Part shown: positions 1 to 64,000 of the stretch, in pieces
How positions within the stretch are numbered: the stretch's first letter is position 1
Layout of the letters: every line of letters begins with the position of its first letter
IMG/VR virus record: IMGVR_UViG_3300028829_003504
Span: 62,001-126,000 of that record
Reading direction: 5' to 3' (one strand)
DNA length: 64,000 bases
Notes under the pieces: model-generated
What the model saw: the letters and a program-made list of their open reading frames with translations, nothing else
Databases searched by the model: none
What the model was told of the DNA's origin: nothing
Translations under genes and position numbers: made by a program

Positions 1-2
1 AT

Positions 3-617
3 GTTAGCCACAATAGTTACGACTTCTGTATCTTTGTTTATGCTGCCCCACATCCCGAGACCTGGCCACAATACAGCCTGGGTATTACGTTTAACAAAAA
101 CATTATCTTTCTTATATCTTAGGATTTCAGAAAATACTGTTCTTATGTCACAATTAGATACCATCTCGCCAATGTGTCCCGACACGTCTACTCTATAAAC
201 ATTACGCACAAGCTTCCCGAAACTTAGGACAAGTTTCGTTCCTTCCGTAACAGTAGTAACCGAGTGAGGAATTATATCAGGCCTAAAGGTAATAGAATCG
301 AAGCCTAATAGTTTTCGTCGCTTGATATATGCGGCCTTATTCTTCTTATGTCCCCATAGTTGAAGGACACCTCCACGTAAGGCATTACGTAAGGTGACGT
401 CCGTTCTAAGATAATCATATCCTGCCCACCAGTGAGAATTATCTACGTGTTGGCATATCTTAGTGCCTTCTTGATACTTAATTAATTTAAGGTCACGCCT
501 GATTAACTTGCTTAGCCATTGAGGTATGAGCCACATGACTAAGTATGGAGTTAAGAAGCTTGCGTTTTGCTTGTGTTCAATCCACTTTAAGAACTTTCTA
601 TTTTTCCAGAGGTACAT
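3..617 (-). CDS. 2OG-Fe(II) dioxygenase, prolyl-4-hydroxylase-like (partial; runs off left edge; absent from ORF track)
   Basis: Translated by hand from ATG at 617 (MYLWKNRKF...) and open to the window edge. Contains LIKYQEG..HVD (HxD), GGVLQL and FRPDIIPHSVTTVTEGTKLVLSF (distal His plus G-x-K), the canonical DSBH 2OG-oxygenase motif order. Confidence 0.75.
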   Translation of the reverse strand, partial: MYLWKNRKFLKWIEHKQNASFLTPYLVMWLIPQWLSKLIRRDLKLIKYQEGTKICQHVDNSHWWAGYDYLRTDVTLRNALRGGVLQLWGHKKNKAAYIKRRKLLGFDSITFRPDIIPHSVTTVTEGTKLVLSFGKLVRNVYRVDVSGHIGEMVSNCDIRTVFSEILRYKKDNVFVKRNTQAVLWPGLGMWGSINKDTEVVTIVAN

Positions 618-1422
618 TACCTTCATCCTTACTAATATTGAAGTTTACATTAACAGATTTAACAGTTGCATTAGGCATTATATGCAAATCAACTATCGTT
701 TTAGGTGTTTGTATAGTAGCAGTGAAGCTCGCGTTTGTTCGGGCGTTATCTGTCCACATCTCCTCGTCAATCTCATACAAGAAACGACTCTTACCTTCTT
801 CACCTGTAGGGTTATAGTCTACTACACTAGGCTCCAAGTTAATGAAGCTACGTGCCTGAAGCTTATATCCAAATAACAAGTGATACCATTTAACATCTTT
901 AATGGTACTGCCTAGTACTCTACAAAGATATCTATTCCACATACCGCGTGCAGCACTAACGCCTTTCATTGTAGTCCATGTTTCTTGGTGTGCTGCTACT
1001 TTACTGTCAGTTAAAGATTTACATTGCACCATGGACTTCATCTGTTCTTCGAGGCTAGCGGACATGTCCTCTATCATATCGTCGTTAGTTGGCTTGTTGA
1101 TGTAAGCCGCAGTGACTTCCTCTACACTCTTTTGTACCATAGAGTTAAGGCGTCTTATAGCAGCGGCCTCTAGGTCATTATGATCGTTCTCGACTGATGT
1201 GGGACCCCAAATAGAAGGTTCTTCTTCTAAATCAATTTCATCGAGATTCCCCACTTTAGGATCATGATCAGTGGTCCATACTTTCCAAGTATCTCCTTCG
1301 ACGTGTATATAATCTAAGACCTTTTTAGGGCAATGTACGAAGCGGCCTAAGCCTTCAATGGTTAACTCCCTGCTAGGCTGGCAACCAACGATATCGCAAG
1401 GACATTCCATATCCACACTCAT
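598..1422 (-). CDS. hypothetical protein resembling the C-terminal domain of contractile tail sheath proteins
   Basis: IRRLNSMVQKSVEEVTAAYINKPTNDDM and IVDLHIMPNATVKSVNVNFNISKDEG parallel the T4 gp18-type C-terminal motifs (VRRL...N...; YI.P......I.LNF). Confidence 0.45.
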   Translation of the reverse strand: MSVDMECPCDIVGCQPSRELTIEGLGRFVHCPKKVLDYIHVEGDTWKVWTTDHDPKVGNLDEIDLEEEPSIWGPTSVENDHNDLEAAAIRRLNSMVQKSVEEVTAAYINKPTNDDMIEDMSASLEEQMKSMVQCKSLTDSKVAAHQETWTTMKGVSAARGMWNRYLCRVLGSTIKDVKWYHLLFGYKLQARSFINLEPSVVDYNPTGEEGKSRFLYEIDEEMWTDNARTNASFTATIQTPKTIVDLHIMPNATVKSVNVNFNISKDEGNVPLEK

Positions 1423-1961
1423 TAGTAGATACCTTTACTAGCCAGGACTTGGTTCATTTCCATTTTCATTTTCTCAACAGCCATTGCCATCATGTCTCCG
1501 AACATATTAGTAGCCATGGTATTTGCGTGCTTTTCAAACTTGGCCTGCATAGCATCACTAGTGGCTATTTCAAGTTCTTCTTTATTATCAACCCATAGAC
1601 GTTGAATACTACACTTCCAGTCGTCGCCTTCCAGAAGCTTGGTCATCATAGGCTGTATTTCTTCAATCATGGCAGACCACACCATGTTTCTGAAAGGAGA
1701 GACCGAGGTCTGTACGTCATATAAAGTATCATTGCCGTGGAATCTACCATTGTATCTGCTAATGGTAACCTTTTTAGTAGGTTCTTCAAAGAATGCTTTC
1801 CACTCTTTCTCCACAAGAGCTTGGAACTGTTCGTCAGGTAATAAGTCAATCATTGTACCTTTGACCATGTTGCCTACTTTTTCTTGTATAGCTTTTGGGT
1901 CAAAATTTGTCATAGCATTAGTGCTCATGTTATATCCTCTCTGATGGGTGGTGGTCTTCAA
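1422..1961 (-). CDS. hypothetical protein
   Basis: 179-aa ORF tightly packed in the minus-strand gene run; the true start may be the second Met. Confidence 0.7.
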   Translation of the reverse strand: MKTTTHQRGYNMSTNAMTNFDPKAIQEKVGNMVKGTMIDLLPDEQFQALVEKEWKAFFEEPTKKVTISRYNGRFHGNDTLYDVQTSVSPFRNMVWSAMIEEIQPMMTKLLEGDDWKCSIQRLWVDNKEELEIATSDAMQAKFEKHANTMATNMFGDMMAMAVEKMKMEMNQVLASKGIY

Positions 1962-2415
1962 AAATATGAGGGAACATAATATTTGCTTCCTCTTCTGTGA
2001 TTTGTTTTACAGTATGGCAATTACCTCTGTATATCAAGCATACTAAGTCCCCGTCTACCTCCATATTGGTCAAATGTGCTTTAACATGGAAGAAACCAAT
2101 CTCGTCATTGTGGAATAAGTAAAACATTTGCTTAATAGGAGTCCTGACGCCATCATTAGGCATAAGTATTTCATCGTGTTTGAAAACAAGGAACTCACCT
2201 AGTACTTCTGTTAATTGACTAGGCTCACTATGGATATCAAATTTACCCATCTTACTTATATCCTGAGCATCACCCACGAACTGAGCACGGCGTCCCTTAG
2301 CATACCTAACTACTCCATCCTCCACATAGCGCCTAAGTGAAGTTAGGCTAACTGACCTAGGTAGTTTGGACGCATCAAGAGTCGTAGCCATTATATACAT
2401 ACTCCAGCTTTCCAT
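1930..2415 (-). CDS. hypothetical protein
   Basis: ORF in the packed minus-strand run. Confidence 0.65.
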   Translation of the reverse strand: MESWSMYIMATTLDASKLPRSVSLTSLRRYVEDGVVRYAKGRRAQFVGDAQDISKMGKFDIHSEPSQLTEVLGEFLVFKHDEILMPNDGVRTPIKQMFYLFHNDEIGFFHVKAHLTNMEVDGDLVCLIYRGNCHTVKQITEEEANIMFPHIFEDHHPSERI

Positions 2416-2780
2416 GAGGAAATGTGACTAATAGCACTGTAAGGGTGAATCTTACTCCGCTTAAAACTGTTTGCTTCACGTACAGTGGATGCCACATAGA
2501 TCTTGAAAGCCTCGTTCGTCTCAGCATGTTTAATGCAGGCACCAGGAGAGCCTATTACTATACTAGCCTTCGGACTCTCCATAAACAATTGTAGTATAAG
2601 TGACATCATACTCTCCCACTTAGTACCCTTTAACTTCTTGGAATCCACTATACTGTTTATGTACTGTGTCTCTAAATGCCTGAACGTTGAAACGTAAATG
2701 GTAGTACCCGCATCTGACGGTACTGGGTTATCTGCCCCTAAGACTGATCGTTTAGGTAAGATAGTATGGATAGGTGTCAT
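2391..2780 (-). CDS. hypothetical protein
   Basis: ORF preceded by an AGGA RBS and the ACTGTAAATA motif. Confidence 0.65.
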   Translation of the reverse strand: MTPIHTILPKRSVLGADNPVPSDAGTTIYVSTFRHLETQYINSIVDSKKLKGTKWESMMSLILQLFMESPKASIVIGSPGACIKHAETNEAFKIYVASTVREANSFKRSKIHPYSAISHISSWKAGVCI

Positions 2781-2818
2781 GTTAATTCCTTGCGCGTAGA
2801 ATGGTAGTACATGTTGGG

Positions 2819-2828
2819 TATTTACAGT
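2819..2828 (-). promoter_or_regulatory. candidate phage promoter element ACTGTAAATA
   Basis: The identical 10-mer also occurs at 51439-51448 and 53866-53875, each upstream of a minus-strand gene. Here it lies just downstream of a terminator. Confidence 0.5.
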
Positions 2829-2847
2829 TTGAGCATTCCTCAGACGT

Positions 2848-2872
2848 AAAAAAGGGCGACCGAAGTCACCCT
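2848..2872 (-). terminator. Rho-independent terminator
   Basis: Minus strand reads AGGGTGAC-TTCG-GTCGCCC-TTTTTT: stem, UUCG tetraloop and U tract. Confidence 0.85.
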
Positions 2873-2877
2873 AAGAA

Positions 2878-3207
2878 TTACCTGTAGTTTGCAGGAACAA
2901 TCCATACGTCATACATGGATGTTGTCTTATCTATAACGGCATATGAATGGTTCATTATCTTATATCCACTAAGTACCAATTTCCTACTCCCCAGATTAAG
3001 GGTTATGTTCAATGCGTTTCTAGAGAGCCCTTCAATTATTGATTTTAGCTCGACCTCGATTAATCTAAATCGCAGGCGATACATACCTTTTATTCTCCCA
3101 TCAGGTTGATATTCCAGACTACTAAACAGGTCGTTAATGTTAGTGTTCTTGGAAGTCATTATAGGCCTATTGTTGCCCATTCTAATATTCACACTAGCCG
3201 TATTCAT
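2878..3207 (-). CDS. hypothetical protein
   Basis: 109-aa ORF with GGAG RBS, ending just before the terminator. Confidence 0.65.
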   Translation of the reverse strand: MNTASVNIRMGNNRPIMTSKNTNINDLFSSLEYQPDGRIKGMYRLRFRLIEVELKSIIEGLSRNALNITLNLGSRKLVLSGYKIMNHSYAVIDKTTSMYDVWIVPANYR

Positions 3208-4463
3208 TAAAACTCCTCTAATAAGGCTAGTGCCGTATTCTCCTCCAATCTTGATCTGCTACTAATTAAAGAAGTAACAGGTATCATTGTGAATATATTG
3301 AAGTGATTACTTAACATGCCTGCGGTTTCCATATCCAAAGTCTTATCATCAAAGAACATATACTCCATGTGGGGACAATCAGGACTTCGGTATGGGTACT
3401 TACCATAAAACAGAGAGCGTGTGTCGGTCTCTCCATACAAGCTGTAGACAAAAGGCTTAATGTTATCTGAGTCATTCACAAACCAGAACGTTAGCAGAGG
3501 TACACACGTAGCCATCATATCTATCAACATCTGTTTTAAATTATCAGGAATCATGTGATGAATCCTTTTCCAGTCAGATTTATTTCGAACTATTTGCGTT
3601 TTGATTTTAGGGTCTGTACCAGGCAATACAAAGAACAGAGGTATCTCAGGCATTACACGTTGCTTAATGGCAACTGATTTACTTTTGCTAAATGCCATTA
3701 ATTCCCGAGTAGCTTTAGCCCTAGCAGTATCTTCAGGCAGTTCATAATCGTCGGCGACTTGTTCGCAGTTAAGGTTAGCGTAGACAAAGTATGCGTCTAT
3801 AGTACTCGATGCACGTTCAATGTCCTCGGCTTCGATAAGGGCAATTACTATGGCATTCTCTTTCTCGGCAAAAGGATTCCAATGATCATCATCATCTTCC
3901 GCTTTACTGCTATAGTCTTCGTTTTCCTCATAACCAACTACTTGCCAATTGAAGCTAACGTCACCTCGTTGACTAAACAATACATCTTGGAAGCTAAGAC
4001 AGGTGAATCTAAATAGAAACTTCGACACAGTATTATTCTTTATGATTAAGTTACCCTTAAGTCTTTCGAAATCAATACCAGCATGTGACAATTGGTCTGA
4101 TATCTCACATATCCTAGTCATTAGGCATTCGGAGAACGTTGATTGCTTCGATAGAACCTTATTGTGTTGGTGGTTTTCTATGTAGGCTTTAATGGCATCA
4201 AGTGTCTCTTGGTCCATAAGTTCACACATAAACGCATCACGAATCTCCAGAAGTAAACTACTTGAGTACACCGACATTACCCTATCATAGCAACCTTGCA
4301 GCAAAAGTTGTATTTCAAGCGAGTGTATCTGGCCAAGCAACGTAGTAAACTTGTCACTAACACCAAATTCTACGGTGTTATTTGGCACATCGTATAAAGG
4401 TTTAGGGAAGTCGCCCTTAACTGTTACGCGTAGTTCGTCTAACCATAAGTTTATATTTTTCAT
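3207..4463 (-). CDS. hypothetical protein
   Basis: 418-aa ORF with stop/start overlap. Confidence 0.8.
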   Translation of the reverse strand: MKNINLWLDELRVTVKGDFPKPLYDVPNNTVEFGVSDKFTTLLGQIHSLEIQLLLQGCYDRVMSVYSSSLLLEIRDAFMCELMDQETLDAIKAYIENHQHNKVLSKQSTFSECLMTRICEISDQLSHAGIDFERLKGNLIIKNNTVSKFLFRFTCLSFQDVLFSQRGDVSFNWQVVGYEENEDYSSKAEDDDDHWNPFAEKENAIVIALIEAEDIERASSTIDAYFVYANLNCEQVADDYELPEDTARAKATRELMAFSKSKSVAIKQRVMPEIPLFFVLPGTDPKIKTQIVRNKSDWKRIHHMIPDNLKQMLIDMMATCVPLLTFWFVNDSDNIKPFVYSLYGETDTRSLFYGKYPYRSPDCPHMEYMFFDDKTLDMETAGMLSNHFNIFTMIPVTSLISSRSRLEENTALALLEEF

Positions 4464-4941
4464 TACTCAATCTCCGTAGGGGCGGTCCTTGTCGTTTAAG
4501 ACTAGGTACTGTTGGTCTTCTATCTAAAGTTGCGATTACTGCTTTAGCTCTAGCTAGATACTGCTTACTGTGGTAGTCAGGGAAATACTTCTTAACCGTA
4601 TTTGATAACTTACCTAATACCTTACCTGTCTCCACTTCAAATGGAAATACCATAACAACTGCATGACCACCATAGTCTAGGTAACTGTGTACTTTGGTTA
4701 GCTTTACCATCCTAACCTTCTGACTCTTATCAGAAAGTAGGATAAATAAATTAGACAAAGATTGAGGAGCACCATCGTACCCAGCCTGTAATTTAAAATC
4801 GTGTACAACGGAGTCAGGAGACATTTGCATAATGTCTCGATCCGCCAACCTAATCTTTATACTTTTCTTATCGTCTGATAATACCAAATCACGTAAAGGG
4901 AACATTAAATTAGTTCCTAGCATCATTATACTATCTGTCAT
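4417..4941 (-). CDS. hypothetical protein
   Basis: 174-aa ORF in the operon. Confidence 0.7.
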   Translation of the reverse strand: MTDSIMMLGTNLMFPLRDLVLSDDKKSIKIRLADRDIMQMSPDSVVHDFKLQAGYDGAPQSLSNLFILLSDKSQKVRMVKLTKVHSYLDYGGHAVVMVFPFEVETGKVLGKLSNTVKKYFPDYHSKQYLARAKAVIATLDRRPTVPSLKRQGPPLRRLSNEKYKLMVRRTTRNS

Positions 4942-4952
4942 AGTACGAGACC

Positions 4953-5450
4953 TTACTTAAATGCGATTGCACGAGGCACGTAGACCCAACCGTCTATTTC
5001 GGATTCACGTTTATGCTCAATTTTATTACCTATCTGTACCGCATACATACGAGTAGTATCTGAGTAGGTGGCTTTATGGTAGTCGCCATTAATCCAAACG
5101 GCTATAGGTATGTGCATACATTCATCAGGAGGACTTCCTTTAGAGCATCGGTTAAGTACTACGGAAAATTGATAAGGAAGTACGTCTTCACCTTCTGATA
5201 TCTTAACCTCAGCTCTCCACAGGTATGGGCGAAGAAGTCTATTAAGTGCTTCTATATCTATACCTGTAAACAGATTCAAATGGTTAACATTAGAATGGAA
5301 TACTATATGTAAGGAATCACCATCCTTAACCGCTTTGTGGTTGCGTCGTTCCTCTCCTTCCCAATCCATACCGTTAATAGCTCGTTCAATTAGATCGTAC
5401 GCTGCTCCTACTAGATGTGGCCCACCTATAATTCTATCAAATGGCCTCAT
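4953..5450 (-). CDS. hypothetical protein
   Basis: 165-aa ORF with ATGA overlap. Confidence 0.7.
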   Translation of the reverse strand: MRPFDRIIGGPHLVGAAYDLIERAINGMDWEGEERRNHKAVKDGDSLHIVFHSNVNHLNLFTGIDIEALNRLLRPYLWRAEVKISEGEDVLPYQFSVVLNRCSKGSPPDECMHIPIAVWINGDYHKATYSDTTRMYAVQIGNKIEHKRESEIDGWVYVPRAIAFK

Positions 5451-6151
5451 ACCAATTCCTTATTATCCGGTTTAGTTTTGTCAATATCTTTCTGACGGCA
5501 TTCTTCACGGTTTTCATGGTCTACCTGGTAAGCGAATAATTCAGGCAGGATGAGATTATCTTTACGGTCGTACACGTTACAGCCTAAGTCTCTCATGTCA
5601 AGACGGATTCTAAAGTTCACGTACTTTTGGTTAAAACCCGGGCTACCTGTCCACTGCCACTGACTTAAGCAACTAGCAGCAAGCGTAGGCAGTACATCTT
5701 TAAAGAAGGAACTCCATCTATTGTTTTCTTCGCTGTCCTTAATTTTAGCCAAGTACTCGTTATTAGGTACTTTCCGACTACAATCAATACGTCCTACCGC
5801 AGCTTGGATAATTAGTGCTTGGCGTTTAACGACCTCGCTATGTCCGAGCTTTGATAAAGCGTTATCTGGATCATGGGAATACTCTTTAACCTGCGCTTTA
5901 GTTTTAGTAGGACAAGTGCCTTCCATATCAACTTTAGCTACAGGGTGGTATTGTTCGTCATGTACTACCCATTCTTCAATGTCGTCACACCACGCAGGCT
6001 CAGTACGATACTGATTAATAGTACCATCAGAGTCGGTAGCTAACCACCAACCGTCTAAGGCAAGTAGTGTCATACCGAAATACATTGTGCCTACGATTTT
6101 AGTTATGTTCTCAGGTTGTTCCTTTAATAGTTTCAAGTCTTTGTTCTCCAT
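5447..6151 (-). CDS. hypothetical phage protein (A.D.DG...Y...P...W domain)
   Basis: WWLATDSDGTINQYRTEPAWCDDIEEW resembles a segment of ORF 6922..7428. Confidence 0.75.
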   Translation of the reverse strand: MENKDLKLLKEQPENITKIVGTMYFGMTLLALDGWWLATDSDGTINQYRTEPAWCDDIEEWVVHDEQYHPVAKVDMEGTCPTKTKAQVKEYSHDPDNALSKLGHSEVVKRQALIIQAAVGRIDCSRKVPNNEYLAKIKDSEENNRWSSFFKDVLPTLAASCLSQWQWTGSPGFNQKYVNFRIRLDMRDLGCNVYDRKDNLILPELFAYQVDHENREECRQKDIDKTKPDNKELV

Positions 6152-6360
6152 TATCCATGTGTCTTTTGATTCAAGTATATAGCGCGAGCATGTGCTCTAT
6201 CCCAAATTCCTCTGTACCGATTATAAGGCCTAGGTACAGGACTGACACGCCAGTAGCGGTCAATGAAAACGATATGAGGTTTAGTGGCCTTAATGGCTCT
6301 GATACTTTGATTACCTTGATACTTTTTCATATTTAATCCTTTAAGGCTTCTACAATCCAC
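6151..6360 (-). CDS. small basic hypothetical protein
   Basis: Fills the gap between neighbouring genes; likely starts at MKKYQ (about 6330) after an AAGGA RBS. Confidence 0.55.
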   Translation of the reverse strand: MDCRSLKGLNMKKYQGNQSIRAIKATKPHIVFIDRYWRVSPVPRPYNRYRGIWDRAHARAIYLNQKTHG

Positions 6361-6824
6361 AGACCTACCATAGGTTCTTTCAGCTTAACTCTAATGCAGT
6401 TCTCACTGCTAATATTAACATGGCTAGTTTGAACTTCCCTTCTATAATCATCTAAGAGTCTAAGTTTTACTTGGCGGGTTCTAAGTACGTGGTGTATCTT
6501 GATATGTGTCTTACCTTCAGGTATTCTACCACTATCGTAGCCAGAACGTTCTTTAAAACTAGAAAGTTCTTTACGTTCTTTTTCGAACTCCGAGTCAAGC
6601 AGGTCGATTGCCTCTTGACTGATTTGGTATTTAGACGCTTCAACCGCAAGGCCTTTCCACTTTTCCACCTGTTGACTCAAGTACATAATACGGTCGCGCG
6701 TGGCTGTACAAACAGCTTCGTGGTTTAAATCATTGCGCATAAGCATACGAGCCATGTCCGCTATCTCGATGTCGCTCTTGTACCCGTAAGCTATTGTTTC
6801 TCTTGTTTCTTTGTCGCCTGTCAT
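6333..6824 (-). CDS. hypothetical protein
   Basis: 163-aa ORF with AGGA RBS. Confidence 0.7.
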   Translation of the reverse strand: MTGDKETRETIAYGYKSDIEIADMARMLMRNDLNHEAVCTATRDRIMYLSQQVEKWKGLAVEASKYQISQEAIDLLDSEFEKERKELSSFKERSGYDSGRIPEGKTHIKIHHVLRTRQVKLRLLDDYRREVQTSHVNISSENCIRVKLKEPMVGLWIVEALKD

Positions 6825-6921
6825 GATACTTCCTAAATATTGTATTCGTTAAATTACTTTGCTTTTATACAGGTGAGTTCAATCACACCCTGTACTACAC
6901 CAGAACCAAAAATCAGTTCCC

Positions 6922-7428
6922 TTAATAAAAGACATACACATGGGAATATAGAGTATTACTTTTAACTTTACGGTAATCACAGTCTCTAACCTCGGCTTCT
7001 TGCTTAACAGCTTTAGTGGCAGCGTATTCTGTAATACTATCGAGAGTGAAGTGTTGGTTGTCCGAGGCATCTTTAAGAATGAGGTATCTAATCTCCCTAT
7101 CGGTTAAAGTGTGGCACGAACTCTCAAGCTTATCGGCCTTGACTATAACGGATTTATATGTATCGGGGTCCACGTAGGTATTATCTATAAGTACGGCAAC
7201 ACATGTCGCTCTCTTGGGTAACCATCTACTTAATCTCGTATCGAATCGTGGGTGCTGGGAAAACATGTGGATGTCACCTGACTTGTCAAGCGCAGCGTAC
7301 CACCCAGGTATTACATTAACCATAATGCCGTCAAGAGTCAGACTCTTTGAGTCTACTACAGTGTTGAACTTAAAGCCATCTTCAATTGCCTTAGTTGCAT
7401 CATACTGTTTCGGTTTCTTAGTAACCAT
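6922..7428 (-). CDS. hypothetical phage protein
   Basis: AAGGAG RBS; WYAALDKSGDIHMFSQHP...W motif shared with 5447..6151. Confidence 0.75.
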   Translation of the reverse strand: MVTKKPKQYDATKAIEDGFKFNTVVDSKSLTLDGIMVNVIPGWYAALDKSGDIHMFSQHPRFDTRLSRWLPKRATCVAVLIDNTYVDPDTYKSVIVKADKLESSCHTLTDREIRYLILKDASDNQHFTLDSITEYAATKAVKQEAEVRDCDYRKVKSNTLYSHVYVFY

Positions 7429-7480
7429 TATAGCTCCTTAATTTCGTAACATAAGTTACAGTGTATTGTCTTAGTCTAGT

Positions 7481-8053
7481 TTACATTTTAGGTAACTGCA
7501 TCTTGTTCTGTATGATATGCCAGTTATCACATACATTGGTATAACCTAGCCAGTAGTCAGGAGCATACGTGAAATACCTATTGCCTTCATACCTAACATA
7601 GACAATCTGCGTATTAAAGCAAACGTAGTAATCGGTGAAGTTTCTAACTTGACCTGTATAAAGGACGTCATCGAACATACTAGGCATTCTGTATTCAATA
7701 ACAATCTCAGGCTCTACTGTTAGGACTTGGTGTAACTTAGTTACTGTGTTCTCAAGCTTTAACGGTAAATTGGTTACATATAGTAGCCAAGTCACTAAAC
7801 TTACTGACAGTGTACCCAGCAGGCAACGAGAAAAGAATATCCTTCGCTCATACTCGGTATAGGCGTCCCACCAAGCAATAATCTTAGCGCGTTTGTCGTA
7901 AGCCAGATGACTAATAAGACCGAACATGAAGAAGCCAGATCCTAATAGCAGCTTATATAATTTCTCCCAATCAGGTAGTAATAAATCGGCCGCTCCTATT
8001 ACTGCTACGGTGACTGCGACTAAGGCTAAATATACCTTATTCAATTTATTCAT
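7481..8053 (-). CDS. membrane protein
   Basis: About three hydrophobic segments (VYLALVAVTVAVIGAA; LLLGSGFFMFGLI; CLLGTLSVSLVTWLLYV). Confidence 0.7.
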   Translation of the reverse strand: MNKLNKVYLALVAVTVAVIGAADLLLPDWEKLYKLLLGSGFFMFGLISHLAYDKRAKIIAWWDAYTEYERRIFFSRCLLGTLSVSLVTWLLYVTNLPLKLENTVTKLHQVLTVEPEIVIEYRMPSMFDDVLYTGQVRNFTDYYVCFNTQIVYVRYEGNRYFTYAPDYWLGYTNVCDNWHIIQNKMQLPKM

Positions 8054-8492
8054 GAGTTACTCCAGGTGAACCCATCAATGCAACAGGTCTAATCAATGTA
8101 GGGTCGGCGTTACATACTGCCCCTACTGTTTTCAATGAATAGGCATAAGAAGTACGAGCTTCATCTGATAGTTCTCTATGGAATACACCCATACGTGATC
8201 TGCCGCGTATGTGATTTAATTTAGGCTCGGACATATTACCTGTTACAAGAAGACCACATTCCAACTTACACCAGAAATCTCTACGACAACCTATCAAGGC
8301 TATCTGAATCGGAGAATTCTTATGCAAGCCATAGTAGTCGCCGATTGTTTTCTTTTCAGGCTTCATGGCGTTATTAACAAACAGTGCATAAAAGATACCT
8401 GCTGCAATGTGGGAGTTACTATGTGTTGCTTCATCCAATAGCTCTTGCGTGGATAACTTAAGTGAGTTCTGCGGATCATCTGCGATAACCAT
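8046..8492 (-). CDS. hypothetical protein
   Basis: 148-aa ORF overlapping its neighbours. Confidence 0.65.
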   Translation of the reverse strand: MVIADDPQNSLKLSTQELLDEATHSNSHIAAGIFYALFVNNAMKPEKKTIGDYYGLHKNSPIQIALIGCRRDFWCKLECGLLVTGNMSEPKLNHIRGRSRMGVFHRELSDEARTSYAYSLKTVGAVCNADPTLIRPVALMGSPGVTHE

Positions 8493-8923
8493 TAACAGTG
8501 TTCCTCAAAGTCATCGCCTGGTGTAGGTCCAGGTGGTATTACGTAATCACAAAGCTTACCTTCGTAATGAGTAGTCTCGCCAGCAGAACTCATTACTTTA
8601 ATATCGTACAGTTGATTGAGAGGAGTACCATTTGGACAAGAATCGTGATAAGGAGTGCAGGTTAGTTCTACGTCATAGATGTAGCTGCTATCAGGAGTGT
8701 GATCGATAGACACAATCTTCATTCTGCTTGTACCTTCGTACAGGTGGTGCATAAGCAACGGAGCCACTTTACAAGGACTCGGTGCCATGTCCACAGGACG
8801 TTTAAGTATTTCCTGCAACTTAGGTAAAAGGGCTTCAAGATGGCAGTTGCTGTGCATGTAGAATTTACACGCTACTGTTTTGCCACCGATGTATTTAACT
8901 GTTATTATTGCGTTTGTGGACAT
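8492..8923 (-). CDS. hypothetical protein
   Basis: 143-aa ORF with AGGA RBS. Confidence 0.7.
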   Translation of the reverse strand: MSTNAIITVKYIGGKTVACKFYMHSNCHLEALLPKLQEILKRPVDMAPSPCKVAPLLMHHLYEGTSRMKIVSIDHTPDSSYIYDVELTCTPYHDSCPNGTPLNQLYDIKVMSSAGETTHYEGKLCDYVIPPGPTPGDDFEEHC

Positions 8924-9411
8924 TTTTTAATTCCTTGGTTTGGGTCAATAGGTTTAAGTGCGGTATTCATTATACCTTGAAAGTCATAATCTACACCTTC
9001 CTTTTTACGTACTTGGAAATCCTCAAGGGATTCTAGTTTGTTAAGTTTGAATATAGAACCACTAGGCATTACCCGTCGTATGTAGGTCTTTTCAAATACA
9101 TTAACTGATTTGAAGTTTAGGGGCTGCCTAGGTTCATTGGCCTTAATATAGTCTAGTGCAAAAGTAAATAGCTCATGGCCGTAGTCGTCTTCTCTAAGTT
9201 CACGCCCTACAATCATACAGCCCTTTATAGGACCTATGTCGAATTTACATTCATGTATATTAGAGGAACTGAGCTTGTCAAATATTTCTTGTAGCCGTAC
9301 CTGCAATGAGCTAAATAGAGTTACTTTAAGTAAAAATTCGGTGTCGTTATCAGTATTAACAAAGGATTCTTCAAGTATAGTACTTATCTGCTTAGGAGTT
9401 AATAAGGCCAT
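8905..9411 (-). CDS. hypothetical protein
   Basis: 168-aa ORF with TAATG overlap. Confidence 0.7.
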   Translation of the reverse strand: MALLTPKQISTILEESFVNTDNDTEFLLKVTLFSSLQVRLQEIFDKLSSSNIHECKFDIGPIKGCMIVGRELREDDYGHELFTFALDYIKANEPRQPLNFKSVNVFEKTYIRRVMPSGSIFKLNKLESLEDFQVRKKEGVDYDFQGIMNTALKPIDPNQGIKKCPQTQ

Positions 9412-9674
9412 TATAAGTCCAATATAGTTAGTACGAATTCTTTAGATGCCATAGGCTTAGGCTTATCTATAGGGCCTGCGAACTGTACGCCCTCACCTGT
9501 TACCTCCTCAATCCAGTCCGACACCTTTAATGTATCGACACCGCCTCCACCCTGACGTGTACAATAAATGCCATCGTGACCCTCCTGGGCAAAGAAGTAT
9601 TCTATACGTTGAGCTACCTCGGATTTGACCCAATAGTAACCTGGTACTTTTGGGCGCTGTTCAGTATATTGCAT
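9411..9674 (-). CDS. small hypothetical phage protein
   Basis: Carries P..PGYYWV and FAGPI..P motifs; first gene of the leftward run. Confidence 0.7.
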   Translation of the reverse strand: MQYTEQRPKVPGYYWVKSEVAQRIEYFFAQEGHDGIYCTRQGGGGVDTLKVSDWIEEVTGEGVQFAGPIDKPKPMASKEFVLTILDL

Positions 9675-9739
9675 AACTTAACCTTGCGTTATTGCTAATT
9701 TAGTACTATCTTTACACTTCACAGTATGCGAGTATTTAT

Positions 9740-10027
9740 ATGGGACAGCCTATAATAAGATTAGGTGATAAGTCTATAGGACATCCTCCTTGGGGCCCAA
9801 ATGCACCTATAGTTTCAAGCACCGACGTATTTGTCAACTCCATAGGTGTTGTTAGACTAGGGGATGACTACGCTGTCCACTCTAACGGTCCGTCACCTCA
9901 TCCTGAGAAAGCATTATCTAATAGCTCTACAGTGTATGTCAACGGAAAACTTGTACAGAGGACAGGCGACCCCTGCTCTTGCGGTGATACAGCAGGACCG
10001 GGCAGCCAGAATGTTTTTGCAGGATAA
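9740..10027 (+). CDS. PAAR-domain spike tip protein (T4 gp5.4-like)
   Basis: Three repeats IIRLGD / VVRLGD / VQRTGD, plus STVYVNG and CGD...GSQNVFAG with His/Cys metal ligands. Confidence 0.92.
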   Translation: MGQPIIRLGDKSIGHPPWGPNAPIVSSTDVFVNSIGVVRLGDDYAVHSNGPSPHPEKALSNSSTVYVNGKLVQRTGDPCSCGDTAGPGSQNVFAG

Positions 10028-10030
10028 CTT

Positions 10031-10429
10031 ATGAATACAGAAATTTCAACGAGTATTATTTACTCCGACTTAAACGCCCAAGCTTACATTACGCCTTATG
10101 ACATTGTAACTAATGTCGACGAGGCAGTACAGCGCCTACTTCTAGTACTAGCTACTCCGAAACGTACTAGGTGGAAGCGACCAGGCTTCGGTTCCCTTGT
10201 AGGTAACTTCCTATTCGATCCGATGGATTTAATAACAACGGAGCGTATACGAAACGAAATTCAGGATAGCGTTACTGATCCTGAGAACGACTTAACGGAC
10301 ATAACACTAGGTGAACTCGAAGTCGTACCCGATTACAATACAAGTAGTTACTACGTGAGAATTAAACTATCAATACCGAATCTACAAGACGATAAAGTCG
10401 TTGAGTTCGGATTAAGAGCAGGAGCCTAA
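10031..10429 (+). CDS. baseplate wedge / sheath initiator, gp25-like
   Basis: LATPKRTRWKRPGFGS...FLFDPMD matches the gp25/GPW family pattern (T..GER...P.FG....LF.P). Confidence 0.85.
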   Translation: MNTEISTSIIYSDLNAQAYITPYDIVTNVDEAVQRLLLVLATPKRTRWKRPGFGSLVGNFLFDPMDLITTERIRNEIQDSVTDPENDLTDITLGELEVVPDYNTSSYYVRIKLSIPNLQDDKVVEFGLRAGA

Positions 10430-10431
10430 TA

Positions 10432-11892
10432 ATGGCAAACAAACCTTTAAGTAAAGTAACTGTTAATTTTGAGGAATCTGTAGCCGAGCTTCTGTCAAAG
10501 TTTTCAGATAGCCTACCTTGGGCGAACAAACTAAAGTCTAACGTAGGTACCGTTCTAACAGATATGATTGCAGGTACTGCTACTAATAACCAATTCTATA
10601 TAGAGTTTGCCGCGCGTGAGGCCTTCCTTAAGACAGCAAAGCGGTATAGCTCAGTGTATGCGTTAACACGTAGCCTAGGTGTACGTATAGTAAGACGTAC
10701 TAGTGCAAAGACTACCGTTTCTGTTCAGAACACAAGTACATCCCAAATATTCATTCCAGCCTATGATAGCTTTGAGCTTGAGGGCCGTCCGTTCTACAAT
10801 AGAGAAGGTTTAATGTTTGAGCCTGCTGAGGTAAAACAGTTTGTTTTATTTGAAGGTATCATACAACGCAAAGAACTGAAATTATCGGAACTAGCTACCA
10901 ACTCTTTAGAAATAATAGTAGGGGAGCCTGGTTTTGTTATTAGTGATGACGATGTTAGGGTATTTACCACGGACCCTACAGGAACTATGACTGAATGGAC
11001 TAGACACGATGGCTCCCTTTTTGAACTTAATTCGGAAGATACTAAATTCTTCGATGCCACAACCGGAGACGGCGACGTTTCTTTACTTTTTGGTGATGGT
11101 ACTTTTGGCTCTGTTCCTGGATCAGATAGTACACTTACTATCGTATATGCCATAACTAGTGGGACTGATGGCAACCAAGGCCTATCAGGACTTAAAGTTA
11201 ACTACGCTAAGAACGATTTAATAACAGGTCAAAACATTGAGTCTATATTTGGAGGCACTGGTATTAAAGATAAGGTTTACTATAAAAAGTATGCGCCTTT
11301 CATGTACAATAGTAAGAAACGTATGGTTAGCCCCAGTGACTGGCATGGTAATATAGGCCTATATCCAGGAGTGGGTGATTTAAGTATCCTCAGCCAACGA
11401 GACATTGCACCTAATGACCCATCATGGCAGAACGTGGTTCGCGTATGTATATTGCCCGAAAACGGAAGCTCGTGGGGTGGTCAGAATCCAAGTCCTGAAT
11501 CGGCAGTGTGGACTGAATTCCTCAAGTGGGCTAAGAAACGCGTACGACCTAACACTACTATTCAGCCGTGGAATCCAAGTAAAATTCTTACAGACATAGT
11601 AGTCGAAGTAGCGGTATTCGAGGAGGTAGACACACAGTTGATGAAGGATTTATTAACCACAGTTATCAGCGGAATGTTCACGCATACTCCGGGCACTTTA
11701 GGTAAAGCTTTTACCCGTAGTGACTTAGATGAAGCCATAAAATACGACGATGATCAGCGTAGAGACGGCATAGATTACGTTAAGATAGTCAGTCCTATTG
11801 AAGATATTGAACCTAGTACAAGGCTAGAGTTTGTTAGTCCTAAAAGCATAACCGTTCTGGTACGTTATACAGAACGTGAATCATTCCTATAA
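10432..11892 (+). CDS. baseplate wedge protein (gp6 / baseplate J-like)
   Basis: REAFLKTAKRYSSV, LLFGDGTFGSVP, IVYAITSGTDGN and RMVSPSDW motifs; follows the gp25-like gene. Confidence 0.85.
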   Translation: MANKPLSKVTVNFEESVAELLSKFSDSLPWANKLKSNVGTVLTDMIAGTATNNQFYIEFAAREAFLKTAKRYSSVYALTRSLGVRIVRRTSAKTTVSVQNTSTSQIFIPAYDSFELEGRPFYNREGLMFEPAEVKQFVLFEGIIQRKELKLSELATNSLEIIVGEPGFVISDDDVRVFTTDPTGTMTEWTRHDGSLFELNSEDTKFFDATTGDGDVSLLFGDGTFGSVPGSDSTLTIVYAITSGTDGNQGLSGLKVNYAKNDLITGQNIESIFGGTGIKDKVYYKKYAPFMYNSKKRMVSPSDWHGNIGLYPGVGDLSILSQRDIAPNDPSWQNVVRVCILPENGSSWGGQNPSPESAVWTEFLKWAKKRVRPNTTIQPWNPSKILTDIVVEVAVFEEVDTQLMKDLLTTVISGMFTHTPGTLGKAFTRSDLDEAIKYDDDQRRDGIDYVKIVSPIEDIEPSTRLEFVSPKSITVLVRYTERESFL

Positions 11893-11902
11893 GTGAGTCA
11901 GC

Positions 11903-14900
11903 ATGGAAAAGAACTTATTAGACGTATTTCTTGAGTACACTAGAGGTAATCCCCTTTGGGATGACTTTATAAATGCTCTTGATGAATTCAACCAAGAACA
12001 GATACTATCTCCTATTAAAGAGCTTGAAAGTATACGTAACATTAATAGTAACACGGACCCTGTATTTATAGATAAAACCATTAGACAGCTAGGCTTAACT
12101 ATTAATAACCAACTGCTTAGTGCCAACCGTGAAAATATACATAAACTGTTCCACATGCTACCTCTGTATCATGAACTTTCTGGTACACCTAAGTTTCCTA
12201 GGTTTATAGAATTCTTACTAGGCAGGGGTTTTCGGGCAACACCTATGTATACGGTTGACTACCAAGATTTCTACGCAAAACCTAAAGGTAAGCTAGTTAC
12301 AGAAGGAGGCCTATGGTACAGTACTTCTCATATTGAGCTTTCTGTTGATGCTCAAGGCATAGAAGACTCTTTCAGTTTACGTATTGAACGCCGCGATCTA
12401 GTCGGCTTACTTGAAGCAGGCTTTACTCAAGAACAAATAAATGAACTTCGAGGTGTGGCCTTAGATTCGAATATACATGATAGATTTATAGTTGAGCATA
12501 TCATCCATAATAGAATAATTGAACTCTATTATGAGTTTGCTCCTATAGAAGACGTAGTAAAGCATATAGCCTTAGCACTTCCTGTAAGTGGTCAGGTGTT
12601 TATCGCAGGGTCAGTTACGATAAAGCCTAAAGAATATATAAAGTTAGACGAAAATGGAATTAAACGCCTAGAACTCATAGCGCCTTCAATAGTATATGGC
12701 CTTGAGGTATACAGCTTCAACATGAAGGTAGTATTGTCGGACGACAGCGAGGTAACACAGCCATGCCATTTGCTAAGCACTCTTCCTGAAGGCCTAGCAT
12801 CGAACAACGGGTCTAATATAGTGTTCAATGACGTTATGACTCAGACCGAGGTTCAGGTTACTGTCCTTTATCAAGGTACTTCTTTCCATAAGACAGTCCA
12901 GTTAATTCCGTTAGGTGTTCCTGCGGTACCTGATTCAGTATTCATTAGCGGTAAACGTAGAGTACTTGAAGGATTGACTGCTCAATTCAAATTGTACGGT
13001 GACTTCGGTTTTGAGCGTAAGCCTGTATTAGACCAAGATAACGTTGAGTGGTTAATAGATACAGATGATGCCTATTTCGAAGGAAGTATATTACACATTA
13101 GCGAAATATATGCAGAACAAAGTGCCGTAGTTACTGCCAATTACTTTGATTCTGATAATGTCCTACAGACGAATAGCATTAGCATAGATATAATTAACTC
13201 AGTTAAAGAAGTTAAGCCTATAGATTTAACTATTAATGTACCTACAGAAATGTTACAAGGTCAGAACTATACGATTACCGTTGACGCCAAGTACTCCGAC
13301 GGAAGCGTTAAAGAAGTTAGTGCTCACTTAAAGGCAGTTAGTAACAAAGCCAAGTTTAATTTTGATGGTGTTGTATATTCACCTGTAGTATCGCGGGATT
13401 ATGATACCACATTCATTGCTGAATTCCAAGACAAAGGAGTGGCCCTGACGAAAGAGCAAAAAGTTACTTTCGTCTACCCTAAACTAGAAGTGTTTAAGCT
13501 TACTGCCTTAGTTCCAGATTCAATCGAAGAAGGTACGCGACTGCCTCTAAGTTGTATAGCCCATTGGTGCAAAGCCAGTGATTTACCTTTAGTGCAATCT
13601 AAGATCAAAACAGAGCAACAAGTACAACTGTTTACTTCCGAAACGCAAGCTGCATGGAAACCTATAGGTATACATACCTTTGCAGCAGGAGCTGAGGGTT
13701 TTACATCTGACACAGAGATAGTAGCAGTAGAGGACGTAACAATTGATGGAAATCTATTAATAGTTCCTCAAGTAGACCAGACAAGCGACTTGATTATTGA
13801 AGCGCGTATAACTACTGAATCAGGTTTGAATGTTACAACCACAAAGTACATTCAAATTAAACCTATCGAGAATCGTATTGAAAGCGTGAAGATCTCAATT
13901 AGACAGAAACTATTTGAGGGTGAGAGCAACACCATGGCCATTGTAGCTAGCTGGTCGGACGACACTCAAACAGAACTTAAAATAGGTACGGAAGGTTCTT
14001 CGGTAGTCTCCGCTCAAGTATTGCATGAGGACGGGCTTGCACATCCTGAGCTTTATTTCGAGGATAACATTTTAAGATATACAGGTACGATTAGCGGTAT
14101 TAGCACTGTAACTGTCTATGTTCAATATACTCACATTAATTTGGATGGGGAGGAAGAGATACAATCTATACAAGAAACCGCATTGGTGTCAGTTGTACCT
14201 AAGATTGTACTTACGGATAGCATTAGAGTATTTGCCCCTGAGTCTAGGACTCTGGAGGACGGAACTTGGGCTATACCTAATAGAAGTCGCATGTTTATAA
14301 GAACAGAAGCCGAGTTTGAAGATGGTACTGTAGAAGATATAAAACCTGTTATTACTCCTTCGATGTTTATACCTTATAAAGAACAAGACGTACCTATAAA
14401 TGTAGTTACGGGTGATTTTGCTCTCAGAGATATGGTTAACATTCTTACTAATAAGACCCCAGAGGAGATCTACGCAGAATTAGCCAAGAAGTATTTTGGG
14501 TATTTCGACGTACAGTGGGTTCCAGAAGATAGAACTTTAATCTATATTGAAAATGATAAAGGTGAAGGGGTCAGTACAAGCATAGATAACATCACTGACT
14601 TTGGTCTCATTAGAAATCACCCAGACCTAATGTCCTACGTCGAATTCGAAGCCGTTAAAGAGATTACAGATTTTGACAGGCAGGTTACTAGGACATTAGT
14701 CCAAGCATCCAAAGTCAATGAAGAAACTGAAATAGAGTTGGCCTTTAGGTATTTCAAAGAGGAAATGGAACAAACAATCTTTATCCTAGAGCGAGAAACA
14801 CAGGCACATAACTTAATACTAAGTAAACGTATCACAGGTCCTATGGAATTCTATGGCAACGTACCTGCGGTAAGCTATGCCTTATACGTAAACTTCGATG

Positions 14901-16591
14901 ACAGAGGTGAAGAGTACGGAGTGTCGAATGACTGGGAACTTACCATACTTAATAAGCGTGAGGTTATGATTGCGCTAGGTATGCACTTTGAGATAGAGGA
15001 CTTTGAAGACAAGACCGACGAAACTCTTAATCAAATAATGCCTGATAGAAAGATTGTGGATATTGATGAAAATGGTTATGTATATCCTAAAGAAAACGTC
15101 GATGCCTTACTTAATATTAAAGCTTTGTATGATGACGGTAAAACTTCTTTCGAGCGTGACCTAGATGTTCAAATGCGTAGAGCCAATACCTACTTAGAAC
15201 GTCTATCTATAGTAGGCCCAAGTACTATAGAGGATATAGATGATGTTAATCTTGTCCTGGACGGAGCCATGAGTCACGTACCTTACAAATTACTCCTGTG
15301 GCGCGTAGGTGCCACAACGCCTGAGGAAGTAGTAGGCTTCTGGACTCTAGAGCAAAGTACCTCAAGTAGCGAGCAGGACTTACTAGGCATAAACGTGGGA
15401 GAGGGTGACGGTAAACTTTACATTAAAACTCAAGTAGAAAACCAGGATATATTCTTAGTAGCTTATTACGAAGAACAGTTTGATGATAGGCGCGAGTGGT
15501 TAGGTAAACGTAAGCGGATATTTATAAATGCTAATAGAGCAGTGAATAAGGTAAAGATAGATCCTGTTGGAGGCATAATTAACGATAATGGTATAATGCA
15601 GCTAAACGCTACTGTAACTCTAGAGGATGGGTCGCAAGTCCCATTGAGTCCTAACCAGGAGCAGACGTGGATAATAGTAGATAGTCCTGAGGGTCTTGAG
15701 ATTTCGGACAGCGGCCTTCTTACTATACCTAAACTTCACACCAATGCGGATGTTACTGTATCGGTAAATGTATTCAGTGGCAGTATATCAGTAGAGCACT
15801 CAATTACCTTTCTTGTTACGGCACGTAATGCCTTACAAGGTTTACGTATAGCAGGATATAAAGATATACGTGACGATTCAGTTATTCAAACTCAGGCCGT
15901 TTTGTTTAGGTCCAGCGATACGATAATGGACTATACAGCCGGTGAATTGGAAGGTACTAATTTCTGTAATACTAAGGAGTGCGTAACTAACGATTGCCAA
16001 TGGTCCATTAAAAGAGTCGATGGACTTAACACAGATAAAGTTAGCATTAACGAAGCTACAGGCTTACTGACTGTAGGAGCCTTTGATAAAGATTTCGGTC
16101 TCGAAATTACTGCTGAATATGCAGAGCCTGGGCAACCTACTGTTACACATAGTATAGTCATGGTAGTACATAGTTCCTTGCCTCGTTTCGGTATAGGTGA
16201 TTACGGAATTATCAATGAAGTTGAGATGAATACCCTTAGTAATAGAGTTAACAACCTTGATAAGGGAGGTAGCTTTAATATTAACGCGGAAGGTCCTACT
16301 GGAAGTACTAAGTATGGTTACTTTGCGCATAGAAAAGAGTTCGGTCGAGCAGTAGTTAAATCCATTAGTGAGTCTACAGACCATGGCTCTTGGGATGGGG
16401 CTAATTGGTCGATTGATGCGGCTGACTATGAGACGGAGACGGAACGACAGAATGCAATTACCAACTTTGGTACTGACCCTATAGAGATTGAAGTGTCTTA
16501 TGATAACTCGACTGATATTTGGTATCTATATCGTACTGAAAAGAATAATTTTGGTTTTGGTGAATTTGCCTACTACTATACAGTAGAATAG
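11903..16591 (+). CDS. large baseplate wedge / tail protein with multiple Ig-like repeats
   Basis: N-terminal gp7/gpI-like wedge region (IRQLGL...YHELSGT...IEFLLG), then repeated beta-sandwich units (A.YSDGS..V; W.I; IDENG.V; G.LTI). Confidence 0.7.
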   Translation: MEKNLLDVFLEYTRGNPLWDDFINALDEFNQEQILSPIKELESIRNINSNTDPVFIDKTIRQLGLTINNQLLSANRENIHKLFHMLPLYHELSGTPKFPRFIEFLLGRGFRATPMYTVDYQDFYAKPKGKLVTEGGLWYSTSHIELSVDAQGIEDSFSLRIERRDLVGLLEAGFTQEQINELRGVALDSNIHDRFIVEHIIHNRIIELYYEFAPIEDVVKHIALALPVSGQVFIAGSVTIKPKEYIKLDENGIKRLELIAPSIVYGLEVYSFNMKVVLSDDSEVTQPCHLLSTLPEGLASNNGSNIVFNDVMTQTEVQVTVLYQGTSFHKTVQLIPLGVPAVPDSVFISGKRRVLEGLTAQFKLYGDFGFERKPVLDQDNVEWLIDTDDAYFEGSILHISEIYAEQSAVVTANYFDSDNVLQTNSISIDIINSVKEVKPIDLTINVPTEMLQGQNYTITVDAKYSDGSVKEVSAHLKAVSNKAKFNFDGVVYSPVVSRDYDTTFIAEFQDKGVALTKEQKVTFVYPKLEVFKLTALVPDSIEEGTRLPLSCIAHWCKASDLPLVQSKIKTEQQVQLFTSETQAAWKPIGIHTFAAGAEGFTSDTEIVAVEDVTIDGNLLIVPQVDQTSDLIIEARITTESGLNVTTTKYIQIKPIENRIESVKISIRQKLFEGESNTMAIVASWSDDTQTELKIGTEGSSVVSAQVLHEDGLAHPELYFEDNILRYTGTISGISTVTVYVQYTHINLDGEEEIQSIQETALVSVVPKIVLTDSIRVFAPESRTLEDGTWAIPNRSRMFIRTEAEFEDGTVEDIKPVITPSMFIPYKEQDVPINVVTGDFALRDMVNILTNKTPEEIYAELAKKYFGYFDVQWVPEDRTLIYIENDKGEGVSTSIDNITDFGLIRNHPDLMSYVEFEAVKEITDFDRQVTRTLVQASKVNEETEIELAFRYFKEEMEQTIFILERETQAHNLILSKRITGPMEFYGNVPAVSYALYVNFDDRGEEYGVSNDWELTILNKREVMIALGMHFEIEDFEDKTDETLNQIMPDRKIVDIDENGYVYPKENVDALLNIKALYDDGKTSFERDLDVQMRRANTYLERLSIVGPSTIEDIDDVNLVLDGAMSHVPYKLLLWRVGATTPEEVVGFWTLEQSTSSSEQDLLGINVGEGDGKLYIKTQVENQDIFLVAYYEEQFDDRREWLGKRKRIFINANRAVNKVKIDPVGGIINDNGIMQLNATVTLEDGSQVPLSPNQEQTWIIVDSPEGLEISDSGLLTIPKLHTNADVTVSVNVFSGSISVEHSITFLVTARNALQGLRIAGYKDIRDDSVIQTQAVLFRSSDTIMDYTAGELEGTNFCNTKECVTNDCQWSIKRVDGLNTDKVSINEATGLLTVGAFDKDFGLEITAEYAEPGQPTVTHSIVMVVHSSLPRFGIGDYGIINEVEMNTLSNRVNNLDKGGSFNINAEGPTGSTKYGYFAHRKEFGRAVVKSISESTDHGSWDGANWSIDAADYETETERQNAITNFGTDPIEIEVSYDNSTDIWYLYRTEKNNFGFGEFAYYYTVE

Positions 16592-16631
16592 CAGTAATTT
16601 AAACTAAAGAAACAATTAAGGAAACTTTGAT

Positions 16632-18986
16632 ATGCCTGATATTATTAGCCTCGCAGATAAGCTGCGAATGACTACAGCAGGTAAGCAGTCTGCACTTAAC
16701 GCTGACCAAGGTGGAGTTTGGGTAGTACCTAAGTCTTTCGCTGTTGGTACCTTTACTGGAAGTGTTCCAAGTACCGTGCCTGATGATCTGCTTACAAGTC
16801 CCCTATATGGGGGCAATATACATTACGCTGAGGTAGTCAGTGAGCAATCCGTCCGTTTCACATTTGATATACCTACATCTGTAGGCACGGAAGCAGGGAT
16901 ACCAATCGGTGAGGTAGTTATATATCTAGATGATGGCACAGCATTCGCACACGCAGTACTAGCGGAACCTTACGTAAAGCGTAAGGGAATAGGTGTTCGC
17001 ATAGAAGCTATGCTGCATATATTAGAAGCACCTGCCGCAGTTATTAATGTTACATTAAGCGAATTAGGAAGTATTCCTAGCGTTGCCAATGTGGAAGCAT
17101 TACCTAGCCCTGTAACATCACTATCAAATGCTATTAGCGTCCTAGACTTAGTACAGAATGTAGATGGTTCTACTAGCCCGGGCGTTGTATGTAAGTATGG
17201 TAACGGAGGCCAACATTGGGGCTTCTATGGATATAGCCGTATATTCAGTGAGGCTTTAGGTATAGGTAATGCAGTATCTCCTGCTGAACTTAATCAGTCA
17301 ACTGCTATAACTGAATTTGAATTACAAAATGGTGACGAGTTTATTATCCAAGTAATATCGGGTAATGGTGCAGGCGAAACCCGACTATTCAAACTGAATG
17401 GAAGTGACGAAAACGCCAGCTTCGTAGCAGTAGGTTCCGCATTTACGGCCTTGAGTGATAATTCAGTTGTTAGTATATGGGCTCCAATTGGAGCTAGTGG
17501 TTCATCAGGATGTGCTTGGCCCCCACAAGCCGACGGAGTACCTACAGACTGGGTACTTACTAAGGGTGAAGATAGTTGTCCTGTATGGTCGCCTCCTTAT
17601 AAAAACAAAGCACAATCAATTACCCTGTACCGGGAGCCTAGCAAGTTAGAGCTAAAGCCTTTTAATACCATGGCTACTTCTGACCGTATGACTTATGATA
17701 TAGGAGATGTGTTCCCCGAGAACAATAACTTTGCCTTAGTTAATACTCAGGGTATAAATCAACATCGTAATGCTTTTGATGTAGTTGAAAACCGTATTGA
17801 GTTTAGTCAACGCCTAGTTAACCAGATCATTCTTGACATACGTACGTTCACAAGAGCACCAAGCTCAGGTACTAAGTTAATATGGCATACTGGTGAGCAT
17901 ACTGGTAATGGTAGTACTCAAGAGTTTGATATGCCTAGCTATATCGACAGTCCTGAGTTAGCAATTATTACCGTCGACCATGCGCAGCAAGCCCTTACCT
18001 CCTATACTTTAGATAAAGATAGAAGTAAGATTATCTTTACCGAAGCGCCACCTGCAGGTTCTGTTATTCAGATTAGAACAGTTGAGTATATACAGGAGGA
18101 AGGCTTTAGTACTGATATCGTTAGTGTGTCTATGAAGACTTCTGATCTTACAAACGTAATACTTCTTCCTATATCACCTGAGTCTAAAGACCAAGTATTC
18201 GTCAGTGAGCAGGGCTTCTGGGTACACGCCTCTAGTTATGAAGTAGTAGACAATCGTGTTATCTTCAATGGTTCAATTGAGCCAGAGACAAGCATGGAAG
18301 TTTTAGTATTCCAGAATATACGTGCCGAAGGTGTTGCTAGTGCTGACGTTAAAGGAATGGTAGTAGGTGCTGTAGCTACGGCTAAAGGTATTGAATTAAT
18401 ACGACATAATGCACCTAGTATAAAGTTACCTGCACCTGAATTCACTATCAAATCAGGCAGTGGTACCCGTGTGACAGGTCAGTACCCTGAATTCCTTATT
18501 GAAAGTACATTGGCTGAACAGATAGCAAAAGATAGCTTCAATAGTTTTAACGTCCAAGCTAAAGAAGAAGATGCCGAGCAAATTCTTATTACACAACGTA
18601 TTGAATTTAAAGGGGATATAATAGTACAAGCTAACGCGGACTTAATGGCTGAGCTTGGACCTGGTTTCATATCAGAAAGCGGATATGAGCGTGGTCAATT
18701 CGTACTAGGTGTAAGAACTACAGGTACAGTAGAGCCTGAGTATGGCCGCGGTATTAAAGGTACTGGTGAGTTTGGCATTAAAGCTGTTAGTGAGACACAA
18801 GCACAAGCATCAGGCTATGGTAATGCCAGTGTTACGCAATCGTGGAACATAATTAAAGCCAATCATCCTGCAGGCTATATAGACATTGTTGCTAAGATGC
18901 GTATATCTGACGCAAACATCAGTAAGTACGGAAGTAAACTTACAGCACTTTTAAACATAGTAGTGCTTCCTCAATTAGGTTCTTAG
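16632..18986 (+). CDS. tail fibre / baseplate-attached fibre protein
   Basis: N-terminus resembles tail-collar fibre domains (MTTAGKQSALNA; IGEVVIYLDDGTAFA). Repeated G.GST.EF...Q...Y....I.F.EAP units follow. Confidence 0.7.
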   Translation: MPDIISLADKLRMTTAGKQSALNADQGGVWVVPKSFAVGTFTGSVPSTVPDDLLTSPLYGGNIHYAEVVSEQSVRFTFDIPTSVGTEAGIPIGEVVIYLDDGTAFAHAVLAEPYVKRKGIGVRIEAMLHILEAPAAVINVTLSELGSIPSVANVEALPSPVTSLSNAISVLDLVQNVDGSTSPGVVCKYGNGGQHWGFYGYSRIFSEALGIGNAVSPAELNQSTAITEFELQNGDEFIIQVISGNGAGETRLFKLNGSDENASFVAVGSAFTALSDNSVVSIWAPIGASGSSGCAWPPQADGVPTDWVLTKGEDSCPVWSPPYKNKAQSITLYREPSKLELKPFNTMATSDRMTYDIGDVFPENNNFALVNTQGINQHRNAFDVVENRIEFSQRLVNQIILDIRTFTRAPSSGTKLIWHTGEHTGNGSTQEFDMPSYIDSPELAIITVDHAQQALTSYTLDKDRSKIIFTEAPPAGSVIQIRTVEYIQEEGFSTDIVSVSMKTSDLTNVILLPISPESKDQVFVSEQGFWVHASSYEVVDNRVIFNGSIEPETSMEVLVFQNIRAEGVASADVKGMVVGAVATAKGIELIRHNAPSIKLPAPEFTIKSGSGTRVTGQYPEFLIESTLAEQIAKDSFNSFNVQAKEEDAEQILITQRIEFKGDIIVQANADLMAELGPGFISESGYERGQFVLGVRTTGTVEPEYGRGIKGTGEFGIKAVSETQAQASGYGNASVTQSWNIIKANHPAGYIDIVAKMRISDANISKYGSKLTALLNIVVLPQLGS

Positions 18987-18987
18987 T

Positions 18988-21156
18988 ATGATTAATGAAA
19001 TTCGTTTAAGGACGTTTACTTCGCAGGTTGGAGAGGATAATGAAGTTCTCTCCAGAGACCCGAAGCAGAACGCTATAGAATACGAAGGAGATACAGGTCC
19101 CAATACTAGATTAGTTGAGGATGTCGCCTTCAATAAAAAACTAGGTGTACTAACATTCATTAGAAACAACGGTGAAGTCATTGAAGCAAGCGGGTTCTTA
19201 ACAGAGGATCAGATAGGGCACGGCCCTAAAGGTAAGGTAGGTAGAATAGGTAAAGCAGGTCGTGATGGTGAAGAAGGCCGACTAGGTAAAGAAGGACCTG
19301 CTGGATGTGAAGGTGCGCAAGGTAATGCGGGCGATAAAGGGATGTCAGGTAGAGATGGTGAGGATGGTCCTGTAGGTATAGCAGGTACTTCTGGATGTGA
19401 AGGAGATGTAGGCCCTGAGGGTGACGAAGGGGATAAAGGTCCTAAAGGATTCCAAGGATCGATGGGTAAAGACGGGTTAGACTGTATCATAGGCTGTCCT
19501 GGACCTAAAGGGGAACAAGGTTTAGGTACTTTTGTAGTACAAAAGGAAACACCTACTGAGGAGCACGTATACTTATGGGGCGTTCCTTTTGAGAGCGTTT
19601 TACCTGAGTTACCCAAAAAGCCTGATGATATGTCAGCTTCAATCAATTCTATAGTAGTTACTATGACTAAGGATAGAGGTACTACTTATACTGCTTCAGG
19701 CTCTTTAATAGTGAGCGACTTTAAAGGTGGTGTAGGACCTTTCTCTATCATTTGGACAGGTGACTATAAAGCTAAGTTAGGTATAACTAAGGATAGTATA
19801 AGTAACGACAGCCTAAGATTATCACTTGATGCCTCCGCTGAAATAGAACCAGGTGAGGTTGCTGAGATTGCTGGCGATGCCGTTGTTACCATAACGGATA
19901 CGTCAAATGGTAAACAGCTAGTTTTACCTACTACGTATGAATTTAAAGGGAGCAACAGTACGGTAGTTGCTCCTCCCATATACGGTAACGTACGTGATGC
20001 AGCCGTTGTTGAAGGTGATGACTTAAAGTTCTTAGTAACTACTACGAGTCCTTTACTCTCATCAGTACGAATCACATATACGCTAAAGTCAGGAACAGCA
20101 GGAACCTCCGACTACAAGGATTTGGGTCAAGGTTACATGGACTTAAGCATAGGCGTGGACCAGTTCTACGTTAATGTAGAAGCAATACGCGATTCTATAC
20201 CTAACGAAGATGTGGAAACAATGTCGGTTACTGTTAGTATTCCTGGCGTATCTGAATTAAATGCAGGTGATATGACAGCAATAGGTACTATTACTGAGGC
20301 TGATAGCCATATAGTACCTATTGTCCTAGGGCCTGCAGTGGTGACGGAGGGAAGTACTGCAAAAATAACCATCAGGCTAGGTGGTTCTTACATAGAAGGT
20401 GTCACCGGCGGCTACGCAGTTAAGTATAGAACATTATCGGATACAGCGGGTACGTCGGACTACGTAGCTCGGTCTGGGACTCTAACTTTCACCTATAGTT
20501 GGGAAGAGAAAGTCATTGAAATAGCAACAATAGATGATTCTATTGTTGAAGCCACTGAGCAGTTTTATTTTGAGTTGTACGATGCAGGTGCACATCTTGA
20601 CTTAGGTGGAGATACTAAAAAAGTTACGGTTACAGTTAATGACAATGACGAAACTTATAGGGGTTCTACCGGCGGTGGGTGTATAGGATGGGGTGCGAAA
20701 GTTGAAACGCCTGAAGGTACTACATCTATAGAGACTGTATTGATAGGTGATACTATCCTAGGATACGCTGAGCCTAGTATGTCAACAAGTGCTAATTCAA
20801 ACGATCCAGAAGTATTAAACTGGCACGCCCTTGAGTTAAGAGGCAAACGTGCTTGGGTTATGGTTACAAATGCTAGGCATGATACATACCCTCAATACAA
20901 AGTTATCAACGATCTTAACTTAACTTTCGATCATCCTGTCATGACTAAGCGTGATGGCGTATGGCAGTGGCTACCTGCCCTGCAAGTTATAGTTAGTGAT
21001 ATTGTCCTAGGCACTGATAGTCAAGAAGTCCCAGTTACAATAGCTACAGAAGTATACAAAGAACTTAAAGTAGTAGAGCTTGACGTTGAGCCTCACGATG
21101 TCTATTATGTTAACGACATACTAGTCCACAATGTGAATAAAATTGTACATAAGTAA
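18988..21156 (+). CDS. collagen-like fibre protein with two Calx-beta domains and a C-terminal Hint domain
   Basis: About 32 Gly-X-Y triplets; Calx-beta motifs (V.EG...Y.T.SGTAGTSDY; GTLTF...K.I.I.TIDD.IVE..E.F); GGG|C...TFDH...VHN. Confidence 0.85.
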   Translation: MINEIRLRTFTSQVGEDNEVLSRDPKQNAIEYEGDTGPNTRLVEDVAFNKKLGVLTFIRNNGEVIEASGFLTEDQIGHGPKGKVGRIGKAGRDGEEGRLGKEGPAGCEGAQGNAGDKGMSGRDGEDGPVGIAGTSGCEGDVGPEGDEGDKGPKGFQGSMGKDGLDCIIGCPGPKGEQGLGTFVVQKETPTEEHVYLWGVPFESVLPELPKKPDDMSASINSIVVTMTKDRGTTYTASGSLIVSDFKGGVGPFSIIWTGDYKAKLGITKDSISNDSLRLSLDASAEIEPGEVAEIAGDAVVTITDTSNGKQLVLPTTYEFKGSNSTVVAPPIYGNVRDAAVVEGDDLKFLVTTTSPLLSSVRITYTLKSGTAGTSDYKDLGQGYMDLSIGVDQFYVNVEAIRDSIPNEDVETMSVTVSIPGVSELNAGDMTAIGTITEADSHIVPIVLGPAVVTEGSTAKITIRLGGSYIEGVTGGYAVKYRTLSDTAGTSDYVARSGTLTFTYSWEEKVIEIATIDDSIVEATEQFYFELYDAGAHLDLGGDTKKVTVTVNDNDETYRGSTGGGCIGWGAKVETPEGTTSIETVLIGDTILGYAEPSMSTSANSNDPEVLNWHALELRGKRAWVMVTNARHDTYPQYKVINDLNLTFDHPVMTKRDGVWQWLPALQVIVSDIVLGTDSQEVPVTIATEVYKELKVVELDVEPHDVYYVNDILVHNVNKIVHK
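20680..21132 (+). other. Hint (intein-like / BIL-type) autoprocessing domain, about 151 aa
   Basis: Block A CIGWGAKVETPEG, block B LTFDHPV, blocks F/G VVELDVEPHDVYYVNDILVHN. The +1 residue is Val and there is no endonuclease insert. Confidence 0.85.
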
Positions 21157-21166
21157 GGAGAATTAA

Positions 21167-21799
21167 ATGTTAACTAGACCTCCTATGGAATCAGTTAATG
21201 CTAACGGTACTGCCAGTCAGACTGACGTTATAGTTAAAGACGGGAAGTTAGCTGCGGGTAACAAAGAAGATAGTCAAACCGCTGAGGTACAAGATATATT
21301 CTTCGATTCTACTGTCGGTATTCTCGTCATAGAGTTTACTAATGGTGAGACTAAGCGTGTATCTGGGTTCCCTACGTTCGGAACTATACCGGATGGTCCT
21401 GCAGGTCCTACAGGCGACCCTGGTGAAGACGGAAAAGAGGGACGTGACGGACGTGACGGTGAAACAGGAGCACCTGGATGCTTCGGGCCTATTGGACCTA
21501 AAGGAGTAGAGGGTGATCCCGGACGCAATGGCGAAGATGGAGCACCCGGAGCACCTGGACCTAAAGGCTGTCCTGGTCCAGCAGGTAATAAGGGACCTAA
21601 AGGGGAACCTGGAGATGTGGGGGAACCTGGAGTACAAGGACCTCCAGGTGATACAGGTCCTCAAGGCCCTGAGGGTGAGCGTGGTCCAGCAGGTAAAATC
21701 AACTATATCATAAGTACATCAGACCCAGGAACTAGCGCAGGTGCTGGCAGTATATGGATTAATCCTAACATTACAGAAACCAGCCCGGCTTGGCCGTAG
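21167..21799 (+). CDS. collagen-like fibre protein
   Basis: MLTRP N-terminus, about 33 uninterrupted Gly-X-Y triplets and a [13 protein letters not shown] cap. Confidence 0.85.
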
Positions 21800-21807
21800 G
21801 AGTTAGT

Positions 21808-22875
21808 ATGAGTGACGTTAAAACCAATATGCTAGATATCGGACATATTAGCGGTGACTTACGAGTCCAAGATGGAACGCTTAAAATTGTCCCTGATTCT
21901 ATGACGCCTAATGGCAATGTTACAGGATATATTGATAAAACAGGAGTCTTGACTATTGACATACCTGGCCACGGTACTATACAAGCAAACGGATTCCTAA
22001 CGCGTGCTGATATCGGTCAGGGGCATGAAGGCAATAGGGGAAATGAAGGCAGTAATGGAACTGACGGATCGATAGGATTAGATGGCTCCAAAGGTGTTAT
22101 AGGTGATAGGGGAGAAGTAGGTAGTAGAGGCGTACCTGGAGTAAGAGGACCCAGAGGCATGCAAGGCAGTTTTGGCCAAAATGGCAATAGTGGTGCGGAG
22201 GGAGTTAAAGGAGATGACGCCTTTGTTAATATGTTTATACAGGAGTCAGACCCAGGGGCTCCAGGCGCAGGCGCAGTATGGGTTAAACCTATATACACCC
22301 ACCTGCAAGAAGCCATTGCTGATATACAAGCCAATTGTAGTAGTGATGAAGATGAAGATACAGAGGAATTACCAGTCATTGAAGGTGATTCGGAATCACA
22401 TCCTTATACAAGTGATGGACATGCTACAGGTAGCTTAGTCGTTTACTTCGATACAAGTACGTACACCACTTTAGAAGACAGCGGTAAGGAATTCATACGT
22501 GTAGAAGAAGAAGAAAGATTCATACTAATACTTAGACTACTTTCGCCGTTACCTATTGATGCTGTATTCCAAGTGAAACTTAGAGAGGACCCTACTAATA
22601 TTGCATGGGCGGGATTCAAATGGGATTCAGATGACGCTAAGGGTACTGTAGAAAGAACACTTACAATACCAGCAGGTAAGTTAGTCTCTGATGAACTTAC
22701 CGCTTACGTTCCTGAGGATTGGGTAATCGCAAGCGATAGCGGTTATGGCGAACTTGCAATTTCGTCCGATTCAGGTAACAATCAAATAATGATTGACGAA
22801 AGTACGTACCAATTTGTCAGTGATTCCCCCAAATTGAACTATATTAAGATGCGAGTCTATCCTAAGATTTCGTAG
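21808..22875 (+). CDS. collagen-like fibre protein with C-terminal beta-rich domain
   Basis: GF.T...IG collagen lead-in, about 21 triplets and DPGAPGAGAVWVKP. Start placed at the ATG after a GGAG RBS (the track starts at 21790). Confidence 0.8.
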   Translation: MSDVKTNMLDIGHISGDLRVQDGTLKIVPDSMTPNGNVTGYIDKTGVLTIDIPGHGTIQANGFLTRADIGQGHEGNRGNEGSNGTDGSIGLDGSKGVIGDRGEVGSRGVPGVRGPRGMQGSFGQNGNSGAEGVKGDDAFVNMFIQESDPGAPGAGAVWVKPIYTHLQEAIADIQANCSSDEDEDTEELPVIEGDSESHPYTSDGHATGSLVVYFDTSTYTTLEDSGKEFIRVEEEERFILILRLLSPLPIDAVFQVKLREDPTNIAWAGFKWDSDDAKGTVERTLTIPAGKLVSDELTAYVPEDWVIASDSGYGELAISSDSGNNQIMIDESTYQFVSDSPKLNYIKMRVYPKIS

Positions 22876-22902
22876 TATTACATAATTTTCTAAACACGTG
22901 AG

Positions 22903-23400
22903 GTGCTTATGTTAACAAGACCACCACTAAATGCAATTGATGCTGGAGCCGAAAGCGGTGACGTAACTTCAAATGCACTTAATCTACAAGTAGAATCTAT
23001 TGACGATAGTATAGCGACTGAGCTTGGTGCTAAATACGATTCAGTCAATGGCTCTCTAGTTATATCATTCCCAGGATACCCACACCTTAGGATAAACGGC
23101 TTCATGACGCCTATTCATATTAAAGAAGGCAGACAAGGTAAACCTGGGTATGAAGGCAGAGAAGGAATCGAAGGCACTATAGGATCTGACGGAGAGCAAG
23201 GCCAGCAAGGATGTTTAGGCCCAGAGGGTCCTCAGGGACGTCCAGGTCAACGTGGACCTAGAGGTCAGATGGGTTCTCAAGGTGAGATTGGTCCTACGGG
23301 TCCTGATGGGGCTAAAGGAGAGCCTGGAGAATTTCTAGTCTATATACAGAACGACGAACCCGTAGGGGTGGAGCACGGTGCGCTGTGGGTGAAACAATAA
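22903..23400 (+). CDS. collagen-like fibre protein
   Basis: MLTRPP N-terminus, about 22 Gly-X-Y triplets and a GALWVK cap. Confidence 0.85.
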   Translation: MLMLTRPPLNAIDAGAESGDVTSNALNLQVESIDDSIATELGAKYDSVNGSLVISFPGYPHLRINGFMTPIHIKEGRQGKPGYEGREGIEGTIGSDGEQGQQGCLGPEGPQGRPGQRGPRGQMGSQGEIGPTGPDGAKGEPGEFLVYIQNDEPVGVEHGALWVKQ

Positions 23401-23412
23401 TTAGGAACTAAT

Positions 23413-26070
23413 ATGGCACTTAACTTAGAACTATCAAGTTCGAATGAAAAGTCAGTACTATACGATGGTGAGTACGGAGATTTAGACTACATAGAAAGCT
23501 CCTTAACTTTATATTTTAGTGTAGAAGGAACTAGCTCGTATTCTGTTACGATTATCGATGCGGATACAGGAAACGACCAGACGTCTATCGTACAAGTCGG
23601 TCAGGGAACACTAACCATAGACCTTCGTATTCTAAAAAGTTATTTCACAATAGGTACTACCGTATTCGGTGGTACTGTTGTGTTACAGATAGACGATAAT
23701 GATAGTACTGATACTGGTCAGTTTAACATCGACTTCCATTTCGCCGTTACAAATAACGCAGTATACGTGGCTCCAGTGACATTCGGCCTCAGTACAAACG
23801 GTATTGCCATTAGTACTGAGTTACAGCGCAGTAGTGGTATTGATTTCGTTGAGCGCGCCGCGTATCCTACGGTAGAAGTACTTGGAGGCTCAGGTCCTTT
23901 CGAGTACACTTGGGTTCCTGCAAACTTTGAACACTTCTTAATAGAATCAGTAGAAGGTCTTGATACAGACAAACCTACCGTAAACTATAAACTCGATGTT
24001 GCGTCGGACCTACCTGAAGAACTATTTAATTCCGATGGAGGCAAGTGGACTCAGACAGGTATATTTAACGTAAGCGTTCGAGATACCAGTAACGGTGATA
24101 TCTCGTTAGGAGAAGTATCCTGGAGCTTCACTGTTAGTGTACAGGAGGAGGAAAGAGGCGACTCGGTAGTTAAAGAAAGCAGAATCATACCAGGACGATT
24201 TAGAGTACGAAACCCTCTCAATAGCTTCTGGTATGACTTATGTTATTATGAAATGTACGTCTTTGATAAAGATTACCTACAGTGGATTAGACTATTCCCT
24301 AATAAGGTGTTTGTGCGCGATGGAGGCAGCAGTGATTGGATTGAAATAGGTTGCATTACTGATACTTCCTATGACGACCCTTGTGCAGGCTTCGGGTCAG
24401 GTACCGATTGTTCAGGTGAACCTCAAGATCCTCTTGCGGGATCTGGTGATGGATTTGGTTCTAATGGTCCTTCATACGATGTCGATACAGGATATCCTGC
24501 AGGCTTTGATATGCCTGACAGCTCACTCGGTGGCTACGGTATTAAGATTGCACCTAAAGCCACTGGTTACGATACTCCGGTAGGTTACATAATGCAGCGT
24601 CCCGGACTACAGTCGGAAGAATCTTATGATCCTACAGGTCTATCTGCCGATGAAGGCGCTCACGGTAAGTATAATAGTCCTAACTTAAATGGAGCCAGCA
24701 CTTGGGGTAGAGGTGCAGCGGTTACTGAGACTATATATGAATTACCTGCACAGAATGGTTATTACGAACTTCTCTATGCTGCTTACGATTCCGTTAGTAT
24801 CGATGTTTACTACGTAGGTCAGCGAGTAGCTACAACATGTGGACCTGTGCCTAAGTTGACGCGAGGTCTATTGACGTTTAATGTTAACATAGCGACAGGT
24901 CTAGGTGAAAGACGTATCATGATTAGGGTACGTGGTGCCGAGGATGTTAGATGGGCTTACCAAGTAGTAGGTCCTAAAGCTTCACCTGTGCTACAAGATT
25001 TCGATAACCAAGACGATGATGATTACGCAAATATCAATGAGTTTCTTTACGAAGAATCTGAAATGATGCAAACCCAGTACATAGGTACGCCTATGTTTCC
25101 TGCACCCTGTCACGGCACTGTAGGTAATGTAGATCAGACGTTTCCTTGGGCATTATCTGATAGAATTGAGACGCAAAACTGGTTTGAGTACTATCACTAT
25201 GTCGGCGAAAACGGGGGTCCAATGGTGCTCGATTTTAGCTCATGGGCAGCCGCTGACTACGTTGAAATCTGGCAAAATGGGGTTCGGATAGCTACATCTC
25301 AAGATTATAACCAAACTCCAGGCTATGTTGATTTTATATATGAAGCCCGTGAAGGCGTTCAAGATATAATGGTTAGAGTGCATACAGAATCAAAAGGTAT
25401 GGGTCAAGATTTAAGTACTTGGTACTATACACTATTCTGCCCTAACGCAATTGGCCACAGAAGACAACCATGGCCTTGTGGGCCTGACGTTATATACAGC
25501 ATGGGACATCCTGCCACAGAGGATAACTTTGATATAGATAACGGCGTCGAGCGTGGTGCCTTTAAAGTATACATGCGAGAGTGTACGGCTACTACATTAG
25601 TTAGAGTATTCAATAGAGACGGAGACTTGATAACGTCGATGACGGGCGAAGGTGACTTCGATGTAGAGGCTTTCAATTTCGATGTGGTTACAGGAGAAGT
25701 ACATAAGGATATATATGTACGTGTTGAGACTTCTATAGGGCATGGTTGGCAATACACCGTAAGTTGTCCAGTACCTTTACTTGATATAATACTAAAACCT
25801 GTAGACCCAAGTGTAGAGTGGTCTATAACCGATGAAATTATACAGGACGATTCTGAGTATGTCGAACTTATCGTAAGCATAAACAAAGCCCAATTGGTTG
25901 ATAGGTCTATTGATTGGGCTACTAGCAACGACACTGCGTATGACCTAACGGACTACTGTGCTGCTAACGGAACTGTGACAATACCTGCTGGACAGACTAG
26001 TATTAAGATTCAAATTAATTTAGCTCCTTGTGATGCTGAGGATGAGGATGAGGATGCACCTAGCACCTGA
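23413..26070 (+). CDS. acidic virion/fibre protein with repeated beta-sandwich domains and an incomplete C-terminal Calx-beta domain
   Basis: Three units ending W.Y.V/L.(C/G)P. The C-terminus IDWATSNDTA..LTDY....GTVTIPAGQTSIKIQI stops before the last Calx-beta strands. Confidence 0.75.
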   Translation: MALNLELSSSNEKSVLYDGEYGDLDYIESSLTLYFSVEGTSSYSVTIIDADTGNDQTSIVQVGQGTLTIDLRILKSYFTIGTTVFGGTVVLQIDDNDSTDTGQFNIDFHFAVTNNAVYVAPVTFGLSTNGIAISTELQRSSGIDFVERAAYPTVEVLGGSGPFEYTWVPANFEHFLIESVEGLDTDKPTVNYKLDVASDLPEELFNSDGGKWTQTGIFNVSVRDTSNGDISLGEVSWSFTVSVQEEERGDSVVKESRIIPGRFRVRNPLNSFWYDLCYYEMYVFDKDYLQWIRLFPNKVFVRDGGSSDWIEIGCITDTSYDDPCAGFGSGTDCSGEPQDPLAGSGDGFGSNGPSYDVDTGYPAGFDMPDSSLGGYGIKIAPKATGYDTPVGYIMQRPGLQSEESYDPTGLSADEGAHGKYNSPNLNGASTWGRGAAVTETIYELPAQNGYYELLYAAYDSVSIDVYYVGQRVATTCGPVPKLTRGLLTFNVNIATGLGERRIMIRVRGAEDVRWAYQVVGPKASPVLQDFDNQDDDDYANINEFLYEESEMMQTQYIGTPMFPAPCHGTVGNVDQTFPWALSDRIETQNWFEYYHYVGENGGPMVLDFSSWAAADYVEIWQNGVRIATSQDYNQTPGYVDFIYEAREGVQDIMVRVHTESKGMGQDLSTWYYTLFCPNAIGHRRQPWPCGPDVIYSMGHPATEDNFDIDNGVERGAFKVYMRECTATTLVRVFNRDGDLITSMTGEGDFDVEAFNFDVVTGEVHKDIYVRVETSIGHGWQYTVSCPVPLLDIILKPVDPSVEWSITDEIIQDDSEYVELIVSINKAQLVDRSIDWATSNDTAYDLTDYCAANGTVTIPAGQTSIKIQINLAPCDAEDEDEDAPST

Positions 26071-26226
26071 TACTTTCCTAGCTACTATACGTAAAGCTTT
26101 TGAATCTGTAATACCATTTATGTGATTTGATAACCATACAGTCATAAAGTATTAGGGAGTAAGGAGTTAGTAGACCTTGCAGGTAAGTCAGGTAAATGGT
26201 GGCAAGTACTTAATTAAGGAATTATA

Positions 26227-28020
26227 ATGGCAAAACGATTTCATGTTGACTTAGCGAATCCTAGTTTCGGAGTCATAGAAAAAGGTAAAGGAATTGTAAC
26301 GATTCTGGAGGTAGCTGAACCTTTACCTCCAGAGCGGCCTGAACCCGAACTAGTAAATGAATACATCTGGGAATGTATATTTGAAAACTTAGATGGTGAT
26401 GAGGTGAAGTCTGTACCTCATAATAGCGAAGAAGGCTACGAGTATATGATAGCCCATATAGATCTAGAAGGTGATAACGAGATTACTTGGAGCCACGTAG
26501 CTAGATTTATAGGGGACAATCCCACAGGTACACCTATGGCGCAGAATATAGATAGTGGTGTAGGCGTGAGTGACAATTTTGGTATATTTATAGATACGTC
26601 CAACGGTAGTTCTATAATAATTAAAATTATGCGTAGACCTCTACCTGTAGCTGCCGACGAAGACAGCAGAGTAACAGGAAATGAGTTCGTCCGTGTTAGC
26701 GGAAATGACTTAAGCTACCAGTGGGATTTAAACTACGAATACTACATAACCTGTACTTATGGCACACTATCTAACTATACAGGAACTATAATTACCGATG
26801 AAGTATCCTACGGCTATTCGAGCATAGATAAATCAACTGCTTGGATAGCAAACATCGATCAGGATAGGAAGAAGTGGGTAGGGTTTGGACATAAATCATC
26901 AGAGCCTGGTAATAAATCTTATCGTACAGTAGTTACAAAGAGATGTGACTTACACAGCGTATGGCGCAGGCCTTGGTCGGCATCTAGCCTTCCAGCTAGT
27001 GAGTTTGCCAATGAGCATAAACGTGTTAAGAATAACATGGATAGTCCTTCTACTACTTTAACGTTCGACTGGAAAGATAACAAAGAATACCTCGTCATGA
27101 TGGCGGATACTTCTTCTGACAACGAGGTAGCTTGCGCTAAAGTGTATACTACTCCTGGTCTGTTAGAAGTACCAGGCGTAACTAGACATAAATCAGGTAT
27201 TGCTGCACCTGGTGGTAACCCATCATGGATAGAATTCCTACAGACCAGCGTAGGCGGTAGTAAAAAGATAGAGGCGCACCACGGATATATATTAAATATA
27301 CTCGAAAGAGATATGTTCTATGACCCTGGGACGTGCGGCGCTGAAGGTTTCGTAGGTCCTGTTAGCTCTATTTCATCTTTAGCTAGTATTAACACAATAG
27401 GTAAAATCGCGTTTATGTCTGACACCCCAGGTATTACAAAATACGGGGCTTCGGCTACAGACGGTTCAGCTTTGGAAGTTGAGGCTTATATAGGGGACTG
27501 GACAGGCAATGTACCCGATGTATACAATGATAAGTATACTAGCGATATTCAAGGTATAGCGATACCTTATAGTTACGGTGGGGGTATCGCTAGTAACATG
27601 ACGCCTTCCGATCCGTATCTAGCCGAGTCAAAATCTACGGCTTGGAGAGGCTGGTACCTATCCGTCATAGACGAAACTGAACACACTTCTGGTATTAAGT
27701 ACAGTAAGATAACGAGTATCGATATTAACAAGTACGTAGATGGCCACACTTTAGTAATAAGGTGTGAGGACTCTGCTGATGGTGATTATACGCTTGAGAG
27801 TAATTCCTCGATAGTGGACAACAACACAGGACGCTCCGTTAGCCTTAGTGATATCTACGGAATCAGAACTAAAGCATTACACATAGGATTTCAAGATACC
27901 TTAGCAAGAAATCAGTCAGGAATGGATGCTGAGGTTACTATTGCTATTGAATTTGAATTTCATGATGGTACGATGTTTTCACATACATTGACTCTTGCCG
28001 CTAATAGTGAAATATATTAA
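26227..28020 (+). CDS. virion/fibre protein whose N-terminus matches the terminal strands of a Calx-beta domain
   Basis: AAGGA RBS; starts MAKRFHVDLANPSFGVIEKGKGIVTILE, followed by a Pro-rich linker. Confidence 0.75.
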   Translation: MAKRFHVDLANPSFGVIEKGKGIVTILEVAEPLPPERPEPELVNEYIWECIFENLDGDEVKSVPHNSEEGYEYMIAHIDLEGDNEITWSHVARFIGDNPTGTPMAQNIDSGVGVSDNFGIFIDTSNGSSIIIKIMRRPLPVAADEDSRVTGNEFVRVSGNDLSYQWDLNYEYYITCTYGTLSNYTGTIITDEVSYGYSSIDKSTAWIANIDQDRKKWVGFGHKSSEPGNKSYRTVVTKRCDLHSVWRRPWSASSLPASEFANEHKRVKNNMDSPSTTLTFDWKDNKEYLVMMADTSSDNEVACAKVYTTPGLLEVPGVTRHKSGIAAPGGNPSWIEFLQTSVGGSKKIEAHHGYILNILERDMFYDPGTCGAEGFVGPVSSISSLASINTIGKIAFMSDTPGITKYGASATDGSALEVEAYIGDWTGNVPDVYNDKYTSDIQGIAIPYSYGGGIASNMTPSDPYLAESKSTAWRGWYLSVIDETEHTSGIKYSKITSIDINKYVDGHTLVIRCEDSADGDYTLESNSSIVDNNTGRSVSLSDIYGIRTKALHIGFQDTLARNQSGMDAEVTIAIEFEFHDGTMFSHTLTLAANSEIY

Positions 28021-28030
28021 GGAGATTACT

Positions 28031-28585
28031 TTGCCTACTGTTCAAAAACATTGGCTAGTTAACGAATTGGACATTAATACTTATGACGGAAGTTATCAAG
28101 TAGAAGGTGTCCCTTACGTTAAGAACCAAAGCTGTGGCTTTATCATTAAACCTAATTGGGGACTTAGTGTTGACGTAGTTAGCGGTAAGACTATCTTGGG
28201 TCCTAAAAAAGGTAACTTAATGTTAGCTATAATACCGGATAGTACATTACATAAGTCCGAGTGGCTAGAAGGCCAGACGTCAGGTGTTATCGACATAGGG
28301 CGTTTTCATTACGAAGATAGCCAAAGCTACGACTTCACTATTGTATCCAAAAGGGAATCAGGTAAAGGAATAGTCGTACCTCCAGTAGGGACGCATAGCT
28401 TTAAGCAAGATGTATATTCATGGCTTAAATCCCCAGATGCTGCGGTATTTTCTTTCGAAATACATTTGGTAATTGATGACACAACGGATTATATACAAGA
28501 GTTCACTCCGTTATTAGTTAATTTAATAAAAACTCAGAAGTCCAGCAATATAGGCTTCCACGCCGAAGACAAAATAGAGGTATAG
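28031..28585 (+). CDS. hypothetical virion-associated protein
   Basis: TTG start after an AAGGAG RBS (the track begins at 27995, same frame). Confidence 0.65.
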   Translation: MPTVQKHWLVNELDINTYDGSYQVEGVPYVKNQSCGFIIKPNWGLSVDVVSGKTILGPKKGNLMLAIIPDSTLHKSEWLEGQTSGVIDIGRFHYEDSQSYDFTIVSKRESGKGIVVPPVGTHSFKQDVYSWLKSPDAAVFSFEIHLVIDDTTDYIQEFTPLLVNLIKTQKSSNIGFHAEDKIEV

Positions 28586-28587
28586 TA

Positions 28588-30975
28588 ATGGCTACTACCA
28601 ACTTTGCACCTCTGCTTACAGTGGGTGATGAATACGACTTGTCACCTTTTAGTGGCAGAAACATGGTAATACATGCCCAACGCAATAACACAGGATATAC
28701 GTATACATTCAGCATTGACATACTGACTGGTTTTGATCAAGATCGTTACTACGGTCTTATTGTACCTTCGGGACATGGAGAGATACCTCAATCCAATCCT
28801 AATCAGTTGTTTAAAATCACAGCCGATGCTAAGCTTGTACCTCTTAACTATAGTGATGGTCTTGCAGCACAGATTAGCTACCTTACAGGTGATGATGCAG
28901 GAACTCCAGATATCAATGTACATTGGGGATCAGTAGCCCAGCTTACGGTTATCTCAAGTACTGCAAATGAGGGAACTGAGGCGCTACTTAGAATATACAG
29001 GGATGGTGATACTTCGGGTGCGGTTGATATTAATATTGGTTTTATTCCGGGGACCGCGGACTTAGATGATGTACAGTCTATACCTCCATCTGTTACTATG
29101 CAGTCGGGCTTCTCGTTTGTGGATGTACCTATTACTATTAAGACTGACCTTGATTACGAAGGGGACCAGTCATTTTTATTAAGTGCCCAAATAGCAAATG
29201 CGCCTAATGGGGAGGAATGGACAGGTAGTAACTACAGGCAGTTGGTTATTGTAGATACAACTCCTGAATTTCCTGTAGATGTACCCGGTTGTATGGACGT
29301 TACCGCTAACAACTATAACGATGAGGCTACGATCGACAATGGCAGTTGTACCTATGACCCTGTAGTTGTACCAGGCTGTACTGACCCTCTAGCCAACAAC
29401 TATGATCCACTGGCTACTTCGAACAACGGCAGCTGTACATACGACCCAGTGGTGGTATACGGATGTACTGACCCTTCGGCAAGCAACTATAACCCACTAG
29501 CTACAGATAATGACAATTCCTGTGTCTATCCGCCTCCTGTAGTGGACTGTCTAGTCGTAGGAGACTTACTGGAAGTAGAACATTGGTTTAAAGTTTGGTT
29601 TATAGAGCCTGTTGACGGAGAACAGCTACACGACCAAGATTTAATTCAGTATAAGTGGAGCGGTGACTGGGTAACTGACCCTCGTATAGACCTATTCGAT
29701 TACTCGGAGAAAAATCGTGTAGCGATGTTCAAATTCACCAACACTATGTCTTCATCTGATAGTGACGTAGATGTAGACTACGAGGTAACAGCTTGGGCTA
29801 AAGATTTAAGGTTCATTACGTTAGATGTTACTGACGAAGATAGTGCCAATGTAAGCTTCTCTATGCCTTGTGTTATTGCAGGTAATACCCCAAGCTTTAG
29901 CGTAGGCGACATTACAGTTACGGAACCTAGTAGCGGTACCCTAAAAGCATCTGTTTATATAACGGCAAGCGAAGCCGTAACGGGTGGATCTATTACAATC
30001 GATTACTGTTCGAGTGATATAACCGCTACGTCATCTAGTGCCTCTGTAGATGGAGACAGAGATTACGAGCCTGCCTGCGGTACGGTTACTTTTGAAGTAG
30101 GTGAAAGCTCTAAACAAATAGATGTAACTATAAATACTGATAATCTGTACGAACCTTCCGAGACATTAAAGATGACCATATCTAATGTCAGTCGGGGCAG
30201 TATATCAGACTCGGTAGGTACTATAGAGATACAAGAATGGATTGTTCCTACAGTATCAGTTACTCTGGCGTCACAGGGAGCTACGAAAGAATTGTTTGTG
30301 GGTCGCGATACTTCCGGATCGACGGATGCGGTTGAGGTGACAGTAAACGGAAATGTCGAATCAAGACGTTTCTTGATGGAACAGGTCCTCAAGGACTATG
30401 ACATAGCTATATGTGATGAACCCGTTGAGACTGGTCACGGTAATGACGGATGTTCAGACAATTCTAATCCCCTGTCCCACTATAAAGGTGTTGCGGGTGC
30501 TACTAGTAATTTGACTGTCAACTATATAAATAGCATACAACCTCTTCTTGATTCAGGTACTCAGGAGATTAGTATCCTAGTAATGAATGATAGCTCCGAT
30601 GCAATATCCCATGATAACTCTGTATGGGATAACGAGTGGGCTTGGCTAGGAGCTTTAGGTATCCCTGTTACTCTGACCTTCATACGCGTAATAGGGCAGA
30701 CTCATATAGATAACGGTACAGGTAACTATGAATTGGCTCGCATCTGGTTTGAAGAAATCGTTGCTGCTGCACCAGGTAATGTAACGGCTTACTTTAAATC
30801 CTATAGCTCCTACACAACAGGCGCAGCCAGTGACCTAAATGATATACTAAGCAGTACAGTCAATAATGACTATGCGGCAACATGTAACGCCCGACCCGAT
30901 GACGTTATAATAGTAACAGCACCGGACGAAGACTCAGCCTTATCCTTAGCACAGGGAGCCATAACATGTCCTTAG
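28588..30975 (+). CDS. adhesin-like fibre protein: Calx-beta, 3x Cys repeat, Calx-beta, vWA-like domain
   Basis: Two Calx-beta motifs, GC(T/M)D..A.NY...AT..N.SC.Y repeats and the MIDAS-like DTSGS at 30307. Confidence 0.75.
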   Translation: MATTNFAPLLTVGDEYDLSPFSGRNMVIHAQRNNTGYTYTFSIDILTGFDQDRYYGLIVPSGHGEIPQSNPNQLFKITADAKLVPLNYSDGLAAQISYLTGDDAGTPDINVHWGSVAQLTVISSTANEGTEALLRIYRDGDTSGAVDINIGFIPGTADLDDVQSIPPSVTMQSGFSFVDVPITIKTDLDYEGDQSFLLSAQIANAPNGEEWTGSNYRQLVIVDTTPEFPVDVPGCMDVTANNYNDEATIDNGSCTYDPVVVPGCTDPLANNYDPLATSNNGSCTYDPVVVYGCTDPSASNYNPLATDNDNSCVYPPPVVDCLVVGDLLEVEHWFKVWFIEPVDGEQLHDQDLIQYKWSGDWVTDPRIDLFDYSEKNRVAMFKFTNTMSSSDSDVDVDYEVTAWAKDLRFITLDVTDEDSANVSFSMPCVIAGNTPSFSVGDITVTEPSSGTLKASVYITASEAVTGGSITIDYCSSDITATSSSASVDGDRDYEPACGTVTFEVGESSKQIDVTINTDNLYEPSETLKMTISNVSRGSISDSVGTIEIQEWIVPTVSVTLASQGATKELFVGRDTSGSTDAVEVTVNGNVESRRFLMEQVLKDYDIAICDEPVETGHGNDGCSDNSNPLSHYKGVAGATSNLTVNYINSIQPLLDSGTQEISILVMNDSSDAISHDNSVWDNEWAWLGALGIPVTLTFIRVIGQTHIDNGTGNYELARIWFEEIVAAAPGNVTAYFKSYSSYTTGAASDLNDILSSTVNNDYAATCNARPDDVIIVTAPDEDSALSLAQGAITCP
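29287..29529 (+). repeat. three tandem 29-aa (87-nt period) GCTD..A.NY...AT..N.SC.Y repeats
   Basis: Units start at 29287, 29374 and 29461, each with two Cys. Confidence 0.9.
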
Positions 30976-31637
30976 AAGTTCCTGTATTTGTACAGAACGT
31001 ACCCATTAGGCCTTTGCAGCGTAAAGTACAGTGGTACGAGTTTACGCCGTCAAAAGTAAATGGTTTCTTCGACTTCGTACTATCACAAGGGCGTAAGCCT
31101 ATAGGCCGTATCGATATATTCCTAGGAACTAAGTTAATTCAATCGACCAGTCCTACAGATGCACCTGAATTTGATATACAGACCTGGAAGAACTTTAATG
31201 CCAGTAAGTTTGCGATGGAGCCTAGAGGCGCTATTGAGTTTAGTAATATAGATAAATTCTTTATAAATAAAGATGATGTTATTTACGTCAGGATAGAGGC
31301 AGAATTACCGGCAGCCTTTAGATTTTCACTTAATAGATGCCATATCCTGGATTTAAGTGAGTCTATCGGCCTCGTTGTAGATGTATGTAATAGTACTAGA
31401 TTAATTGTCGATCAAGGCCGCCAACCTTGTAATTTCAGAATAGACTTTGGTAAGATACTTAGTACGGATTTTACTCTATCGGAGCATACCAGTAAGATAC
31501 TGTCGGTGCCTATTAGCGCAGACGCTTCGGTTGAGTGGTCTTATGTACCAGGCCGCGATATTAGAATTCGAAGTATAGAACTTTCTACCATAGTACCCTA
31601 TAAAACTAATATTCGAATAGTGAGGAGTAATGGCTAA
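30966..31637 (+). CDS. hypothetical virion-associated protein
   Basis: 223-aa beta-rich ORF with GGAG RBS. Confidence 0.7.
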   Translation: MSLEVPVFVQNVPIRPLQRKVQWYEFTPSKVNGFFDFVLSQGRKPIGRIDIFLGTKLIQSTSPTDAPEFDIQTWKNFNASKFAMEPRGAIEFSNIDKFFINKDDVIYVRIEAELPAAFRFSLNRCHILDLSESIGLVVDVCNSTRLIVDQGRQPCNFRIDFGKILSTDFTLSEHTSKILSVPISADASVEWSYVPGRDIRIRSIELSTIVPYKTNIRIVRSNG

Positions 31638-31845
31638 CTCAATCTTATTAAGAGCTAGGGATTCAGATGGGAGTTGGATTGAAAACTTCCATCTAGGTGC
31701 TTGGTTGATGCGCAATGAAGATAATACCGCTTGGGTACCAATGACAACTGCAAATACTAGAATCGCTAATCCTGATTATGATCCAAATGATTTAGATTCA
31801 ATTATGTGGTTGGTTCCCGGCGACCCAAGACAAACTGGAGATTAG
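31630..31845 (+). CDS. small Trp-repeat virion protein
   Basis: GAGGAG RBS; R.RD...W / MRN..N..W units resemble a segment of 23413..26070. Confidence 0.7.
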   Translation: MANSILLRARDSDGSWIENFHLGAWLMRNEDNTAWVPMTTANTRIANPDYDPNDLDSIMWLVPGDPRQTGD

Positions 31846-31846
31846 T

Positions 31847-32608
31847 ATGTTAACTAAACCGAAGATTAGTATGATAGCTCCAAGTCAGAACTCTGCTGAT
31901 AATGATGTAGTGAAGACGGCTGGAGGTAAGTTAAAGTCGGAGCAGAATGTAGTACCTATAGGGGACGCCGCAGTTAAGAGTGGCCGATATGATACTACGA
32001 CAGGCACTTTGATGATAACGTTAGGTGATGACAGTACTTTAGTCGTGGAGGGTTTTCCTACTGACCAGAGTATAGGAACTGGCCCTAAAGGTGATAGAGG
32101 TGCTGTAGGAAAAGGAGGCCGTCCTGGCAAGAACGGCAAAGATGGATTAGATGGCCCTCAAGGATGTCCAGGGTCTAAAGGAGATAAAGGTGAAATCGGT
32201 CCTACAGGGCCAGAAGGCCCTATGGGTATAACGGGTGAGCAAGGTATTCAAGGTATTCAGGGCCAGCAAGGTGACAGGGGACCTAAAGGAGAACCTGGGC
32301 AAGAACCTATTTACGTATACAGTGAAGCAGGTAGTGAAGAACGAACAGTACAATATGGCCGTGTCATGCTGTGGGGTCACTATCAGTCGGACGGTAGCGT
32401 TAACACTGCTGATGTTAGGTATCCTCAGGCTACAACTAGACTTACACAAACTGTAGTAGCCTTCTTCGCTAATCCTCAATCCGTTCAAGCTCAAAACTAT
32501 GAGATTGAAGCGCAGACGAAAGAAGGGTTTGCTCTACGCGTACCATCATCATTTGCCTTACCCCTTGATGACGATTGGGACTTCCAATGGATAGCACTAG
32601 GAGATTAA
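31847..32608 (+). CDS. collagen-like tail fibre with C-terminal lectin-like tip domain
   Basis: MLTKP N-terminus, about 24 triplets, and GRVMLWGH...V.YP.A...GF.....F.WIALG typical of fibre tips. Confidence 0.8.
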   Translation: MLTKPKISMIAPSQNSADNDVVKTAGGKLKSEQNVVPIGDAAVKSGRYDTTTGTLMITLGDDSTLVVEGFPTDQSIGTGPKGDRGAVGKGGRPGKNGKDGLDGPQGCPGSKGDKGEIGPTGPEGPMGITGEQGIQGIQGQQGDRGPKGEPGQEPIYVYSEAGSEERTVQYGRVMLWGHYQSDGSVNTADVRYPQATTRLTQTVVAFFANPQSVQAQNYEIEAQTKEGFALRVPSSFALPLDDDWDFQWIALGD

Positions 32609-32609
32609 T

Positions 32610-33104
32610 ATGTTTTATGCTTCGTATGACGTAAATAAAAAGGGCGATAACATAAAAGGATTCTATCCTTTAACTCACCCTGAGATACCTAAACAGTGTA
32701 TACAAATCACAGAAGCCCAGCGTGATAAAGTAATACGGTACCCAAACCATTTTCGTGTTGAATCCGGTAGGTTAATACAGATTAAAGACACGAGGCAGGA
32801 GCTACAGAGACGGAGATTAAGTAATATCCGTAAAGAAGCTAATGCTAAGAACAAGTCGCCTATAATAGTAGGGAATCTAAAGTATTTTGTAGATTCCACG
32901 TTCTTAGGCAATCTTAATCTTAATTTAAGTGTATGCTCAAATTTAAAAGGTCATGTATGTTCTCTATGGGCTGTCAATAGTTCAGGTGATTGGGAATTTA
33001 TAGTACATGATAAACAGATGCTAATTGATGTGGCTGTTGCTTTCAACTCTAGGCGAGAATCTATATCTAGAGAATTGTACGGTCAATCACCTAGTGATAC
33101 TTAA
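32610..33104 (+). CDS. tail fibre assembly chaperone-like protein
   Basis: GFY...HPEIPKQCIQITE pattern of Tfa-type chaperones; directly follows a fibre gene. Confidence 0.6.
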   Translation: MFYASYDVNKKGDNIKGFYPLTHPEIPKQCIQITEAQRDKVIRYPNHFRVESGRLIQIKDTRQELQRRRLSNIRKEANAKNKSPIIVGNLKYFVDSTFLGNLNLNLSVCSNLKGHVCSLWAVNSSGDWEFIVHDKQMLIDVAVAFNSRRESISRELYGQSPSDT

Positions 33105-33127
33105 ATCAAACTAAACGGAAATTAACG

Positions 33128-33988
33128 ATGGATGAAAAATTAGTTACATTCGTTGATCGTTGTCTAAGCATTGCTGCTGAAAGAGAATTGGCTTACGACA
33201 AGCCAATTATCATAGTAGTAAAGGCTCCAACGACAGGTGAAACTACTCGCATAGTAATAGCCCATAGTGAACCTCATGGTTTAGTGTTACCTTTAAACGT
33301 TACATGGGTAGTATCGGATTCAGACGACCTCGCATATAAGAAAGTATTCAAGCGTTCTTCAAAATCTACTGAGGTACCTTTTGAAAATACCTGGAGTGAA
33401 CTCACTACGTACGAAGAGGTGTTTACTCCTTTTCAGTACTACGCAGATGAAGATCTTCCAGAAGTAGACTACATTGTAGGTGAAGTAGCAGACCATCTAG
33501 ATAAGACCAGTGACGACGATGTACACGGAAGTACGTCCTATACCAACGGAAGAATTTCCGTCTTACAGGGTTCTTTCGGAGCTGTTTACCAGAATCTGAA
33601 CCAACGTATCGTGTACAATGATCAAAGGATTAGAGAACTGGAGAGTGTAAGCTCTGAAGGTTTATCTGAAACCATATTAGCCCTTGAGTTAGGTGGTTTA
33701 GAAAGAGACGCAATACTAACTGACCTTACTGATCGTATAGTGGATATAGAGAATGGAAGTTCAGGAGGCGGGTCCACTGGATACAACAGCTATACGAAAA
33801 TAGTATCAGATGCGGATACGTCTTGGGTTATAGACCATAACTTTGGCACCAAAGGCCTTATATGTCAAATATATGATGAAGACTTTAATCCTGTACTGCC
33901 TTCAAGTATGCAGGCAATCAGCGATAATCGTTTGATAGTACTATTTGACGTGGACCAAGCAGGTCGGGCTGTTTTAATCAGTACATAG
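33128..33988 (+). CDS. virion structural protein with coiled coil and C-terminal W.I.HN.G domain
   Basis: SWVIDHNFGTKGLICQIYD...V.P....V.F...AGRAVL. Confidence 0.75.
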   Translation: MDEKLVTFVDRCLSIAAERELAYDKPIIIVVKAPTTGETTRIVIAHSEPHGLVLPLNVTWVVSDSDDLAYKKVFKRSSKSTEVPFENTWSELTTYEEVFTPFQYYADEDLPEVDYIVGEVADHLDKTSDDDVHGSTSYTNGRISVLQGSFGAVYQNLNQRIVYNDQRIRELESVSSEGLSETILALELGGLERDAILTDLTDRIVDIENGSSGGGSTGYNSYTKIVSDADTSWVIDHNFGTKGLICQIYDEDFNPVLPSSMQAISDNRLIVLFDVDQAGRAVLIST

Positions 33989-33989
33989 G

Positions 33990-34937
33990 TTGTACATCAT
34001 GATAAGACTCAAGACCCGGATCCTCGTTGCACTTATTTTTATGCTGTTTAGTAAATCAATATGGTCGTCATATACTCTCTTCCATAAAGATGAATTTACA
34101 ATGGCCGTAGTTAGATCCCCTGTCGGTTCTTATTACGGTAATCCATATATAAGATATATTGCCGAACACCTAGATCAAGTAGGTGTCCATGTTATATATA
34201 TCAAACCTACTATCACGAAAACACGCATACCCTCTAACTATCAAATAAACTTGATTGCAGGTAAGATACTAAAAACATCTCCTAAACAAGTACTAGCTAG
34301 TGACTCCCTAATAAAAAGGTTGAAGGAAGCATTGCCCTTTAAATGGCACAGTAGACTAAGACCTTTCTCTTTTGTAGATCTAGGATCGTCATATATTGAG
34401 CAGTATTCCATGAAGTTAAGGAATTTCATAGAATCCTCAAATTTTTCGTATGACCGAATCTATATACTACATGATCAGACCCCTTTCAGCACTGAAAGGG
34501 CTTTGAGCATAAGAGGTAACCTCATAAAAGCTAAATTCCCAATCTCCAAAATAACATTAGTAACCATTAAGAACTTCCATAGTATAGGTGCGGAACTTAG
34601 GAAGATTTCACATAAGCCTCCTTCTATTATAATCAATAGCATCTTTGTTATAAATGACCTGGAGGTTAATAAGTTGAGGTATAGTGATGACGCTAAACAG
34701 TCAATATTAGATAACAACAGAAAGCATTTAGATATAGGTTTCTGGGTAGCCCGTGATAACGAGGCTTTAATCATAGAACCTAACCCGAAAGATTTCTACG
34801 ACTATTTAATTCTAGGTAAAGAGATTTCACCTGTGCGAGTTAATCTTTACGTCAATAAGAAAAGAATGAATAAACTAAAAATGCAACACATGTATATCAA
34901 TGGCATGGGTGATTTAGATGGATTACTAGACAGATGA
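33990..34937 (+). CDS. secreted/periplasmic protein, possibly periplasmic substrate-binding fold
   Basis: N-terminal signal-like segment (RILVALIFMLFSKSIWS). RIYILHDQTPFS and LYVNKKRMNKLKM resemble ABC substrate-binding proteins. Confidence 0.5.
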   Translation: MYIMIRLKTRILVALIFMLFSKSIWSSYTLFHKDEFTMAVVRSPVGSYYGNPYIRYIAEHLDQVGVHVIYIKPTITKTRIPSNYQINLIAGKILKTSPKQVLASDSLIKRLKEALPFKWHSRLRPFSFVDLGSSYIEQYSMKLRNFIESSNFSYDRIYILHDQTPFSTERALSIRGNLIKAKFPISKITLVTIKNFHSIGAELRKISHKPPSIIINSIFVINDLEVNKLRYSDDAKQSILDNNRKHLDIGFWVARDNEALIIEPNPKDFYDYLILGKEISPVRVNLYVNKKRMNKLKMQHMYINGMGDLDGLLDR

Positions 34938-35248
34938 CTACGAGAAAGAAATTTAAACTACTACTCATTCTAGTAATTGCAGTTGTAGGGATAACAACAA
35001 TAAGTCATTTCTCCGTATCAAGTGGAATACAAAAAGAGCGTGAGAAGATTAGAGAGGACATTGTCTGTATATCCGCTATATGCTTAGATACAGGAATAGG
35101 TAATGAATGTTTTACCTTACCTTCGACAATAAGTAAAATATCGATTGTGGAAGATTTGAACGTCTTCGGAGCAAAGAGATTAATTATAGAGCCTGGCGAT
35201 AGTAGCTGCGGTGTAATAAGGAATGGTGGTACTAATGGAGTTCCTTGA
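34934..35248 (+). CDS. small single-pass membrane protein with 4 periplasmic Cys
   Basis: Basic N-terminus followed by LLLILVIAVVGITTI; ATGA overlap. Confidence 0.65.
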   Translation: MTTRKKFKLLLILVIAVVGITTISHFSVSSGIQKEREKIREDIVCISAICLDTGIGNECFTLPSTISKISIVEDLNVFGAKRLIIEPGDSSCGVIRNGGTNGVP

Positions 35249-35783
35249 TTTACTCCTCAACAGCCCTGTAGCCGTGATAGTACTTACAGTAATACTTTGC
35301 TGTTTTACTGCTTATGGTTATTTATCAGTACTTCCGATGATGGAACGTAATGATATGTTGAACAAGAGGAATAAAGAGCTTGAAGACAAGCTCTTAACAC
35401 AAGGCGGAGTAATAACTACGTTACTTCCGCAGTTGGAATCCTTTATAGGTACAGACTTCAAGGACACCTTACGAGGAGTCAGTGATAGTCTATTGCTTCT
35501 TCAGGAGTCAGTTAACCAATTGAAGGCTTCGGCTAGAGATACTAGTAACCTATACAGTAAGTTCGATGCTTTAAAAGATAAGATTGACCGTATAGATTCC
35601 GTTATAAACAAACACCCAAATAACCTTGAGTCTGAAATGGCTGAACTTAAAAGGTCAGTAAGCGATATACATAGTGAGTGCGTCGGGCTATTGAGACGTT
35701 ACGATAGTATCGCAGGGGCGCTTATTCAAAATAACACTGGCCGAATGGACGGTCAGCCGGTGCACTTGGAAGGCCTAAGATGA
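35223..35783 (+). CDS. membrane-anchored coiled-coil protein
   Basis: N-terminal TM (VAVIVLTVILCCFTAYGYL) followed by heptad-rich helices. Confidence 0.7.
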   Translation: MVVLMEFLDLLLNSPVAVIVLTVILCCFTAYGYLSVLPMMERNDMLNKRNKELEDKLLTQGGVITTLLPQLESFIGTDFKDTLRGVSDSLLLLQESVNQLKASARDTSNLYSKFDALKDKIDRIDSVINKHPNNLESEMAELKRSVSDIHSECVGLLRRYDSIAGALIQNNTGRMDGQPVHLEGLR

Positions 35784-36538
35784 TATTCATTAAAAACAAC
35801 ATAAATTTCAGGCAAGTTAGTGCATTGGCGCAATCTAACTTCCTACGAAGTAAAAGTTTCATGCTAAATGAAGTGTTGAAGTCAGAAAAACACGTATTCA
35901 GCAGTACCTCAAAAGAGATACTGCTGCAAACCTACAAGGTGTGGACGGATTTACTCATAGTGACAGAAGACTTCTTCGTAAGTAATAGTAAATCCGTCTG
36001 TGACGCAGAGGCTTTGGATTTTCTCAACTCCGAAGCTAAGAAACGTGTTGAAGTATTACGTAAACATTTCGTGTCTAAACCGGAGTGGTTTGATCAAGAG
36101 TTTATAAACGTATGGCTTGAGATACAGGATTCGCGTAAGGTACAACTTAAGCAAACTCTGTCCCACACGGCATTAAATGAATCAGCTACTTCGGCATATA
36201 ACAGTATGACGTTGCACCTTATATCATTTATGAACCACGTATTATTTACATTACATGAAATAGACTACCTCTTGTACTTCAACGATAGAGAGGATTTTCT
36301 ACCTTTTGTGTACATTGACACGGTAGATGTTAATTTTAATATAGCTACTGGTAATTGCTATTCCTCTACGAGGATTGACATATACCGAGCTTTGAATCTA
36401 CTTAATACGGAAACCATAGAAATTAAAAATGGTTTCCGTAAAGAGCAACTGGAAGATGATAGTAAATTCGCTAAAGCGTATAAAGCTATAACTTCCGAAA
36501 TTGAATCACGTGGCATAACGATAGGTTGTATTACGTAG
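35780..36538 (+). CDS. hypothetical helical protein
   Basis: 252-aa ORF with ATGA overlap. Confidence 0.7.
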   Translation: MIFIKNNINFRQVSALAQSNFLRSKSFMLNEVLKSEKHVFSSTSKEILLQTYKVWTDLLIVTEDFFVSNSKSVCDAEALDFLNSEAKKRVEVLRKHFVSKPEWFDQEFINVWLEIQDSRKVQLKQTLSHTALNESATSAYNSMTLHLISFMNHVLFTLHEIDYLLYFNDREDFLPFVYIDTVDVNFNIATGNCYSSTRIDIYRALNLLNTETIEIKNGFRKEQLEDDSKFAKAYKAITSEIESRGITIGCIT

Positions 36539-36574
36539 ATATTTAAAACTAAACCTTAATTGGAGAATTCTTTT

Positions 36575-38257
36575 ATGAATTTATTAGGTAATTTGGCATT
36601 AACCGGTGGCGGTGTCATCAAGAAGCTTCGCCCAGAAAACTTAGCAGCAGATCCAGTATCTCCTTTAGTGAGCCAAATATGGTTTAATACAGTAGACCTG
36701 GCATTAAAATACTTTGACGGCACTGAGGTACACCAAATCGCCCAAGGTGGTGATTTAGACGAATACTTACGCCGTGACGGTTCCTTACAAATGGGTGCCG
36801 ATTTAGAATTATCAAGTGTAGATCAAACGGCTTCTACGGATTTATCGGCCGTATCTAAAGGTCATTTAAACACGGAGCTTGATAAGAAAGAATTAGTTCT
36901 TACAGGTGCCGCTACTACTATAGCACATGACGATCTAGATGCTGACCTAGCACTTGTCTCTGATGCTGCAGGTAAAGTAAGTGCCTCGGCTACTACTTCC
37001 GCACAAGTAGGCTACTTATCTACTTTGACTTCTGACGTCCAGGTTCAGCTAGATAGTAAAGAAGACGCTCTTGGGTATACTCCGTTAGATAAAGCTGGAG
37101 ATGCAATGTCAGGCCAGTTGGCTATGAATACAAATGCTATTGTAGGCTTACCTGCAGCGGTTGACGCAACTTCACCTGTACGTCTTGCGGAATTTGACGG
37201 CTTTATAGCTGGGTTTAATTGGCAAGAAGATGTCATTGCAATTCAAACCGATGCTTTGACCGATCCAGGAGCCGCTCCTGAGGAAGGCGCTCGTTACGTA
37301 ATCTCAGATGCAGCTAACCTACATGCCAACTTCGGTACTATTGCAGATGTAGAAAACAATGACATCGTAGAGTTCGATGGTACTGACTTCGTAGTAACTT
37401 TTGACGCTAACGTTGTTACTGATCCAGATGGTGCAATGGTTTGGAACACAGGCGCTGCAAACAACTACCGCTTAATCTCAGATGTGTGGACTCCTTTCTA
37501 CGGCCTAGATAATCTAATCGCCGGTACTGGTCTTATTAAATCAGGCCAAACGTTTGATGTGAACTTAGGTGCAGGTATCGGCGAAACACCTTTTGACGAA
37601 GTAGGTATTGACTACGCACCTAATGGTGGTCTTTGGACTCAGGTAGCAGGCGTTGAGTCCACCGACTCTGCGTCTACTTTAGCAATCAAGCTTAATGGTT
37701 CTTCGTTAAAAACTACCGTACTAGGTCTTGAAATCAACGCTGACGGCATCGACGAAACAATGCTAGTTAGTTCTGCTTTAGGTAACGGATTACAAGGCGG
37801 TTCGGGTGTTACTCTTAACGTTAAAGGCGATACGGGTATTACCGTTTCAGAAACTGGTGTTGCTTTCGATGAAACTTATGGCGATGAACGTTACGCTACT
37901 CTATCCGGTGCTACATTCACTGGTATTATTAAAGGTGTTACGCCAGTCGATGATGAAGACTTATCTACTAAAGGTTATATTGACACGGCTGATGCCTTAA
38001 TCAATGAAGCCATTACGGCACTAAGTACTAAAGTAGGAGGTGGTCACTTTGTATATGAAGAAGTTACTACTCCAGCTTCTAGCCACGTTGTAGTTCACAA
38101 TTTTGCCAACAAGTATGTTGACGTTACGGTTGTGGATACTTCGGATGAAGTTATCCTACCTGATAGCATATCTTATACTGATGATAACACTGTGACTGTT
38201 GGCTTCACTAGCCCAATCCTTTGTAGAGTCATTATAACAGGTGCTAACAAGTCGTAG
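36575..38257 (+). CDS. fibre-like virion structural protein
   Basis: Start placed at the ATG after a GGAG RBS. QIWFNT....KYFDG, YLRRDGS..M, LGYTPLDKAGDAMSG, LIAGTGL.K.G and a C-terminal HNF domain. Confidence 0.75.
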   Translation: MNLLGNLALTGGGVIKKLRPENLAADPVSPLVSQIWFNTVDLALKYFDGTEVHQIAQGGDLDEYLRRDGSLQMGADLELSSVDQTASTDLSAVSKGHLNTELDKKELVLTGAATTIAHDDLDADLALVSDAAGKVSASATTSAQVGYLSTLTSDVQVQLDSKEDALGYTPLDKAGDAMSGQLAMNTNAIVGLPAAVDATSPVRLAEFDGFIAGFNWQEDVIAIQTDALTDPGAAPEEGARYVISDAANLHANFGTIADVENNDIVEFDGTDFVVTFDANVVTDPDGAMVWNTGAANNYRLISDVWTPFYGLDNLIAGTGLIKSGQTFDVNLGAGIGETPFDEVGIDYAPNGGLWTQVAGVESTDSASTLAIKLNGSSLKTTVLGLEINADGIDETMLVSSALGNGLQGGSGVTLNVKGDTGITVSETGVAFDETYGDERYATLSGATFTGIIKGVTPVDDEDLSTKGYIDTADALINEAITALSTKVGGGHFVYEEVTTPASSHVVVHNFANKYVDVTVVDTSDEVILPDSISYTDDNTVTVGFTSPILCRVIITGANKS

Positions 38258-38283
38258 TATGATACGCTTAGTTAGTTGAATTA

Positions 38284-38305
38284 AAGGGGACTTCGGTCCC
38301 CTTTT
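38284..38305 (+). terminator. Rho-independent terminator
   Basis: AAGGGGAC-TTCG-GTCCCCTTTT. Confidence 0.85.
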
Positions 38306-38332
38306 AGCCTTTCAATACCATAAGGACTTTAT

Positions 38333-38932
38333 ATGAAATCTTTCGGTAATATAGATATGCAGAATAATGTACTCAAGAATGTTGTACTTGAAGATTTAGA
38401 CGCATTTCCCGCTAATCCTAAGGTAGGATCTTTTGCTTTAATCCAAAAACGACTAATGGTCTGTTTGGAGTTACAAGACACTGTACCTCTTTGGTTCCCT
38501 CTGGGTTCTGAGATAAGTACCCACACTCATACTCAAAGTGAAGACGAATCAGTGTGGGTTATAAATCATGATCTAGGTAGTTCGACGGTTTTAGTACAAG
38601 CCTATGATGTAAATAACAAAGTCATTATACCTGATGATATTGACCTAAGTCTAAAAGACACTGCGGTAATTACGTTCGCAGTTCCTATACAAGGTCGTGC
38701 CATTATTATGTTAGGTAATATTACAGGTATGGCTAAACCTGAAGTCCGCTTCGAGCAATCATTTACTGTCAATGCTACATGGACGCTTAATCATGGACTT
38801 GGGTATAATCCTATTATCCGTTGTATAAAAGATGGCCTAGAGATACAACCTCAGTCTATCGTACATGATTCCACAACTACCGCTACTATTACTTTCAGTG
38901 AACCTGTTTCAGGTAAAGTAGTGGCTATATAG
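38333..38932 (+). CDS. virion structural protein with two W.I.H.LG domains
   Basis: VWVINHDLGS and TWTLNHGLGY units; N-terminus resembles that of 36575. Confidence 0.75.
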   Translation: MKSFGNIDMQNNVLKNVVLEDLDAFPANPKVGSFALIQKRLMVCLELQDTVPLWFPLGSEISTHTHTQSEDESVWVINHDLGSSTVLVQAYDVNNKVIIPDDIDLSLKDTAVITFAVPIQGRAIIMLGNITGMAKPEVRFEQSFTVNATWTLNHGLGYNPIIRCIKDGLEIQPQSIVHDSTTTATITFSEPVSGKVVAI

Positions 38933-38942
38933 GGAGTACATT

Positions 38943-39158
38943 ATGCTTAAACGATCACAACCTGTCAATTACGTACAAGAGAACCCTTCTACTACTTGGA
39001 TTATTCCACATACGTTAGGTGAAATTGTAGCAGTAGACGTTTTTGTAGACTTAGGTGAAATTGCATTAGAGAAAATACTTGCTCCTACAAAGTTTGAGGA
39101 AAATCAAGTCACTATATCGTTCAGTCAGCCTATGAAAGGTAAAGCTCGCGTAGTGTGA
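38943..39158 (+). CDS. single W.I.H.LG-domain protein
   Basis: TWIIPHTLGE...VTISFSQPMKGKARVV. Confidence 0.75.
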   Translation: MLKRSQPVNYVQENPSTTWIIPHTLGEIVAVDVFVDLGEIALEKILAPTKFEENQVTISFSQPMKGKARVV

Positions 39159-39198
39159 TATCGTTTTAAACGTGTTTACTTAATACTGTTAAACACCC

Positions 39199-39218
39199 GC
39201 TACATCGAAAGGTGTAGC
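39199..39218 (+). other. GAAA-tetraloop hairpin (possible terminator or processing site)
   Basis: GCTACATC-GAAA-GGTGTAGC in an intergenic gap, with no clear U tract. Confidence 0.5.
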
Positions 39219-39242
39219 ATTAACATACAAGAGGATAAATTT

Positions 39243-39815
39243 ATGTTAACTGATGGCATTCAACTGGTAGGTGCATCTAAGATCCAACGCGAGATGGTAA
39301 ATTCATCTAGACGTGGTCCTATACTTCCATTAGAGCCAGTAAGCTCACAGTTATTCCAATTAACTGAAACAGAGGGCACTAACACTCCCGGTATTTATGT
39401 GTACAGCCTTACTGAGGAAGAATGGGTTCCCGTAGGTGATACAGAATCGCATCCATATGACATAGCGATGTCAGTATGGGGCCGCCCAATGAGCTACCGC
39501 TCTATAGCTAAGATTGTAAGTCCACGCACTATAATCTTCGACGAAGGCTTAATTAAGTGCAAGGCCGTATGTGATGAGGCCTCATCGGTCCGTGTCGATT
39601 TTCAAATAAAGATTAAGAATGTGTCTAATGTGGACACCACAATAGGCGTTTTAACGTTCATGCCTGGTGAATTAATTGGGTCTTTTACTAGCTCTTTAGG
39701 CCACGATGCGTTACTTCAAGAAAATGACCACTTATTCTTGATTAATGAAGCTGATCGGGATGTAAGCTTGCGCGATTTGTCAATCACCCTAACAGGGCGT
39801 CTAGCTACCTTATAA
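39243..39815 (+). CDS. virion structural protein
   Basis: GAGGA RBS; GIYVY....W..., PYDIA. Confidence 0.7.
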   Translation: MLTDGIQLVGASKIQREMVNSSRRGPILPLEPVSSQLFQLTETEGTNTPGIYVYSLTEEEWVPVGDTESHPYDIAMSVWGRPMSYRSIAKIVSPRTIIFDEGLIKCKAVCDEASSVRVDFQIKIKNVSNVDTTIGVLTFMPGELIGSFTSSLGHDALLQENDHLFLINEADRDVSLRDLSITLTGRLATL

Positions 39816-39821
39816 GGAGGA

Positions 39822-40817
39822 ATGAATATGTTTTCTTCAGGATTCGACAGATCTTTATCTGAAAGGTTTACAACTCAGCAAGATGGAAGTCACGCCATAC
39901 TGCTATACGACTCAGAAAAACCTGCTTCCGTGGATGATGTGGTGTTTAAAACATTGAGTGAGGCTTTAGAGAGTGCTTCCGCTGTAGCTTATGCTAGTAT
40001 AAGTAGAACTGCTCCTAACTCTTGCACATTAAGCCAAATAGGGTCTGCAGGTTTATCAAAATTTACAGAACGAACGTTCGTATCGAATGACGATAGTAAT
40101 GGTACTGCGGTGTTTGTTAAAAAACCTACTTATATTACGTCTTACTTAAGACCTGAAGGTCCCACGAACGCACAGTTAATTAGTTTGCGTCTATATGGTG
40201 GTGAGTATATTCAGTCAGTCACAGGTGTGAGATCTTGGGGAGAAGGCCGTAGCTTGGAGTATGTCTATGATGATGCTATTCTATTTGATGGACTCTTTAT
40301 ACATTCTAAGGATTTTAATAGCAGAAGTAGTTACCTTACAGACATATACGTATACGCCAGAGATAGTGACGACGATGTTTGGGTACTACAGCAAGTATTT
40401 CGTGACGGTCAGATTCAAGGTAAAAAGTACGCAGTGTTTACCTCACCTTTTACAGCGAAGCAGATTAAATTTAGTATCGTAGCCTACGACTTCGACAACA
40501 GATATAATTCAAATGACCATACAGCTGACGTATATTCCATAATACCATATACGTCAGCTAGGCCTACGTCTATGGATACAGAGAGTGTCGATCCTAAATG
40601 GGGTATCATGGTATATCCCCCTAGCATCTCAGGTTCGTATAGCTCAGAGTTACGAACGGAAATAAAATCTATGCTTCTCGATGTGGGTTTAACAGGGTCT
40701 AATGCTGCACTTAGATTTCCTAGTTTACCCCTCAGTGGTACAGATTCAGATGTATTCGAGACTAGGCAAATTGTTTTCGGAGAACTGTTCAATACATGGA
40801 ATGACCCTAGAAGTTAA
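39822..40817 (+). CDS. virion protein (paralogue family) with discoidin/F5-8-like insert
   Basis: ILLYDSEKP...W.....DVG..GS.A.L.F scaffold; the insert contains YVYA.D.DDVW......F..PF.AKQIKF. Confidence 0.65.
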   Translation: MNMFSSGFDRSLSERFTTQQDGSHAILLYDSEKPASVDDVVFKTLSEALESASAVAYASISRTAPNSCTLSQIGSAGLSKFTERTFVSNDDSNGTAVFVKKPTYITSYLRPEGPTNAQLISLRLYGGEYIQSVTGVRSWGEGRSLEYVYDDAILFDGLFIHSKDFNSRSSYLTDIYVYARDSDDDVWVLQQVFRDGQIQGKKYAVFTSPFTAKQIKFSIVAYDFDNRYNSNDHTADVYSIIPYTSARPTSMDTESVDPKWGIMVYPPSISGSYSSELRTEIKSMLLDVGLTGSNAALRFPSLPLSGTDSDVFETRQIVFGELFNTWNDPRS

Positions 40818-40920
40818 GATGGCGTCATTGGACGGCGTATAGTATTGAGTGTGATCAGTCTAGCGCCTTGTAAAATTAACTTAAGTAAGTCTTGTACTTA
40901 AAAGGCTTTTAGGAGATATA

Positions 40921-42198
40921 ATGAGTGTGATAAATGTTCCTGCACTCCAGGATTTACTGCACGTATACCACTCCAATTCAGGTAAATTTCAGATATTCCT
41001 TTTTGAGGGAACTATGCCACAACCATCTGAGATTAAAGCCTGTTTGGATTATGACGATGACTTAGCTGAGGTGTTCAACTTAGCTCCGACAATAGATGCA
41101 ATAGAGAACTTAGGCCCTAAACTCCTATACTATATGAACACTCCATTTACGTCTAATGGGGCAGAAGGTACTGCTAAAGTAGAAAAGTTGCATAACAAGT
41201 TAAAGTTCTCTATGGGTGAAGCTAGCACAGACCAAGCATTTGCGGTAGTGGACGGCACTGCGACCTTTGCTGTTATGGCGTGGACTAGTAGTGACGCACT
41301 TCCCCTAAAAACTACAAGCTATGGAATGTTAGTAGGATCGTTTGGCTTGGAAGGCTCAGGCTGTGACTTCGAAGGCTCGTCTGACGTTATTATAGGCTCC
41401 GCGACTATAATATTTTCCGATTTGGAGTTAAGATTACGTGAAGGGTCAGACCCTTTAGCTTTTGTAGATTTTACAGGGCTGGGCCAAGAAACAAGGCAAT
41501 GGATTGGGATGACCCAGCACGGCTCTGACGTATTCGCTTGCGATAAGTCTTTCGTATATAAGCAGACAGGAGGTACAGGCGACTTCGTAGTAACTGCTTT
41601 TGCGGAGATGGATTGGACAGATCTAACATCTCTAAATGGCCAATTGTATGGCTGTGTAGGTGGTGCTGGAGGTTCGGGTGCTATATATAAGATGAATACT
41701 ATTACTAATGCTATAGTGGTACAAGGAGGTCCCATAGACGCACAATGGGTTTGCCTTACGTCAGATGGTACCGACGTATATGCTGCTGCTTTCCAAGGAT
41801 TAGTATATAAGCAGACAGGAGGTACGGGCGACTTCACATCAATTAATACAGAAATCCAAGATTGGGGAGGTTTAGCAATACATGAAGGTAGTTTGTATGG
41901 AGCTACCTTAGCCTCTATTATGGTATACAATGAAGATTCCGTAAACTTCGAAGCTATGACAGGCTTTCCTGAGCTAGCCTACTACGATGACCTAGAGAGC
42001 ACACCTTCGGGTCTTTATGTCGCATGTAAGCAGTCTACTTATGCAGGTATATGGAGACTTCAATTAGATTCAGATACCTCAGGTCTTGCGATCCATAGAC
42101 CTTATACAAGTGCTTGTAGATCTTTGTCTCTTACGGAGTACGGATTGTACATCGGAACGGATAATGATATCCATGTATCAATAGGTGAACCTATTTAA
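40921..42198 (+). CDS. virion protein (paralogue family) with C-terminal beta-propeller-like repeats
   Basis: IFLFEGTMP scaffold, then W..L....G.(L/V)Y(A/G) blade repeats. Confidence 0.7.
   Translation: MSVINVPALQDLLHVYHSNSGKFQIFLFEGTMPQPSEIKACLDYDDDLAEVFNLAPTIDAIENLGPKLLYYMNTPFTSNGAEGTAKVEKLHNKLKFSMGEASTDQAFAVVDGTATFAVMAWTSSDALPLKTTSYGMLVGSFGLEGSGCDFEGSSDVIIGSATIIFSDLELRLREGSDPLAFVDFTGLGQETRQWIGMTQHGSDVFACDKSFVYKQTGGTGDFVVTAFAEMDWTDLTSLNGQLYGCVGGAGGSGAIYKMNTITNAIVVQGGPIDAQWVCLTSDGTDVYAAAFQGLVYKQTGGTGDFTSINTEIQDWGGLAIHEGSLYGATLASIMVYNEDSVNFEAMTGFPELAYYDDLESTPSGLYVACKQSTYAGIWRLQLDSDTSGLAIHRPYTSACRSLSLTEYGLYIGTDNDIHVSIGEPI
41554..41835 (+). repeat. 33-nt direct repeat (1 mismatch), 249 nt apart
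   Basis: GTATATAAGCAGACAGGAGGTAC(A/G)GGCGACTTC at 41554 and 41803, encoding VYKQTGGTGDF. Confidence 0.9.
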
Positions 42199-42300
42199 CA
42201 ATAAGATAATTTAATATAGTGATACGTTCTTGTAGCACTTGTAAAAACATGGGGGTTGTTCGCATAGACCCCAAATTTTAAACTATAATGGAATCACATT

Positions 42301-43239
42301 ATGTATTTAGATAATGCTTATCAATTTTCGTACGGACTTGCTTCAAGTCCTTTTAGATCTTCATGGGGCTTGGCTCTATTCGCTGGCGCCGTTCCAGAGA
42401 ACATCGAGGGCGTATCATTTGATATGTCTAAGGCAGACGAGGTATTTAAGAATGCCGAGTGTCAGATGAATATAGATGCTTCAATAATTAACGGAGACAG
42501 CGTTCGTTTCTTACGTGGCAATACCTTAGGTGATACGTTACTACAAAACAAGATCCACTTCTTCGATGAAGTACTTGCTACGTGGTACTTCATCCCACAG
42601 GAAGCGAACGTGTTATCTACACTTAAAGATACGTTCCTTATACAAGATAAACTTACATTCATGTCTGGGTACGGCTCTATATTTAACCCAGAAACTACTA
42701 CGGCCATCGATTTTGACGCCGCTTTAGATGATCCTAAGAACTTAGAGATAGAGTATGTCTTCAATGAAGAAGTTACAGTTTCAGCCATTCATGCTAAAGC
42801 AGCTAATGCGGCAGCCTTAGGTACTACTCTACATGTGTTCGTTCGTGACGCGGGTGATACTACGTGGACTGAAATCGGCACAGGCCTTACTAATGCTTTC
42901 TCGGGATTACTTGAGTTAGGCGATAGTGCTACAGGTACTAAATTTAAAGTTGTTTCGACTTGTACTAATAAACACAGTATTGCTACCTTACTTCTATGTG
43001 GTGACACAGATCCTACTCAATCTGCGCGACCTCCTGTAACATGGGCAATGATATACCCTCTAGTAAATCCATCATCAGTATATGAAGTGTCTAAAGAGCT
43101 TCCTGTTATTATTATGGATGCAGGTGGACCTGAAGTACAACTACCGTTAACGTTGAATAGCGCTACAGCTATAGCGGAAATCCCATTCAACGTAATTAAC
43201 CTTAAAATCAGTTCACCTTACCTAGAGGAGACAGTATAA
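42301..43239 (+). CDS. virion protein (paralogue family) with discoidin-like insert
   Basis: LALFAGAVP...TWAMIYP...MDAGGP scaffold; insert EYVFNEEVTVSAI...WTEI...TKFKV. Confidence 0.7.
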   Translation: MYLDNAYQFSYGLASSPFRSSWGLALFAGAVPENIEGVSFDMSKADEVFKNAECQMNIDASIINGDSVRFLRGNTLGDTLLQNKIHFFDEVLATWYFIPQEANVLSTLKDTFLIQDKLTFMSGYGSIFNPETTTAIDFDAALDDPKNLEIEYVFNEEVTVSAIHAKAANAAALGTTLHVFVRDAGDTTWTEIGTGLTNAFSGLLELGDSATGTKFKVVSTCTNKHSIATLLLCGDTDPTQSARPPVTWAMIYPLVNPSSVYEVSKELPVIIMDAGGPEVQLPLTLNSATAIAEIPFNVINLKISSPYLEETV

Positions 43240-43754
43240 TGATAAAGATATCTGAATCAATTAAGGTAGGATACACCCATAGCGTCCTAACCTCGGATAG
43301 TCAGAGCCATAACATAATGTTCTTTGAAGGCGTTATGCCTACTCGTGCTGAGTACCTGGCCCTAGTCTCTCCGTTCAGATCCTTAGGCCTGTTAAGCATG
43401 TCGGATCTACTTAATGCAATCGTATCACATGATGCGAGTAACGCTATTTTAGGATATGTATATACGGCGGCTACCGTTAAACCTAAACGTCTTAGTCCAG
43501 ACCGTACGTCGTTCCCTTTCTCTAATAGTCAAGCGGATTTGACGTGGAGAAAAGATGGAACCTTAGGTTTCTTCGTTTTAGCTCTAGGTCCTACGGTAAA
43601 TACAGACCTGACAACTTCGAAAGGAGTTAAATCTGTTATTATAGGCACGGCTGGTGATGTAGGTAGTGGGGCGGATATCGAACTTCTTGGTGGTAATATT
43701 GAGCAAAACCAAGAATACAGAATTAACGATATCGTAGTACAGTTAAACACTTAA
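43239..43754 (+). CDS. virion protein (paralogue family, minimal scaffold)
   Basis: IMFFEGVMP...DGTLGFF...GTAGDVGSGADIEL. Confidence 0.7.
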   Translation: MIKISESIKVGYTHSVLTSDSQSHNIMFFEGVMPTRAEYLALVSPFRSLGLLSMSDLLNAIVSHDASNAILGYVYTAATVKPKRLSPDRTSFPFSNSQADLTWRKDGTLGFFVLALGPTVNTDLTTSKGVKSVIIGTAGDVGSGADIELLGGNIEQNQEYRINDIVVQLNT

Positions 43755-43766
43755 CGGGGATTATGT

Positions 43767-44549
43767 ATGGGACTTCTAGCAGTCATCAATGACGTATTTG
43801 GTTTGAATGAGCCCGGTGTGTTCTCCATGAATATGGTACCACTGAATACCGTGTTAGAGTCAGATAACATAACTTCATTTAGTCTTAACAGTGCTTTGCG
43901 TCCTATGGATATCGGGTTTGAGATTGATTATGGAGTACCTACATTCTCCCTAATCAACGAAACGGTTGTTGGTGATGAAAATCGCTATACGACCGTTTCG
44001 GCATTTACTCTCTTGCAGGGTGAGTTTGACCCGCATACAGATTATGATTACTCAAACTTCCGGATAAGTACACCACTAAGCCGGAGCGTGTTCATTGGGG
44101 CGAAGGCGACTACCTTAGAAGGATATTCAATAACGGATATACTTTATAAGGATATAAACCTGGACGTTAACGTTACTCTCATTAGTCTTACGAGAATAGC
44201 TTATGCTACTTTCTCAGGACTACCTTTAATCCCAGAACTTATATTGTCCTTTTTAGCTTTAGATGAACTAGTTTCAGACCAACAGTCACCTGACCCAGAT
44301 ACATCAGTCAGACCTACTATTAGTAGTAGCTGTACGTTAGACCTAGTCGATCCTAAAGAGGATGTATCTATAAGAGTTTTAGGTGCGAACGAAGTAGGGA
44401 TTAGCACGCAAAGTGTAGCGAGCGAAAATACCAACATTCTCTCTAGCAGGGATGTTGAATTAGAGTCAGCTAAACTTGCTGCAGGTACACTCTCCCTATT
44501 AGGGGACGTTGTAGTTATGTATGATGATGGACTTGTTACTTACGTATAA
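43767..44549 (+). CDS. hypothetical protein
   Basis: 260-aa acidic ORF. Confidence 0.65.
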   Translation: MGLLAVINDVFGLNEPGVFSMNMVPLNTVLESDNITSFSLNSALRPMDIGFEIDYGVPTFSLINETVVGDENRYTTVSAFTLLQGEFDPHTDYDYSNFRISTPLSRSVFIGAKATTLEGYSITDILYKDINLDVNVTLISLTRIAYATFSGLPLIPELILSFLALDELVSDQQSPDPDTSVRPTISSSCTLDLVDPKEDVSIRVLGANEVGISTQSVASENTNILSSRDVELESAKLAAGTLSLLGDVVVMYDDGLVTYV

Positions 44550-44553
44550 CAGC

Positions 44554-44579
44554 GATTGGGTTTCTTAGGAAGCCCAATC
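44554..44579 (+). terminator. hairpin, probable terminator
   Basis: GATTGGGTTTC-TTAG-GAAGCCCAATC followed by TTATT. Confidence 0.55.
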
Positions 44580-44598
44580 TTATTATCTTGGAGTAAAT

Positions 44599-45075
44599 AT
44601 GAGCGGGTTAGCGAGCACAAGCCTGCCTATCAAAGGCGGCATAAGTCTTTGGATATTCGATACCATAGATGTATTTAGTGAATACCAGTTTGATAAGGTA
44701 ATGCAGAATGTCCTTGAAGGTTCAGTAGATTTAGTGGTAAGATTTGAACCTGGGAGTATTGCCTTATCCAACTTAGGAGACATGAATTGGATAGACCCTG
44801 ATCATCAAGTATCAACATTTCATGTTACAGTAGATAGATTAAAACCATTAGAGTCTAACGATAGTTATATCTCTAATTATGACGTTATTGGCACTAGATA
44901 TCCGACTGGTGACTTATACTTTAATGTAAACGTAGGTAATGAATTTACCCATGACATTATCACAATAGAGTCCGAAGACGTAATCTTTAACGCGGAATAC
45001 GTAGGCGGCAGTATAATACTGCAGGTTACAATTCCCGAAACACCAGTAACAGACGAAATAATAACCTTTGAATAG
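44599..45075 (+). CDS. hypothetical protein
   Basis: 158-aa ORF with GGAG RBS. Confidence 0.65.
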   Translation: MSGLASTSLPIKGGISLWIFDTIDVFSEYQFDKVMQNVLEGSVDLVVRFEPGSIALSNLGDMNWIDPDHQVSTFHVTVDRLKPLESNDSYISNYDVIGTRYPTGDLYFNVNVGNEFTHDIITIESEDVIFNAEYVGGSIILQVTIPETPVTDEIITFE

Positions 45076-45628
45076 GACTGACGAAATGATTAAAGTGTCA
45101 AAAAGTATAGCTGCTGCCAATATAGTAAGATTAATAGACCAGGCTTTTTATACAGGGGTCTATGTGTTTGAAACCCCTGAAGGTGGTATTACCGATGCCC
45201 AAAAAGATGCAGCCTTAGATGCAGCACGTAGCACAAAAGGTTTAATAACACCTTCCGCCCTAAAACAGTCTTTAAATGATCTAGGATGTAAGGTGTTAGC
45301 AGGTAATGGTTACTATAAAAATGATTGTCCTTGGTACCAACCTGCACATAATAAATTAATCATAGGTTTCTCAGGAGCGGTAGCAGCAGATCCCTTAAAA
45401 TTCATAGAAGAAGGTAAGATGTCAATGGCAGTCGTATTAGCTGCTTCTAATTCTGGGGTAGGTTCCAATTACCCTGGGATGACATACGGCGGAGATACGG
45501 TAGGTACAGCTTTCTTTTTTGACGTAGGTGAAATAGATAGCGAATCTGATTTGGAATTCCTAGAACTTGACGTGACCTCTGAATCAGCAATAGCCGTTAA
45601 TGACATATCGTTGACGCTCGGAGTATAG
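45068..45628 (+). CDS. virion protein (paralogue family)
   Basis: MIKVS.SI start like 43239 (MIKISESI); FDVGEIDSESDLEF...VNDI. The real start may be the internal MIKVS. Confidence 0.7.
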   Translation: MNRTDEMIKVSKSIAAANIVRLIDQAFYTGVYVFETPEGGITDAQKDAALDAARSTKGLITPSALKQSLNDLGCKVLAGNGYYKNDCPWYQPAHNKLIIGFSGAVAADPLKFIEEGKMSMAVVLAASNSGVGSNYPGMTYGGDTVGTAFFFDVGEIDSESDLEFLELDVTSESAIAVNDISLTLGV

Positions 45629-45711
45629 GGCATTACGCGAGCGTGGTATTAAGTCTCGCTCGCTTTATATAATTTATATGTAAGTTAAATCAAAAAGCAA
45701 TAGGATACTAT

Positions 45712-45963
45712 ATGTTAATGCAAAATTTCGGTGGTCTCAGAGCAGTAGGTGAGAAGGCCTCAATAATGATCCGTTTGACGTCTGAGAGTAAGGGACTTAG
45801 TGAGATGCAAGAGGCTTACCAAGCTGTCTTACAAGGGCTTTTGACCGAAAAGGGTATAGAGTCTCCTTTTGACTCTCAAGATGCCACACAGATAAAGGCG
45901 TTCTTTGACGAAGCATCTAGACGATGGAAGAACTATATAGCTGATAATAGTATAGCGGTGTAA
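45712..45963 (+). CDS. small hypothetical protein
   Basis: AGGA RBS; YQ....L...GI.SP.......K.FF......W helical motif. Confidence 0.65.
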   Translation: MLMQNFGGLRAVGEKASIMIRLTSESKGLSEMQEAYQAVLQGLLTEKGIESPFDSQDATQIKAFFDEASRRWKNYIADNSIAV

Positions 45964-45980
45964 TCCGGGAGTTAATACCT

Positions 45981-46292
45981 ATGGAAGAAATTGAAGTAGG
46001 AGCCTTACTAGGTTACATTACGGATTATTCATGGGGTTACATCGTCCTAGCCTTCATGTCATGGGCCAGCGGCGTGATAGTACACTATATAAAAAAGTGT
46101 AAGCGGGACGATATCTCTTTCATCGAGTACTGGACCAGTCATATTGATGCAAGTATATCAAGCATAGCGCTAGGCTTAGTTGCCTTCATCACAACATTAA
46201 CGAATGAGCCTAATGCCAGTATTCTTACTTATTTTGGAATAGGCTACGCCATAGATAGCATGATAAACAAAGCTAAAGGCAAGAATCATTAA
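45981..46292 (+). CDS. holin-like membrane protein
   Basis: Two to three TM segments and a basic C-terminal tail (KAKGKNH); first gene of the lysis cluster. Confidence 0.55.
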   Translation: MEEIEVGALLGYITDYSWGYIVLAFMSWASGVIVHYIKKCKRDDISFIEYWTSHIDASISSIALGLVAFITTLTNEPNASILTYFGIGYAIDSMINKAKGKNH

Positions 46293-46371
46293 GATCGAAA
46301 AAGCATAATAACCTCTCTGGCTTAGGTCAGACAAATTCGTATTCAATAATACATATTAAAGGAGTATACTC

Positions 46372-46731
46372 ATGACTGAATTAAAAACACCAGTTACCCA
46401 AAAGAAAGCTATTCTAGATAAACTGGATGATACAAAAAGTAGAAGTTGGTTAAAATGGGTTCTAATCATCTTAGTTGCTGTAGGTAGTGCCTTATTTCTG
46501 ATGATGGGAGATAGACGTAGTAGTCAAATGTTAAATCAACGGAAGAAAGAAATCCATACCAGACAAAAAGATGCTAAGATAGACATGGTAGTTAATAGTC
46601 GTGAGGCTATAGATAACCAGGAAGAGAAGATAGAGCAAGTCCGCCAGGAGTATGCAACTAAGACAGAGAAGATTAAAGGTCTTAGTACAGAAAATGAAGT
46701 ATTTACTTCTTGGGAAGATGGAGCCACGTAA
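46372..46731 (+). CDS. i-spanin-like protein (TM plus periplasmic coiled coil)
   Basis: WLKWVLIILVAVGSALFLMM followed by a charged helix; abuts a lipoprotein gene. Confidence 0.6.
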   Translation: MTELKTPVTQKKAILDKLDDTKSRSWLKWVLIILVAVGSALFLMMGDRRSSQMLNQRKKEIHTRQKDAKIDMVVNSREAIDNQEEKIEQVRQEYATKTEKIKGLSTENEVFTSWEDGAT

Positions 46732-47213
46732 TGAAGAAATTATTTTTTACTGCCTTAATCTTGTCAGTCCTTACCGGCTGCATGTCCCCTCCTGAGTTCC
46801 CTGTATCGGACTTACGTATTAGCAATATGCCGAACTTAGAAGGTCAGGTAATAGACGCTATAGCTGTTCCAGATAAACCTAAAGGTGCGCTTGAGAGTAT
46901 CGTATCAGATGATGGGACTCAAGGTAAAGTACTAACATTCAATAGTGCAGAAGTTAAAAGATTATTGGCTATACACAATGCGGCGGAAGGTAATGCCAAA
47001 CTCGTTAAAGAAATGAATAAGCTCCTTTCTATGTATGTGCAGCAAGCTAATATGATTAAAGATTTAGCAGAATTAGAGGAAGCCCGTTCAGCTCGCCTTG
47101 AGTCGGATTTAGCTTACTCTGATTATAAACTTAAAGAGCAGCAGTTGGAAAGCAAAATTGAAACATGGAGCTGGAAGATAGTTGCATTCATAGCACTGGC
47201 CGTAGGATTGTAA
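46731..47213 (+). CDS. spanin-like outer-membrane lipoprotein with hydrophobic C-terminus
   Basis: MKKLFFTALILSVLTG|C lipobox, a coiled coil and the terminal WSWKIVAFIALAVGL. Confidence 0.65.
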   Translation: MKKLFFTALILSVLTGCMSPPEFPVSDLRISNMPNLEGQVIDAIAVPDKPKGALESIVSDDGTQGKVLTFNSAEVKRLLAIHNAAEGNAKLVKEMNKLLSMYVQQANMIKDLAELEEARSARLESDLAYSDYKLKEQQLESKIETWSWKIVAFIALAVGL

Positions 47214-47215
47214 TA

Positions 47216-47554
47216 ATGATTAGAAATTTAAACCGAGAGAACCTGTACGCACGATGTTTCCGTTTTGTTTTTGTTCTAATAGCATTAGGGCTAGTCTACT
47301 TTATATTTAGTACAAGCCCTAATGTGAAGTTCCCGTTAATGTTACATAAGTTGAGTATGGTGACAGTAGCTGCCATCATAGGTTACTTCTTAGATTACAT
47401 ACTTTTCCCGAACTTTAGACCAGGAGATTTGGCTAAAGTCATTGAGGATGAAAAATATCCTACTAGGGGTCTGTATCAGCTTGTAGGTATGTGCAACATA
47501 CGTAGAGCGATTATCATCGTAGGTATGATAATTGGAGTTAGTCAAGGAGTATAG
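47216..47554 (+). CDS. putative 2/3-TM holin (Holin_2-3-like)
   Basis: LHKLSMVTVAAIIGYFLDYILFPNFRP and RRAIIIVG....V..G match this holin family's pattern; lies upstream of the lysin. Confidence 0.75.
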   Translation: MIRNLNRENLYARCFRFVFVLIALGLVYFIFSTSPNVKFPLMLHKLSMVTVAAIIGYFLDYILFPNFRPGDLAKVIEDEKYPTRGLYQLVGMCNIRRAIIIVGMIIGVSQGV

Positions 47555-47560
47555 ATTATT

Positions 47561-48235
47561 ATGATAAAGCCAGCCCTTGTTCTGGCTTTTTCTGTTTTTG
47601 TGGTAGGATGTACTACTGAGAAGCAGAAGAGCCCGACACCCGTAGAAGAAAAGCCTTATACTTTAGTTTGGGTCGAGAGCACCCAGTCTATACCTAGCAA
47701 TGCTAACCAGTATAAGGCTGATATAATTAGACATGCCCAAGCGACTTTTGGGATCAATGCACCTATAAGTATACTGGCCGCACAGATTCATAAAGAGAGT
47801 ACATGGAGAGAGGACGCCAAGAGTCCTTACGCCGAAGGCTTAGCTCAATTTACACCACAGACGGAAGAGCACGTTAAGAACAAATATCCTGTGTTATCGT
47901 ATGGTGATGCACTAAATCCTATATGGTCTATACAGGCTCAGATGCTATACGACAATGAGCTTAAAACTAAAGTAGATGCCATAGACGAGTGTAACGACTG
48001 GGCCTTAACATTTGCAATGTATAACGGAGGTAGTGGTTGGATATGGAAAGAGAAAAATCTAGCAGAAGCTTCCGGGGTAGACAGGAATCAATATTTTGAT
48101 GGAGTTGAGAATTTTAATGGAGGACGTAGATTAAGTGCTAAGAAAGAAAACAGAGACTATCCTAGAAAGATAATACTAGAATTACAGATGATGTACCAAG
48201 AGGGAGGTTGGTCTGGAGTCATAATCTGTGATTAG
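47561..48235 (+). CDS. SLT-family lytic transglycosylase endolysin with lipoprotein-like signal
   Basis: AAQIHKES (catalytic Glu), A.GLAQF.P, YNGG.GW and ENRDYP.KI; N-terminal LAFSVFVVG|C. Confidence 0.85.
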   Translation: MIKPALVLAFSVFVVGCTTEKQKSPTPVEEKPYTLVWVESTQSIPSNANQYKADIIRHAQATFGINAPISILAAQIHKESTWREDAKSPYAEGLAQFTPQTEEHVKNKYPVLSYGDALNPIWSIQAQMLYDNELKTKVDAIDECNDWALTFAMYNGGSGWIWKEKNLAEASGVDRNQYFDGVENFNGGRRLSAKKENRDYPRKIILELQMMYQEGGWSGVIICD

Positions 48236-48257
48236 GGGGATTGGTTTTAAATCCCCT
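48236..48257. terminator. hairpin between convergent transcription units
   Basis: GGGGATT-GGTTTTA-AATCCCC between the stops at 48235 (+) and 48262 (-). Confidence 0.55.
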
Positions 48258-48261
48258 CCAT

Positions 48262-48783
48262 CTAGTAACTTGATGTATCACTACTGCCTACCATTGCAGG
48301 CAGGCGGTTGATAAGTTCTTTGACTTTCAATGCGGCCTTAGGGGGATTGTCTGATAGTATATCCTCAAGTTTACACATAGTAGTTTTCTCCAAGTCCTCT
48401 TTAGAATACAAACGGTTATGATAACTCCATAGTTCTATATTGAAGTCTATAAGCAACTTTCTCACATTAGAACCGTGAGTCTCGTACCGGGCTAGTAAGC
48501 AAACGGGGTCAACGTCGAATTTCTCGGCAATACCCATCAAGGTCAGTGTTGTATCTCCATAGTTAATGTTAATGGATCTAGATCTCTCCTCTAACCCGTA
48601 TAGCACGAATATAGATTGAAGGTCACTCTCATCAAGATCCATACCACGTATGATCTCTAAAGGGTTAGTACTATTTGAGGCGACAGCAATAAGTTTAGCG
48701 TATATTGGATTACTCATTGATTGCATCTCAAGATGCGCACAGGTTAGAGAACGTTTTATTTTCTTAGTAACAGTGGTTTGCAT
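48262..48783 (-). CDS. hypothetical protein (possible HTH-like segment)
   Basis: AGGA RBS; TLMGIAEKFDVDPVCLLARY. Confidence 0.65.
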   Translation of the reverse strand: MQTTVTKKIKRSLTCAHLEMQSMSNPIYAKLIAVASNSTNPLEIIRGMDLDESDLQSIFVLYGLEERSRSININYGDTTLTLMGIAEKFDVDPVCLLARYETHGSNVRKLLIDFNIELWSYHNRLYSKEDLEKTTMCKLEDILSDNPPKAALKVKELINRLPAMVGSSDTSSY

Positions 48784-48814
48784 GGTCTATTCCTTTTTAA
48801 AGCAGGCCAGATAC

Positions 48815-49555
48815 TTAAATTTTAGTTCTGACCTCAGAAGAATCAACGCCTAAAGAATCCAATATATCGCACATATCTAGTAATCTCTGTCGGAGTCGCC
48901 AGCTCTCCAAGGTATCAGAAGTAGTGTTTAATTTGGTCAATAATCGAGCAGTTCGACTTTTGTATGTGTCTATACTAGATGAAAAAACAGCCCCGTCAGA
49001 GTAGCTTTGGAGGCGTGTTAAAGCGCTTTGGGCGGTGTCCGTAGGGACTTCATCTAGCCACACTAGGCTTTTAGGGTTAACTTGCACATAGTCACTATGT
49101 AGCATAATATAAGGTTCTTTCTCTCCCCATACGGCCATAATCAAAAGATCATAGTCAGGCTTAACTAGTAATATGGGTTGGCACTCAAAACGCAGTTTGC
49201 CGTCAGGATTACCGAACGTAGTGTTGTGTACTAAGTCGGTCTTAGTGATATATGAGGCACTATCTATATCACTAAGTAATTGACGGCCAGCTAAGGTCCT
49301 AGTATCTGGAAAGTGTGCGTACAAATTATCATACCCACTTTCCACAACGAGACGTTTATGTCGAAACATAGGGTTATCTACCAAGTATGAATATGCAAGG
49401 TAAGGGTTTTGTTTTGAGTCAGCACCTATATCTTCCGCATCATACTTAGCAAGAACGTCCAATCTCGCTAGTCGTTCATCGGCCTTTAAAATTTGCAGAT
49501 TGCGAAGGCGAGAACTAAGCTCACCTCCAACCACTACGTAATAGTATAGGTTCAT
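48815..49555 (-). CDS. hypothetical protein
   Basis: 246-aa ORF in the packed run. Confidence 0.7.
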   Translation of the reverse strand: MNLYYYVVVGGELSSRLRNLQILKADERLARLDVLAKYDAEDIGADSKQNPYLAYSYLVDNPMFRHKRLVVESGYDNLYAHFPDTRTLAGRQLLSDIDSASYITKTDLVHNTTFGNPDGKLRFECQPILLVKPDYDLLIMAVWGEKEPYIMLHSDYVQVNPKSLVWLDEVPTDTAQSALTRLQSYSDGAVFSSSIDTYKSRTARLLTKLNTTSDTLESWRLRQRLLDMCDILDSLGVDSSEVRTKI

Positions 49556-50233
49556 TTACTTTCTTCTCTTGTGGGACCTTTTAGTCTTACCGATAGCGTG
49601 TTTTATTGTAGTCTTTAAGTACATCTGTCCTCTGATTTTCTTGGAGGCGTTGATGGCGTCAGCGGATGCACATATAGGACTTATAAATCTCTCGTCGTCG
49701 TCAATCTCCACTGCCCCTACTTTGTATATACCTGCGCCTGCATCGTCTATAAAAACATCGTTAAAGTCCGACATAGTAAAAGCTATTTGATAATCAGCAG
49801 AGGGTACTAATGGGTCTAGGCCACATCCTTCGGTAAAGTGTACTGCTTTAAGTCCGCAGTACTCACGGTAGTTGTATCTACTATCAGTACCCGTCAGTAG
49901 CACCACTAGCGTTACGTTACTTCTTTCGGCTACATCAATGAAATACTCCGGAGTGGTAATAGATCCATCTAAACAGTCAGGGTCAATAGACGCGAAGTGT
50001 TGTAATAACTTAGACTCATTATTATGTTGGGATTCTTTTATAGATACTATAAAATGACTATTGCTTTCATCTAACGTGATGGCTTCTACGAAAGGAGACA
50101 TCAATGCTGTGCATTGTATAAGTTCAAATAGCTGCTTCAATTCAGGACTGTCTGACTTGACATTTTTCTTCAAAGAACCAAAAGCCCAGTTCCATGTTTC
50201 GACATAGAAGTCGGATTTGTTTAATACGCCCAT
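49556..50233 (-). CDS. hypothetical protein
   Basis: AGGAG RBS and a basic C-terminal tail. Confidence 0.7.
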   Translation of the reverse strand: MGVLNKSDFYVETWNWAFGSLKKNVKSDSPELKQLFELIQCTALMSPFVEAITLDESNSHFIVSIKESQHNNESKLLQHFASIDPDCLDGSITTPEYFIDVAERSNVTLVVLLTGTDSRYNYREYCGLKAVHFTEGCGLDPLVPSADYQIAFTMSDFNDVFIDDAGAGIYKVGAVEIDDDERFISPICASADAINASKKIRGQMYLKTTIKHAIGKTKRSHKRRK

Positions 50234-50243
50234 GGTAATTCTC

Positions 50244-50783
50244 CTACAAAGTTATCTCAATGTGTTCGTCTATATAGTTCAATCTACTTATGTTATCTAC
50301 GTCAATAGATAGATTCTCAAGTGAATTTACTATGTCGCCAGGCATTACTGAAATCAAGTTGCCTTCAGGCAAGCCTATCTGTTTGGCTATTACATCGTAT
50401 TGAGATAAACATTCGGTGGATTTTATATCTATGAATGCCTGACTTAAGCTCAGTAGTACGTCATTCATCCAATGACCCGGATTGAATATCCTACCATTAC
50501 ACAGCAGTAGTACGTCAATATCATCTTCGCTAGTCATACCTCTTTTAGTCATAACTATGAAGGAAGTAGTTTGGGCATTACCAGTCGAATGAGGGTCGGA
50601 TTCATTAGATGTAGAATCAACACAGAAGATTTTATAATCTACATCTAATAAAATTTGAGACTCTACCTGCAGACTGTACATGAGATTAAGGCTGCCATCT
50701 ACATCTACTGTTTTTGGTATAGGCGCAATAGCCTTGATGACTTCAGGTAGCACATTAGGTTGAAATAGTTGTGAGTTCATCAT
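50244..50783 (-). CDS. hypothetical protein
   Basis: 179-aa ORF. Confidence 0.7.
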   Translation of the reverse strand: MMNSQLFQPNVLPEVIKAIAPIPKTVDVDGSLNLMYSLQVESQILLDVDYKIFCVDSTSNESDPHSTGNAQTTSFIVMTKRGMTSEDDIDVLLLCNGRIFNPGHWMNDVLLSLSQAFIDIKSTECLSQYDVIAKQIGLPEGNLISVMPGDIVNSLENLSIDVDNISRLNYIDEHIEITL

Positions 50784-50789
50784 ATTACC

Positions 50790-51362
50790 TTATCGTCTTG
50801 CTTTGAATTTATAAAGAATCAAAGTTCGATCAGGGTACTCTTCAAGTACTTCGTTTATAACAGGCACAATCAACTTTAAAGGAGTACCGTTGTTACCTAC
50901 ACCAGGCTGAGCCAATGCGATTCGCCCATGAGGGTAAAGGTTAAATAGCTGTCGCAGTGAATCTGCAAAATGTTTAAGGTTAATATGACCAGTGTGATCG
51001 CTATAGTGCTTCTTGGTCTTAAAGTTACCATAGCCGAACTGTATGTATAAGTTTACCAGGTCCGTACCTTTATCCGTAGTGCAAGCTTTAATTGTACCTA
51101 ATTTAGATTCGTTACCTTTACCGCTTTCTTTATCCACTTGGGAGAACTGTGGATATTTTTCAGAAAGAGTACGTAGTACGCCTACGCCCATGGCATTGAA
51201 GCAGTTCATGCCAACAGCAAGGACATCAAAGTCTTTACTGTTTAAATCTCGAAAGACGTTAGACTCACGCTCAACTATGCGAGAGGTACCCGTCTGAATT
51301 GTAGCTTTGGAGCCTATGCCCCCTGCCAGAAGTTCTTCTAATTTTTTGTTACTGACTTTCAT
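50790..51362 (-). CDS. macrodomain (ADP-ribose binding/hydrolase) protein
   Basis: G.NCFNAMGVGV....KYP....D....G...KLG, VNLY.QF.YG and IALAQPGVG.G match the phage macrodomain pattern. Confidence 0.75.
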   Translation of the reverse strand: MKVSNKKLEELLAGGIGSKATIQTGTSRIVERESNVFRDLNSKDFDVLAVGMNCFNAMGVGVLRTLSEKYPQFSQVDKESGKGNESKLGTIKACTTDKGTDLVNLYIQFGYGNFKTKKHYSDHTGHINLKHFADSLRQLFNLYPHGRIALAQPGVGNNGTPLKLIVPVINEVLEEYPDRTLILYKFKARR

Positions 51363-51437
51363 TTTTCTCTGTCTCCTAGAGGATAATTAAGTTAACTCAA
51401 GTTGAGTATTCCTTTATATTGATTATTGGTCTAATAT

Positions 51438-51878
51438 CTATTTACAGTTTTGTGATTCTTTAACCGTAGGATAAATAGATTCGTGTAAACTAGATACTTC
51501 TTTGCCGTAGTGTAGGTCAGCGTCTAAAGCGGTTATTTCATTTGCTTCATCAGGGAAGATAGCAGAGTCGTCATATACGAAGACCTTACCGTGACGTGAT
51601 ATTAGGTTGTACGCGAATGAGGCCATCTGGTCTAAAGTCTTACTGCCATACCGAATAGTTAAATCTACCCAGAACGTTCCGTTATCGAGCTTAGCAAGCA
51701 TGACCGCGTGTGGGTCATCCCCGGTAAAGAAACCTACAGGCTCAAACAGGTCTTGCTTAACGTCAAGCCAAGTACAACCAGTGAACATCTTATCCCGCTT
51801 AACAGCTTTGTTTGAGAAAAACTTCTCAAATGCCTCTGCATCATCAGGCTCTATAATAAATACGTAGTCTAAACTCAT
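51438..51878 (-). CDS. hypothetical protein
   Basis: 146-aa ORF. Confidence 0.7.
   Translation of the reverse strand: MSLDYVFIIEPDDAEAFEKFFSNKAVKRDKMFTGCTWLDVKQDLFEPVGFFTGDDPHAVMLAKLDNGTFWVDLTIRYGSKTLDQMASFAYNLISRHGKVFVYDDSAIFPDEANEITALDADLHYGKEVSSLHESIYPTVKESQNCK
51439..51448 (-). promoter_or_regulatory. candidate promoter element ACTGTAAATA
   Basis: Second copy of the motif, overlapping a stop codon upstream of the macrodomain gene. Confidence 0.4.
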
Positions 51879-51879
51879 G

Positions 51880-52329
51880 CTATTTCACCAACGATAAATG
51901 GGATTTCTTTTTAACGGGCGCTACTACTTCCGCAGGAGCCATTTGATTAATATAAGGGTTGAGCACTTCTTGGTACAACGTTTCGTTAGTAGGAGATATA
52001 GCAGTTAGGTTAATCATACTACCTACTGGTATAAACAAGTCAGTTGCCTTTCCTTCAAATCGAACTAACGTGTGAATAAATCCACCATCTATATTAAACA
52101 TACTGATAGCGTCAGGCGATACGTCAAGAGTAACACATAGGTTGTTAATCTTGTCTTCAGGTATTCCTTCAAATATACGCTTATTAGTTTCAGGATTAAC
52201 GACTAATATACGGCCGTATATCTTATTTACGTTATCGTCATTAGCCATCACGTCAATGATTGCAGTAATAAGGGCCGTGCGGACCTCATCGGCTAAAGGA
52301 TTATACCCACCTGTCTGTAACATTATCAT
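51880..52329 (-). CDS. sspB: SspB-like ClpXP specificity adaptor
   Basis: VTLDVSPDAI...I......VRFEGK...L.IPV..M core; C-terminal KKKSHLSLVK resembles the ClpX-binding tail (E. coli PALRVVK). Confidence 0.75.
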   Translation of the reverse strand: MIMLQTGGYNPLADEVRTALITAIIDVMANDDNVNKIYGRILVVNPETNKRIFEGIPEDKINNLCVTLDVSPDAISMFNIDGGFIHTLVRFEGKATDLFIPVGSMINLTAISPTNETLYQEVLNPYINQMAPAEVVAPVKKKSHLSLVK

Positions 52330-52338
52330 AGTGTTTCC

Positions 52339-53349
52339 TTATGTGAACATCAGCGATGTCATCTTGAATTTCTTTTTAAGTTTACGTATCTTGTCACCAT
52401 CGATCTCACCCATACGCATATCATCCATACTAGGTAAATCTTCGATGTCTATTTTAATACGTGCTAGTTTACGTGTTAGTGAGAAAGGAGGCAGTATGCC
52501 TTTCGTTCCTTTATCACCTCGCATTGCTCTCTTCCAAACGGCTGTACCCTTTATATCTTTACGTACTGCCTTTAGTTTACTTAACTTACCGTACTCGTTA
52601 AGTAACCCAACTGCCGTCTTAGATCCGATACCGTCGACGCCCGTAATGTTATCCACCTTATCACCGCATAGCATTAAGTACTCAATGATTTGGTTGACTT
52701 TAACTCCGAAATGTTTAATACATTCTTCGTCATTGCCTATCCTAACTTCAGGTAGCTTACCTTGAGCAGGCATAACATGCGTAACCTTACCTTCGACAGC
52801 AACCTGAGCAAAATCTTTATCACGACTTTGAAGTTCAATGATTGCATTGTCTTGGTTCTGGTAAGCTATACTTCCTAAGTAATCGTCGGCCTCATAAGGC
52901 GCGCCTATAACAACGCATATACCACTTGCCTTAAGGTATCGTTGAATCCATTTGATTTGCTCACGCATAGAGTCGGCAACCTCAGGGTCTTTACTACGAT
53001 TGCCTTTGTATGAATGAGAATGCTCTTTATCGTCGGGCTTTACCATGCCACAAGTTATAGCGCGTTTAGGATTCGATTCAACCCACTCTTCAATCAAGTC
53101 ATGGCGGAATGTTTTGAACGAAGGTACATCGAACGCAACACAGATACGATGGTCTTTAATGCCTTCGCGCTTACGTCTGTTTATCAAAGACATAATCATT
53201 GTGTTGAACCCTTTAATAGCATTGGTATTAAAGCCTTTACCATTATCGAGTTTACCAAAGCCTACTGCATAGAACGCACGGTTGGCCCAGTTGTTACCAT
53301 CAATTAGATCTAAGTGAGGTAATTGCTTCTTCTGTTTCTTCTTTGCCAT
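52339..53349 (-). CDS. 5'-3' exonuclease / flap endonuclease (Pol I N-terminal domain-like)
   Basis: LIDGNN..NRAFYA, VAFD, YKGNR, YEADD, SRDKDFAQ and LCGDKVDNITGVDGIGSKTA (H3TH). Confidence 0.92.
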   Translation of the reverse strand: MAKKKQKKQLPHLDLIDGNNWANRAFYAVGFGKLDNGKGFNTNAIKGFNTMIMSLINRRKREGIKDHRICVAFDVPSFKTFRHDLIEEWVESNPKRAITCGMVKPDDKEHSHSYKGNRSKDPEVADSMREQIKWIQRYLKASGICVVIGAPYEADDYLGSIAYQNQDNAIIELQSRDKDFAQVAVEGKVTHVMPAQGKLPEVRIGNDEECIKHFGVKVNQIIEYLMLCGDKVDNITGVDGIGSKTAVGLLNEYGKLSKLKAVRKDIKGTAVWKRAMRGDKGTKGILPPFSLTRKLARIKIDIEDLPSMDDMRMGEIDGDKIRKLKKKFKMTSLMFT

Positions 53350-53834
53350 TAGTAGATTATCTCGGATTTATGTTCGATGACGATAGTTGGATTGTTATCG
53401 GTCAGACGAATCTCATTAGTGTAGTGTGCCATACCGTTGTCTTCAAGGTTTGTGAAGATAGGTGACAAGAATGATTTCTTAAATTTATAATCTTCGCTGG
53501 AAGGTTCCAACTCATAGCCTAAGTGGATGATGCTGTCGTATCTACCTAACGTGTTGAGGACTGAACTACCTGCTGTCCTGAACTGAAAGATTACATTGTG
53601 TACAGGAGGAAGACAGGCATCTATATACATGTCGGCTAAGTACGGAATAGGTTTACCTAAATCTATATCACCCATCACTTTAGTATGAAGTTCCGATAAC
53701 GATTCTTCTGTGTTGAACTTAGAGGCGAGTGCTAGAACTAAAGACGACATACGTTCGCCACCTTCAGGTAGATGTATTTTAACGGCAGTAAAACCATTAC
53801 ATGTGATTGCTATTAAGCCTGAGTACTTAGTCAT
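53349..53834 (-). CDS. hypothetical protein
   Basis: AGGA RBS; downstream of ACTGTAAATA. Confidence 0.65.
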   Translation of the reverse strand: MTKYSGLIAITCNGFTAVKIHLPEGGERMSSLVLALASKFNTEESLSELHTKVMGDIDLGKPIPYLADMYIDACLPPVHNVIFQFRTAGSSVLNTLGRYDSIIHLGYELEPSSEDYKFKKSFLSPIFTNLEDNGMAHYTNEIRLTDNNPTIVIEHKSEIIY

Positions 53835-53865
53835 GCTATATTCCTAGTTATCTTCTATTACTCTC

Positions 53866-53875
53866 TATTTACAGT
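53866..53875 (-). promoter_or_regulatory. candidate promoter element ACTGTAAATA
   Basis: Third copy, between a terminator and the next start codon. Confidence 0.5.
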
Positions 53876-53889
53876 ATAGTGGAGACCTG

Positions 53890-53914
53890 AAAAAGGGCAG
53901 CCTGAGCCACCCTC
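53890..53914 (-). terminator. Rho-independent terminator
   Basis: Minus strand reads GAGGGTGGC-TCAG-GCTGCCC-TTTTT. Confidence 0.75.
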
Positions 53915-53916
53915 TT

Positions 53917-54195
53917 TTAGTCTTGCTCTTTAATTGAGCCCTTGGCAATTCTACCCGTATAGTCCTTGTAGACTTCTTTTAATGTATGCCTACCCATGTT
54001 CATTACTGACTCTACGAATAGGTAGTTAGGCGATGAATTAGGAAACGTTAAATCGTACAAGTTACGAAGCTCGGACTTAATATCTTCTGGGTCTTTACCA
54101 AGAGTGACGACCACAGAAACTCTGTTTGAAGCTTCATTCATGCTTATTAAAAGAGGTGTCACACAATGATGACACATTACCTGAGTCTTTAGCAT
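53917..54195 (-). CDS. small hypothetical protein
   Basis: 92-aa ORF with CxxC. Confidence 0.55.
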   Translation of the reverse strand: MLKTQVMCHHCVTPLLISMNEASNRVSVVVTLGKDPEDIKSELRNLYDLTFPNSSPNYLFVESVMNMGRHTLKEVYKDYTGRIAKGSIKEQD

Positions 54196-54207
54196 AATGA
54201 GTTAGAT

Positions 54208-54597
54208 CTAGTTCCAGGTCTCTTCCGCTTCATCGTCGTCCTCCTCCTCTTCATCGTCGTCATCTACACCAACGTACATTGTTACCAGTACTAAGACTGA
54301 TGGACATGGACCAGTCAATCGAATTACCTGAGTAACAAGGACCCCGCCTAGCTCTGAAATCTCCTCAGCTAAATCTCCTCCTAAATCAGCCAAGTAAGAC
54401 GCAAAAGCTGGTACCAAAAGCTCAGCAGTAGTGTAATCTATAATATCAGAGGCAGGTAGATACTCCTCCGCTACGTCTCCAAACCCTGATATAAGCTCTG
54501 CATGTTCTTGGTAATCGTCTAGACCCTCAGGTATGATAATTACTTTAGGTTCCGTTGTAAGTTCTATTTTAGCATATCCGAATAGTTGGTCGTTCAT
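54208..54597 (-). CDS. acidic hypothetical protein
   Basis: D/E-rich C-terminal tail; ATGA overlap. Confidence 0.7.
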   Translation of the reverse strand: MNDQLFGYAKIELTTEPKVIIIPEGLDDYQEHAELISGFGDVAEEYLPASDIIDYTTAELLVPAFASYLADLGGDLAEEISELGGVLVTQVIRLTGPCPSVLVLVTMYVGVDDDDEEEEDDDEAEETWN

Positions 54598-54917
54598 TTT
54601 GATGTCCTTAATGTATGTGCTTTATGTAACGCACGGAGTTTCGTTTCGTTTGTAGACTCAACCATAGCGTAATAGTACTCGTAGGTTAAATCGGGGTTAT
54701 CTGAGATCTGCATAGGAGTATACTTAGAGTAAAAATCAGCGCTGACAATTGATGTCAACTCCTTAATGTAGTCCATTTGATCTTGCTTACTCAGTAGGTT
54801 ATCTATATCTAGATCAAATGAATTCCAGCTTCCCTCTCCTACTAAAGAAGAGGTATAGCCTCCCATATACTGGTCTGCATACCACTTAGTGAGTTCTTCT
54901 AATGTAGTTTCTTCCAT
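54594..54917 (-). CDS. hypothetical protein
   Basis: GGAGG RBS. Confidence 0.7.
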   Translation of the reverse strand: MEETTLEELTKWYADQYMGGYTSSLVGEGSWNSFDLDIDNLLSKQDQMDYIKELTSIVSADFYSKYTPMQISDNPDLTYEYYYAMVESTNETKLRALHKAHTLRTSK

Positions 54918-54926
54918 GTCACCTCC

Positions 54927-55289
54927 TTAAATATCAAATAAGAAACCATTCACAGTAGCGTTAGACTTAGATAGAAGGCTTACATCTGAAACTGTGCCGT
55001 CTAGAAAGTAATTAACTTTCTGGATGACTAGGCCCATAGCCACAATAAAGGGTTCTGGAAATTCACTGATGTTGGTTAGCACTTTTATATCACTACTGAG
55101 AGTAAGGTCGGTAATATTGTCACCACTAGCTGTACTAAGGTAAACGTATTCAGGAACAACTCTATCTTTAAAGCTGAACCTAACGCCTATCCCGTATTGA
55201 GGAGATTTAACACATTGGAATATAAGTCTCAAACCAATAGAATCGGGCTTCTTCTTTTTAAGTCTATCTGCAAAAGTTACTATATCCAT
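54927..55289 (-). CDS. hypothetical protein
   Basis: TAATG overlap. Confidence 0.7.
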   Translation of the reverse strand: MDIVTFADRLKKKKPDSIGLRLIFQCVKSPQYGIGVRFSFKDRVVPEYVYLSTASGDNITDLTLSSDIKVLTNISEFPEPFIVAMGLVIQKVNYFLDGTVSDVSLLSKSNATVNGFLFDI

Positions 55290-56134
55290 TATCTTAAACT
55301 CGCTTGTCGTGCTGTCTCAATAGGTGATATATAATCACCTTGGTTCATCTTCTTAACTTTCAGTAGGACCGAACTCATACGCTTTGATATACGCTCAGGC
55401 AGTACGTTCCTTAAATGCGTATACGTAGCGACATTAAGTGGGTAGAAACCTACCTGGGATCTAAAAAATAGTTCATTCTCAAGTTCCTCTCGCAAGTGTT
55501 CTTTTATATGGCCCGGAGAAGTAAGGCGCTCCATGGCAATCAATTTAAACAAAGCTCTGTAAAAATGATCAAGAAAGAATGTAATATCAGGCTGATCAAA
55601 GAAATAGACAGGCATTATTATAGCCATGTCTACATACAGCTTCCAGTACTCTTCTTCGGACTTTAAGTTTAAGGCGCGTCCTTTGTCATCAAGTTTGAAT
55701 TTACTTTGATTTACGTCCACTGAGTCAAACAAAGCCCGGTCCATCGAACGCGCAAATAACTCACGGTCTTGCTGTAGGTGCATTCTAGTCAATGAGGCGG
55801 TCAGTATGTTATTTGAATTCTCGTAGTAGCCGAGATTGAATAAGTATGGCTCGTTAATCTCACGTCTCCAAAGGTAAGCGCCTCGTGCTGTAAATCTAGG
55901 ACGGTCGGAACCGTCTTTGAATCCAAAAGAGTATAAGTTACCTGCATTACGCTTACTAATACTTTTAAATATAGAATAATAAAAAGAGTCTAATAGTTCT
56001 TTCTGTAATTCCATTATTTCTTTATAGGTAGGGCTCATGCCGCTTGCTTTACGTACGGCAGTCTTTACTTTATTCTTACGCGACAATATGGATGAATACC
56101 ACTTGCTTAGTTTTTTAAACATATTAAAGTCCAC
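55289..56134 (-). CDS. hypothetical protein downstream of portal
   Basis: 281-aa ORF. Confidence 0.7.
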   Translation of the reverse strand: MDFNMFKKLSKWYSSILSRKNKVKTAVRKASGMSPTYKEIMELQKELLDSFYYSIFKSISKRNAGNLYSFGFKDGSDRPRFTARGAYLWRREINEPYLFNLGYYENSNNILTASLTRMHLQQDRELFARSMDRALFDSVDVNQSKFKLDDKGRALNLKSEEEYWKLYVDMAIIMPVYFFDQPDITFFLDHFYRALFKLIAMERLTSPGHIKEHLREELENELFFRSQVGFYPLNVATYTHLRNVLPERISKRMSSVLLKVKKMNQGDYISPIETARQASLR

Positions 56135-58010
56135 TTCTTTTCATTGCATCCAACTCAGATTTTCTAGGCTTCTTAGAAGTCCTAGTGCGGTGAGTAAGAG
56201 GCGTTTGTTGATTAGCGGTAATCTCTCCCATCGCTCGTACTATGCTACCATTAGCTTGCTCGTTCGCAAGTTTCTGATTATAAATCCATTTCTTTTTGCC
56301 TGTACGAGTCTGACCCACAATCTCTGATTGCTCACCGAAGTCCCGACTAGCTAGAGATTGACGACCCTTTCCTGCTAGGACTCGGCTACGTGGACCTACT
56401 ACGGAGCTAAATGATTCCATGTCGTCGTCACCGCCACCACCATAAGTTTTCTTAAGATCTTTGAGACGTTTATCATACTCAAGAATCTGGCGCTGCATTG
56501 ACATATCTTCTTCTTGATTCATTAACAGAGTATCTAAGTTGAATCCACCTGCGGCAGCTAAAGCACGTAAAGGTACAGGTACGCCTAGCTCTTGCATACC
56601 TCGTAACATTTCCATTCTATTGGAATCTGCCTCTGGGCTAAGCTGCTTGCTCCAATGTATAGTAGGGATAAATAACTTACTGCCGTCTTGCATACGCCTT
56701 AGCTTATCTTCAATATCACCATCCATTAAACCTGTCTTGGTGATTATCTTACCCTTTCGGTTTATGGAGTAACCGTTCATCATAGATACAAGAGGGAATA
56801 CTTTGTTGTAGAATATGCGCCTAGTGAGACTATCACGGAAAGCTTTCATACTCTCGATGAATACAGTTAACGACCCTTCCATGTTGGCGTAGGTTGCCTC
56901 CCCTGACAGGAACGCCTCACTGATACCTAAAGCCCTAAGCTTGAACATAGAGGTTTGGTCCCATAAGTCAGTGACTTTCCAGAAGTCACCACCCTGCCTG
57001 AATTCATCTACCGATACACCTAAGCGTGTTGCTACGATAGCGCCCAACGGATCTAAATCCGCATTTTGGAATATATCAGTCATGAACTCTAATTCATCAA
57101 TGCTGGGTTCCCACTGGTCACCATCACCCATCTGTAAGTGCATGATACCACGCTGACGTTTACCACTTTCAACTAAAGTACCACGGAATAGATTCTTCTC
57201 TATTAGATAAATAGGAACTACTCGACGGTACCAAGAACTACCTTCCCCGAAGGAGAATGTTCTTCGAGGTAAATATATCGTACCTAGGGGGTCGAGCTCC
57301 AAGTTACCTGATTCCAACTTGTTTACAAAATCACTACCTAGTTTCTTCTTTAACATTTTAATACGAGGACTATCCATACTTAAAGTCTTGCGGACTTCAT
57401 CGGGTATCTTCATATTAATAATAGGGTCTTGTGAGTAGAAAGGAAGAGGACTAATTTCTGCGTTATCTAATCGGTGATTCATCATATCAATGAACCGCTT
57501 TTCGTTCTTACTGTATAGCATTGAACTTAAGTAAGATCCAGTAACTAGATGATCAGTTGTTATCTCAGGCATAGCCGTACGTAGATTTAACATCTCTACT
57601 GCTTCGCGGTAGGGTGCTAAGTACTTATCATCTGCACCCCCGATACTAAACTCACTAAAAGGTAAGGTAGCGTACATATCGGTAGCACTGCCACACACTG
57701 CGTCATGGTGGTATATGTCTCTATAGAGATTAAATAACATTTTGTCAGGATGGTCTAGATCGAAACCTTCCATTAACGGACTCATGTCAATGCCCAAGTC
57801 AACGCTACCTACCTGGATATTACCTGCAGAAGAGCCTTGCCCTGATGAGGTAGATCTGAATGATTTATTTTTAGTATTCGCTTGGTCTAAGTCTAATACC
57901 TTCTGTCTGACTCGAGGTGAAGAAGCACCTATGCGGGAATTCCCACCCAAAGCAATCTTACGCTTATCAGTTTCTGCCGCAGATTGTGCTGTACTACGCT
58001 TGAACTTCAT
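56124..58010 (-). CDS. probable portal protein
   Basis: 628 aa, next to TerL. YRDIYHHD.V.GSA.D.YA.LP and LRALGISEAFLSGEATYAN fit portal-type helices. Confidence 0.7.
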   Translation of the reverse strand: MKFKRSTAQSAAETDKRKIALGGNSRIGASSPRVRQKVLDLDQANTKNKSFRSTSSGQGSSAGNIQVGSVDLGIDMSPLMEGFDLDHPDKMLFNLYRDIYHHDAVCGSATDMYATLPFSEFSIGGADDKYLAPYREAVEMLNLRTAMPEITTDHLVTGSYLSSMLYSKNEKRFIDMMNHRLDNAEISPLPFYSQDPIINMKIPDEVRKTLSMDSPRIKMLKKKLGSDFVNKLESGNLELDPLGTIYLPRRTFSFGEGSSWYRRVVPIYLIEKNLFRGTLVESGKRQRGIMHLQMGDGDQWEPSIDELEFMTDIFQNADLDPLGAIVATRLGVSVDEFRQGGDFWKVTDLWDQTSMFKLRALGISEAFLSGEATYANMEGSLTVFIESMKAFRDSLTRRIFYNKVFPLVSMMNGYSINRKGKIITKTGLMDGDIEDKLRRMQDGSKLFIPTIHWSKQLSPEADSNRMEMLRGMQELGVPVPLRALAAAGGFNLDTLLMNQEEDMSMQRQILEYDKRLKDLKKTYGGGGDDDMESFSSVVGPRSRVLAGKGRQSLASRDFGEQSEIVGQTRTGKKKWIYNQKLANEQANGSIVRAMGEITANQQTPLTHRTRTSKKPRKSELDAMKRSGL

Positions 58011-58013
58011 AAA

Positions 58014-58232
58014 CTATTCCTTAATAGGAGAAGATACACGACAGCCGTTACACCATATTACATCTTCATCATTAATTATCTTAACAGGCTTCATAGCTCC
58101 ATGACACTTTGGACATTCGGCGTATTTACTCTCCATAGACGTACTTTCCATCTTAGGGTCTTTGTTACTTGATTCAGATGTATTTGTGTCTATATCTACA
58201 CTGTCGAGTGGATTGAAAAACTTATTAGTCAT
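58014..58232 (-). CDS. small zinc-ribbon protein
   Basis: CPKC...WCNGCRV; GGAG RBS. Confidence 0.7.
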   Translation of the reverse strand: MTNKFFNPLDSVDIDTNTSESSNKDPKMESTSMESKYAECPKCHGAMKPVKIINDEDVIWCNGCRVSSPIKE

Positions 58233-58269
58233 TTGTTATTCTCCGTATGTTGTACTACTAAATTATGAA

Positions 58270-61200
58270 CTACCTTTGTTTATTACCAAGGGACTTACTA
58301 GTACCTATTAAGCTCCTAGTATTATTCATCTTACCTGTAGATCCCTTAGACCCGTAAGAGGCTACTCCTAGTGCGGCTTTACTCTTACTACTTACTACTG
58401 AACCTTTTAAAATATCTATAAAATCTGGGTTAGTTAATCCCCACATACACAACACAGATGCTCTCCATATATCATCAGTAAGGTCATCCCCTTTAATGAC
58501 GGTCTTACCTGCATCCTGTACAGTCAACATTTGTAAGATAAAATGCTCTACTGGCATCCTTTCAAAACACATAGGGTATTCATCATGAGTACTTAAGGCT
58601 AAGATATCATCAAACTCTTGCTTAACGTGAGGTCTAGGTATAAGTATTTGTTGTTGTTGCATCCTGGTTTTAAAATCAACGAAGTCACTATACTTAAGGC
58701 TATACTGTTTCCACAAGTCAATATCCGTACTAATTTCAGCATCTTGCAGTAGCTTTATACTGTTCCATCTATCGGCTAATAGTATCTTTACATTTCGAGC
58801 CTCTATAAGAGGTATCATAATGTTTTCATATATCTTAGGATAATGTAGAGGTATGCTAGGTAATGGATTTATTTCAACGACAATATCAAGTACAGGTATT
58901 ACAACTTCTTCACCATTAACCTCTACTTTCTGCAAGCTGCCTATACTCAAGGCAAAACAGTTATTACTGTAGCCGGCATCGACTGCCATAACGGACTTGC
59001 CTTCGCAGGACTTAACTTTATCTACATAGCCCCATCGATACTTAGCTCCGTCTTTTGCTTTGTATATCTTGTAAGTGACGTTTGCAAAATTACGACCAGT
59101 CTTCTTTATAATACCTTTAACCAGTTCTTCCGACGTAATGAATGGGTTACTAGATAGTGGGGGTTGAGCTCCATAATCCCGCATCGCGGTACCGTGATCT
59201 TTTCGGAATTCATCGTCTAAATCGGCGCGCGTTACGTCGGGGTTCATTTCCCAAGTAGGCTTATGTAGACCTAGTAGTTTTTTACTGCCGTGTGACTGCC
59301 TGATTAATTCACATATCTTATCACGTTGCGAACTAGGTGAACTGATATTCATAAAGTAACCTGTTAAGGCTTCATCGTATTCGGAGGCTAACTGCCTGCG
59401 CTCACTGTTACGTACGGTACGTAACGAACGCTCAAGTGCAATGTAAACTTCCGAGCCGTTAATCTTAACCTTGCTGCTGTTCTTGTCATTGTCGAACCAG
59501 CCGATTTCATCAACCGAATTTGACACAAGCATGCCGCTTGCTTGGTATGCGTGTTCCGGAATGTTGACAGTCATATCATAGGTCTTAACCTTGATCTTAC
59601 TAGGTTTAACATATTCTATTTCTGAGGTAAATAAATCAAACTCCTTAGTAGGTTCGTAGTAGTCCTCATACATACTTTGCCCATCGGTGTCATAAGCAGT
59701 ACTATTGCGCCTAAAATCAAAACCTATGTGACTAACAAATATACGACTGAACTCTCGGCTCATATCAAGTCTATATAGAAAAACTTTCCTGTCACCGTAT
59801 TTATAATCAACCTTATGCCAATCACCCTTACTTCCGTATTTAGTTTTCTTAAAACTAGATGCTATCCTAAGTCTAAGCAAAAGTTGTTGGATCTGCTTTA
59901 TAAGCTCTTTACTTGTTGATCGGTAGTAAACAGTTTTTCGGCTAAGGAAGCCTCCATCACAATCGAACGCAGATCTAATGTAGGACATCGCACAGGATTC
60001 AGGTGCCTGTAAAATACTCCAAGGTACCTGCTTATATGCACTGTAGTCCGAAGTGCATCCTATTTTCTGTAAGAACTCTATAATAGGTCTGTGACTTATG
60101 GAGGCTCGATATACTTTCTTACCAAGACGTTTAGTTTGCAAATGTCTTGGAGCGATACCAAATGTCCGCACCACTTTATCACAGTAATCATTATACTTAT
60201 CTAAGTTAGTTGTATCGAATCTATATCCACGTTGACCTTTATCTTGCACATTACCGTCAGCAGTTAGATAACCTAAGATGCTTGCTAGGTCATCTGTCAT
60301 ACACTCAGGCAAAACAACATTTAGCCCATCGTGGGAACTATCAAGTATTAAGTCTGAAAGATTAAACTTGTCCGTGATATTGTAGTAACAACGTTCCATG
60401 CCCGTGTACATGACGCCTTTACGGTAGTGCCGTTCGATCATACCGCTACGTCTAAGTTGAGTCATTACCTTAGTAAGGGCTTTCGACCCGTTAGAGGCTT
60501 CTTTAATTTCTTTACGCGTAAAGTTTACAAGCTTAGCCATAGCAGCATAAACTATCTGCTTGCTAGATGATTGGGTTGGTTGCACCACAGTAAATTTCAA
60601 TTCGCGGCTAAACTCAGCACCTGTCGATATAACTACTCTATCAGTCTCTAGTAGATTCTTTAACTTAACTTTCTTGAACTTATTGTTACGGTAAACACAA
60701 ATCTTATGTTCAGGTGTAGCCTTTAACTCCTGTCCAGATTTAAGTTTGAGTCCCCATATTTCTTTTGTTCCCGTGCAGACATGTTTAGTTATCTCGCCGT
60801 AACTAGCTCCTACGTTTGTCCAACACCAACCTTCTTTAATCTTATCCATTCTAATAAGACCTTCACTAGTGCTTATCAGTTGATCTCCAGGTATACAACC
60901 AAATATACGTGTTCTACCACGAAGCGTTCGTTTATCAGGTCCTGCAGGATATACCATAAGACTACGGTGTCTGTAAAGTACGAATGTATCTTTTAACTTA
61001 AATATTTCATGGCCATACTTCTGCTCATAACGTCTAAGCAGTGCATGATATTTTTGAAACCAAGGGCTTTCACACAGGTACTGATAATATGGTTCCCATA
61101 AAGTATCTTTAGCCTGAGCATAGGTTAGAGCTACGAAAGTTCCGTGGAATACGGTGTTTGATTTAACCCTAAATAGCTGGGTGGGTTTTTGAGCTTTGAG

Positions 61201-61830
61201 TATACGGTGGGTAAGATAAGTACTTAACATTGCGACGAGGGCGGACTTACCAGAACGCTGTCCTGCGTTAACTGCGAGTTCATTGTAGAAGTTTAGTTCT
61301 TCGTCACGCATCATGTGAGAACGTCTAGCCTGGCACTTAGGACAAACACCATACTCTAACAGTACTACTCTGCGTTCGAATTCTACTAATCCGTCTTGAG
61401 GGTCGTGACCCCCATCATCCATCCACTCAAGGTCAGAACATCGGGCGCAATACTCTGAGAAAAGCTTAACGCCAATGAGTGCTTGCTCTAGGTACGGAGG
61501 CATATCTGAACCGAGGAATTCCTCGTTCGTGCACCAATCGTAATAGTTCTTTGCTTGGGACATGGAGCTATCGTCGATTTTTAAATCTCTAGGAACTATG
61601 TCCTTAGAATCGACTACTTCTGATATAACAGCGAAGAGGTCTCTCTCCTCGTTTGCATATTGCTTAGCAAGATCACTAGGTTCCCCTATCATAGCCATGT
61701 CTGTATTATTCGCTGAGACCTCTAAATCAGTCTCCTCGTCAGTCAGGCCTATAAGATCAGAAATCCCTGAAACTAGTCCAGGGTTTTTGTTTCTGACTGC
61801 AACAGGGGATGATCTCTTCTTACGAGCCAT
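58270..61830 (-). CDS. terL: terminase large subunit containing an intein
   Basis: Walker A AGQRSGKS, ALTYAQA, spliced Walker B RTRIFG|SVDEIGW, coupling ISSP and RNase H-like AVDAG...DDI nuclease motifs; N-terminal CxxC pairs. Confidence 0.9.
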   Translation of the reverse strand: MARKKRSSPVAVRNKNPGLVSGISDLIGLTDEETDLEVSANNTDMAMIGEPSDLAKQYANEERDLFAVISEVVDSKDIVPRDLKIDDSSMSQAKNYYDWCTNEEFLGSDMPPYLEQALIGVKLFSEYCARCSDLEWMDDGGHDPQDGLVEFERRVVLLEYGVCPKCQARRSHMMRDEELNFYNELAVNAGQRSGKSALVAMLSTYLTHRILKAQKPTQLFRVKSNTVFHGTFVALTYAQAKDTLWEPYYQYLCESPWFQKYHALLRRYEQKYGHEIFKLKDTFVLYRHRSLMVYPAGPDKRTLRGRTRIFGCIPGDQLISTSEGLIRMDKIKEGWCWTNVGASYGEITKHVCTGTKEIWGLKLKSGQELKATPEHKICVYRNNKFKKVKLKNLLETDRVVISTGAEFSRELKFTVVQPTQSSSKQIVYAAMAKLVNFTRKEIKEASNGSKALTKVMTQLRRSGMIERHYRKGVMYTGMERCYYNITDKFNLSDLILDSSHDGLNVVLPECMTDDLASILGYLTADGNVQDKGQRGYRFDTTNLDKYNDYCDKVVRTFGIAPRHLQTKRLGKKVYRASISHRPIIEFLQKIGCTSDYSAYKQVPWSILQAPESCAMSYIRSAFDCDGGFLSRKTVYYRSTSKELIKQIQQLLLRLRIASSFKKTKYGSKGDWHKVDYKYGDRKVFLYRLDMSREFSRIFVSHIGFDFRRNSTAYDTDGQSMYEDYYEPTKEFDLFTSEIEYVKPSKIKVKTYDMTVNIPEHAYQASGMLVSNSVDEIGWFDNDKNSSKVKINGSEVYIALERSLRTVRNSERRQLASEYDEALTGYFMNISSPSSQRDKICELIRQSHGSKKLLGLHKPTWEMNPDVTRADLDDEFRKDHGTAMRDYGAQPPLSSNPFITSEELVKGIIKKTGRNFANVTYKIYKAKDGAKYRWGYVDKVKSCEGKSVMAVDAGYSNNCFALSIGSLQKVEVNGEEVVIPVLDIVVEINPLPSIPLHYPKIYENIMIPLIEARNVKILLADRWNSIKLLQDAEISTDIDLWKQYSLKYSDFVDFKTRMQQQQILIPRPHVKQEFDDILALSTHDEYPMCFERMPVEHFILQMLTVQDAGKTVIKGDDLTDDIWRASVLCMWGLTNPDFIDILKGSVVSSKSKAALGVASYGSKGSTGKMNNTRSLIGTSKSLGNKQR
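59518..60897 (-). mobile_element. intein (460 aa) with LAGLIDADG homing endonuclease
   Basis: Starts CIPGDQLISTSEG; block B ATPEHK; LAGLIDADG-like LGYLTADG and SAFDCDG; ends TYDMTV...HAYQASGMLVSN, with +1 Ser. Confidence 0.92.
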
Positions 61831-62686
61831 CTATACCGTCCATTCGTCGTGGGTTAGAAAAACCCCTAGTAGTACCTAGAGGATTACCTTTATTTTGTTT
61901 ACCTGATTTAGTTCTCGCGTGTGCATTCTCTAGCTCAGACCTATACTTAGTAAACTGGGCGCTGTGCTTTGCCTGCTTTAAGTCCTTATCCGTGTTGGCG
62001 ATAATGTTGGCGATAAACTGCTCCAACATTAAGTGCTTCATCCGCTTAGATAAGTTTTTTTGTTTCTCTAAAAGATAACTAACTAAGTCTGCCTGAGTAA
62101 CAGCGTGTATATAAGACTCTAAGGAAGTATCAGGCTCGATGTCCGCACCGAAACAATCCCGCATAACGGCTTCCAAATGGGCATTAGCACTATCGCCAGC
62201 AAAAGCAAGAGGAGCATGAGAGGCTAACATTAACTCAGTCATTTCCTCAGTAATGGTTTTAGTGTTTTCTACAATATTTTCTATATAGTCTTCATCTACG
62301 TCGATGACATTACCGAAAGGTATAGAACTTTCGTCTATAGTAGGTACAGAAGATAGTATAGTAGGTACTAAGTGATTCCGATGCTCGACTTCAACGACTT
62401 CATCAGGTCCTATTAGTATACCTTCGTCGTCAAATTCGCCGTCGTCGTAAGACGGGACTACGCTCTCACCATCAAGGTCGCTGTCCCAAATAGGTTCATC
62501 ATAATCATCGACGTAGGCAGGTTCGATAACAACTCTATCAGTAACTGGGATAGCTTGGCTACCGTCTAATGTAGGTAATATGTAAACACCGCTAAGTCCA
62601 TCAGTAATGAACCCGTGTATTTCAGAGGAGGGGTTCGCCTCCCCTGAGCAAGCCCCGTAAACGGGATGCTCTAGGTTCTTTGTCAT
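61820..62686 (-). CDS. acidic hypothetical protein upstream of terL
   Basis: 288-aa ORF overlapping both neighbours; no recognisable motif. Confidence 0.65.
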   Translation of the reverse strand: MTKNLEHPVYGACSGEANPSSEIHGFITDGLSGVYILPTLDGSQAIPVTDRVVIEPAYVDDYDEPIWDSDLDGESVVPSYDDGEFDDEGILIGPDEVVEVEHRNHLVPTILSSVPTIDESSIPFGNVIDVDEDYIENIVENTKTITEEMTELMLASHAPLAFAGDSANAHLEAVMRDCFGADIEPDTSLESYIHAVTQADLVSYLLEKQKNLSKRMKHLMLEQFIANIIANTDKDLKQAKHSAQFTKYRSELENAHARTKSGKQNKGNPLGTTRGFSNPRRMDGIDGS

Positions 62687-64000
62687 TCTAGTGCGAAATC
62701 CTTCTTACGTTTCTTGCTTGATTTATCTTTAAGGGCTTTCTTACTACTTCCAATACGCTTACTACGTTTGAAGCCTTTACCTTTAACTTTTTTGGCATCA
62801 TCATTAAGGAGGGATCCATCTGAGTCGTTGTCGTCGTCATCGGAAGGATCAAGTCGCTTAGTTGAAGAGCCATCCATGTTGCTGACTCGCATTCTGTCAA
62901 ACTCCTCTTTCAAGTCAAACGGCATTAACTCACCGTCACGGTTCTTATCTACTTTAATGTGTAGGATTTTCTCAGCACGGACTTCCTCCTCAGAGTAGTT
63001 CCACTTCCACATAACGTCACAATGTTCTTTAATACCTTTAGAGTAACGTAGCTTACTTGAGGTATCATCCAATTGACAAAGTAGTATAACTAGAGTACCT
63101 GTCGCTACCGAAAAACGCTTACAGATTGCGGCAATCTCAGATAATTTACGCCATTGATTTTCGTCATCAACCCCGTCCAGTAGACTGATGTAATCCAAAC
63201 AGATTACCTTATAGTTAAACGGACGGACCATTGATAGTACCTCATCTATGGTCATAGACTTTGTAGGTGCAACTAAGCCAAACTGAGTACCAGCTTTCAA
63301 TTTAAGTGCATCCCACTCCAACATTTTACGCTCAAGCTCTTTCTTCTCGCGCTTAGATAATTTACCTTGCTTGATCTTCCAGAACGGAGCTCCTGTTACC
63401 ATAGCGATTAAGCGATTAGTCTCTTGCTCAATACTCATTTCCAATGTAATACGGACAGTACTTATCGAGTTTAAGTCATTTAGATTTGCCAGTAGATTGG
63501 TTGAAGTTACTGATTTACCTCCTGACGTTGTAGCTGCGATAATCATAACGCCTGACGTAGGGAGTCCGCCGCTGTGTTCATCAAAGTCCTTGTAGCCCGT
63601 CTTGTACATACGTTCGGCAGGAGAATAGAGAACCTTATTGAGGACTTTCTGCATGTTACCACGCAAACCAAAGTTATAGATAGTCTGATCTTCTGAGTAG
63701 TTGCGATTGGCGTGATTCATATCGTTCCCGATTTCCTCAAACACACTCTCAACGTCAACGGACTCTCCTTCTAAGGCCTCACTAATCTTTTTACCTATAT
63801 CGTATAGCGACCTAATCTTACGATACCCATCTAACTGCTCCACTAAGGCTTTCGTCGATCTCTTAGTCTTACAGGGTTTAACATCTGTTTCTTCAAACAG
63901 TTCTCGATACTCTTCACTCAGTCCAGGGTCTTGGAGAAGGTCTTCCCAATCCATAATCTGGGCTTTCTTCTGAGCTATCTTTTGAAAACGGCTAAGTGCT
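62683..64000 (-). CDS. DnaB-like replicative helicase (5' end beyond window)
   Basis: YKTGYKDFD...GGL, Walker A AATTSGGKS, TLEMS..Q, CLDYISL, LCQL and VDKNRDG. The frame stays open upstream of the ATG at 63954 to the window edge. Confidence 0.88.
   Translation of the reverse strand, partial: ALSRFQKIAQKKAQIMDWEDLLQDPGLSEEYRELFEETDVKPCKTKRSTKALVEQLDGYRKIRSLYDIGKKISEALEGESVDVESVFEEIGNDMNHANRNYSEDQTIYNFGLRGNMQKVLNKVLYSPAERMYKTGYKDFDEHSGGLPTSGVMIIAATTSGGKSVTSTNLLANLNDLNSISTVRITLEMSIEQETNRLIAMVTGAPFWKIKQGKLSKREKKELERKMLEWDALKLKAGTQFGLVAPTKSMTIDEVLSMVRPFNYKVICLDYISLLDGVDDENQWRKLSEIAAICKRFSVATGTLVILLCQLDDTSSKLRYSKGIKEHCDVMWKWNYSEEEVRAEKILHIKVDKNRDGELMPFDLKEEFDRMRVSNMDGSSTKRLDPSDDDDNDSDGSLLNDDAKKVKGKGFKRSKRIGSSKKALKDKSSKKRKKDFALE

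Follow-up and report, generated by a model that had tools for sequence, protein, structure and literature searches.

Three kinds of reaction are known from Hint domains: inteins splice, Hedgehog carries out sterol transfer, and BILs and pretoxin Hints cleave. To judge from their titles, Dassa 2004 and Aranko 2013 reportedly deal with splicing by A-type BILs that have no nucleophile at the +1 position. The Hog domain of Hedgehog is not known to have a terminal His-Asn pair. BILs, which lack a +1 nucleophile, mainly cleave, and Hedgehog uses the N-S acyl shift alone (PMC7664689). A-type BILs keep the His-Asn pair, and in Hedgehog a sterol-recognition region lies past the Hint (PMC7765530); in some cases, A-type BILs follow an alternative splicing route that does without the +1 nucleophile (PMC5874633). 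In the open literature that we searched, there was no functional study of, or paper on, Hint domains capping phage fibres. Searches for intein-like or Hint domains together with phage tail fibres found only inteins of terminases or of nucleotide metabolism, and those for a Hint domain together with an isopeptide found nothing relevant.

The domain considered here ends a collagen-like fibre protein encoded in a 64,000-nucleotide stretch of viral DNA (the window). Its gene is laid out as follows.

18988..21156, + strand: whole gene (from the ORF listing), a 722-aa collagen-like virion fibre protein with a C-terminal Hint module
18988..19218, + strand: N-terminal domain, residues 1-77, common to three adjoining fibre paralogues (four-paralogue alignment)
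19219..19527, + strand: collagen-like Gly-X-Y region, residues ~78-180 (Pfam Collagen, E 3.4e-14)
19528..20670, + strand: cargo body, comprising a middle domain (181-340), two Calx-beta domains (to ~554) and the linker YRGST
20671..20679, + strand: N-junction linker Gly562-Gly563-Gly564 (codons ggc ggt ggg)
20680..21132, + strand: predicted A-type-BIL-like Hint autoprocessing domain, Cys565-Asn715, 151 aa (AlphaFold2, Foldseek, profile)
20680..20682, + strand: Cys565 (Cys1), putative nucleophile of the N-S acyl shift (codon tgt; invariant column C4 of alignment A1, described below)
20923..20934, + strand: block B TxxH, Thr646-Phe-Asp-His649 (T85 and H88 of A1, at least 90% conserved)
21097..21099, + strand: Asp704, the block F aspartate (D143 of A1, at least 90% conserved)
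21127..21132, + strand: block G pair His714-Asn715 (N154 of A1 invariant, H153 at least 90% conserved)
21133..21153, + strand: seven-residue tail VNKIVHK after Asn715 (DNA and translation)

The first-pass annotation had described a BIL-like Hint domain behind a Gly-Gly-Gly junction at the end of a collagen fibre protein. All of the motifs that it named (GSTGGG, C565, T646xxH649, H714-N715 and VNKIVHK) are present in both the translation and the DNA. The translation of 20671-21156 runs from GGG through C565 (the first residue of CIGWGAKV), LTFDH and ILVHN to VNKIVHK and the stop; the DNA at 21127-21156 reads cac aat gtg aat aaa att gta cat aag taa. These readings confirm that the +1 residue is valine (Val716) and that seven residues follow Asn715, among them Lys718 (21139-21141) and Lys722 (21151-21153). 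Slippage-prone poly-G DNA at the N-junction was ruled out, because the three glycine codons are ggc ggt ggg. The “collagen fibre protein” label also holds, given the Collagen match listed above and a Calx-beta match (E 1.7e-13) in two stretches, of which the best covers residues 472-554. PHROG 38766, “virion structural protein”, is matched by the whole protein at E 2.2e-64 and by the C-terminal domain alone at E 4.1e-24. The Gly period of the collagen-like region is invariant among the paralogues, as are G53, L55, G69, F70 and T72 of the N-terminal domain across all four (alignment A3). This domain is likely the attachment or trimerisation end of the fibre.

The structure model shows a Hint domain in the last 158 residues. 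For these, AlphaFold2 gave a mean pLDDT of 93.3 and a pTM of 0.89; the mean pLDDT is 74 over residues 151-160, and values lie below 50 in the last three residues. The model has the horseshoe-like all-beta fold of the Hint superfamily, with the block A Cys and the block B TxxH in place. At E <= 0.001 Foldseek gave 56 PDB matches; each of the 50 best listed is a BIL, an intein or a Hedgehog structure. At their head stands 2LWY, a BIL of Clostridium thermocellum (E 1.9e-08; TM 0.80 by target), followed by the gp41-1 intein and by 6Y75 and 6TMM (BUBL BIL2; ranks 3-8); Hedgehog (1AT0) appears at rank 32 with E 1e-04. A profile built from 71 homologous domains matched solved BIL and intein chains with E-values from 3.5e-17 to 1e-9 (6Y75, 3.5e-17; 2LWY, 4.2e-16; best intein, 1.4e-09), and 8W20, a 1368-aa chain whose only name is “Intein C-terminal splicing domain-containing protein”, at E 1.3e-10. 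Taken together, these matches go far past what chance would produce. Judged by the profile scores against solved chains, which are a proxy, the sequence resembles known BILs more closely than it does inteins or Hog domains. When the window's Hint was scanned directly against Pfam, nothing rose above the cut-off (Hint_2 at E 0.074, over residues 4-31 only). The family assignment thus needed the profile and the structure model, and the Hint call, which had been made by eye, caught what a routine Pfam scan overlooks. Intein_splicing is matched by 50 of the 71 homologues.

The family to which the domain belongs comprises at least 479 clusters at 50% identity, and its Hint domains lie nearly always at the extreme C-terminus of phage fibre or adhesin-like proteins. 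Their cargo is highly diverse and consists of extracellular, beta-rich adhesion modules (collagen, fn3, PKD, Ig, Calx-beta and PASTA). In alignment A1, whose 71 domains share 23-68% identity with the window's Hint, C4 and N154 are invariant, and T85, H88, D143 and H153 are conserved to at least 90%. Cys1 is found in 113 of 113 family representatives, and the terminal His-Asn in 153 of 154. Such conservation of catalytic positions shows that selection acts, not which reaction occurs. The +1 residue is Cys, Ser or Thr in only 12 of the 154 representatives (A 31, K 30, V 18, I 11, F 11, L 9, S 9, T 3, C 0). On the other side of the domain, the -1 residue is Gly in 84 of 113 (74%), and a run of two or more Gly precedes Cys1 in 65 of 113. 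Conservation of GG|C, whose lack would by the first-pass annotation argue against ligation, extends to the -1 Gly and less to the run: the cultured-phage orthologues read TTG|C, TSG|C or HQ|C at this junction.

Comparison with the described Hint classes places the domain closest to the A-type BILs. It has the terminal His-Asn, a non-nucleophilic +1 residue and variable host proteins, and its 151 residues leave out any homing endonuclease. The C. thermocellum BIL (2LWY) is alike in Cys1, TxxH, terminal His-Asn, and lack of both +1 nucleophile and endonuclease, and A-type BILs, too, reside in variable, non-conserved proteins of extracellular type. The differences are that the domain is here the last element, is preceded by Gly or poly-Gly, is followed by a tail of 1-27 residues with, almost without exception, one Lys, and sits in phage virion fibres; in the literature searched, we found no description of C-terminal placement, a poly-Gly linker, a Lys tail or phage-fibre hosts for BILs. 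BIL2 of Tetrahymena thermophila BUBL1 (6Y75, 6TMM), the top profile match, is a BIL that releases an upstream module. Its cargo, however, is ubiquitin-like, rather than a 564-aa collagen and Calx-beta fibre, and a Gly-Gly end is unconserved in this fibre's cultured-phage orthologues.

The other classes fit less well. A canonical (class 1) intein is at odds with Val at +1 and only seven following residues; moreover, Hint-less orthologues and paralogues share no C-extein. The arrangement resembles that of Hedgehog (1AT0): the fold is the same, and cargo is followed by Gly, Cys1 and a C-terminal Hint, a layout that goes with thioester-based cargo release. Unlike in Hedgehog, the His-Asn pair is invariant, and only a short tail (here seven residues) lies beyond it. 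Pretoxin-HINT (PF07591) matches 46 of the 71 domains, with a best E of 2.1e-11, and both groups comprise bacterial or phage Hints believed to act by cleavage and not by splicing. PT-HINT, though, releases a C-terminal toxin, whereas here the cargo lies upstream, and the protein stops seven residues past the Hint, with no toxin domain downstream.

The tail behind the His-Asn pair has two features that the first-pass annotation had not seen: it is never absent, and it mostly holds exactly one Lys. It spans 1-27 residues, and its sequence is unconserved except for lysine. Among the 136 tails of at most 27 aa that were counted from the 154 junctions, 133 have at least one Lys and 120 have exactly one. 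Shuffled tails with exactly one Lys averaged 45.8, with a maximum of 67 in 5000 shuffles. Lys is enriched 4.0-fold in the tails, and Arg stands at 0.81-fold. We considered a general C-terminal bias toward Lys as the source and rejected it, because Arg is not enriched and because the last seven residues of ordinary ORFs of these phages differ (one Lys in 25% and none in 59%, against 88% with exactly one and 2% with none in the tails). The window's own tail, with two Lys, departs from the family's one. Taken by its statistics, the single-Lys signature suggests an unusual joining chemistry, although the Lys could have another role, e.g. in recognition or in catalysis of hydrolysis.

The relatives of the gene bear on how the module is maintained. 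A DNA megablast against isolated phages gave no match, and relatives are thus visible at the protein level only. Syntenic orthologues are present in Erwinia phage Y3 (gp110), Dickeya phage AD1 (gp108) and Phage NCTB. A length-restricted homologue search found three close relatives; an exhaustive search of representatives was used for the family. Compared with the orthologue in a 311-kb relative, the Hint shows 70% identity and the adjoining cargo domains 55-66%, and dN in the same comparison is 0.20 for the Hint and 0.27-0.37 for the middle and Calx-beta domains; the N-terminal domain has the lowest dN of the protein. By these substitution rates, the Hint is under purifying selection. The genes downstream are as follows.

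21167-21799, 21790-22875 and 22903-23400, + strand: three paralogous collagen-like fibre genes without a Hint (Pfam Collagen, common N-terminal domain)
23413..26070, + strand: 885-aa fibre or baseplate-associated protein, with an orthologue that has a C-terminal Hint

The 885-aa protein is 77% identical over 873 aa to that orthologue, P0022 (1208 aa; L004:14606-18232), which has an extra C-terminal segment with a Hint at residues 1048-1202. The orthologous 873-aa body thus occurs both with and without the module. The NCTB homologue of the 885-aa protein, BN7874_132, also ends in a Hint, and NCTB has three Hint copies in all, one of which stands alone. No second Hint was found in the 82,973-bp record (~32% complete).

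We consider it probable that this jumbo-phage fibre carries, as its last 158 residues, an active A-type-BIL-like Hint that removes itself after translation. Cys565, aided by Thr646 and His649, would attack the carbonyl of Gly564, the -1 residue, and the N-to-S acyl shift would yield a Gly-Cys thioester. Asn715, aided by His714 and Asp704, would cyclise and cut the C-junction before Val716. The thioester could then meet either of two fates. Water or a cellular thiol would release a 564-aa fibre ending in GSTGGG and a free Hint of ~17 kDa; alternatively, an amine of the tail would capture the thioester in cis and join the short tail to Gly564. Two amines are candidates: the alpha-amine of Val716, in line with the proposal for A-type BILs, and the epsilon-amine of a tail Lys. 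The analysis shows the fold, the family membership, the conservation of all catalytic positions, purifying selection and the tail signature; that cleavage occurs at all, and which nucleophile resolves the thioester, we infer. The first-pass annotation had held that a Hint without a +1 Cys, Ser or Thr cannot splice canonically and cleaves or transfers its N-terminal part. The nucleophile is indeed missing here, but the restriction to cleavage or transfer is too strong in view of the alternative splicing route of A-type BILs (PMC5874633), which makes ligation of the seven-residue tail a live outcome.

Of the two fates, we favour capture of the tail in cis as the one selected for, because it alone explains the invariant His-Asn, the tail that is never absent and its single Lys. 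Simple self-cleavage would leave this signature, including the poly-Gly, unexplained. Because published BILs mostly cleave (PMC7664689), tail capture may nevertheless give the minor product, and a ligated tail would add little to the fibre beyond one Lys. Processing may serve timing, or it may mask the distal end of the fibre. A more specific proposal, under which the family would act as a self-contained, Lys-directed ligase with a single turnover, strikes us as rather unlikely: the epsilon-amine of the one tail Lys would capture the poly-Gly thioester and form an isopeptide branch, after which Asn cyclisation would discard the Hint. A bolder version would have the thioester passed to a Lys of another virion protein or of a host-surface protein.

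Resolution in trans, whereby the C-terminal Gly would be ligated in a ubiquitin-like manner to a virion-protein Lys or, as in Hedgehog, to a small molecule or host-surface nucleophile, appears improbable to us. The Hedgehog-like order of cargo, Gly, Cys1 and C-terminal Hint is what it would predict, the -1 Gly is found in 74% of the family with poly-Gly being common, BUBL BIL2, which comes from a polyubiquitin-like locus, is among the nearest solved relatives, and the hairs of related “hairy” myoviruses have no assigned proteins (PMC6143709); were it true, the fibre would be covalently anchored. Against this, only 1-27 residues follow the Hint, with no adduct-recognition region, and a pure N-terminal transfer needs neither an invariant His-Asn nor an obligatory tail. 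The N-terminal domain, which is common to the Hint-less paralogues, is the likelier anchoring end, and no partner protein was identified. The activated, ubiquitin-like Gly-Gly end envisaged in the first pass is weakened by the poor conservation of the second Gly, notably in the cultured-phage orthologues, and the ligation to another virion protein that it implied left no sign of a trans acceptor; the single tail Lys offers one in cis instead. Retention of an uncleaved Hint on the virion as a distal fibre knob (e.g. a binding domain), with structural catalytic residues, would suit the annotation of whole orthologues as “virion structural protein”. We regard it as highly improbable, since Cys1, TxxH, Asp and His-Asn are kept at near 100% across domains only 23-40% identical, a pattern of catalytic sites rather than of binding surfaces. 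Inactive Hint relatives usually lose these residues, which also counts against a retained knob.

The Hint could be an intramolecular chaperone or mask that helps the fibre to fold or trimerise, or keeps its end inert in the cell, and then cuts itself off; such a role is compatible with the cleavage chemistry favoured above, and we hold it possible, if doubtful. It would resemble the C-terminal chaperone domains of tailspikes or the procollagen C-propeptide, by analogy, and is consistent with the location of the domain at the distal C-terminus of a trimeric-type (collagen) fibre, with the extracellular, beta-rich cargo of the family and with purifying selection on the Hint. The three adjoining collagen fibres with the same N-terminal domain and no Hint indicate that such fibres do not require it; together with the 873-aa body that exists in both forms, they left the folding-chaperone alternative of the first pass without support. 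The solved Hint domains among the matches are single-chain entries, and a chaperone or mask would not explain the single tail Lys. Tailspike and fibre chaperones of the Peptidase S74 type, whose self-cleaving C-terminus is removed after assembly, offer an analogy only: they are serine-lysine proteases unrelated to Hint in fold and chemistry, and none was matched in sequence or structure in any search here. The same presence and absence in an orthologous gene of close relatives would be expected of a selfish or neutral cassette (poly-Gly, Hint and Lys tail) that recombines among fibre genes and persists because truncation would also remove a needed tail. The three NCTB copies, one of them stand-alone, and the very diverse cargo agree with this, and BILs have been described in variable regions of non-conserved proteins (PMC7765530). 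We nonetheless give the cassette little credence: it has no homing endonuclease, the tail holds no conserved sequence besides Lys for the fibre to need, and a single stop codon could delete the module, yet it evolves more slowly than the adjacent cargo.

Should self-removal be correct, the mature fibre would differ from the gene product, which would bear on virion proteomics, cryo-EM model building and receptor-binding studies of “hairy” jumbo phages, whose hair-forming proteins are still unassigned (PMC6143709). If a tail amine captures the thioester, the family would represent a new natural route of protein ligation and a compact, traceless tool that requires no Cys, Ser or Thr at the junction. 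If the nucleophile is the Lys side chain, this natural Hint reaction would be a chemical cousin of sortase-pilin and ubiquitin chemistry at phage fibre tips. The paper on Dickeya phage AD1 contains no proteomics; this phage and Erwinia phage Y3, as cultured relatives, make the question directly testable. Relatives of the protein already carry the annotation “contains intein domain”, and, as at the BUBL1 locus, tandem Hint arrays with short linkers (HN|KGGGGC) occur in the family.

The collagen-like fibre protein of 722 residues encoded at 18988-21156 ends in a Hint module. Its C-terminal end reads, in order, GSTGGG, Cys565 (CIGWGAKV), LTFDH (Thr646, His649), ILVHN (His714, Asn715) and VNKIVHK, followed by a stop codon. 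All of the motifs quoted in the first-pass annotation are therefore present in translation and DNA, and both junctions of the Hint were verified at the DNA level. The next gene begins 11 bases past the fibre stop, with an aggag ribosome-binding site ahead of its start. The fibre, its parts and its neighbours are as follows.

10031-18986: upstream genes of 132, 486, 1562 and 784 aa
18988-21156, + strand: fibre protein, 722 aa
Fibre, N-terminal domain: about 77 residues
Fibre, collagen Gly-X-Y region: Pfam Collagen, E 3.4e-14
Fibre, middle domain: between the collagen region and Calx-beta
Fibre, two Calx-beta domains: Calx-beta, E 1.7e-13
20671-21156, + strand: first Gly of the GGG linker through the stop codon (Hint module)
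18988-23400: four consecutive genes (722, 210, 361 and 165 aa) with a common N-terminal domain (about 75 aa) and collagen region
21790-22875: the 361-aa collagen gene
23413-26070: fibre/baseplate protein, 885 aa

Searched alone, the C-terminal domain yielded marginal matches to Pfam Hint_2 (E 0.074) and, among PDB sequences, to the Pho RadA intein (E 1e-3). We thus give the results from a profile alignment of 71 full-length domains, which are 23-68% identical to that of the window. Cys1 and the terminal Asn are invariant in this alignment; conservation is at least 90% at Thr and His of block B, at Asp of block F and at the penultimate His. Compared with solved chains, the profile matched the BIL2 domain of the Tetrahymena BUBL1 locus (6Y75, E 3.5e-17), the C. 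thermocellum BIL domain (2LWY, E 4.2e-16), a 1368-aa chain whose sole name is “Intein C-terminal splicing domain-containing protein” (8W20, E 1.3e-10) and Pho RadA, the best chain named as an intein (E 1.4e-09). AlphaFold2, run on the alignment, returned a model with a pLDDT of 93.3 (<50 for the final three residues) and a pTM of 0.89. Foldseek placed 2LWY first, then the gp41-1 intein and 6Y75/6TMM, and Hedgehog (1AT0) was matched too; the predicted fold is that of a Hint, as had been proposed. Among predicted viral structures, three proteins of Phage NCTB were the best matches, followed by uncultured-phage proteins named for Hint, fn3 or PASTA domains.

The sequence features of A-type BILs that could be drawn from the literature were all found: the terminal His-Asn (PMC7765530), the absence of a +1 nucleophile (PMC7664689, PMC5874633), the lack of an endonuclease and a location in variable proteins. 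Within the Hint superfamily the domain falls in the BIL branch, and the first-pass assignment stands. The defining features of canonical inteins, Hog domains and pretoxin Hints were also sought in it and were not present.

When 1.84 billion cluster representatives were searched exhaustively, 479 proteins scored at E <= 1e-3. Counted as clusters at 50% identity, the family thus has at least 479 members, and the counts of its anatomy rest on 152 readable representatives. In nearly all of these, which range from about 90 to 5000 residues, the domain is the last element of the protein. Cys1 is present in 113/113 and the terminal His-Asn in 153/154; residues counted at +1 include A (31), K (30), V (18), I (11), F (11), L (9), S (9) and T (3), with C at none (0). 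The upstream cargo of 93 representatives includes collagen (17), fn3, PKD, Ig, Calx-beta, PASTA, Flg_new, the tail-collar fibre N-terminus and the gp38 adhesin; its PHROG matches are tail-fibre families. Two members could be placed on contigs, both within phage-like gene arrays. Internal or tandem junctions number about 20, and HN/K-GGGG/C (slashes mark the Hint boundaries) is the joint that recurs in them. Two or more tandem Hints with such linkers occur in P0096 (L007:4535-6430), P0141, P0067, P0043, P0115, P0093 and P0129, and long Gly/Ser-rich tails follow some of the arrays. P0096 is on a phage-like 108-kb contig and adjoins LemA and an ion-channel gene.

Two regularities beyond the terminal His-Asn had escaped the first-pass annotation: a tail after the His-Asn (1 to 27 residues, most commonly 7) is absent from none of the representatives read, and this tail contains Lys in 133/136 cases and exactly one Lys in 120/136. 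When the pooled tail residues were re-dealt over unchanged lengths (5000 shuffles), tails with exactly one Lys numbered 45.8 on average and 67 at most, and Lys-free tails, of which 3 were observed, had a mean of 51.6 and a minimum of 36. Lys makes up 14.6% of tail residues vs. 3.6% across the same proteins; Arg shows no enrichment (0.81-fold). Of 133 ordinary ORFs from the window and the fetched phage loci, 25% have exactly one Lys in their last seven residues and 59% have none. There are 126 distinct sequences among the 136 tails. Their Lys is located at +1 to +10 (farther out in two long tails) and is last or next-to-last in 79/133; internal junctions, too, have a Lys at +1 or +2 (15/18). 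The window’s own tail, at 21133-21153, carries two (K718 and K722), the terminal one being kept in the two nearest relatives.

The residues conserved here serve the first and third intein steps, from which we infer that both Hint junctions are cut: Cys1 and TxxH would effect the N-S acyl shift, and His-Asn with the block F Asp would promote Asn cyclisation. Processing of the N-junction in vivo is probable. A nucleophile would then have to resolve the thioester on Gly564. If this is water or a cytoplasmic thiol, a 564-residue fibre ending in Gly-Gly-Gly would remain, which fits the predominance of cleaved products among BILs (PMC7664689). A tail amine acting in cis is also suggested, because pure N-terminal cleavage calls for neither an invariant His-Asn nor an obligatory tail nor a single Lys; the candidates are the alpha-amine freed by Asn cyclisation and the epsilon-amine of the tail Lys, the latter giving an isopeptide branch. 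The alpha-amine route is reportedly the one that Dassa et al. proposed for A-type BILs in 2004. Splicing by an alternative mechanism is considered possible for these domains, and reviews are at odds, one calling flank ligation impossible (PMC7765530) and another describing complete splicing by such a mechanism (PMC5874633). We found nothing on a natural Hint reaction with a Lys epsilon-amine in the literature searched. Selection for a tail amine as the nucleophile is a tentative proposal, with somewhat less than an even chance of being correct.

The first-pass annotation had favored a different fate for the thioester, in which the fibre’s Gly-Gly end is ligated in trans, as in ubiquitin. The GG/C junction behind this idea is only partly conserved: Gly occupies -1 in 84/113, while a run of two or more precedes Cys1 in only 65/113, so that -1 is the one well-conserved position of the run. 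The cultured-phage orthologues read TTG/C (Y3), TSG/C (AD1) and HQ/C (Sen-NF). Further, there is no adduct-recognition region, and no partner emerged from the analysis. Trans-ligation, and with it an acceptor that is another protein or a small molecule, is thus highly improbable; the poly-Gly run, which recurs in the tandem arrays, more plausibly serves as a flexible and unhindered linker that is part of the cassette.

The other first-pass suggestion, that the Hint is a self-removing folding chaperone, is unlikely, if less so than trans-ligation. The N-terminal domain and collagen region of the fibre recur in its three neighbouring paralogues, which lack a Hint. The 885-aa protein also lacks one, although it is 77% identical over 873 residues to P0022 (1208 aa, L004:14606-18232) of a 311-kb metagenomic relative, which extends about 335 aa farther at its C-terminus and closes with a Hint of the same type. 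These Hint-less proteins speak against an obligatory role. Judging from such comparisons, the module is optional in this type of protein and was gained or lost between close relatives. Where present, it is evidently maintained and not decaying, since the window’s Hint is 70% identical to its orthologue in the 311-kb relative (adjacent cargo domains, 55-66%) and has a dN of 0.20 vs. 0.27-0.37 for the middle and Calx-beta domains, with dS saturated.

A Hint of the BIL branch is a known kind, and databases flag an “intein domain” in orthologues. Annotations like “putative phage tail protein, contains intein domain” stand in the Y3 and NCTB records; the signature in this gene family is thus already on record, and we found no paper discussing it in the literature searched. 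What appears to be undescribed is the family-level architecture, a cassette of poly-Gly, Hint and single-Lys tail that caps fibre and adhesin-like proteins of phages at their C-termini. This cassette would imply a mature fibre unlike the gene product, and the existence of cultured relatives makes a decisive test feasible.

The window comes from an 82,973-bp viral contig (completeness judged to be about 32%), and no nucleotide-level relative was found among isolated phages. The C-terminal domain alone matched 54 phage records at 26-37% identity, nearly all from jumbo myoviruses of about 260 kb that infect Erwinia or Dickeya: Y3 (Sasquatchvirus), Alexandra and AD1 (Alexandravirus), Yoloswag, the pEa_SNUABM series, Phage NCTB and a small number of further phages. 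The module holding the gene has the same layout in every one: large tail proteins, the Hint-bearing collagen fibre, two to three short collagen fibres and a large protein. The four upstream genes match the baseplate module of the 311-kb relative (L004:754-9999), which opens with PAAR and gp25-like genes. T7 tail-fibre and tail-collar fibre N-terminal domains are weakly matched by the 784-aa protein. A baseplate or tail-fibre apparatus is therefore the probable setting of the Hint-bearing fibre. Y3 and AD1 are “hairy Myoviridae” whose hair-forming proteins are unassigned (PMC6143709), and the products of the four collagen genes are candidates for these hairs. Several of them have Cys within Gly-X-Y repeats (G-C-x-G) that may link the chains through disulfide knots. 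The start and length given for the 361-aa gene are provisional: its listed TTG start overlaps the end of the preceding gene by 10 bases, and its L004 orthologue has 405 aa (12846-14063).

Phage NCTB has three Hint copies, and its homologue of the 885-aa protein (1305 aa) also has a terminal Hint. One copy, BN7874_135 (L002:744-1205), is a stand-alone 153-aa ORF directly after another Hint-bearing fibre gene, in which just seven residues precede the Cys and KVD forms the tail; it may be a Hint that stands on its own or a piece split off from a gene.

What the first reader, a model, noticed from the sequence alone, without database searches (positions are those of the whole stretch)
25810..26310. 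Calx-beta domain split across two separately translated genes (possible donor-strand complementation)
Seen: ORF 23413 ends in a Calx-beta domain truncated after ...GTVTIPAGQTSIKIQINLAPCDAEDE. The missing end appears at the N-terminus of the next ORF: KRFHVDLANPSFGVIEKGKGIVTILE aligns with ETLKMTISNVSRGSISDSVGTIEIQE of the intact Calx-beta in ORF 28588. The two ORFs are in the same frame and 156 nt apart. The spacer has several in-frame stops and ORF2 has its own AAGGA RBS. Inference: the second protein may plug into the first by supplying the final beta-strands, a pilus-like non-covalent joint. It could instead be a recent gene fission caused by an insertion.
Basis: partly seen in the sequence, partly recalled or inferred. 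Interest (0 to 1): 0.72.

Follow-up and report, generated by a model that had tools for sequence, protein, structure and literature searches.

The report
Calx-beta domain split between two phage genes
Two neighbouring tail-fibre genes of an uncultured marine jumbo phage each encode part of one small beta-sandwich (Calx-beta) domain, and the evidence indicates that the second protein plugs its first 30 residues into the first protein to finish the fold, an old, conserved plug-and-socket joint rather than a broken gene.

Summary
ORF1 (23413-26070) ends in Calx-beta strands A-E, matching positions 5-85 of a 111-position Calx-beta profile I built. ORF2 (26227-28020) starts with the missing F-G hairpin, profile 87-109.

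- **Sequence fit.** Adding the ORF2 head raises the score from about 44 to 59.6 bits (200 shuffled heads: maximum 50.1). An ORF2 profile search of 1.84 billion proteins hit 13 tandem Calx-beta proteins through its head alone. All 86 full-length head matches start at profile positions 86-88.
- **Not a recent fission.** Eight related marine phage loci keep separate genes, each with its own start. No fused relative was found.
- **Complementary pattern.** In four loci where the upstream Calx-beta keeps F-G in cis, the ORF2-like protein has no head.
- **Structure predictions.** ORF2 residues 1-39 are disordered alone. The complex prediction scores ipSAE 0.78 (best control 0.02; mark reached by 58 of 80 solved complexes and 2 of 110 mismatched pairs).
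- **The 156-nt spacer.** It is window-specific and marks where the nearest relatives carry an Ig-like plus intein-like extension of ORF1, which this phage lost.

All evidence is computational; binding is predicted, not shown.

The parts
23413..26070 (+). ORF1, 885 aa: a structural (fibre/baseplate module) protein, core family phrog_26008. It carries the acceptor ('socket') domain at its C-terminus.
   Evidence: It sits in a module of collagen-like and Calx-beta proteins next to tail genes.
25807..26052 (+). Incomplete Calx-beta domain of ORF1 (residues about 799-880): strands A-E plus the acidic E-F loop. Strands F and G are missing.
   Evidence: The local Calx-beta HMM matches profile positions 5-85 of 111 at 39-46 bits. 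Pfam PF03160 matches profile 24-87 of 119 below threshold. The signatures TSNDTAYDLTDY and IPAGQTSIKIQINLAPCDAEDE are read directly.
26032..26067 (+). Window-specific acidic tail DAEDEDEDAPST, partly encoded by (GAGGAT)x3 at 26041-26058.
   Evidence: DNA homology with L004 and L008 stops just after the LAPC codons. L003 stops exactly at LAPC.
26071..26226 (.). 156-nt non-coding spacer with five in-frame stops and GC 0.33. It occupies the place where the nearest relatives have about 1 kb coding for an Ig/PKD-like domain plus a BIL domain.
   Evidence: No Rfam match. RNA fold z-score is -0.55. No copy elsewhere in the 83-kb record. No significant similarity to the relatives' extension. No enriched k-mers. 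No promoter or terminator signal above shuffles.
26216..26220 (+). Shine-Dalgarno AAGGA of ORF2, 6 nt before the ATG.
   Evidence: An AAGGA/AGGAA motif also precedes the ORF2 start in L003 and L004.
26227..26316 (+). ORF2 head, residues 1-30: the donor beta-hairpin, Calx-beta strands F (RFHVDLANPS) and G (GIVTILE).
   Evidence: It matches Calx-beta profile 87-109. It has pLDDT below 50 and no secondary structure in the monomer model. All 30 residues lie in the predicted interface. It is 85-89% identical to the heads of L004 and L008, against 46-55% for the rest of the protein.
26311..26355 (+). Pro-rich linker (VAEPLPPERPEPELV) between the head and the body of ORF2.
26227..28020 (+). ORF2, 597 aa: an all-beta multidomain protein, probably the distal part of the fibre. 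It matches no known family.
   Evidence: No Pfam or PHROG match. AF2 model has mean pLDDT 65. No meaningful fold match.

Best explanation
ORF1 and ORF2 are two separately translated structural proteins of a marine jumbo phage that share one Calx-beta beta-sandwich.

ORF1 ends with strands A-E of the domain, the 'socket'. The first 28-30 residues of ORF2 form the missing F-G hairpin, the 'plug', and are unfolded on their own. During virion assembly the hairpin inserts into ORF1's open sandwich, with F pairing with C and G with A/A'. This completes the hydrophobic core and locks ORF2 onto ORF1 non-covalently. ORF2 hangs from the hairpin by a Pro-rich linker.

The arrangement is ancestral for a clade of at least eight phage genomes; it is not a recent break. 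What is particular to this window is a secondary loss of an accessory C-terminal module of ORF1 that its closest relatives carry after the LAPC motif (Pro-rich linker, Ig/PKD-like domain, and in some an intein-like BIL domain). That loss left a short acidic tail and a 156-nt non-coding spacer.

Shown: the sequence complementarity, the conservation and the phyletic pattern. Predicted: the binding geometry. Inferred: the role as a fibre joint and the loss scenario.
For: 1. **Exact complement on the profile.** ORF1 covers Calx-beta profile 5-85 and the ORF2 head covers 87-109. The chimera scores 59.6 bits, against a maximum of 50.1 for 200 shuffled heads.
2. **Unbiased search.** A search of 1.84 billion representatives with the ORF2 family profile hit 13 tandem Calx-beta proteins via the head only. 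All 86 full-length head matches start at profile 86-88.
3. **ORF2 alone.** Residues 1-39 have pLDDT below 50 and no secondary structure, and they do not pack on ORF2's own body.
4. **Complex of ORF1 690-885 with ORF2 1-45.** ipSAE was 0.77-0.78 in three runs, with a best control of 0.02. That mark was reached by 58 of 80 solved complexes and 2 of 110 mismatched pairs; these counts hold only roughly because my own alignments were used. The pLDDT of ORF1 rises from 70-73 to 80-82 with the true partner.
5. **Interface pattern.** There are continuous contacts with ORF1 799-814 (strand A) and 830-844 (strand C). There are alternate-residue contacts with 817/819/821/824/827 (B) and 866/868/870 (E). 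This is what insertion of F-G into an ABE / A'GFC sandwich would give.
6. **Conserved boundary.** Eight loci (window, L003, L004, L006, L008, L009, L012, L013) have ORF1's Calx-beta cut after LAPC and a separate ORF2 starting with the head. The genes overlap by 1-4 nt or lie 2-13 nt apart in relatives.
7. **No fusion found.** All full-length ORF2 relatives start at residues 1-4 of their protein.
8. **Complementary pattern.** In four loci whose upstream ORF1-like protein keeps F-G in cis (profile reaching 108-110), the ORF2-like protein starts directly with the body, without head or linker.
9. **One-to-one pair.** The 83-kb record holds exactly one truncated Calx-beta and one head.
10. **Loss scenario.** The window is sister to long-form P0001 (support 98/99) inside a clade whose outgroups are long, so the short form is derived.
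Against: - There is no experimental evidence. The complex score is a model's confidence, and a Calx-beta domain is a fold the model knows, so it may simply reassemble a familiar domain.
- Pfam itself does not reach its threshold for ORF1's part, and it gives nothing for the 45-residue head alone.
- Six of the eight head-bearing genomes have an in-frame extension of ORF1 that begins with two conserved strands. Those strands might complete the domain in cis.
- The AF2 model with VIA-align places those strands in the extension's own Ig-like domain: Calx-like matches end at fragment residue 101-108, and Ig/PKD matches span 109-276. But those Z-scores are only 4.2-4.5, and the Calx-beta part of that model has pLDDT 45-70.
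- The phyletic pattern (8 against 4) probably reflects a single evolutionary transition.
- Headless ORF2 relatives show that the body can be used without the plug.
Confidence: 0.7

Rival explanations
1. Recent gene fission or pseudogene. A once-continuous ORF1-ORF2 gene was broken in this phage by insertion of the 156-nt spacer, or by an assembly error, and one or both halves are defective.
For: The two ORFs are in the same frame. The spacer is unusually long for this tightly packed module, AT-rich and specific to the window.
Against: - The ORF1|ORF2 boundary, with ORF2's own start codon (and, where the upstream sequence was read, in L003 and L004, its own Shine-Dalgarno), exists in seven other genomes. 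ORF1 identity in these falls to about 39%.
- No fused relative appears among 1.84 billion representatives.
- In L003 ORF1 stops exactly at LAPC, with only 11 nt before ORF2.
- Identical sequence occurs in a second IMG/VR contig and in Logan contigs.
Confidence: 0.04
2. One polypeptide after all. The spacer is removed or skipped by an intron, translational bypassing or read-through, so that a complete Calx-beta domain is made in cis.
For: The genes share a frame. The phage does carry a self-splicing protein element elsewhere, an intein in TerL.
Against: - Besides ORF1's own TGA, the spacer holds five more in-frame stops.
- No Rfam family matches, and the RNA fold z-score is -0.55.
- 156 nt is shorter than group I or II introns (general knowledge).
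- No matching take-off and landing codons are apparent by eye after the last in-frame stop at 26215-26217.
- Relatives have intergenic gaps of 13 nt or less (or overlapping genes) and the same separate start.
- In six relatives ORF1 continues past LAPC into an Ig-like extension (plus a BIL domain in four) before its stop.
Confidence: 0.02
3. The resemblance is real but vestigial. ORF2's head derives from Calx-beta strands but now does something else, such as binding another partner or acting as a flexible arm. ORF1's truncated domain is stabilised otherwise, or is a tolerated remnant of the lost extension.
For: - In six of eight genomes ORF1 has its own strands right after LAPC that could fill the gap in cis.
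- The window's short form is derived.
- Headless ORF2 relatives exist.
- hhalign finds no similarity between the cis strands and the ORF2 head, so the two are not interchangeable copies.
Against: - The head is the best-conserved part of ORF2: 85-89% against 46-55% identity.
- It still matches the Calx-beta F-G consensus better than the cis strands do.
- It is disordered alone and docks confidently and specifically.
- The short form arose twice with the same 5' end point, in the window and in L003.
- The model of the long form keeps the cis strands in a separate Ig-like domain.
Confidence: 0.2

Closest known systems
Donor-strand complementation/exchange in chaperone-usher pili (Fim, Pap, Caf1) and strand exchange in type V pili
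   Same: An Ig-like beta-sandwich is encoded incomplete. The missing C-terminal strand is supplied by an N-terminal extension of the next protein, and that extension is disordered by itself. The result is a very stable non-covalent joint in an extracellular fibre.
   Different: - Two strands (the F-G hairpin) are donated instead of one.
- The fold is Calx-beta, not a pilin.
- There is one socket and one plug, so this is a heterodimeric joint, not a polymer.
- No chaperone or usher is involved, and assembly would be cytoplasmic in a phage.
- This comparison is recalled from general knowledge. No sequence relation was found or expected.
Calx-beta domains (PF03160) of Na/Ca exchangers, integrin beta4 and large bacterial or marine adhesins
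   Same: The sequence signatures and profile match are shared. Neighbouring genes of the same phage have complete copies (ORF 28588, ORF 18988).
   Different: In known members the seven strands lie in one chain. Here profile positions 5-85 and 87-109 lie in two gene products.
Engineered split Ig-like domains (SpyTag/SpyCatcher from CnaB2, and similar tag/catcher pairs)
   Same: A short C-terminal strand segment of an Ig-like domain, given as a separate peptide, reconstitutes the fold with the truncated remainder. The pair is used as a modular connector.
   Different: Those pairs are man-made and become covalent through an isopeptide bond. This one is natural, uses a hairpin, and shows no sign of covalent chemistry.
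Conserved N-terminal adaptor modules of phage tail fibre and tailspike proteins (e.g. T4 gp36/gp37, branched tailspike systems of CBA120- and G7C-like phages)
   Same: A conserved N-terminal attachment element is followed by a more variable distal part. The genes are adjacent in the fibre module.
   Different: Known adaptors are autonomous folded domains that dock surface to surface. Here the adaptor is a fragment of the partner's own domain.
Bacterial intein-like (BIL) / Hint domains
   Same: Relatives' ORF1 proteins end in a BIL fold (2lwy, Z 19.1, rmsd 1.5 over 132 residues) with Cys1 and a C-terminal His-Asn.
   Different: It is absent from the window's ORF1. It is relevant only to the history of the spacer.

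Membership tests
Calx-beta domain (Pfam PF03160) | Match to the family profile above the curated threshold | tested here: inconclusive
   ORF1 alone scores 14.1-17.6 bits against a cut-off of 27. The ORF2 head alone gives no hit. Pfam could not be run on the two pieces together. A local HMM built from bona fide domains gives 43.6 bits for ORF1's part and 59.6 bits for ORF1 + X + ORF2 head, covering profile 5-109 of 111.
Calx-beta domain (Pfam PF03160) | Signature motifs: T-x-DGTA-x-x-G-x-DY loop, F-x-PG-x-T strand, acidic DDxxxE loop, E-x-F-x-V-x-L-x-NP strand F, final strand G | tested here: met
   Read from the sequence against the reference alignment. ORF1 has TSNDTAYDLTDY, TIPAGQT and CDAEDEDED. 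ORF2 has RFHVDLANPS and GIVTILE.
Calx-beta domain (Pfam PF03160) | All seven strands in one polypeptide | tested here: not met
   ORF1 stops at profile position 85. Strands F-G are encoded 156 nt downstream in a separate ORF behind five further in-frame stops.
Donor-strand complementation joints (chaperone-usher pilus type) | Acceptor Ig-like domain lacking its C-terminal strand(s) | tested here: met
   Two strands are missing rather than one.
Donor-strand complementation joints (chaperone-usher pilus type) | Donor is an N-terminal extension of another subunit, unstructured alone, that completes the acceptor fold | tested here: met
   Met by prediction only. ORF2 residues 1-39 have pLDDT below 50. 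The complex ipSAE is 0.78 against a best control of 0.02, a mark reached by 58 of 80 solved complexes and 2 of 110 mismatched pairs.
Donor-strand complementation joints (chaperone-usher pilus type) | Each subunit is both donor and acceptor, giving head-to-tail polymerisation | tested here: not met
   There is one truncated Calx-beta and one head in the 83-kb record. ORF2 shows no truncated acceptor domain that I could recognise.
Donor-strand complementation joints (chaperone-usher pilus type) | Dedicated periplasmic chaperone and outer-membrane usher | not tested
   The window's proteins were not all scanned. These components are not expected for a phage virion.
Bacterial intein-like / Hint domain at the ORF1 C-terminus | Hint fold with an N-terminal Cys and C-terminal His-Asn | tested here: not met
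   It is absent from the window: ORF1 ends at residue 885, 12 residues after LAPC. It is present in relatives P0001, P0002, P0004-P0007.

The most novel reading that the evidence does not exclude
A natural, genetically encoded split beta-sandwich serves as a universal plug-and-socket connector in phage fibres. The two-strand hairpin at the start of ORF2 completes ORF1's Calx-beta domain in all members of the clade.

In the long forms ORF1's own chain leaves the same face of the domain into an Ig-like plus intein-like branch. The joint would then be a branching point carrying one cis tip and one trans tip, and tips could be gained, lost or exchanged without touching the socket. The window phage would be the pared-down version.

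This would be the first hairpin-type donor-strand joint described in a virus, and a ready-made natural analogue of tag/catcher connectors.
Probability: 0.45. Interest if true: 0.75.

Novelty: new variant of a known kind. Interest (0 to 1): 0.62.

Why it matters
Fold complementation between subunits is textbook for bacterial pili. I found no report of it as the joint between phage tail-fibre proteins in the searchable literature.

If confirmed, three things would follow:

- It would add a new way in which phages bolt a variable distal protein onto a conserved proximal one.
- It would explain why gene callers and domain databases see only sub-threshold 'broken' Calx-beta domains in these fibres.
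- It would offer a small natural hairpin/socket pair for protein engineering.

It also gives a clean example of a domain whose last two strands sit in one gene in some phages and in the next gene in others.

Tried and rejected
- **Spacer as a mobile element or repeat.** No second copy in the 83-kb record and no enriched k-mers.
- **Spacer as an RNA element or intron.** No Rfam hit and no fold better than shuffles.
- **Spacer as a decayed remnant of the relatives' extension or BIL.** DNA and three-frame protein comparisons were not above shuffles. The best case was a 46-nt match to L008's BIL region, score 25 against a shuffle maximum of 24. This is unproven either way.
- **Promoter or terminator in the spacer.** Nothing above the shuffle expectation.
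- **Close DNA relatives among cultured phages.** None.
- **Protein relatives among cultured phages.** Alexandravirus, Dickeya and Salmonella jumbo phages keep the synteny. Their ORF1 C-terminus is a different domain, and the next gene encodes an ILEI-domain protein, so they say nothing about the split.
- **Viral-contig scans with ORF2.** They found only the same phage.
- **Homology between the relatives' cis strands and the ORF2 head.** hhalign was not significant. Only the C-terminal 26 residues of the extension and of ORF2 align (E 6.8e-5, probability 63%).
- **Fold search with the ORF2 model.** No meaningful match.
- **Coordinates of the models.** These are not available to scripts. Strand packing in the long-form model could only be judged indirectly, from the aligned ranges of fold matches.

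Full report
**Context**

The window is part of an IMG/VR virus record of 82,973 b, estimated 32% complete. An identical 13.8-kb stretch lies on a 261,788-b viral contig, so this is an uncultured jumbo phage. The runs that hold it are marine metagenomes.

The finding sits in a tightly packed plus-strand structural module:
- a tail protein;
- a protein with a weak, sub-threshold match to the T7 tail-fibre N-terminal domain;
- several collagen-like proteins;
- proteins with complete Calx-beta domains (ORF 18988, ORF 28588).

Portal and terminase genes lie further on.

**Checking the observation**

The ORFs, their termini, the shared frame, the 156-nt spacer with five in-frame stops and the AAGGA 6 nt before the ATG are all as described.

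Pfam sees only a sub-threshold Calx-beta match in ORF1: profile 24-87 of 119, at 17.6 bits against a cut-off of 27. It sees nothing in the 45-residue head alone.

I therefore built a Calx-beta HMM of 111 positions from nine bona fide domains. These came from both domains of ORF 28588 and from domains of two unrelated multi-Calx-beta proteins.

| Query | Score (bits) | Profile positions |
|---|---|---|
| ORF1 795-873 | 43.6 | 5-75 |
| ORF1 with its acidic tail | 39-46 | 5-85 |
| ORF2 head alone | 4.0 | 87-109 |
| ORF1 tail + X + ORF2 2-32 | 59.6 | 5-109 |
| 200 chimeras with shuffled head | mean 44.1, sd 1.1, max 50.1 | - |

An independent and unbiased test came from the profile search of 1.84 billion representative proteins with the ORF2 family alignment. 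Besides true ORF2 relatives, it returned 13 large tandem Calx-beta proteins that match only profile positions 4-39, the head, in 3-11 stretches each. Locally, all 86 full-length head matches in these proteins start at Calx-beta profile positions 86-88, and 84 of them end 0-4 residues after the end of the domain match (the other two 8 and 12 residues after).

ORF1 therefore covers positions 5-85 and the ORF2 head covers 87 to the end. This is an exact complement without overlap.

**Is it an artefact or a recent break?**

It is neither. The same sequence is found on a second IMG/VR contig and in Logan's contigs of two runs, with no variant or joint. All may come from one sample.

More important is the comparison with relatives, obtained through protein searches and contig look-ups.

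| Locus | ORF1 form after LAPC | Gap before ORF2 |
|---|---|---|
| Window | short: 12-residue acidic tail | 156 nt |
| L003 | short: stops exactly at LAPC | 11 nt |
| L004 | extension + BIL | 9 nt |
| L008 | extension + BIL | 2 nt |
| L006 | extension + BIL | overlapping stop/start |
| L009 | extension + BIL | overlapping stop/start |
| L012 | extension without BIL | overlapping stop/start |
| L013 | extension without BIL | 13 nt |

- In all eight loci ORF1's Calx-beta is cut after the conserved LAPC motif.
- In all eight a separate downstream gene starts with the head, consensus M-A-K-R-F-x-V-x-L-x-x-P-S-x-G-x-I-x-K-x-x-G-x-V-T-I.
- All full-length ORF2 relatives in the big search start at residues 1-4 of their protein. 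No fused ORF1-ORF2 protein was found.
- The head is the most conserved part of ORF2: 89% and 85% identity to L004 and L008, against 55% and 46% for the rest.

**What the relatives carry where the window has its spacer**

In six of the eight loci ORF1 continues in frame after LAPC. The continuation is a short, often Pro-rich linker and a domain of about 150-200 residues. In four loci a Gly-rich linker and a C-terminal domain follow.

That C-terminal domain is a bacterial intein-like (BIL/Hint) fold:
- Foldseek E 1.1e-7 and VIA-align Z 19.1 to 2lwy;
- Pfam PT-HINT at E about 1e-3;
- Cys1 and a terminal His-Asn read directly.

In the ORF1 tree the window is sister to the long-form P0001 (support 98/99). 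It sits inside a clade whose outgroups are long, and L003 is the other short form. The short form is therefore most simply derived, arising twice, by loss of the extension.

DNA homology between the window and L004/L008 stops just after the LAPC codons and resumes at ORF2's Shine-Dalgarno sequence. The 165 nt in between has no significant similarity to the lost region, no RNA family, no structure, no repeat and no promoter or terminator signal. I read the spacer as debris or filler left by that loss. This is an inference.

**Does the extension complete the domain in cis in the long forms?**

This matters for how general the trans joint is.

The AF2 model of the P0001 tail (mean pLDDT 71) has two strands right after LAPC. 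Fold matches divide the model as follows:
- Calx-like matches, including CALX-CBD1 (3ead), end between fragment residues 101 and 108 (3ead covers 32-107).
- PKD/FN3/Ig-like matches cover residues 109-276.
- The BIL fold covers residues 279-431.

In that model the strands therefore belong to the extension's own Ig-like domain, and the Calx-beta part stays incomplete with low confidence (pLDDT 45-70). The Z-scores are only 4.2-4.5, so this is suggestive, not firm.

It does fit two other facts. The ORF2 head is strongly conserved in the long-form genomes too. In L012 and L013 a Pro-rich linker follows LAPC directly.

**Complementary phyletic pattern**

A sister group of loci (L014, L016, L017, L018) has ORF2-like proteins that begin directly with the body (profile position 46 onward), without head or linker. 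In all four, the upstream ORF1-like protein has a Calx-beta domain whose C-terminal half reaches profile positions 108-110, so F-G are present in cis.

The count is eight loci with a truncated domain plus a head, four with a cis-complete domain and no head, and none mixed. The two groups are probably one clade each, so this counts as about one evolutionary transition rather than twelve independent observations.

**Structure predictions**

- **ORF2 alone** (six-sequence alignment). Residues 1-39 have pLDDT below 50 and no secondary structure. The head does not pack on ORF2's own body.
- **Complex of ORF1 690-885 with ORF2 1-45.** ipSAE was 0.77-0.78 in three runs, against a best control of 0.02. 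That mark was reached by 58 of 80 solved complexes and 2 of 110 mismatched pairs. The counts hold only roughly here because my own alignments were used.
- **Effect on ORF1.** The pLDDT of the ORF1 fragment is 80-82 with the true partner and 70-72 with unrelated partners.
- **Interface.** All of ORF2 1-30 is in it. On ORF1 the contacts are continuous along 799-814 (strand A) and 830-844 (strand C). They are alternate-residue along 817-827 (B) and 866-870 (E).

The model may of course be reassembling a fold it knows. The result supports binding but does not show it.

**Mechanism proposed**

ORF1's C-terminal domain cannot close its hydrophobic core by itself, because half of one sheet is missing. 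The unfolded head of ORF2 inserts as a hairpin and completes it.

By the up-and-down topology of the fold, the end of strand E, the start of F and the end of G all lie on the same face, opposite the domain's N-terminus. ORF2's body therefore continues the fibre outward through its Pro-rich linker. In the long forms, ORF1's own extension would leave from the same face and make a branch. This last point is inference.

The 83-kb record holds exactly one socket and one plug. The joint is a one-to-one connector, not a polymerising system.

**Comparison with what is known**

The closest principle is donor-strand complementation in chaperone-usher and type V pili. It differs in four ways: a hairpin is donated instead of a single strand, the fold is Calx-beta, there is no polymer, and there is no chaperone or usher.

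Engineered tag/catcher pairs made from split CnaB domains are the closest functional analogy. Phage fibre adaptors known so far are autonomous domains.

Full-text searches combining donor-strand or strand complementation with phage, tail fibre or baseplate, and Calx-beta with bacteriophage tail, gave no relevant paper. The library is incomplete, so this is weak evidence of novelty.

**Verdict**

- The fission-by-insertion alternative is rejected, and so is a single-chain product.
- I rate it a new variant of a known kind, with moderate to high interest. It needs a simple binding and folding experiment.

Noticed in passing
window 58270-61830 (-): The large terminase subunit is 1185 aa. It is interrupted by an intein with a LAGLIDADG homing endonuclease at about residues 344-770 (Pfam Intein_splicing and LAGLIDADG_3; PHROG terminase match in three stretches).
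   Followed up: partly
window 28588-30975 (+), residues about 430-550; relatives L003, L004, L006, L008, L009, L012, L013: The second Calx-beta domain of this protein is contiguous in the window. In all seven relatives checked the same domain is interrupted between profile positions about 50 and 51 by a 240-300-residue insert, a nested-domain architecture. The window phage thus lacks two accessory modules that most relatives have (this insert in all seven, the ORF1 extension in six).
   Followed up: partly
L004 8620-9627, and the equivalents in L006, L008, L009: Relatives' ORF1 proteins end in an Ig/PKD-like domain followed by a Gly linker and a bacterial intein-like (BIL) domain, with Cys1 and a terminal His-Asn followed by Val/Ile/Lys. 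The domain may therefore cleave rather than splice (not tested). The 26 residues before the Gly linker resemble ORF2's C-terminal 26 residues (hhalign E 6.8e-5). One headless ORF2-like protein (P0026, L016) also appears, from its C-terminal sequence, to end in a BIL-like domain.
   Followed up: partly
window 29350-29610 (+), ORF 28588 residues about 255-340: Three tandem repeats of about 29 residues containing Cys (GC-x-D-x-x-A-x-NY-x-x-x-AT-x-DNGSC-x-Y), separated by DPVVV linkers. No family was assigned.
   Followed up: no
window 26041-26058: The perfect hexanucleotide repeat (GAGGAT)x3 encodes the EDEDED part of ORF1's window-specific tail. It is a possible slippage-prone tract right at the deletion boundary.
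   Followed up: no
window 27995-28585 (+): The ORF after ORF2 needs a TTG start that overlaps ORF2's end by 26 nt. The corresponding genes in L004 and L008 are 162-163 aa and start 77-96 nt after ORF2, so the real start here may be further downstream.
   Followed up: no
L010 (Erwinia phage phB78, Alexandravirus) and L011 (Salmonella phage Sen-NF): Cultured enterobacterial jumbo phages keep the gene order: a collagen-like fibre protein, then an ORF1 homologue, then a large distal protein. Their ORF1 C-terminus is a different domain, and the next gene encodes a roughly 950-aa 'ILEI domain' protein. The socket/plug joint is therefore specific to the marine clade.
   Followed up: partly

What the first reader, a model, noticed from the sequence alone, without database searches (positions are those of the whole stretch)
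33990..36538. Four-gene envelope cassette embedded in the fibre region: possible sensing or lysis-control module
Seen: four overlapping genes interrupt a run of acidic structural genes. They encode a basic signal-peptide protein with motifs reminiscent of ABC-type periplasmic binding proteins, a small bitopic protein with 4 Cys, a TM coiled-coil protein and a soluble helical protein. None looks like a virion beta-protein. Inference: a late-expressed trans-envelope module that senses periplasmic cues (analogous to T4 RI/T lysis inhibition), mediates superinfection exclusion or anchors assembly at the membrane.
Basis: inference. Interest (0 to 1): 0.6.

Follow-up and report, generated by a model that had tools for sequence, protein, structure and literature searches.

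The report
Jumbo-phage envelope module with secreted binding protein
Four translationally coupled genes inside the tail-fibre region of a marine jumbo phage encode a secreted protein with the fold of a bacterial nutrient-binding protein, two single-pass membrane proteins and a cytoplasmic helical protein; the set is conserved in the whole PaBG/Lu11/Y3 phage lineage, looks like a membrane-spanning sensing or guarding device rather than virion parts, and its function is untested.

Summary
Four overlapping + strand genes (33999-34937, 34934-35248, 35235-35783, 35780-36538) sit between fibre-type structural genes.

- **ORF1:** it has a conserved Sec signal peptide. Its AlphaFold model (pLDDT 87) is a type-I periplasmic-binding-protein fold, nearest to PF04392 amino-acid binders (Z 14-15). 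No Pfam model hits it, and only 28 relatives exist among 1.84 billion representative proteins.
- **ORF2:** N-in/C-out, with four invariant cysteines in the periplasmic part.
- **ORF3:** a short acidic N-tail, one membrane helix and a roughly 140-residue coiled-coil-like domain that charge bias places in the cytoplasm.
- **ORF4:** soluble, a helical bundle plus a small alpha/beta part (pLDDT 91), with no recognisable fold relative. Its PHROG label 'ABC transporter' is unsupported.

The four genes occur in the same order and with the same flanks in all 16 related genomes checked, including PaBG, Lu11, Y3 and NCTB. Vibrio phage SRILMA carries only the ORF3-ORF4 pair. A separate holin, endolysin and spanin-like cassette lies 10 kb downstream.

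Best reading (about 0.4): a non-virion complex spanning the inner membrane, with a periplasmic binding-protein input (ORF1-ORF2) and a membrane-tethered cytoplasmic output (ORF3-ORF4). The output is unknown. Control of lysis timing or a response to superinfection is only inferred.

The parts
33999..34937 (+). ORF1, 312 aa (the open frame begins at TTG 33990). A secreted, basic (pI 9.8) protein with a type-I periplasmic-binding-protein fold. The signal peptide covers about residues 1-23 (33999-34067).
   Evidence: The signal-like N-terminus is conserved in relatives. The AF2 model has pLDDT 86.9. Foldseek gave more than 393 PDB hits at E<=1e-3; the rows shown are PBP-I-type proteins: solute-binding proteins, LacI-type regulator domains and receptor ligand-binding domains. 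VIA Z-scores are 14.9, 14.8 and 14.4 to 3lft, 6hni and 3lkv. There is no Pfam hit. Only 28 relatives were found in 1.84e9 proteins.
34934..35248 (+). ORF2, 104 aa. A bitopic membrane protein: K/R-rich N-terminus (cytoplasmic), TM at about residues 9-28, and a roughly 70-aa exported domain with four invariant Cys (C45, C50, C59, C92).
   Evidence: It has no lipobox. It is not annotated in Y3 or Lu11 but is present there.
35235..35783 (+). ORF3, 182 aa (186 aa if it starts at ATG 35223). A short acidic N-tail, one TM helix (about residues 6-30 of the short form), a conserved Pro after the TM, a roughly 140-aa coiled-coil-like domain and a conserved C-terminal L-x-G-L-R/K.
   Evidence: Weak hits to many coiled-coil families. 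phrog_31730 'membrane protein' at 1.7e-7. The flank charges lean towards N-out/C-in.
35780..36538 (+). ORF4, 252 aa. A soluble protein: six long helices plus a small alpha/beta C-terminal part. Invariant residues include the N-terminal N-N-I-x-F-R motif, E46, E63, E160-x-D162, R198 and Y202.
   Evidence: The AF2 model has pLDDT 91. No fold relative was found: Foldseek PDB gave no hit at E<=1e-3, the best VIA-wide Z was 7.3 and Atlas TM was <=0.38. There is no Walker A or LSGGQ motif and no TM segment in 31 homologues. phrog_19088 at 8e-37.
33128..33988 (+). Upstream flank: a fibre-type protein that carries a roughly 60-aa C-terminal module shared with the downstream structural genes. The PHROG label 'HNH endonuclease' is doubtful.
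   Evidence: It is conserved next to the cassette in all relatives.
36560..38257 (+). Downstream flank: a structural tail protein (phrog_16122) and homologue of PaBG gp257, which was found in virions. The start is probably ATG 36575.

Best explanation
The four genes encode a non-virion protein set that spans the inner membrane. It is a core, vertically inherited feature of PaBG/Lu11/Y3/NCTB-type jumbo myoviruses.

**Shown:**
- ORF1 is exported and has a two-lobed type-I binding-protein fold nearest to amino-acid-binding PF04392 proteins.
- Its most conserved polar residues (D159, N213, D220, E222, N240, N254 and the YYG loop) sit at the C-terminal edges of the beta-strands of both lobes, where such proteins hold their ligand.
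- ORF2 is anchored N-in, with a small four-cysteine domain outside the membrane.
- ORF3 is a single-pass protein with a long helical domain.
- ORF4 is soluble.
- The genes are translationally coupled and always occur together.

**Inferred:**
- ORF1 docks on the disulphide-bonded ectodomain of ORF2.
- ORF2 pairs in the membrane with ORF3.
- ORF3's helical domain faces the cytoplasm and holds ORF4.

The set would then work as a binding-protein-dependent relay. Occupancy of ORF1 by a periplasmic ligand, either a small molecule or something brought in by another infecting phage, would be passed to a membrane-tethered cytoplasmic unit. ORF3-ORF4 is the older and more portable output pair, since it exists alone in Vibrio phage SRILMA. 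ORF1-ORF2 is the input added in this lineage.

The output is unknown. My best guess is the timing of lysis or a response to superinfection, by analogy with T4 RI/T/RIII. It is not the lysis machinery itself, not an ABC transporter and not a virion part.
For: - **ORF1 export and fold:** the signal peptide is conserved across family members at 20-68% identity. The PBP-I fold is modelled with high confidence and has whole-length matches. An independent language-model search also points to PF04392 (a lead only).
- **Conserved site in ORF1:** the conserved polar residues lie at strand ends of both lobes (alignment against the secondary structure).
- **ORF2:** four invariant Cys and a positive-inside N-flank.
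- **ORF3:** the N-tail has 0-1 K/R and 1-3 D/E, while the C-flank has up to 4 K/R.
- **ORF4:** soluble.
- **Coupling:** ATGA overlaps at two junctions.
- **Synteny:** the block is strict in 16 genomes.
- **Vertical inheritance:** divergence is similar to that of the flanking structural genes and GC3 is not deviant, so this is not a recent insertion.
- **Modularity:** ORF1 and ORF2 profiles are absent from Vibrio phage SRILMA, which has ORF3-ORF4 alone.
- **Lysis functions are elsewhere:** holin, endolysin and a u-spanin-like lipoprotein lie at 46.4-48.2 kb.
- **Not detected in virions:** PaBG gp253-256 are not among the virion bands, while gp257 is.
Against: - No physical interaction is shown. 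The only complex prediction (ORF3 cytoplasmic part with ORF4) gave no verdict.
- The ORF3 topology rests on a modest charge bias, so the opposite orientation (a periplasmic coiled coil) is possible.
- No ligand, no expression timing and no phenotype are known.
- PBP folds also serve purely as protein-binding scaffolds, for example LpoA-type activators, which appeared as a lower language-model hit.
- The cassette's fixed position between fibre genes could mean a role in fibre or tail assembly.
- The PaBG virion proteome covered only 14 abundant bands, so absence from it is weak evidence.
Confidence: 0.4

Rival explanations
1. Superinfection exclusion or periplasmic guard without signalling. The exported ORF1-ORF2 pair, with the membrane proteins, blocks the receptor, the DNA-entry route or the tail-tip enzymes of later-arriving phages, or keeps progeny from wasting themselves on debris. 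Precedents are T4 Imm/Sp, T5 Llp and phi80 Cor.
For: The products are exported and membrane-bound. The cassette lies among the fibre and receptor-binding genes. From my own knowledge, T5 llp and lambdoid cor also sit next to fibre genes. A binding-protein mimic could occupy a host membrane partner.
Against: Exclusion genes are usually variable accessory genes. This set is a deeply conserved core block across phages of Pseudomonas, Erwinia, Dickeya and marine hosts. The cleft residues of ORF1 are also conserved across those hosts. A cytoplasmic fourth subunit (ORF4) is not needed for a simple block. There are no hits to known exclusion families.
Confidence: 0.2
2. Membrane-anchored assembly aid. 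ORF3-ORF4 tether or chaperone fibre, tail or baseplate assembly at the inner membrane, and the periplasmic parts only stabilise the anchor.
For: The position is invariant between a fibre-type protein and the gp257-type tail protein in the lineage. Transcription is presumably shared with the structural genes, since no own promoter or terminator is detectable.
Against: In Vibrio phage SRILMA the ORF3-ORF4 pair lies among small non-structural genes, far from fibre genes. A conserved secreted binding-protein fold with a conserved cleft has no evident use in cytoplasmic assembly.
Confidence: 0.15
3. Part of the lysis machinery itself: ORF3 as an i-spanin or holin-like protein, with ORF2 as its partner.
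For: ORF3 has an N-terminal TM plus coiled coil, like Rz. It gives weak PHROG spanin hits at E 0.014-0.05. In Lu11-type genomes the cassette lies one structural gene away from the endolysin block.
Against: ORF2 has no lipobox. The charge bias puts the ORF3 helical domain inside the cell. The window already has a holin (phrog_1528, 2.6e-16), an endolysin (phrog_669, 2e-38) and a lipoprotein with a C-terminal TM (u-spanin-like) at 46.4-48.2 kb.
Confidence: 0.07
4. Auxiliary metabolic gene: ORF1 is an orphan solute-binding protein that feeds a host ABC importer to boost uptake of, for example, aromatic amino acids, as cyanophage PstS does for phosphate.
For: The nearest structures are amino-acid-binding SBPs; 3lft is bound to L-Trp.
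Against: ORF1 is never found without ORF2-ORF4. No permease or ATPase gene is present, and ORF4 is no ATPase. The gene sits in the structural block, so it is presumably made late, when uptake helps little. The same protein would have to fit the importers of very different hosts.
Confidence: 0.05

Closest known systems
PF04392-type (ABC_sub_bind) solute-binding proteins: S. pneumoniae 3LFT (L-Trp complex), C. difficile CD0873 (6HNI/6HNJ), V. cholerae 3LKV
   Same: Exported two-lobed type-I binding fold. These are the best structural matches: Z 14.9, 14.8 and 14.4 with 242-245 residues aligned, about 2 Z units above the LacI and sugar-binding proteins.
   Different: Only about 9% identity. The Pfam model does not hit ORF1. 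There is no transporter next to it. It is encoded by a phage, together with three unrelated partners.
Binding-protein-dependent membrane sensors (LuxP-LuxQ, TorT-TorS, ChvE-VirA; from my own knowledge)
   Same: A periplasmic type-I binding protein reports to a membrane protein rather than to a transporter. This is the working model proposed here.
   Different: Those receivers are histidine kinases. ORF2-ORF4 have no kinase or any other recognisable signalling domain. No interaction has been shown.
T4 lysis-inhibition set: holin T, periplasmic antiholin RI, cytoplasmic RIII (PMC8385771, PMC11413866, listed)
   Same: A phage-encoded set made of a secreted periplasmic sensor with a cleavable signal, a single-pass membrane protein and a cytoplasmic helper. 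From my own knowledge, T4 gene t also lies at the end of the tail-fibre gene block.
   Different: No sequence-family link. The sensor here is a 33-kDa binding-protein fold, not a roughly 10-kDa RI. The holin is a separate gene 10 kb away.
Exclusion proteins encoded beside fibre genes (T5 Llp, phi80/N15 Cor) and T4 Imm/Sp (from my own knowledge)
   Same: Envelope-located phage proteins, some of them encoded in the fibre region.
   Different: Those are single small proteins that vary between phages. This is a four-gene core block conserved across hosts.
Virus-encoded binding-protein folds: cyanophage PstS (own knowledge); Catovirus and Tupanvirus 'periplasmic binding protein' entries
   Same: Viral genomes carrying a binding-protein fold (ranks 4 and 7).
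   Different: PstS is a type-II fold and works with host PstCAB. The giant-virus proteins are much larger and match weakly (TM 0.37-0.38). In BFVD the only phage matches at E<=0.002 are members of this same family.

Membership tests
Type-I periplasmic-binding-protein fold (PBP-like I superfamily) | Two Rossmann-like alpha/beta lobes joined by a hinge, matched over the whole mature chain | tested here: met
   Model pLDDT 86.9. More than 393 Foldseek hits at E<=1e-3; the listed ones are PBP-I-type proteins. Of 1000 chains, 596 reach Z>=8, and the best is Z 14.9 over 242 residues.
Type-I periplasmic-binding-protein fold (PBP-like I superfamily) | Export signal at the N-terminus | tested here: met
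   Hydrophobic N-terminus with K/R in about 21 of 25 members. One lineage has a lipobox instead.
Type-I periplasmic-binding-protein fold (PBP-like I superfamily) | Ligand bound in the inter-lobe cleft | not testable with these tools
   The conserved polar residues lie at strand ends of both lobes, which fits a cleft site.
Pfam PF04392 ABC_sub_bind | Match to the family HMM above the gathering score | tested here: not met
   No hit at E<=1 for ORF1, at E<=0.1 for any of 25 homologues, or at E<=10 in a six-frame search of the record.
Pfam PF04392 ABC_sub_bind | Genomic partner: ABC permease and ATPase genes | tested here: not met
   The neighbours are ORF2-ORF4 and fibre genes. There is no Walker A or signature motif in the ORF4 family.
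ABC transporter (PHROG/RefSeq label on ORF4 homologues) | Nucleotide-binding domain motifs (Walker A, LSGGQ) or a multi-pass permease | tested here: not met
   0 of 31 homologues have either motif, and max KD19 is 0.72-1.61, so there is no TM helix. The fold is a helical bundle with no NBD match. The original Lu11 record says hypothetical protein.
Two-component spanin (Rz/Rz1 type) | Outer-membrane lipoprotein partner with a lipobox, encoded within or next to the i-spanin gene | tested here: not met
   None of the 9 ORF2 homologues has a lipobox.
Two-component spanin (Rz/Rz1 type) | i-spanin: N-in TM with a periplasmic coiled coil | tested here: inconclusive
   ORF3 has a TM plus a helical domain, but its flank charges lean towards N-out/C-in. 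PHROG spanin hits reach only E 0.014-0.05.
T4 lysis-inhibition proteins (T, RI, RIII) | Sequence-family membership of any component | tested here: not met
   No Pfam, PHROG or NCBIfam hit to these families. The holin family hit lies elsewhere, at 47165-47554.
Virion structural protein | Detected in purified particles | tested here: inconclusive
   PaBG gp253-256 are absent from the 14 identified virion bands, while gp257 and gp261 are present (PMC7412058 Table 1). The method sees only abundant proteins.

The most novel reading that the evidence does not exclude
PaBG/Lu11/Y3-type jumbo phages carry their own binding-protein-dependent transmembrane sensor. A secreted, phage-specific type-I binding protein reads a periplasmic cue, either a host metabolite or material from a superinfecting phage. 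Through a disulphide-bonded co-receptor and a membrane-tethered cytoplasmic pair, it sets a late decision such as when to lyse. That would be a lysis-inhibition-like or environment-sensing circuit built from parts unrelated to T4's.
Probability: 0.3. Interest if true: 0.8.

Novelty: new variant of a known kind. Interest (0 to 1): 0.55.

Why it matters
Phages are known to sense their surroundings in only a handful of ways, such as T-even lysis inhibition, arbitrium and borrowed quorum-sensing receptors. A secreted binding-protein fold that belongs to the core genome of a whole jumbo-phage lineage, and is always wired to three membrane or cytoplasmic partners, would be a new type of phage envelope device.

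It is directly testable, because cultured members exist: PaBG on P. aeruginosa PAO1, Lu11 on P. putida, and Y3 and its relatives on Erwinia.

There is also a practical point about annotation. The current public labels on these genes ('ABC transporter', 'HNH endonuclease') look wrong or doubtful. Gene 2 is missing from several annotations, and the signal peptide of gene 1 is cut off in others.

Tried and rejected
- **DNA-level searches:** megablast of the region against phage records found nothing. A degenerate-pattern scan of IMG/VR found only an identical twin contig.
- **Family libraries:** Pfam, NCBIfam and PADLOC gave nothing significant for any of the four proteins. ORF3 gave only coiled-coil noise.
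- **PDB profile searches:** the ORF1, ORF2 and ORF4 alignments gave nothing usable.
- **ORF4 fold:** searches in PDB (Foldseek and exhaustive VIA-align) and in the ESM Atlas found only generic helical bundles.
- **Complex prediction:** The result for ORF3(40-186) with ORF4 was 'no answer' (ipSAE 0.01), which is no evidence either way. ORF1-ORF2 could not be tested because only one job was allowed.
- **Regulatory and RNA features:** the sigma-70 promoter and terminator scan was at or below the chance level. There was no Rfam match and no meaningful repeat.
- **Expression data:** only two DNA runs, from the probable source sample (a marine metagenome), hold the sequence. There is no RNA run, so I laid no reads.
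- **Literature:** the Y3 paper is not held. The Dickeya jumbo-phage paper has no proteomics. Searches found no paper on phage-encoded type-I binding proteins.
- **Horizontal acquisition:** I rejected this explanation for the low GC (37%). GC3 is ordinary and the block is ancestral to the lineage.
- **Genetic code:** only table 11 was used, and no sequence was taken for human.
Full report
**Where the window comes from.** The window is part of an 83-kb IMG/VR virus record, estimated at about 32% of a genome. An identical stretch lies on a 262-kb contig. The only sequencing runs that hold it are marine metagenome DNA from the probable source sample. Protein-level matches place it in the jumbo myovirus group of Pseudomonas phages PaBG and Lu11, phage NCTB, Erwinia phage Y3 and Dickeya phage AD1. 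The PaBG paper treats this group as one clade (PMC7412058).

**Checking the observation.** The four + strand ORFs are there.
- The junctions are ATGA overlaps at ORF1/ORF2 and ORF3/ORF4, and a 14-26 nt overlap at ORF2/ORF3.
- ORF1 should start at ATG 33999. Relatives P0002 and P0003 begin with the same MIR... and keep a hydrophobic N-terminus, while the internal Met38 chosen by one gene caller (P0001, 278 aa) is Leu in them.
- ORF3 probably starts at ATG 35235, which has AAGGA 12 nt upstream and matches the relatives' starts.
- ORF1 has pI 9.8 and ORF2 pI 8.4. Most neighbours have pI 4.0-4.8, although two small upstream genes are basic.
- Opposite-strand ORFs are short and lie inside conserved genes.
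- There is no Rfam hit, no meaningful repeat, and no promoter or terminator signal above chance.

**ORF1.**
- An exhaustive phmmer search of 1.84 billion representatives found only 28 relatives, nearly all of 290-330 aa.
- About 21 of 25 aligned members have a signal-like N-terminus. One lineage (P0033) has a lipobox instead.
- No Pfam family hits ORF1 or any aligned homologue, and the PF04392 model finds nothing in the record even at E 10.
- The AlphaFold2 model built on this alignment is confident (pLDDT 86.9, pTM 0.81).
- Foldseek against the PDB gives more than 393 matches at E<=1e-3. The listed ones are type-I binding-protein folds: solute-binding proteins, LacI-type regulator domains and receptor ligand-binding domains.
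- On re-alignment, three PF04392-type solute-binding proteins lead: 3lft (an L-Trp complex) at Z 14.9, 6hni (CD0873) at Z 14.8 and 3lkv at Z 14.4. Each aligns over 242-245 residues, about two Z units above the LacI and sugar-binding proteins.
- A language-model feature search also ranks PF04392 clusters first, at score 0.85, which is only a lead.
- The invariant or nearly invariant polar residues (D159, N213, D220, E222, N240, N254, plus the YYG loop after strand 1) all lie at the C-terminal ends of beta-strands in both lobes. That is where this fold binds ligands. It is an inference, because I could not inspect the model coordinates.
- In BFVD the only phage proteins with this fold are members of the same family. 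The other viral hits are weak matches to giant-virus proteins.

**ORF2.** Every homologue examined has a K/R-rich N-flank with almost no acidic residues, one TM helix, and four invariant cysteines with spacing C-x4-C-x8-9-C-x~32-C in the C-terminal part. This fits an N-in/C-out anchor with a doubly disulphide-bonded periplasmic domain. There is no lipobox and no match to any solved structure. The gene is not annotated in Y3 or Lu11, but it is present in both.

**ORF3.** It has a short N-tail with 0-1 basic and 1-3 acidic residues, one TM helix, a conserved proline just after the helix, a roughly 140-residue helical domain that gives only weak hits to many coiled-coil families, and a conserved C-terminal L-x-G-L-R/K. 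By the positive-inside rule it leans towards N-out/C-in, with the helical domain in the cytoplasm. The bias is modest.

**ORF4.**
- A profile search gathered 32 homologues, mostly from contigs of 200-316 kb.
- The model is very confident (pLDDT 91) and shows six long helices plus a small alpha/beta part.
- None of the fold searches gave a meaningful match. Foldseek PDB gave no hit at E<=1e-3. The exhaustive VIA-align search reached Z 7.3, within the background for helical proteins. The Atlas search gave TM <=0.38.
- No homologue has a Walker A or LSGGQ motif, or a TM segment.
- The 'ABC transporter' label of phrog_19088, copied into RefSeq records, is therefore unsupported. The original Lu11 record calls the gene hypothetical.

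**Conservation as a unit.**
- The four genes, in the same order, lie between the same fibre-type protein and the same roughly 560-aa tail protein in every lineage member examined, 16 genomes in all: the window, L005-L007, L019-L022, L024-L027, Y3, NCTB, PaBG (gp253-256) and Lu11. These include the most distant ORF1 relatives, at about 20% identity.
- Identity to three relatives falls in step with the flanking structural genes, and GC3 is ordinary. The block is therefore ancestral, and the low GC (37%) reflects amino-acid composition.
- Vibrio phage SRILMA has only an overlapping ORF3-like and ORF4-like pair, set among small soluble proteins. The ORF1 and ORF2 profiles find nothing in it. Five other Vibrio phage records also matched ORF4 but were not examined further.
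- ORF3-ORF4 is therefore a separable pair and ORF1-ORF2 a lineage-specific addition.

**What the cassette is not.**
- The window has its own lysis block at 46.4-48.2 kb. It holds a holin (phrog_1528, 2.6e-16), an endolysin with a lipobox (phrog_669, 2e-38), and a lipoprotein with a C-terminal TM helix that looks like a unimolecular spanin. The cassette is not needed to supply those functions.
- PaBG gp257 and gp261 are in the virion, but gp253-256 are not among the 14 identified bands. This is weak evidence, because only abundant bands were analysed.
- An exported binding protein and an exported cysteine-rich domain cannot join particles that assemble in the cytoplasm. This is inference.

**Mechanism.**
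- I read the set as a complex spanning the inner membrane, with a periplasmic input (ORF1 on ORF2) and a membrane-tethered cytoplasmic output (ORF3 with ORF4), acting as a binding-protein-dependent relay.
- The interactions are inferred from gene coupling, co-occurrence and topology, not shown. The single complex prediction allowed gave no verdict.
- The output is unknown. Lysis timing or a response to superinfection is suggested only by the architectural parallel with T4 RI/T/RIII and by the late-operon setting.
- The rivals are a plain exclusion or guard function, a membrane anchor for tail or fibre assembly, direct lysis components, and a nutrient-uptake helper. I rank them at 0.2, 0.15, 0.07 and 0.05.

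**Verdict.**
Two of its own refutation tests were passed clearly, and the third (plain virion parts) was only weakly addressed. Its functional guesses remain open.
- The feature is real and conserved, and I found no description of it in the searched literature.
- It combines a known fold with three partners of unknown kind in a new setting. I rate it a new variant of a known kind, with interest 0.55.

Noticed in passing
window 46372-48235 (+): This is the phage's lysis block, at the 3' end of the late gene block. It holds a 119-aa TM plus charged-helix protein (46372-46731) and a lipoprotein with lipobox LTGC and a C-terminal TM helix that looks like a unimolecular spanin (about 46731-47213, phrog_23384). 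It also holds a holin (47165-47554, phrog_1528) and an endolysin/transglycosylase with its own lipobox VVGC (47561-48235, phrog_669).
   Followed up: partly
window 33791-33985, 38045-38254, 38513-38710, 38735-38929, 38967-39155 (+): A roughly 60-aa module (W.I.H.LG ... D ... I.P.SI ... T.TI.F..P..GRA) recurs five times in the four genes that flank the cassette. The flanks are therefore one paralogous fibre-type family, and the PHROG label 'HNH endonuclease' on 33128-33988 is doubtful.
   Followed up: partly
L001 (Erwinia phage Y3), L010/L023 (Lu11), P0001: There are public annotation gaps. The ORF2 homologue is not called in Y3 or Lu11. Y3 gp101 and the IMG gene call for the window's twin start after the signal peptide. 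In Y3 the longer open frame with a signal-like N-terminus overlaps gp102 by about 130 nt.
   Followed up: partly
L011 (Salmonella phage Sen-NF, 108 kb) and L012 (Alcaligenes phage Afa-NA1, 78 kb): These two records are filed under unrelated hosts but share identical proteins in this region. In Sen-NF the ORF1 homologue is truncated to 193 aa with no signal. In Afa-NA1, ORF1-ORF3 are missing and the upstream reading frame runs into a 5'-truncated ORF4. This is either a natural deletion or an assembly problem.
   Followed up: no
window 28588-30975 and 31847-32608 (+): The 795-aa protein has three tandem roughly 29-aa repeats, each with a cysteine pair (VPGC.D..A.NY...AT..N.SC.Y.P), and its relatives carry Calx-beta. 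The 253-aa protein has collagen-like G-x-y repeats, and its relatives hit PF01391.
   Followed up: no
L019-L022 and L010 (Lu11-type genomes): In Lu11-type phages ORF1 is shorter (about 253-267 aa). The cassette is separated from the endolysin block by a single structural gene plus four small genes, because fewer fibre genes lie in between.
   Followed up: partly
window, about 9.7 kb and 48.2 kb: Gene orientation switches at these two points, from - to + and from + to -, and the GC skew changes sign there. The two points bound the long + strand structural and lysis block that contains the cassette.
   Followed up: no
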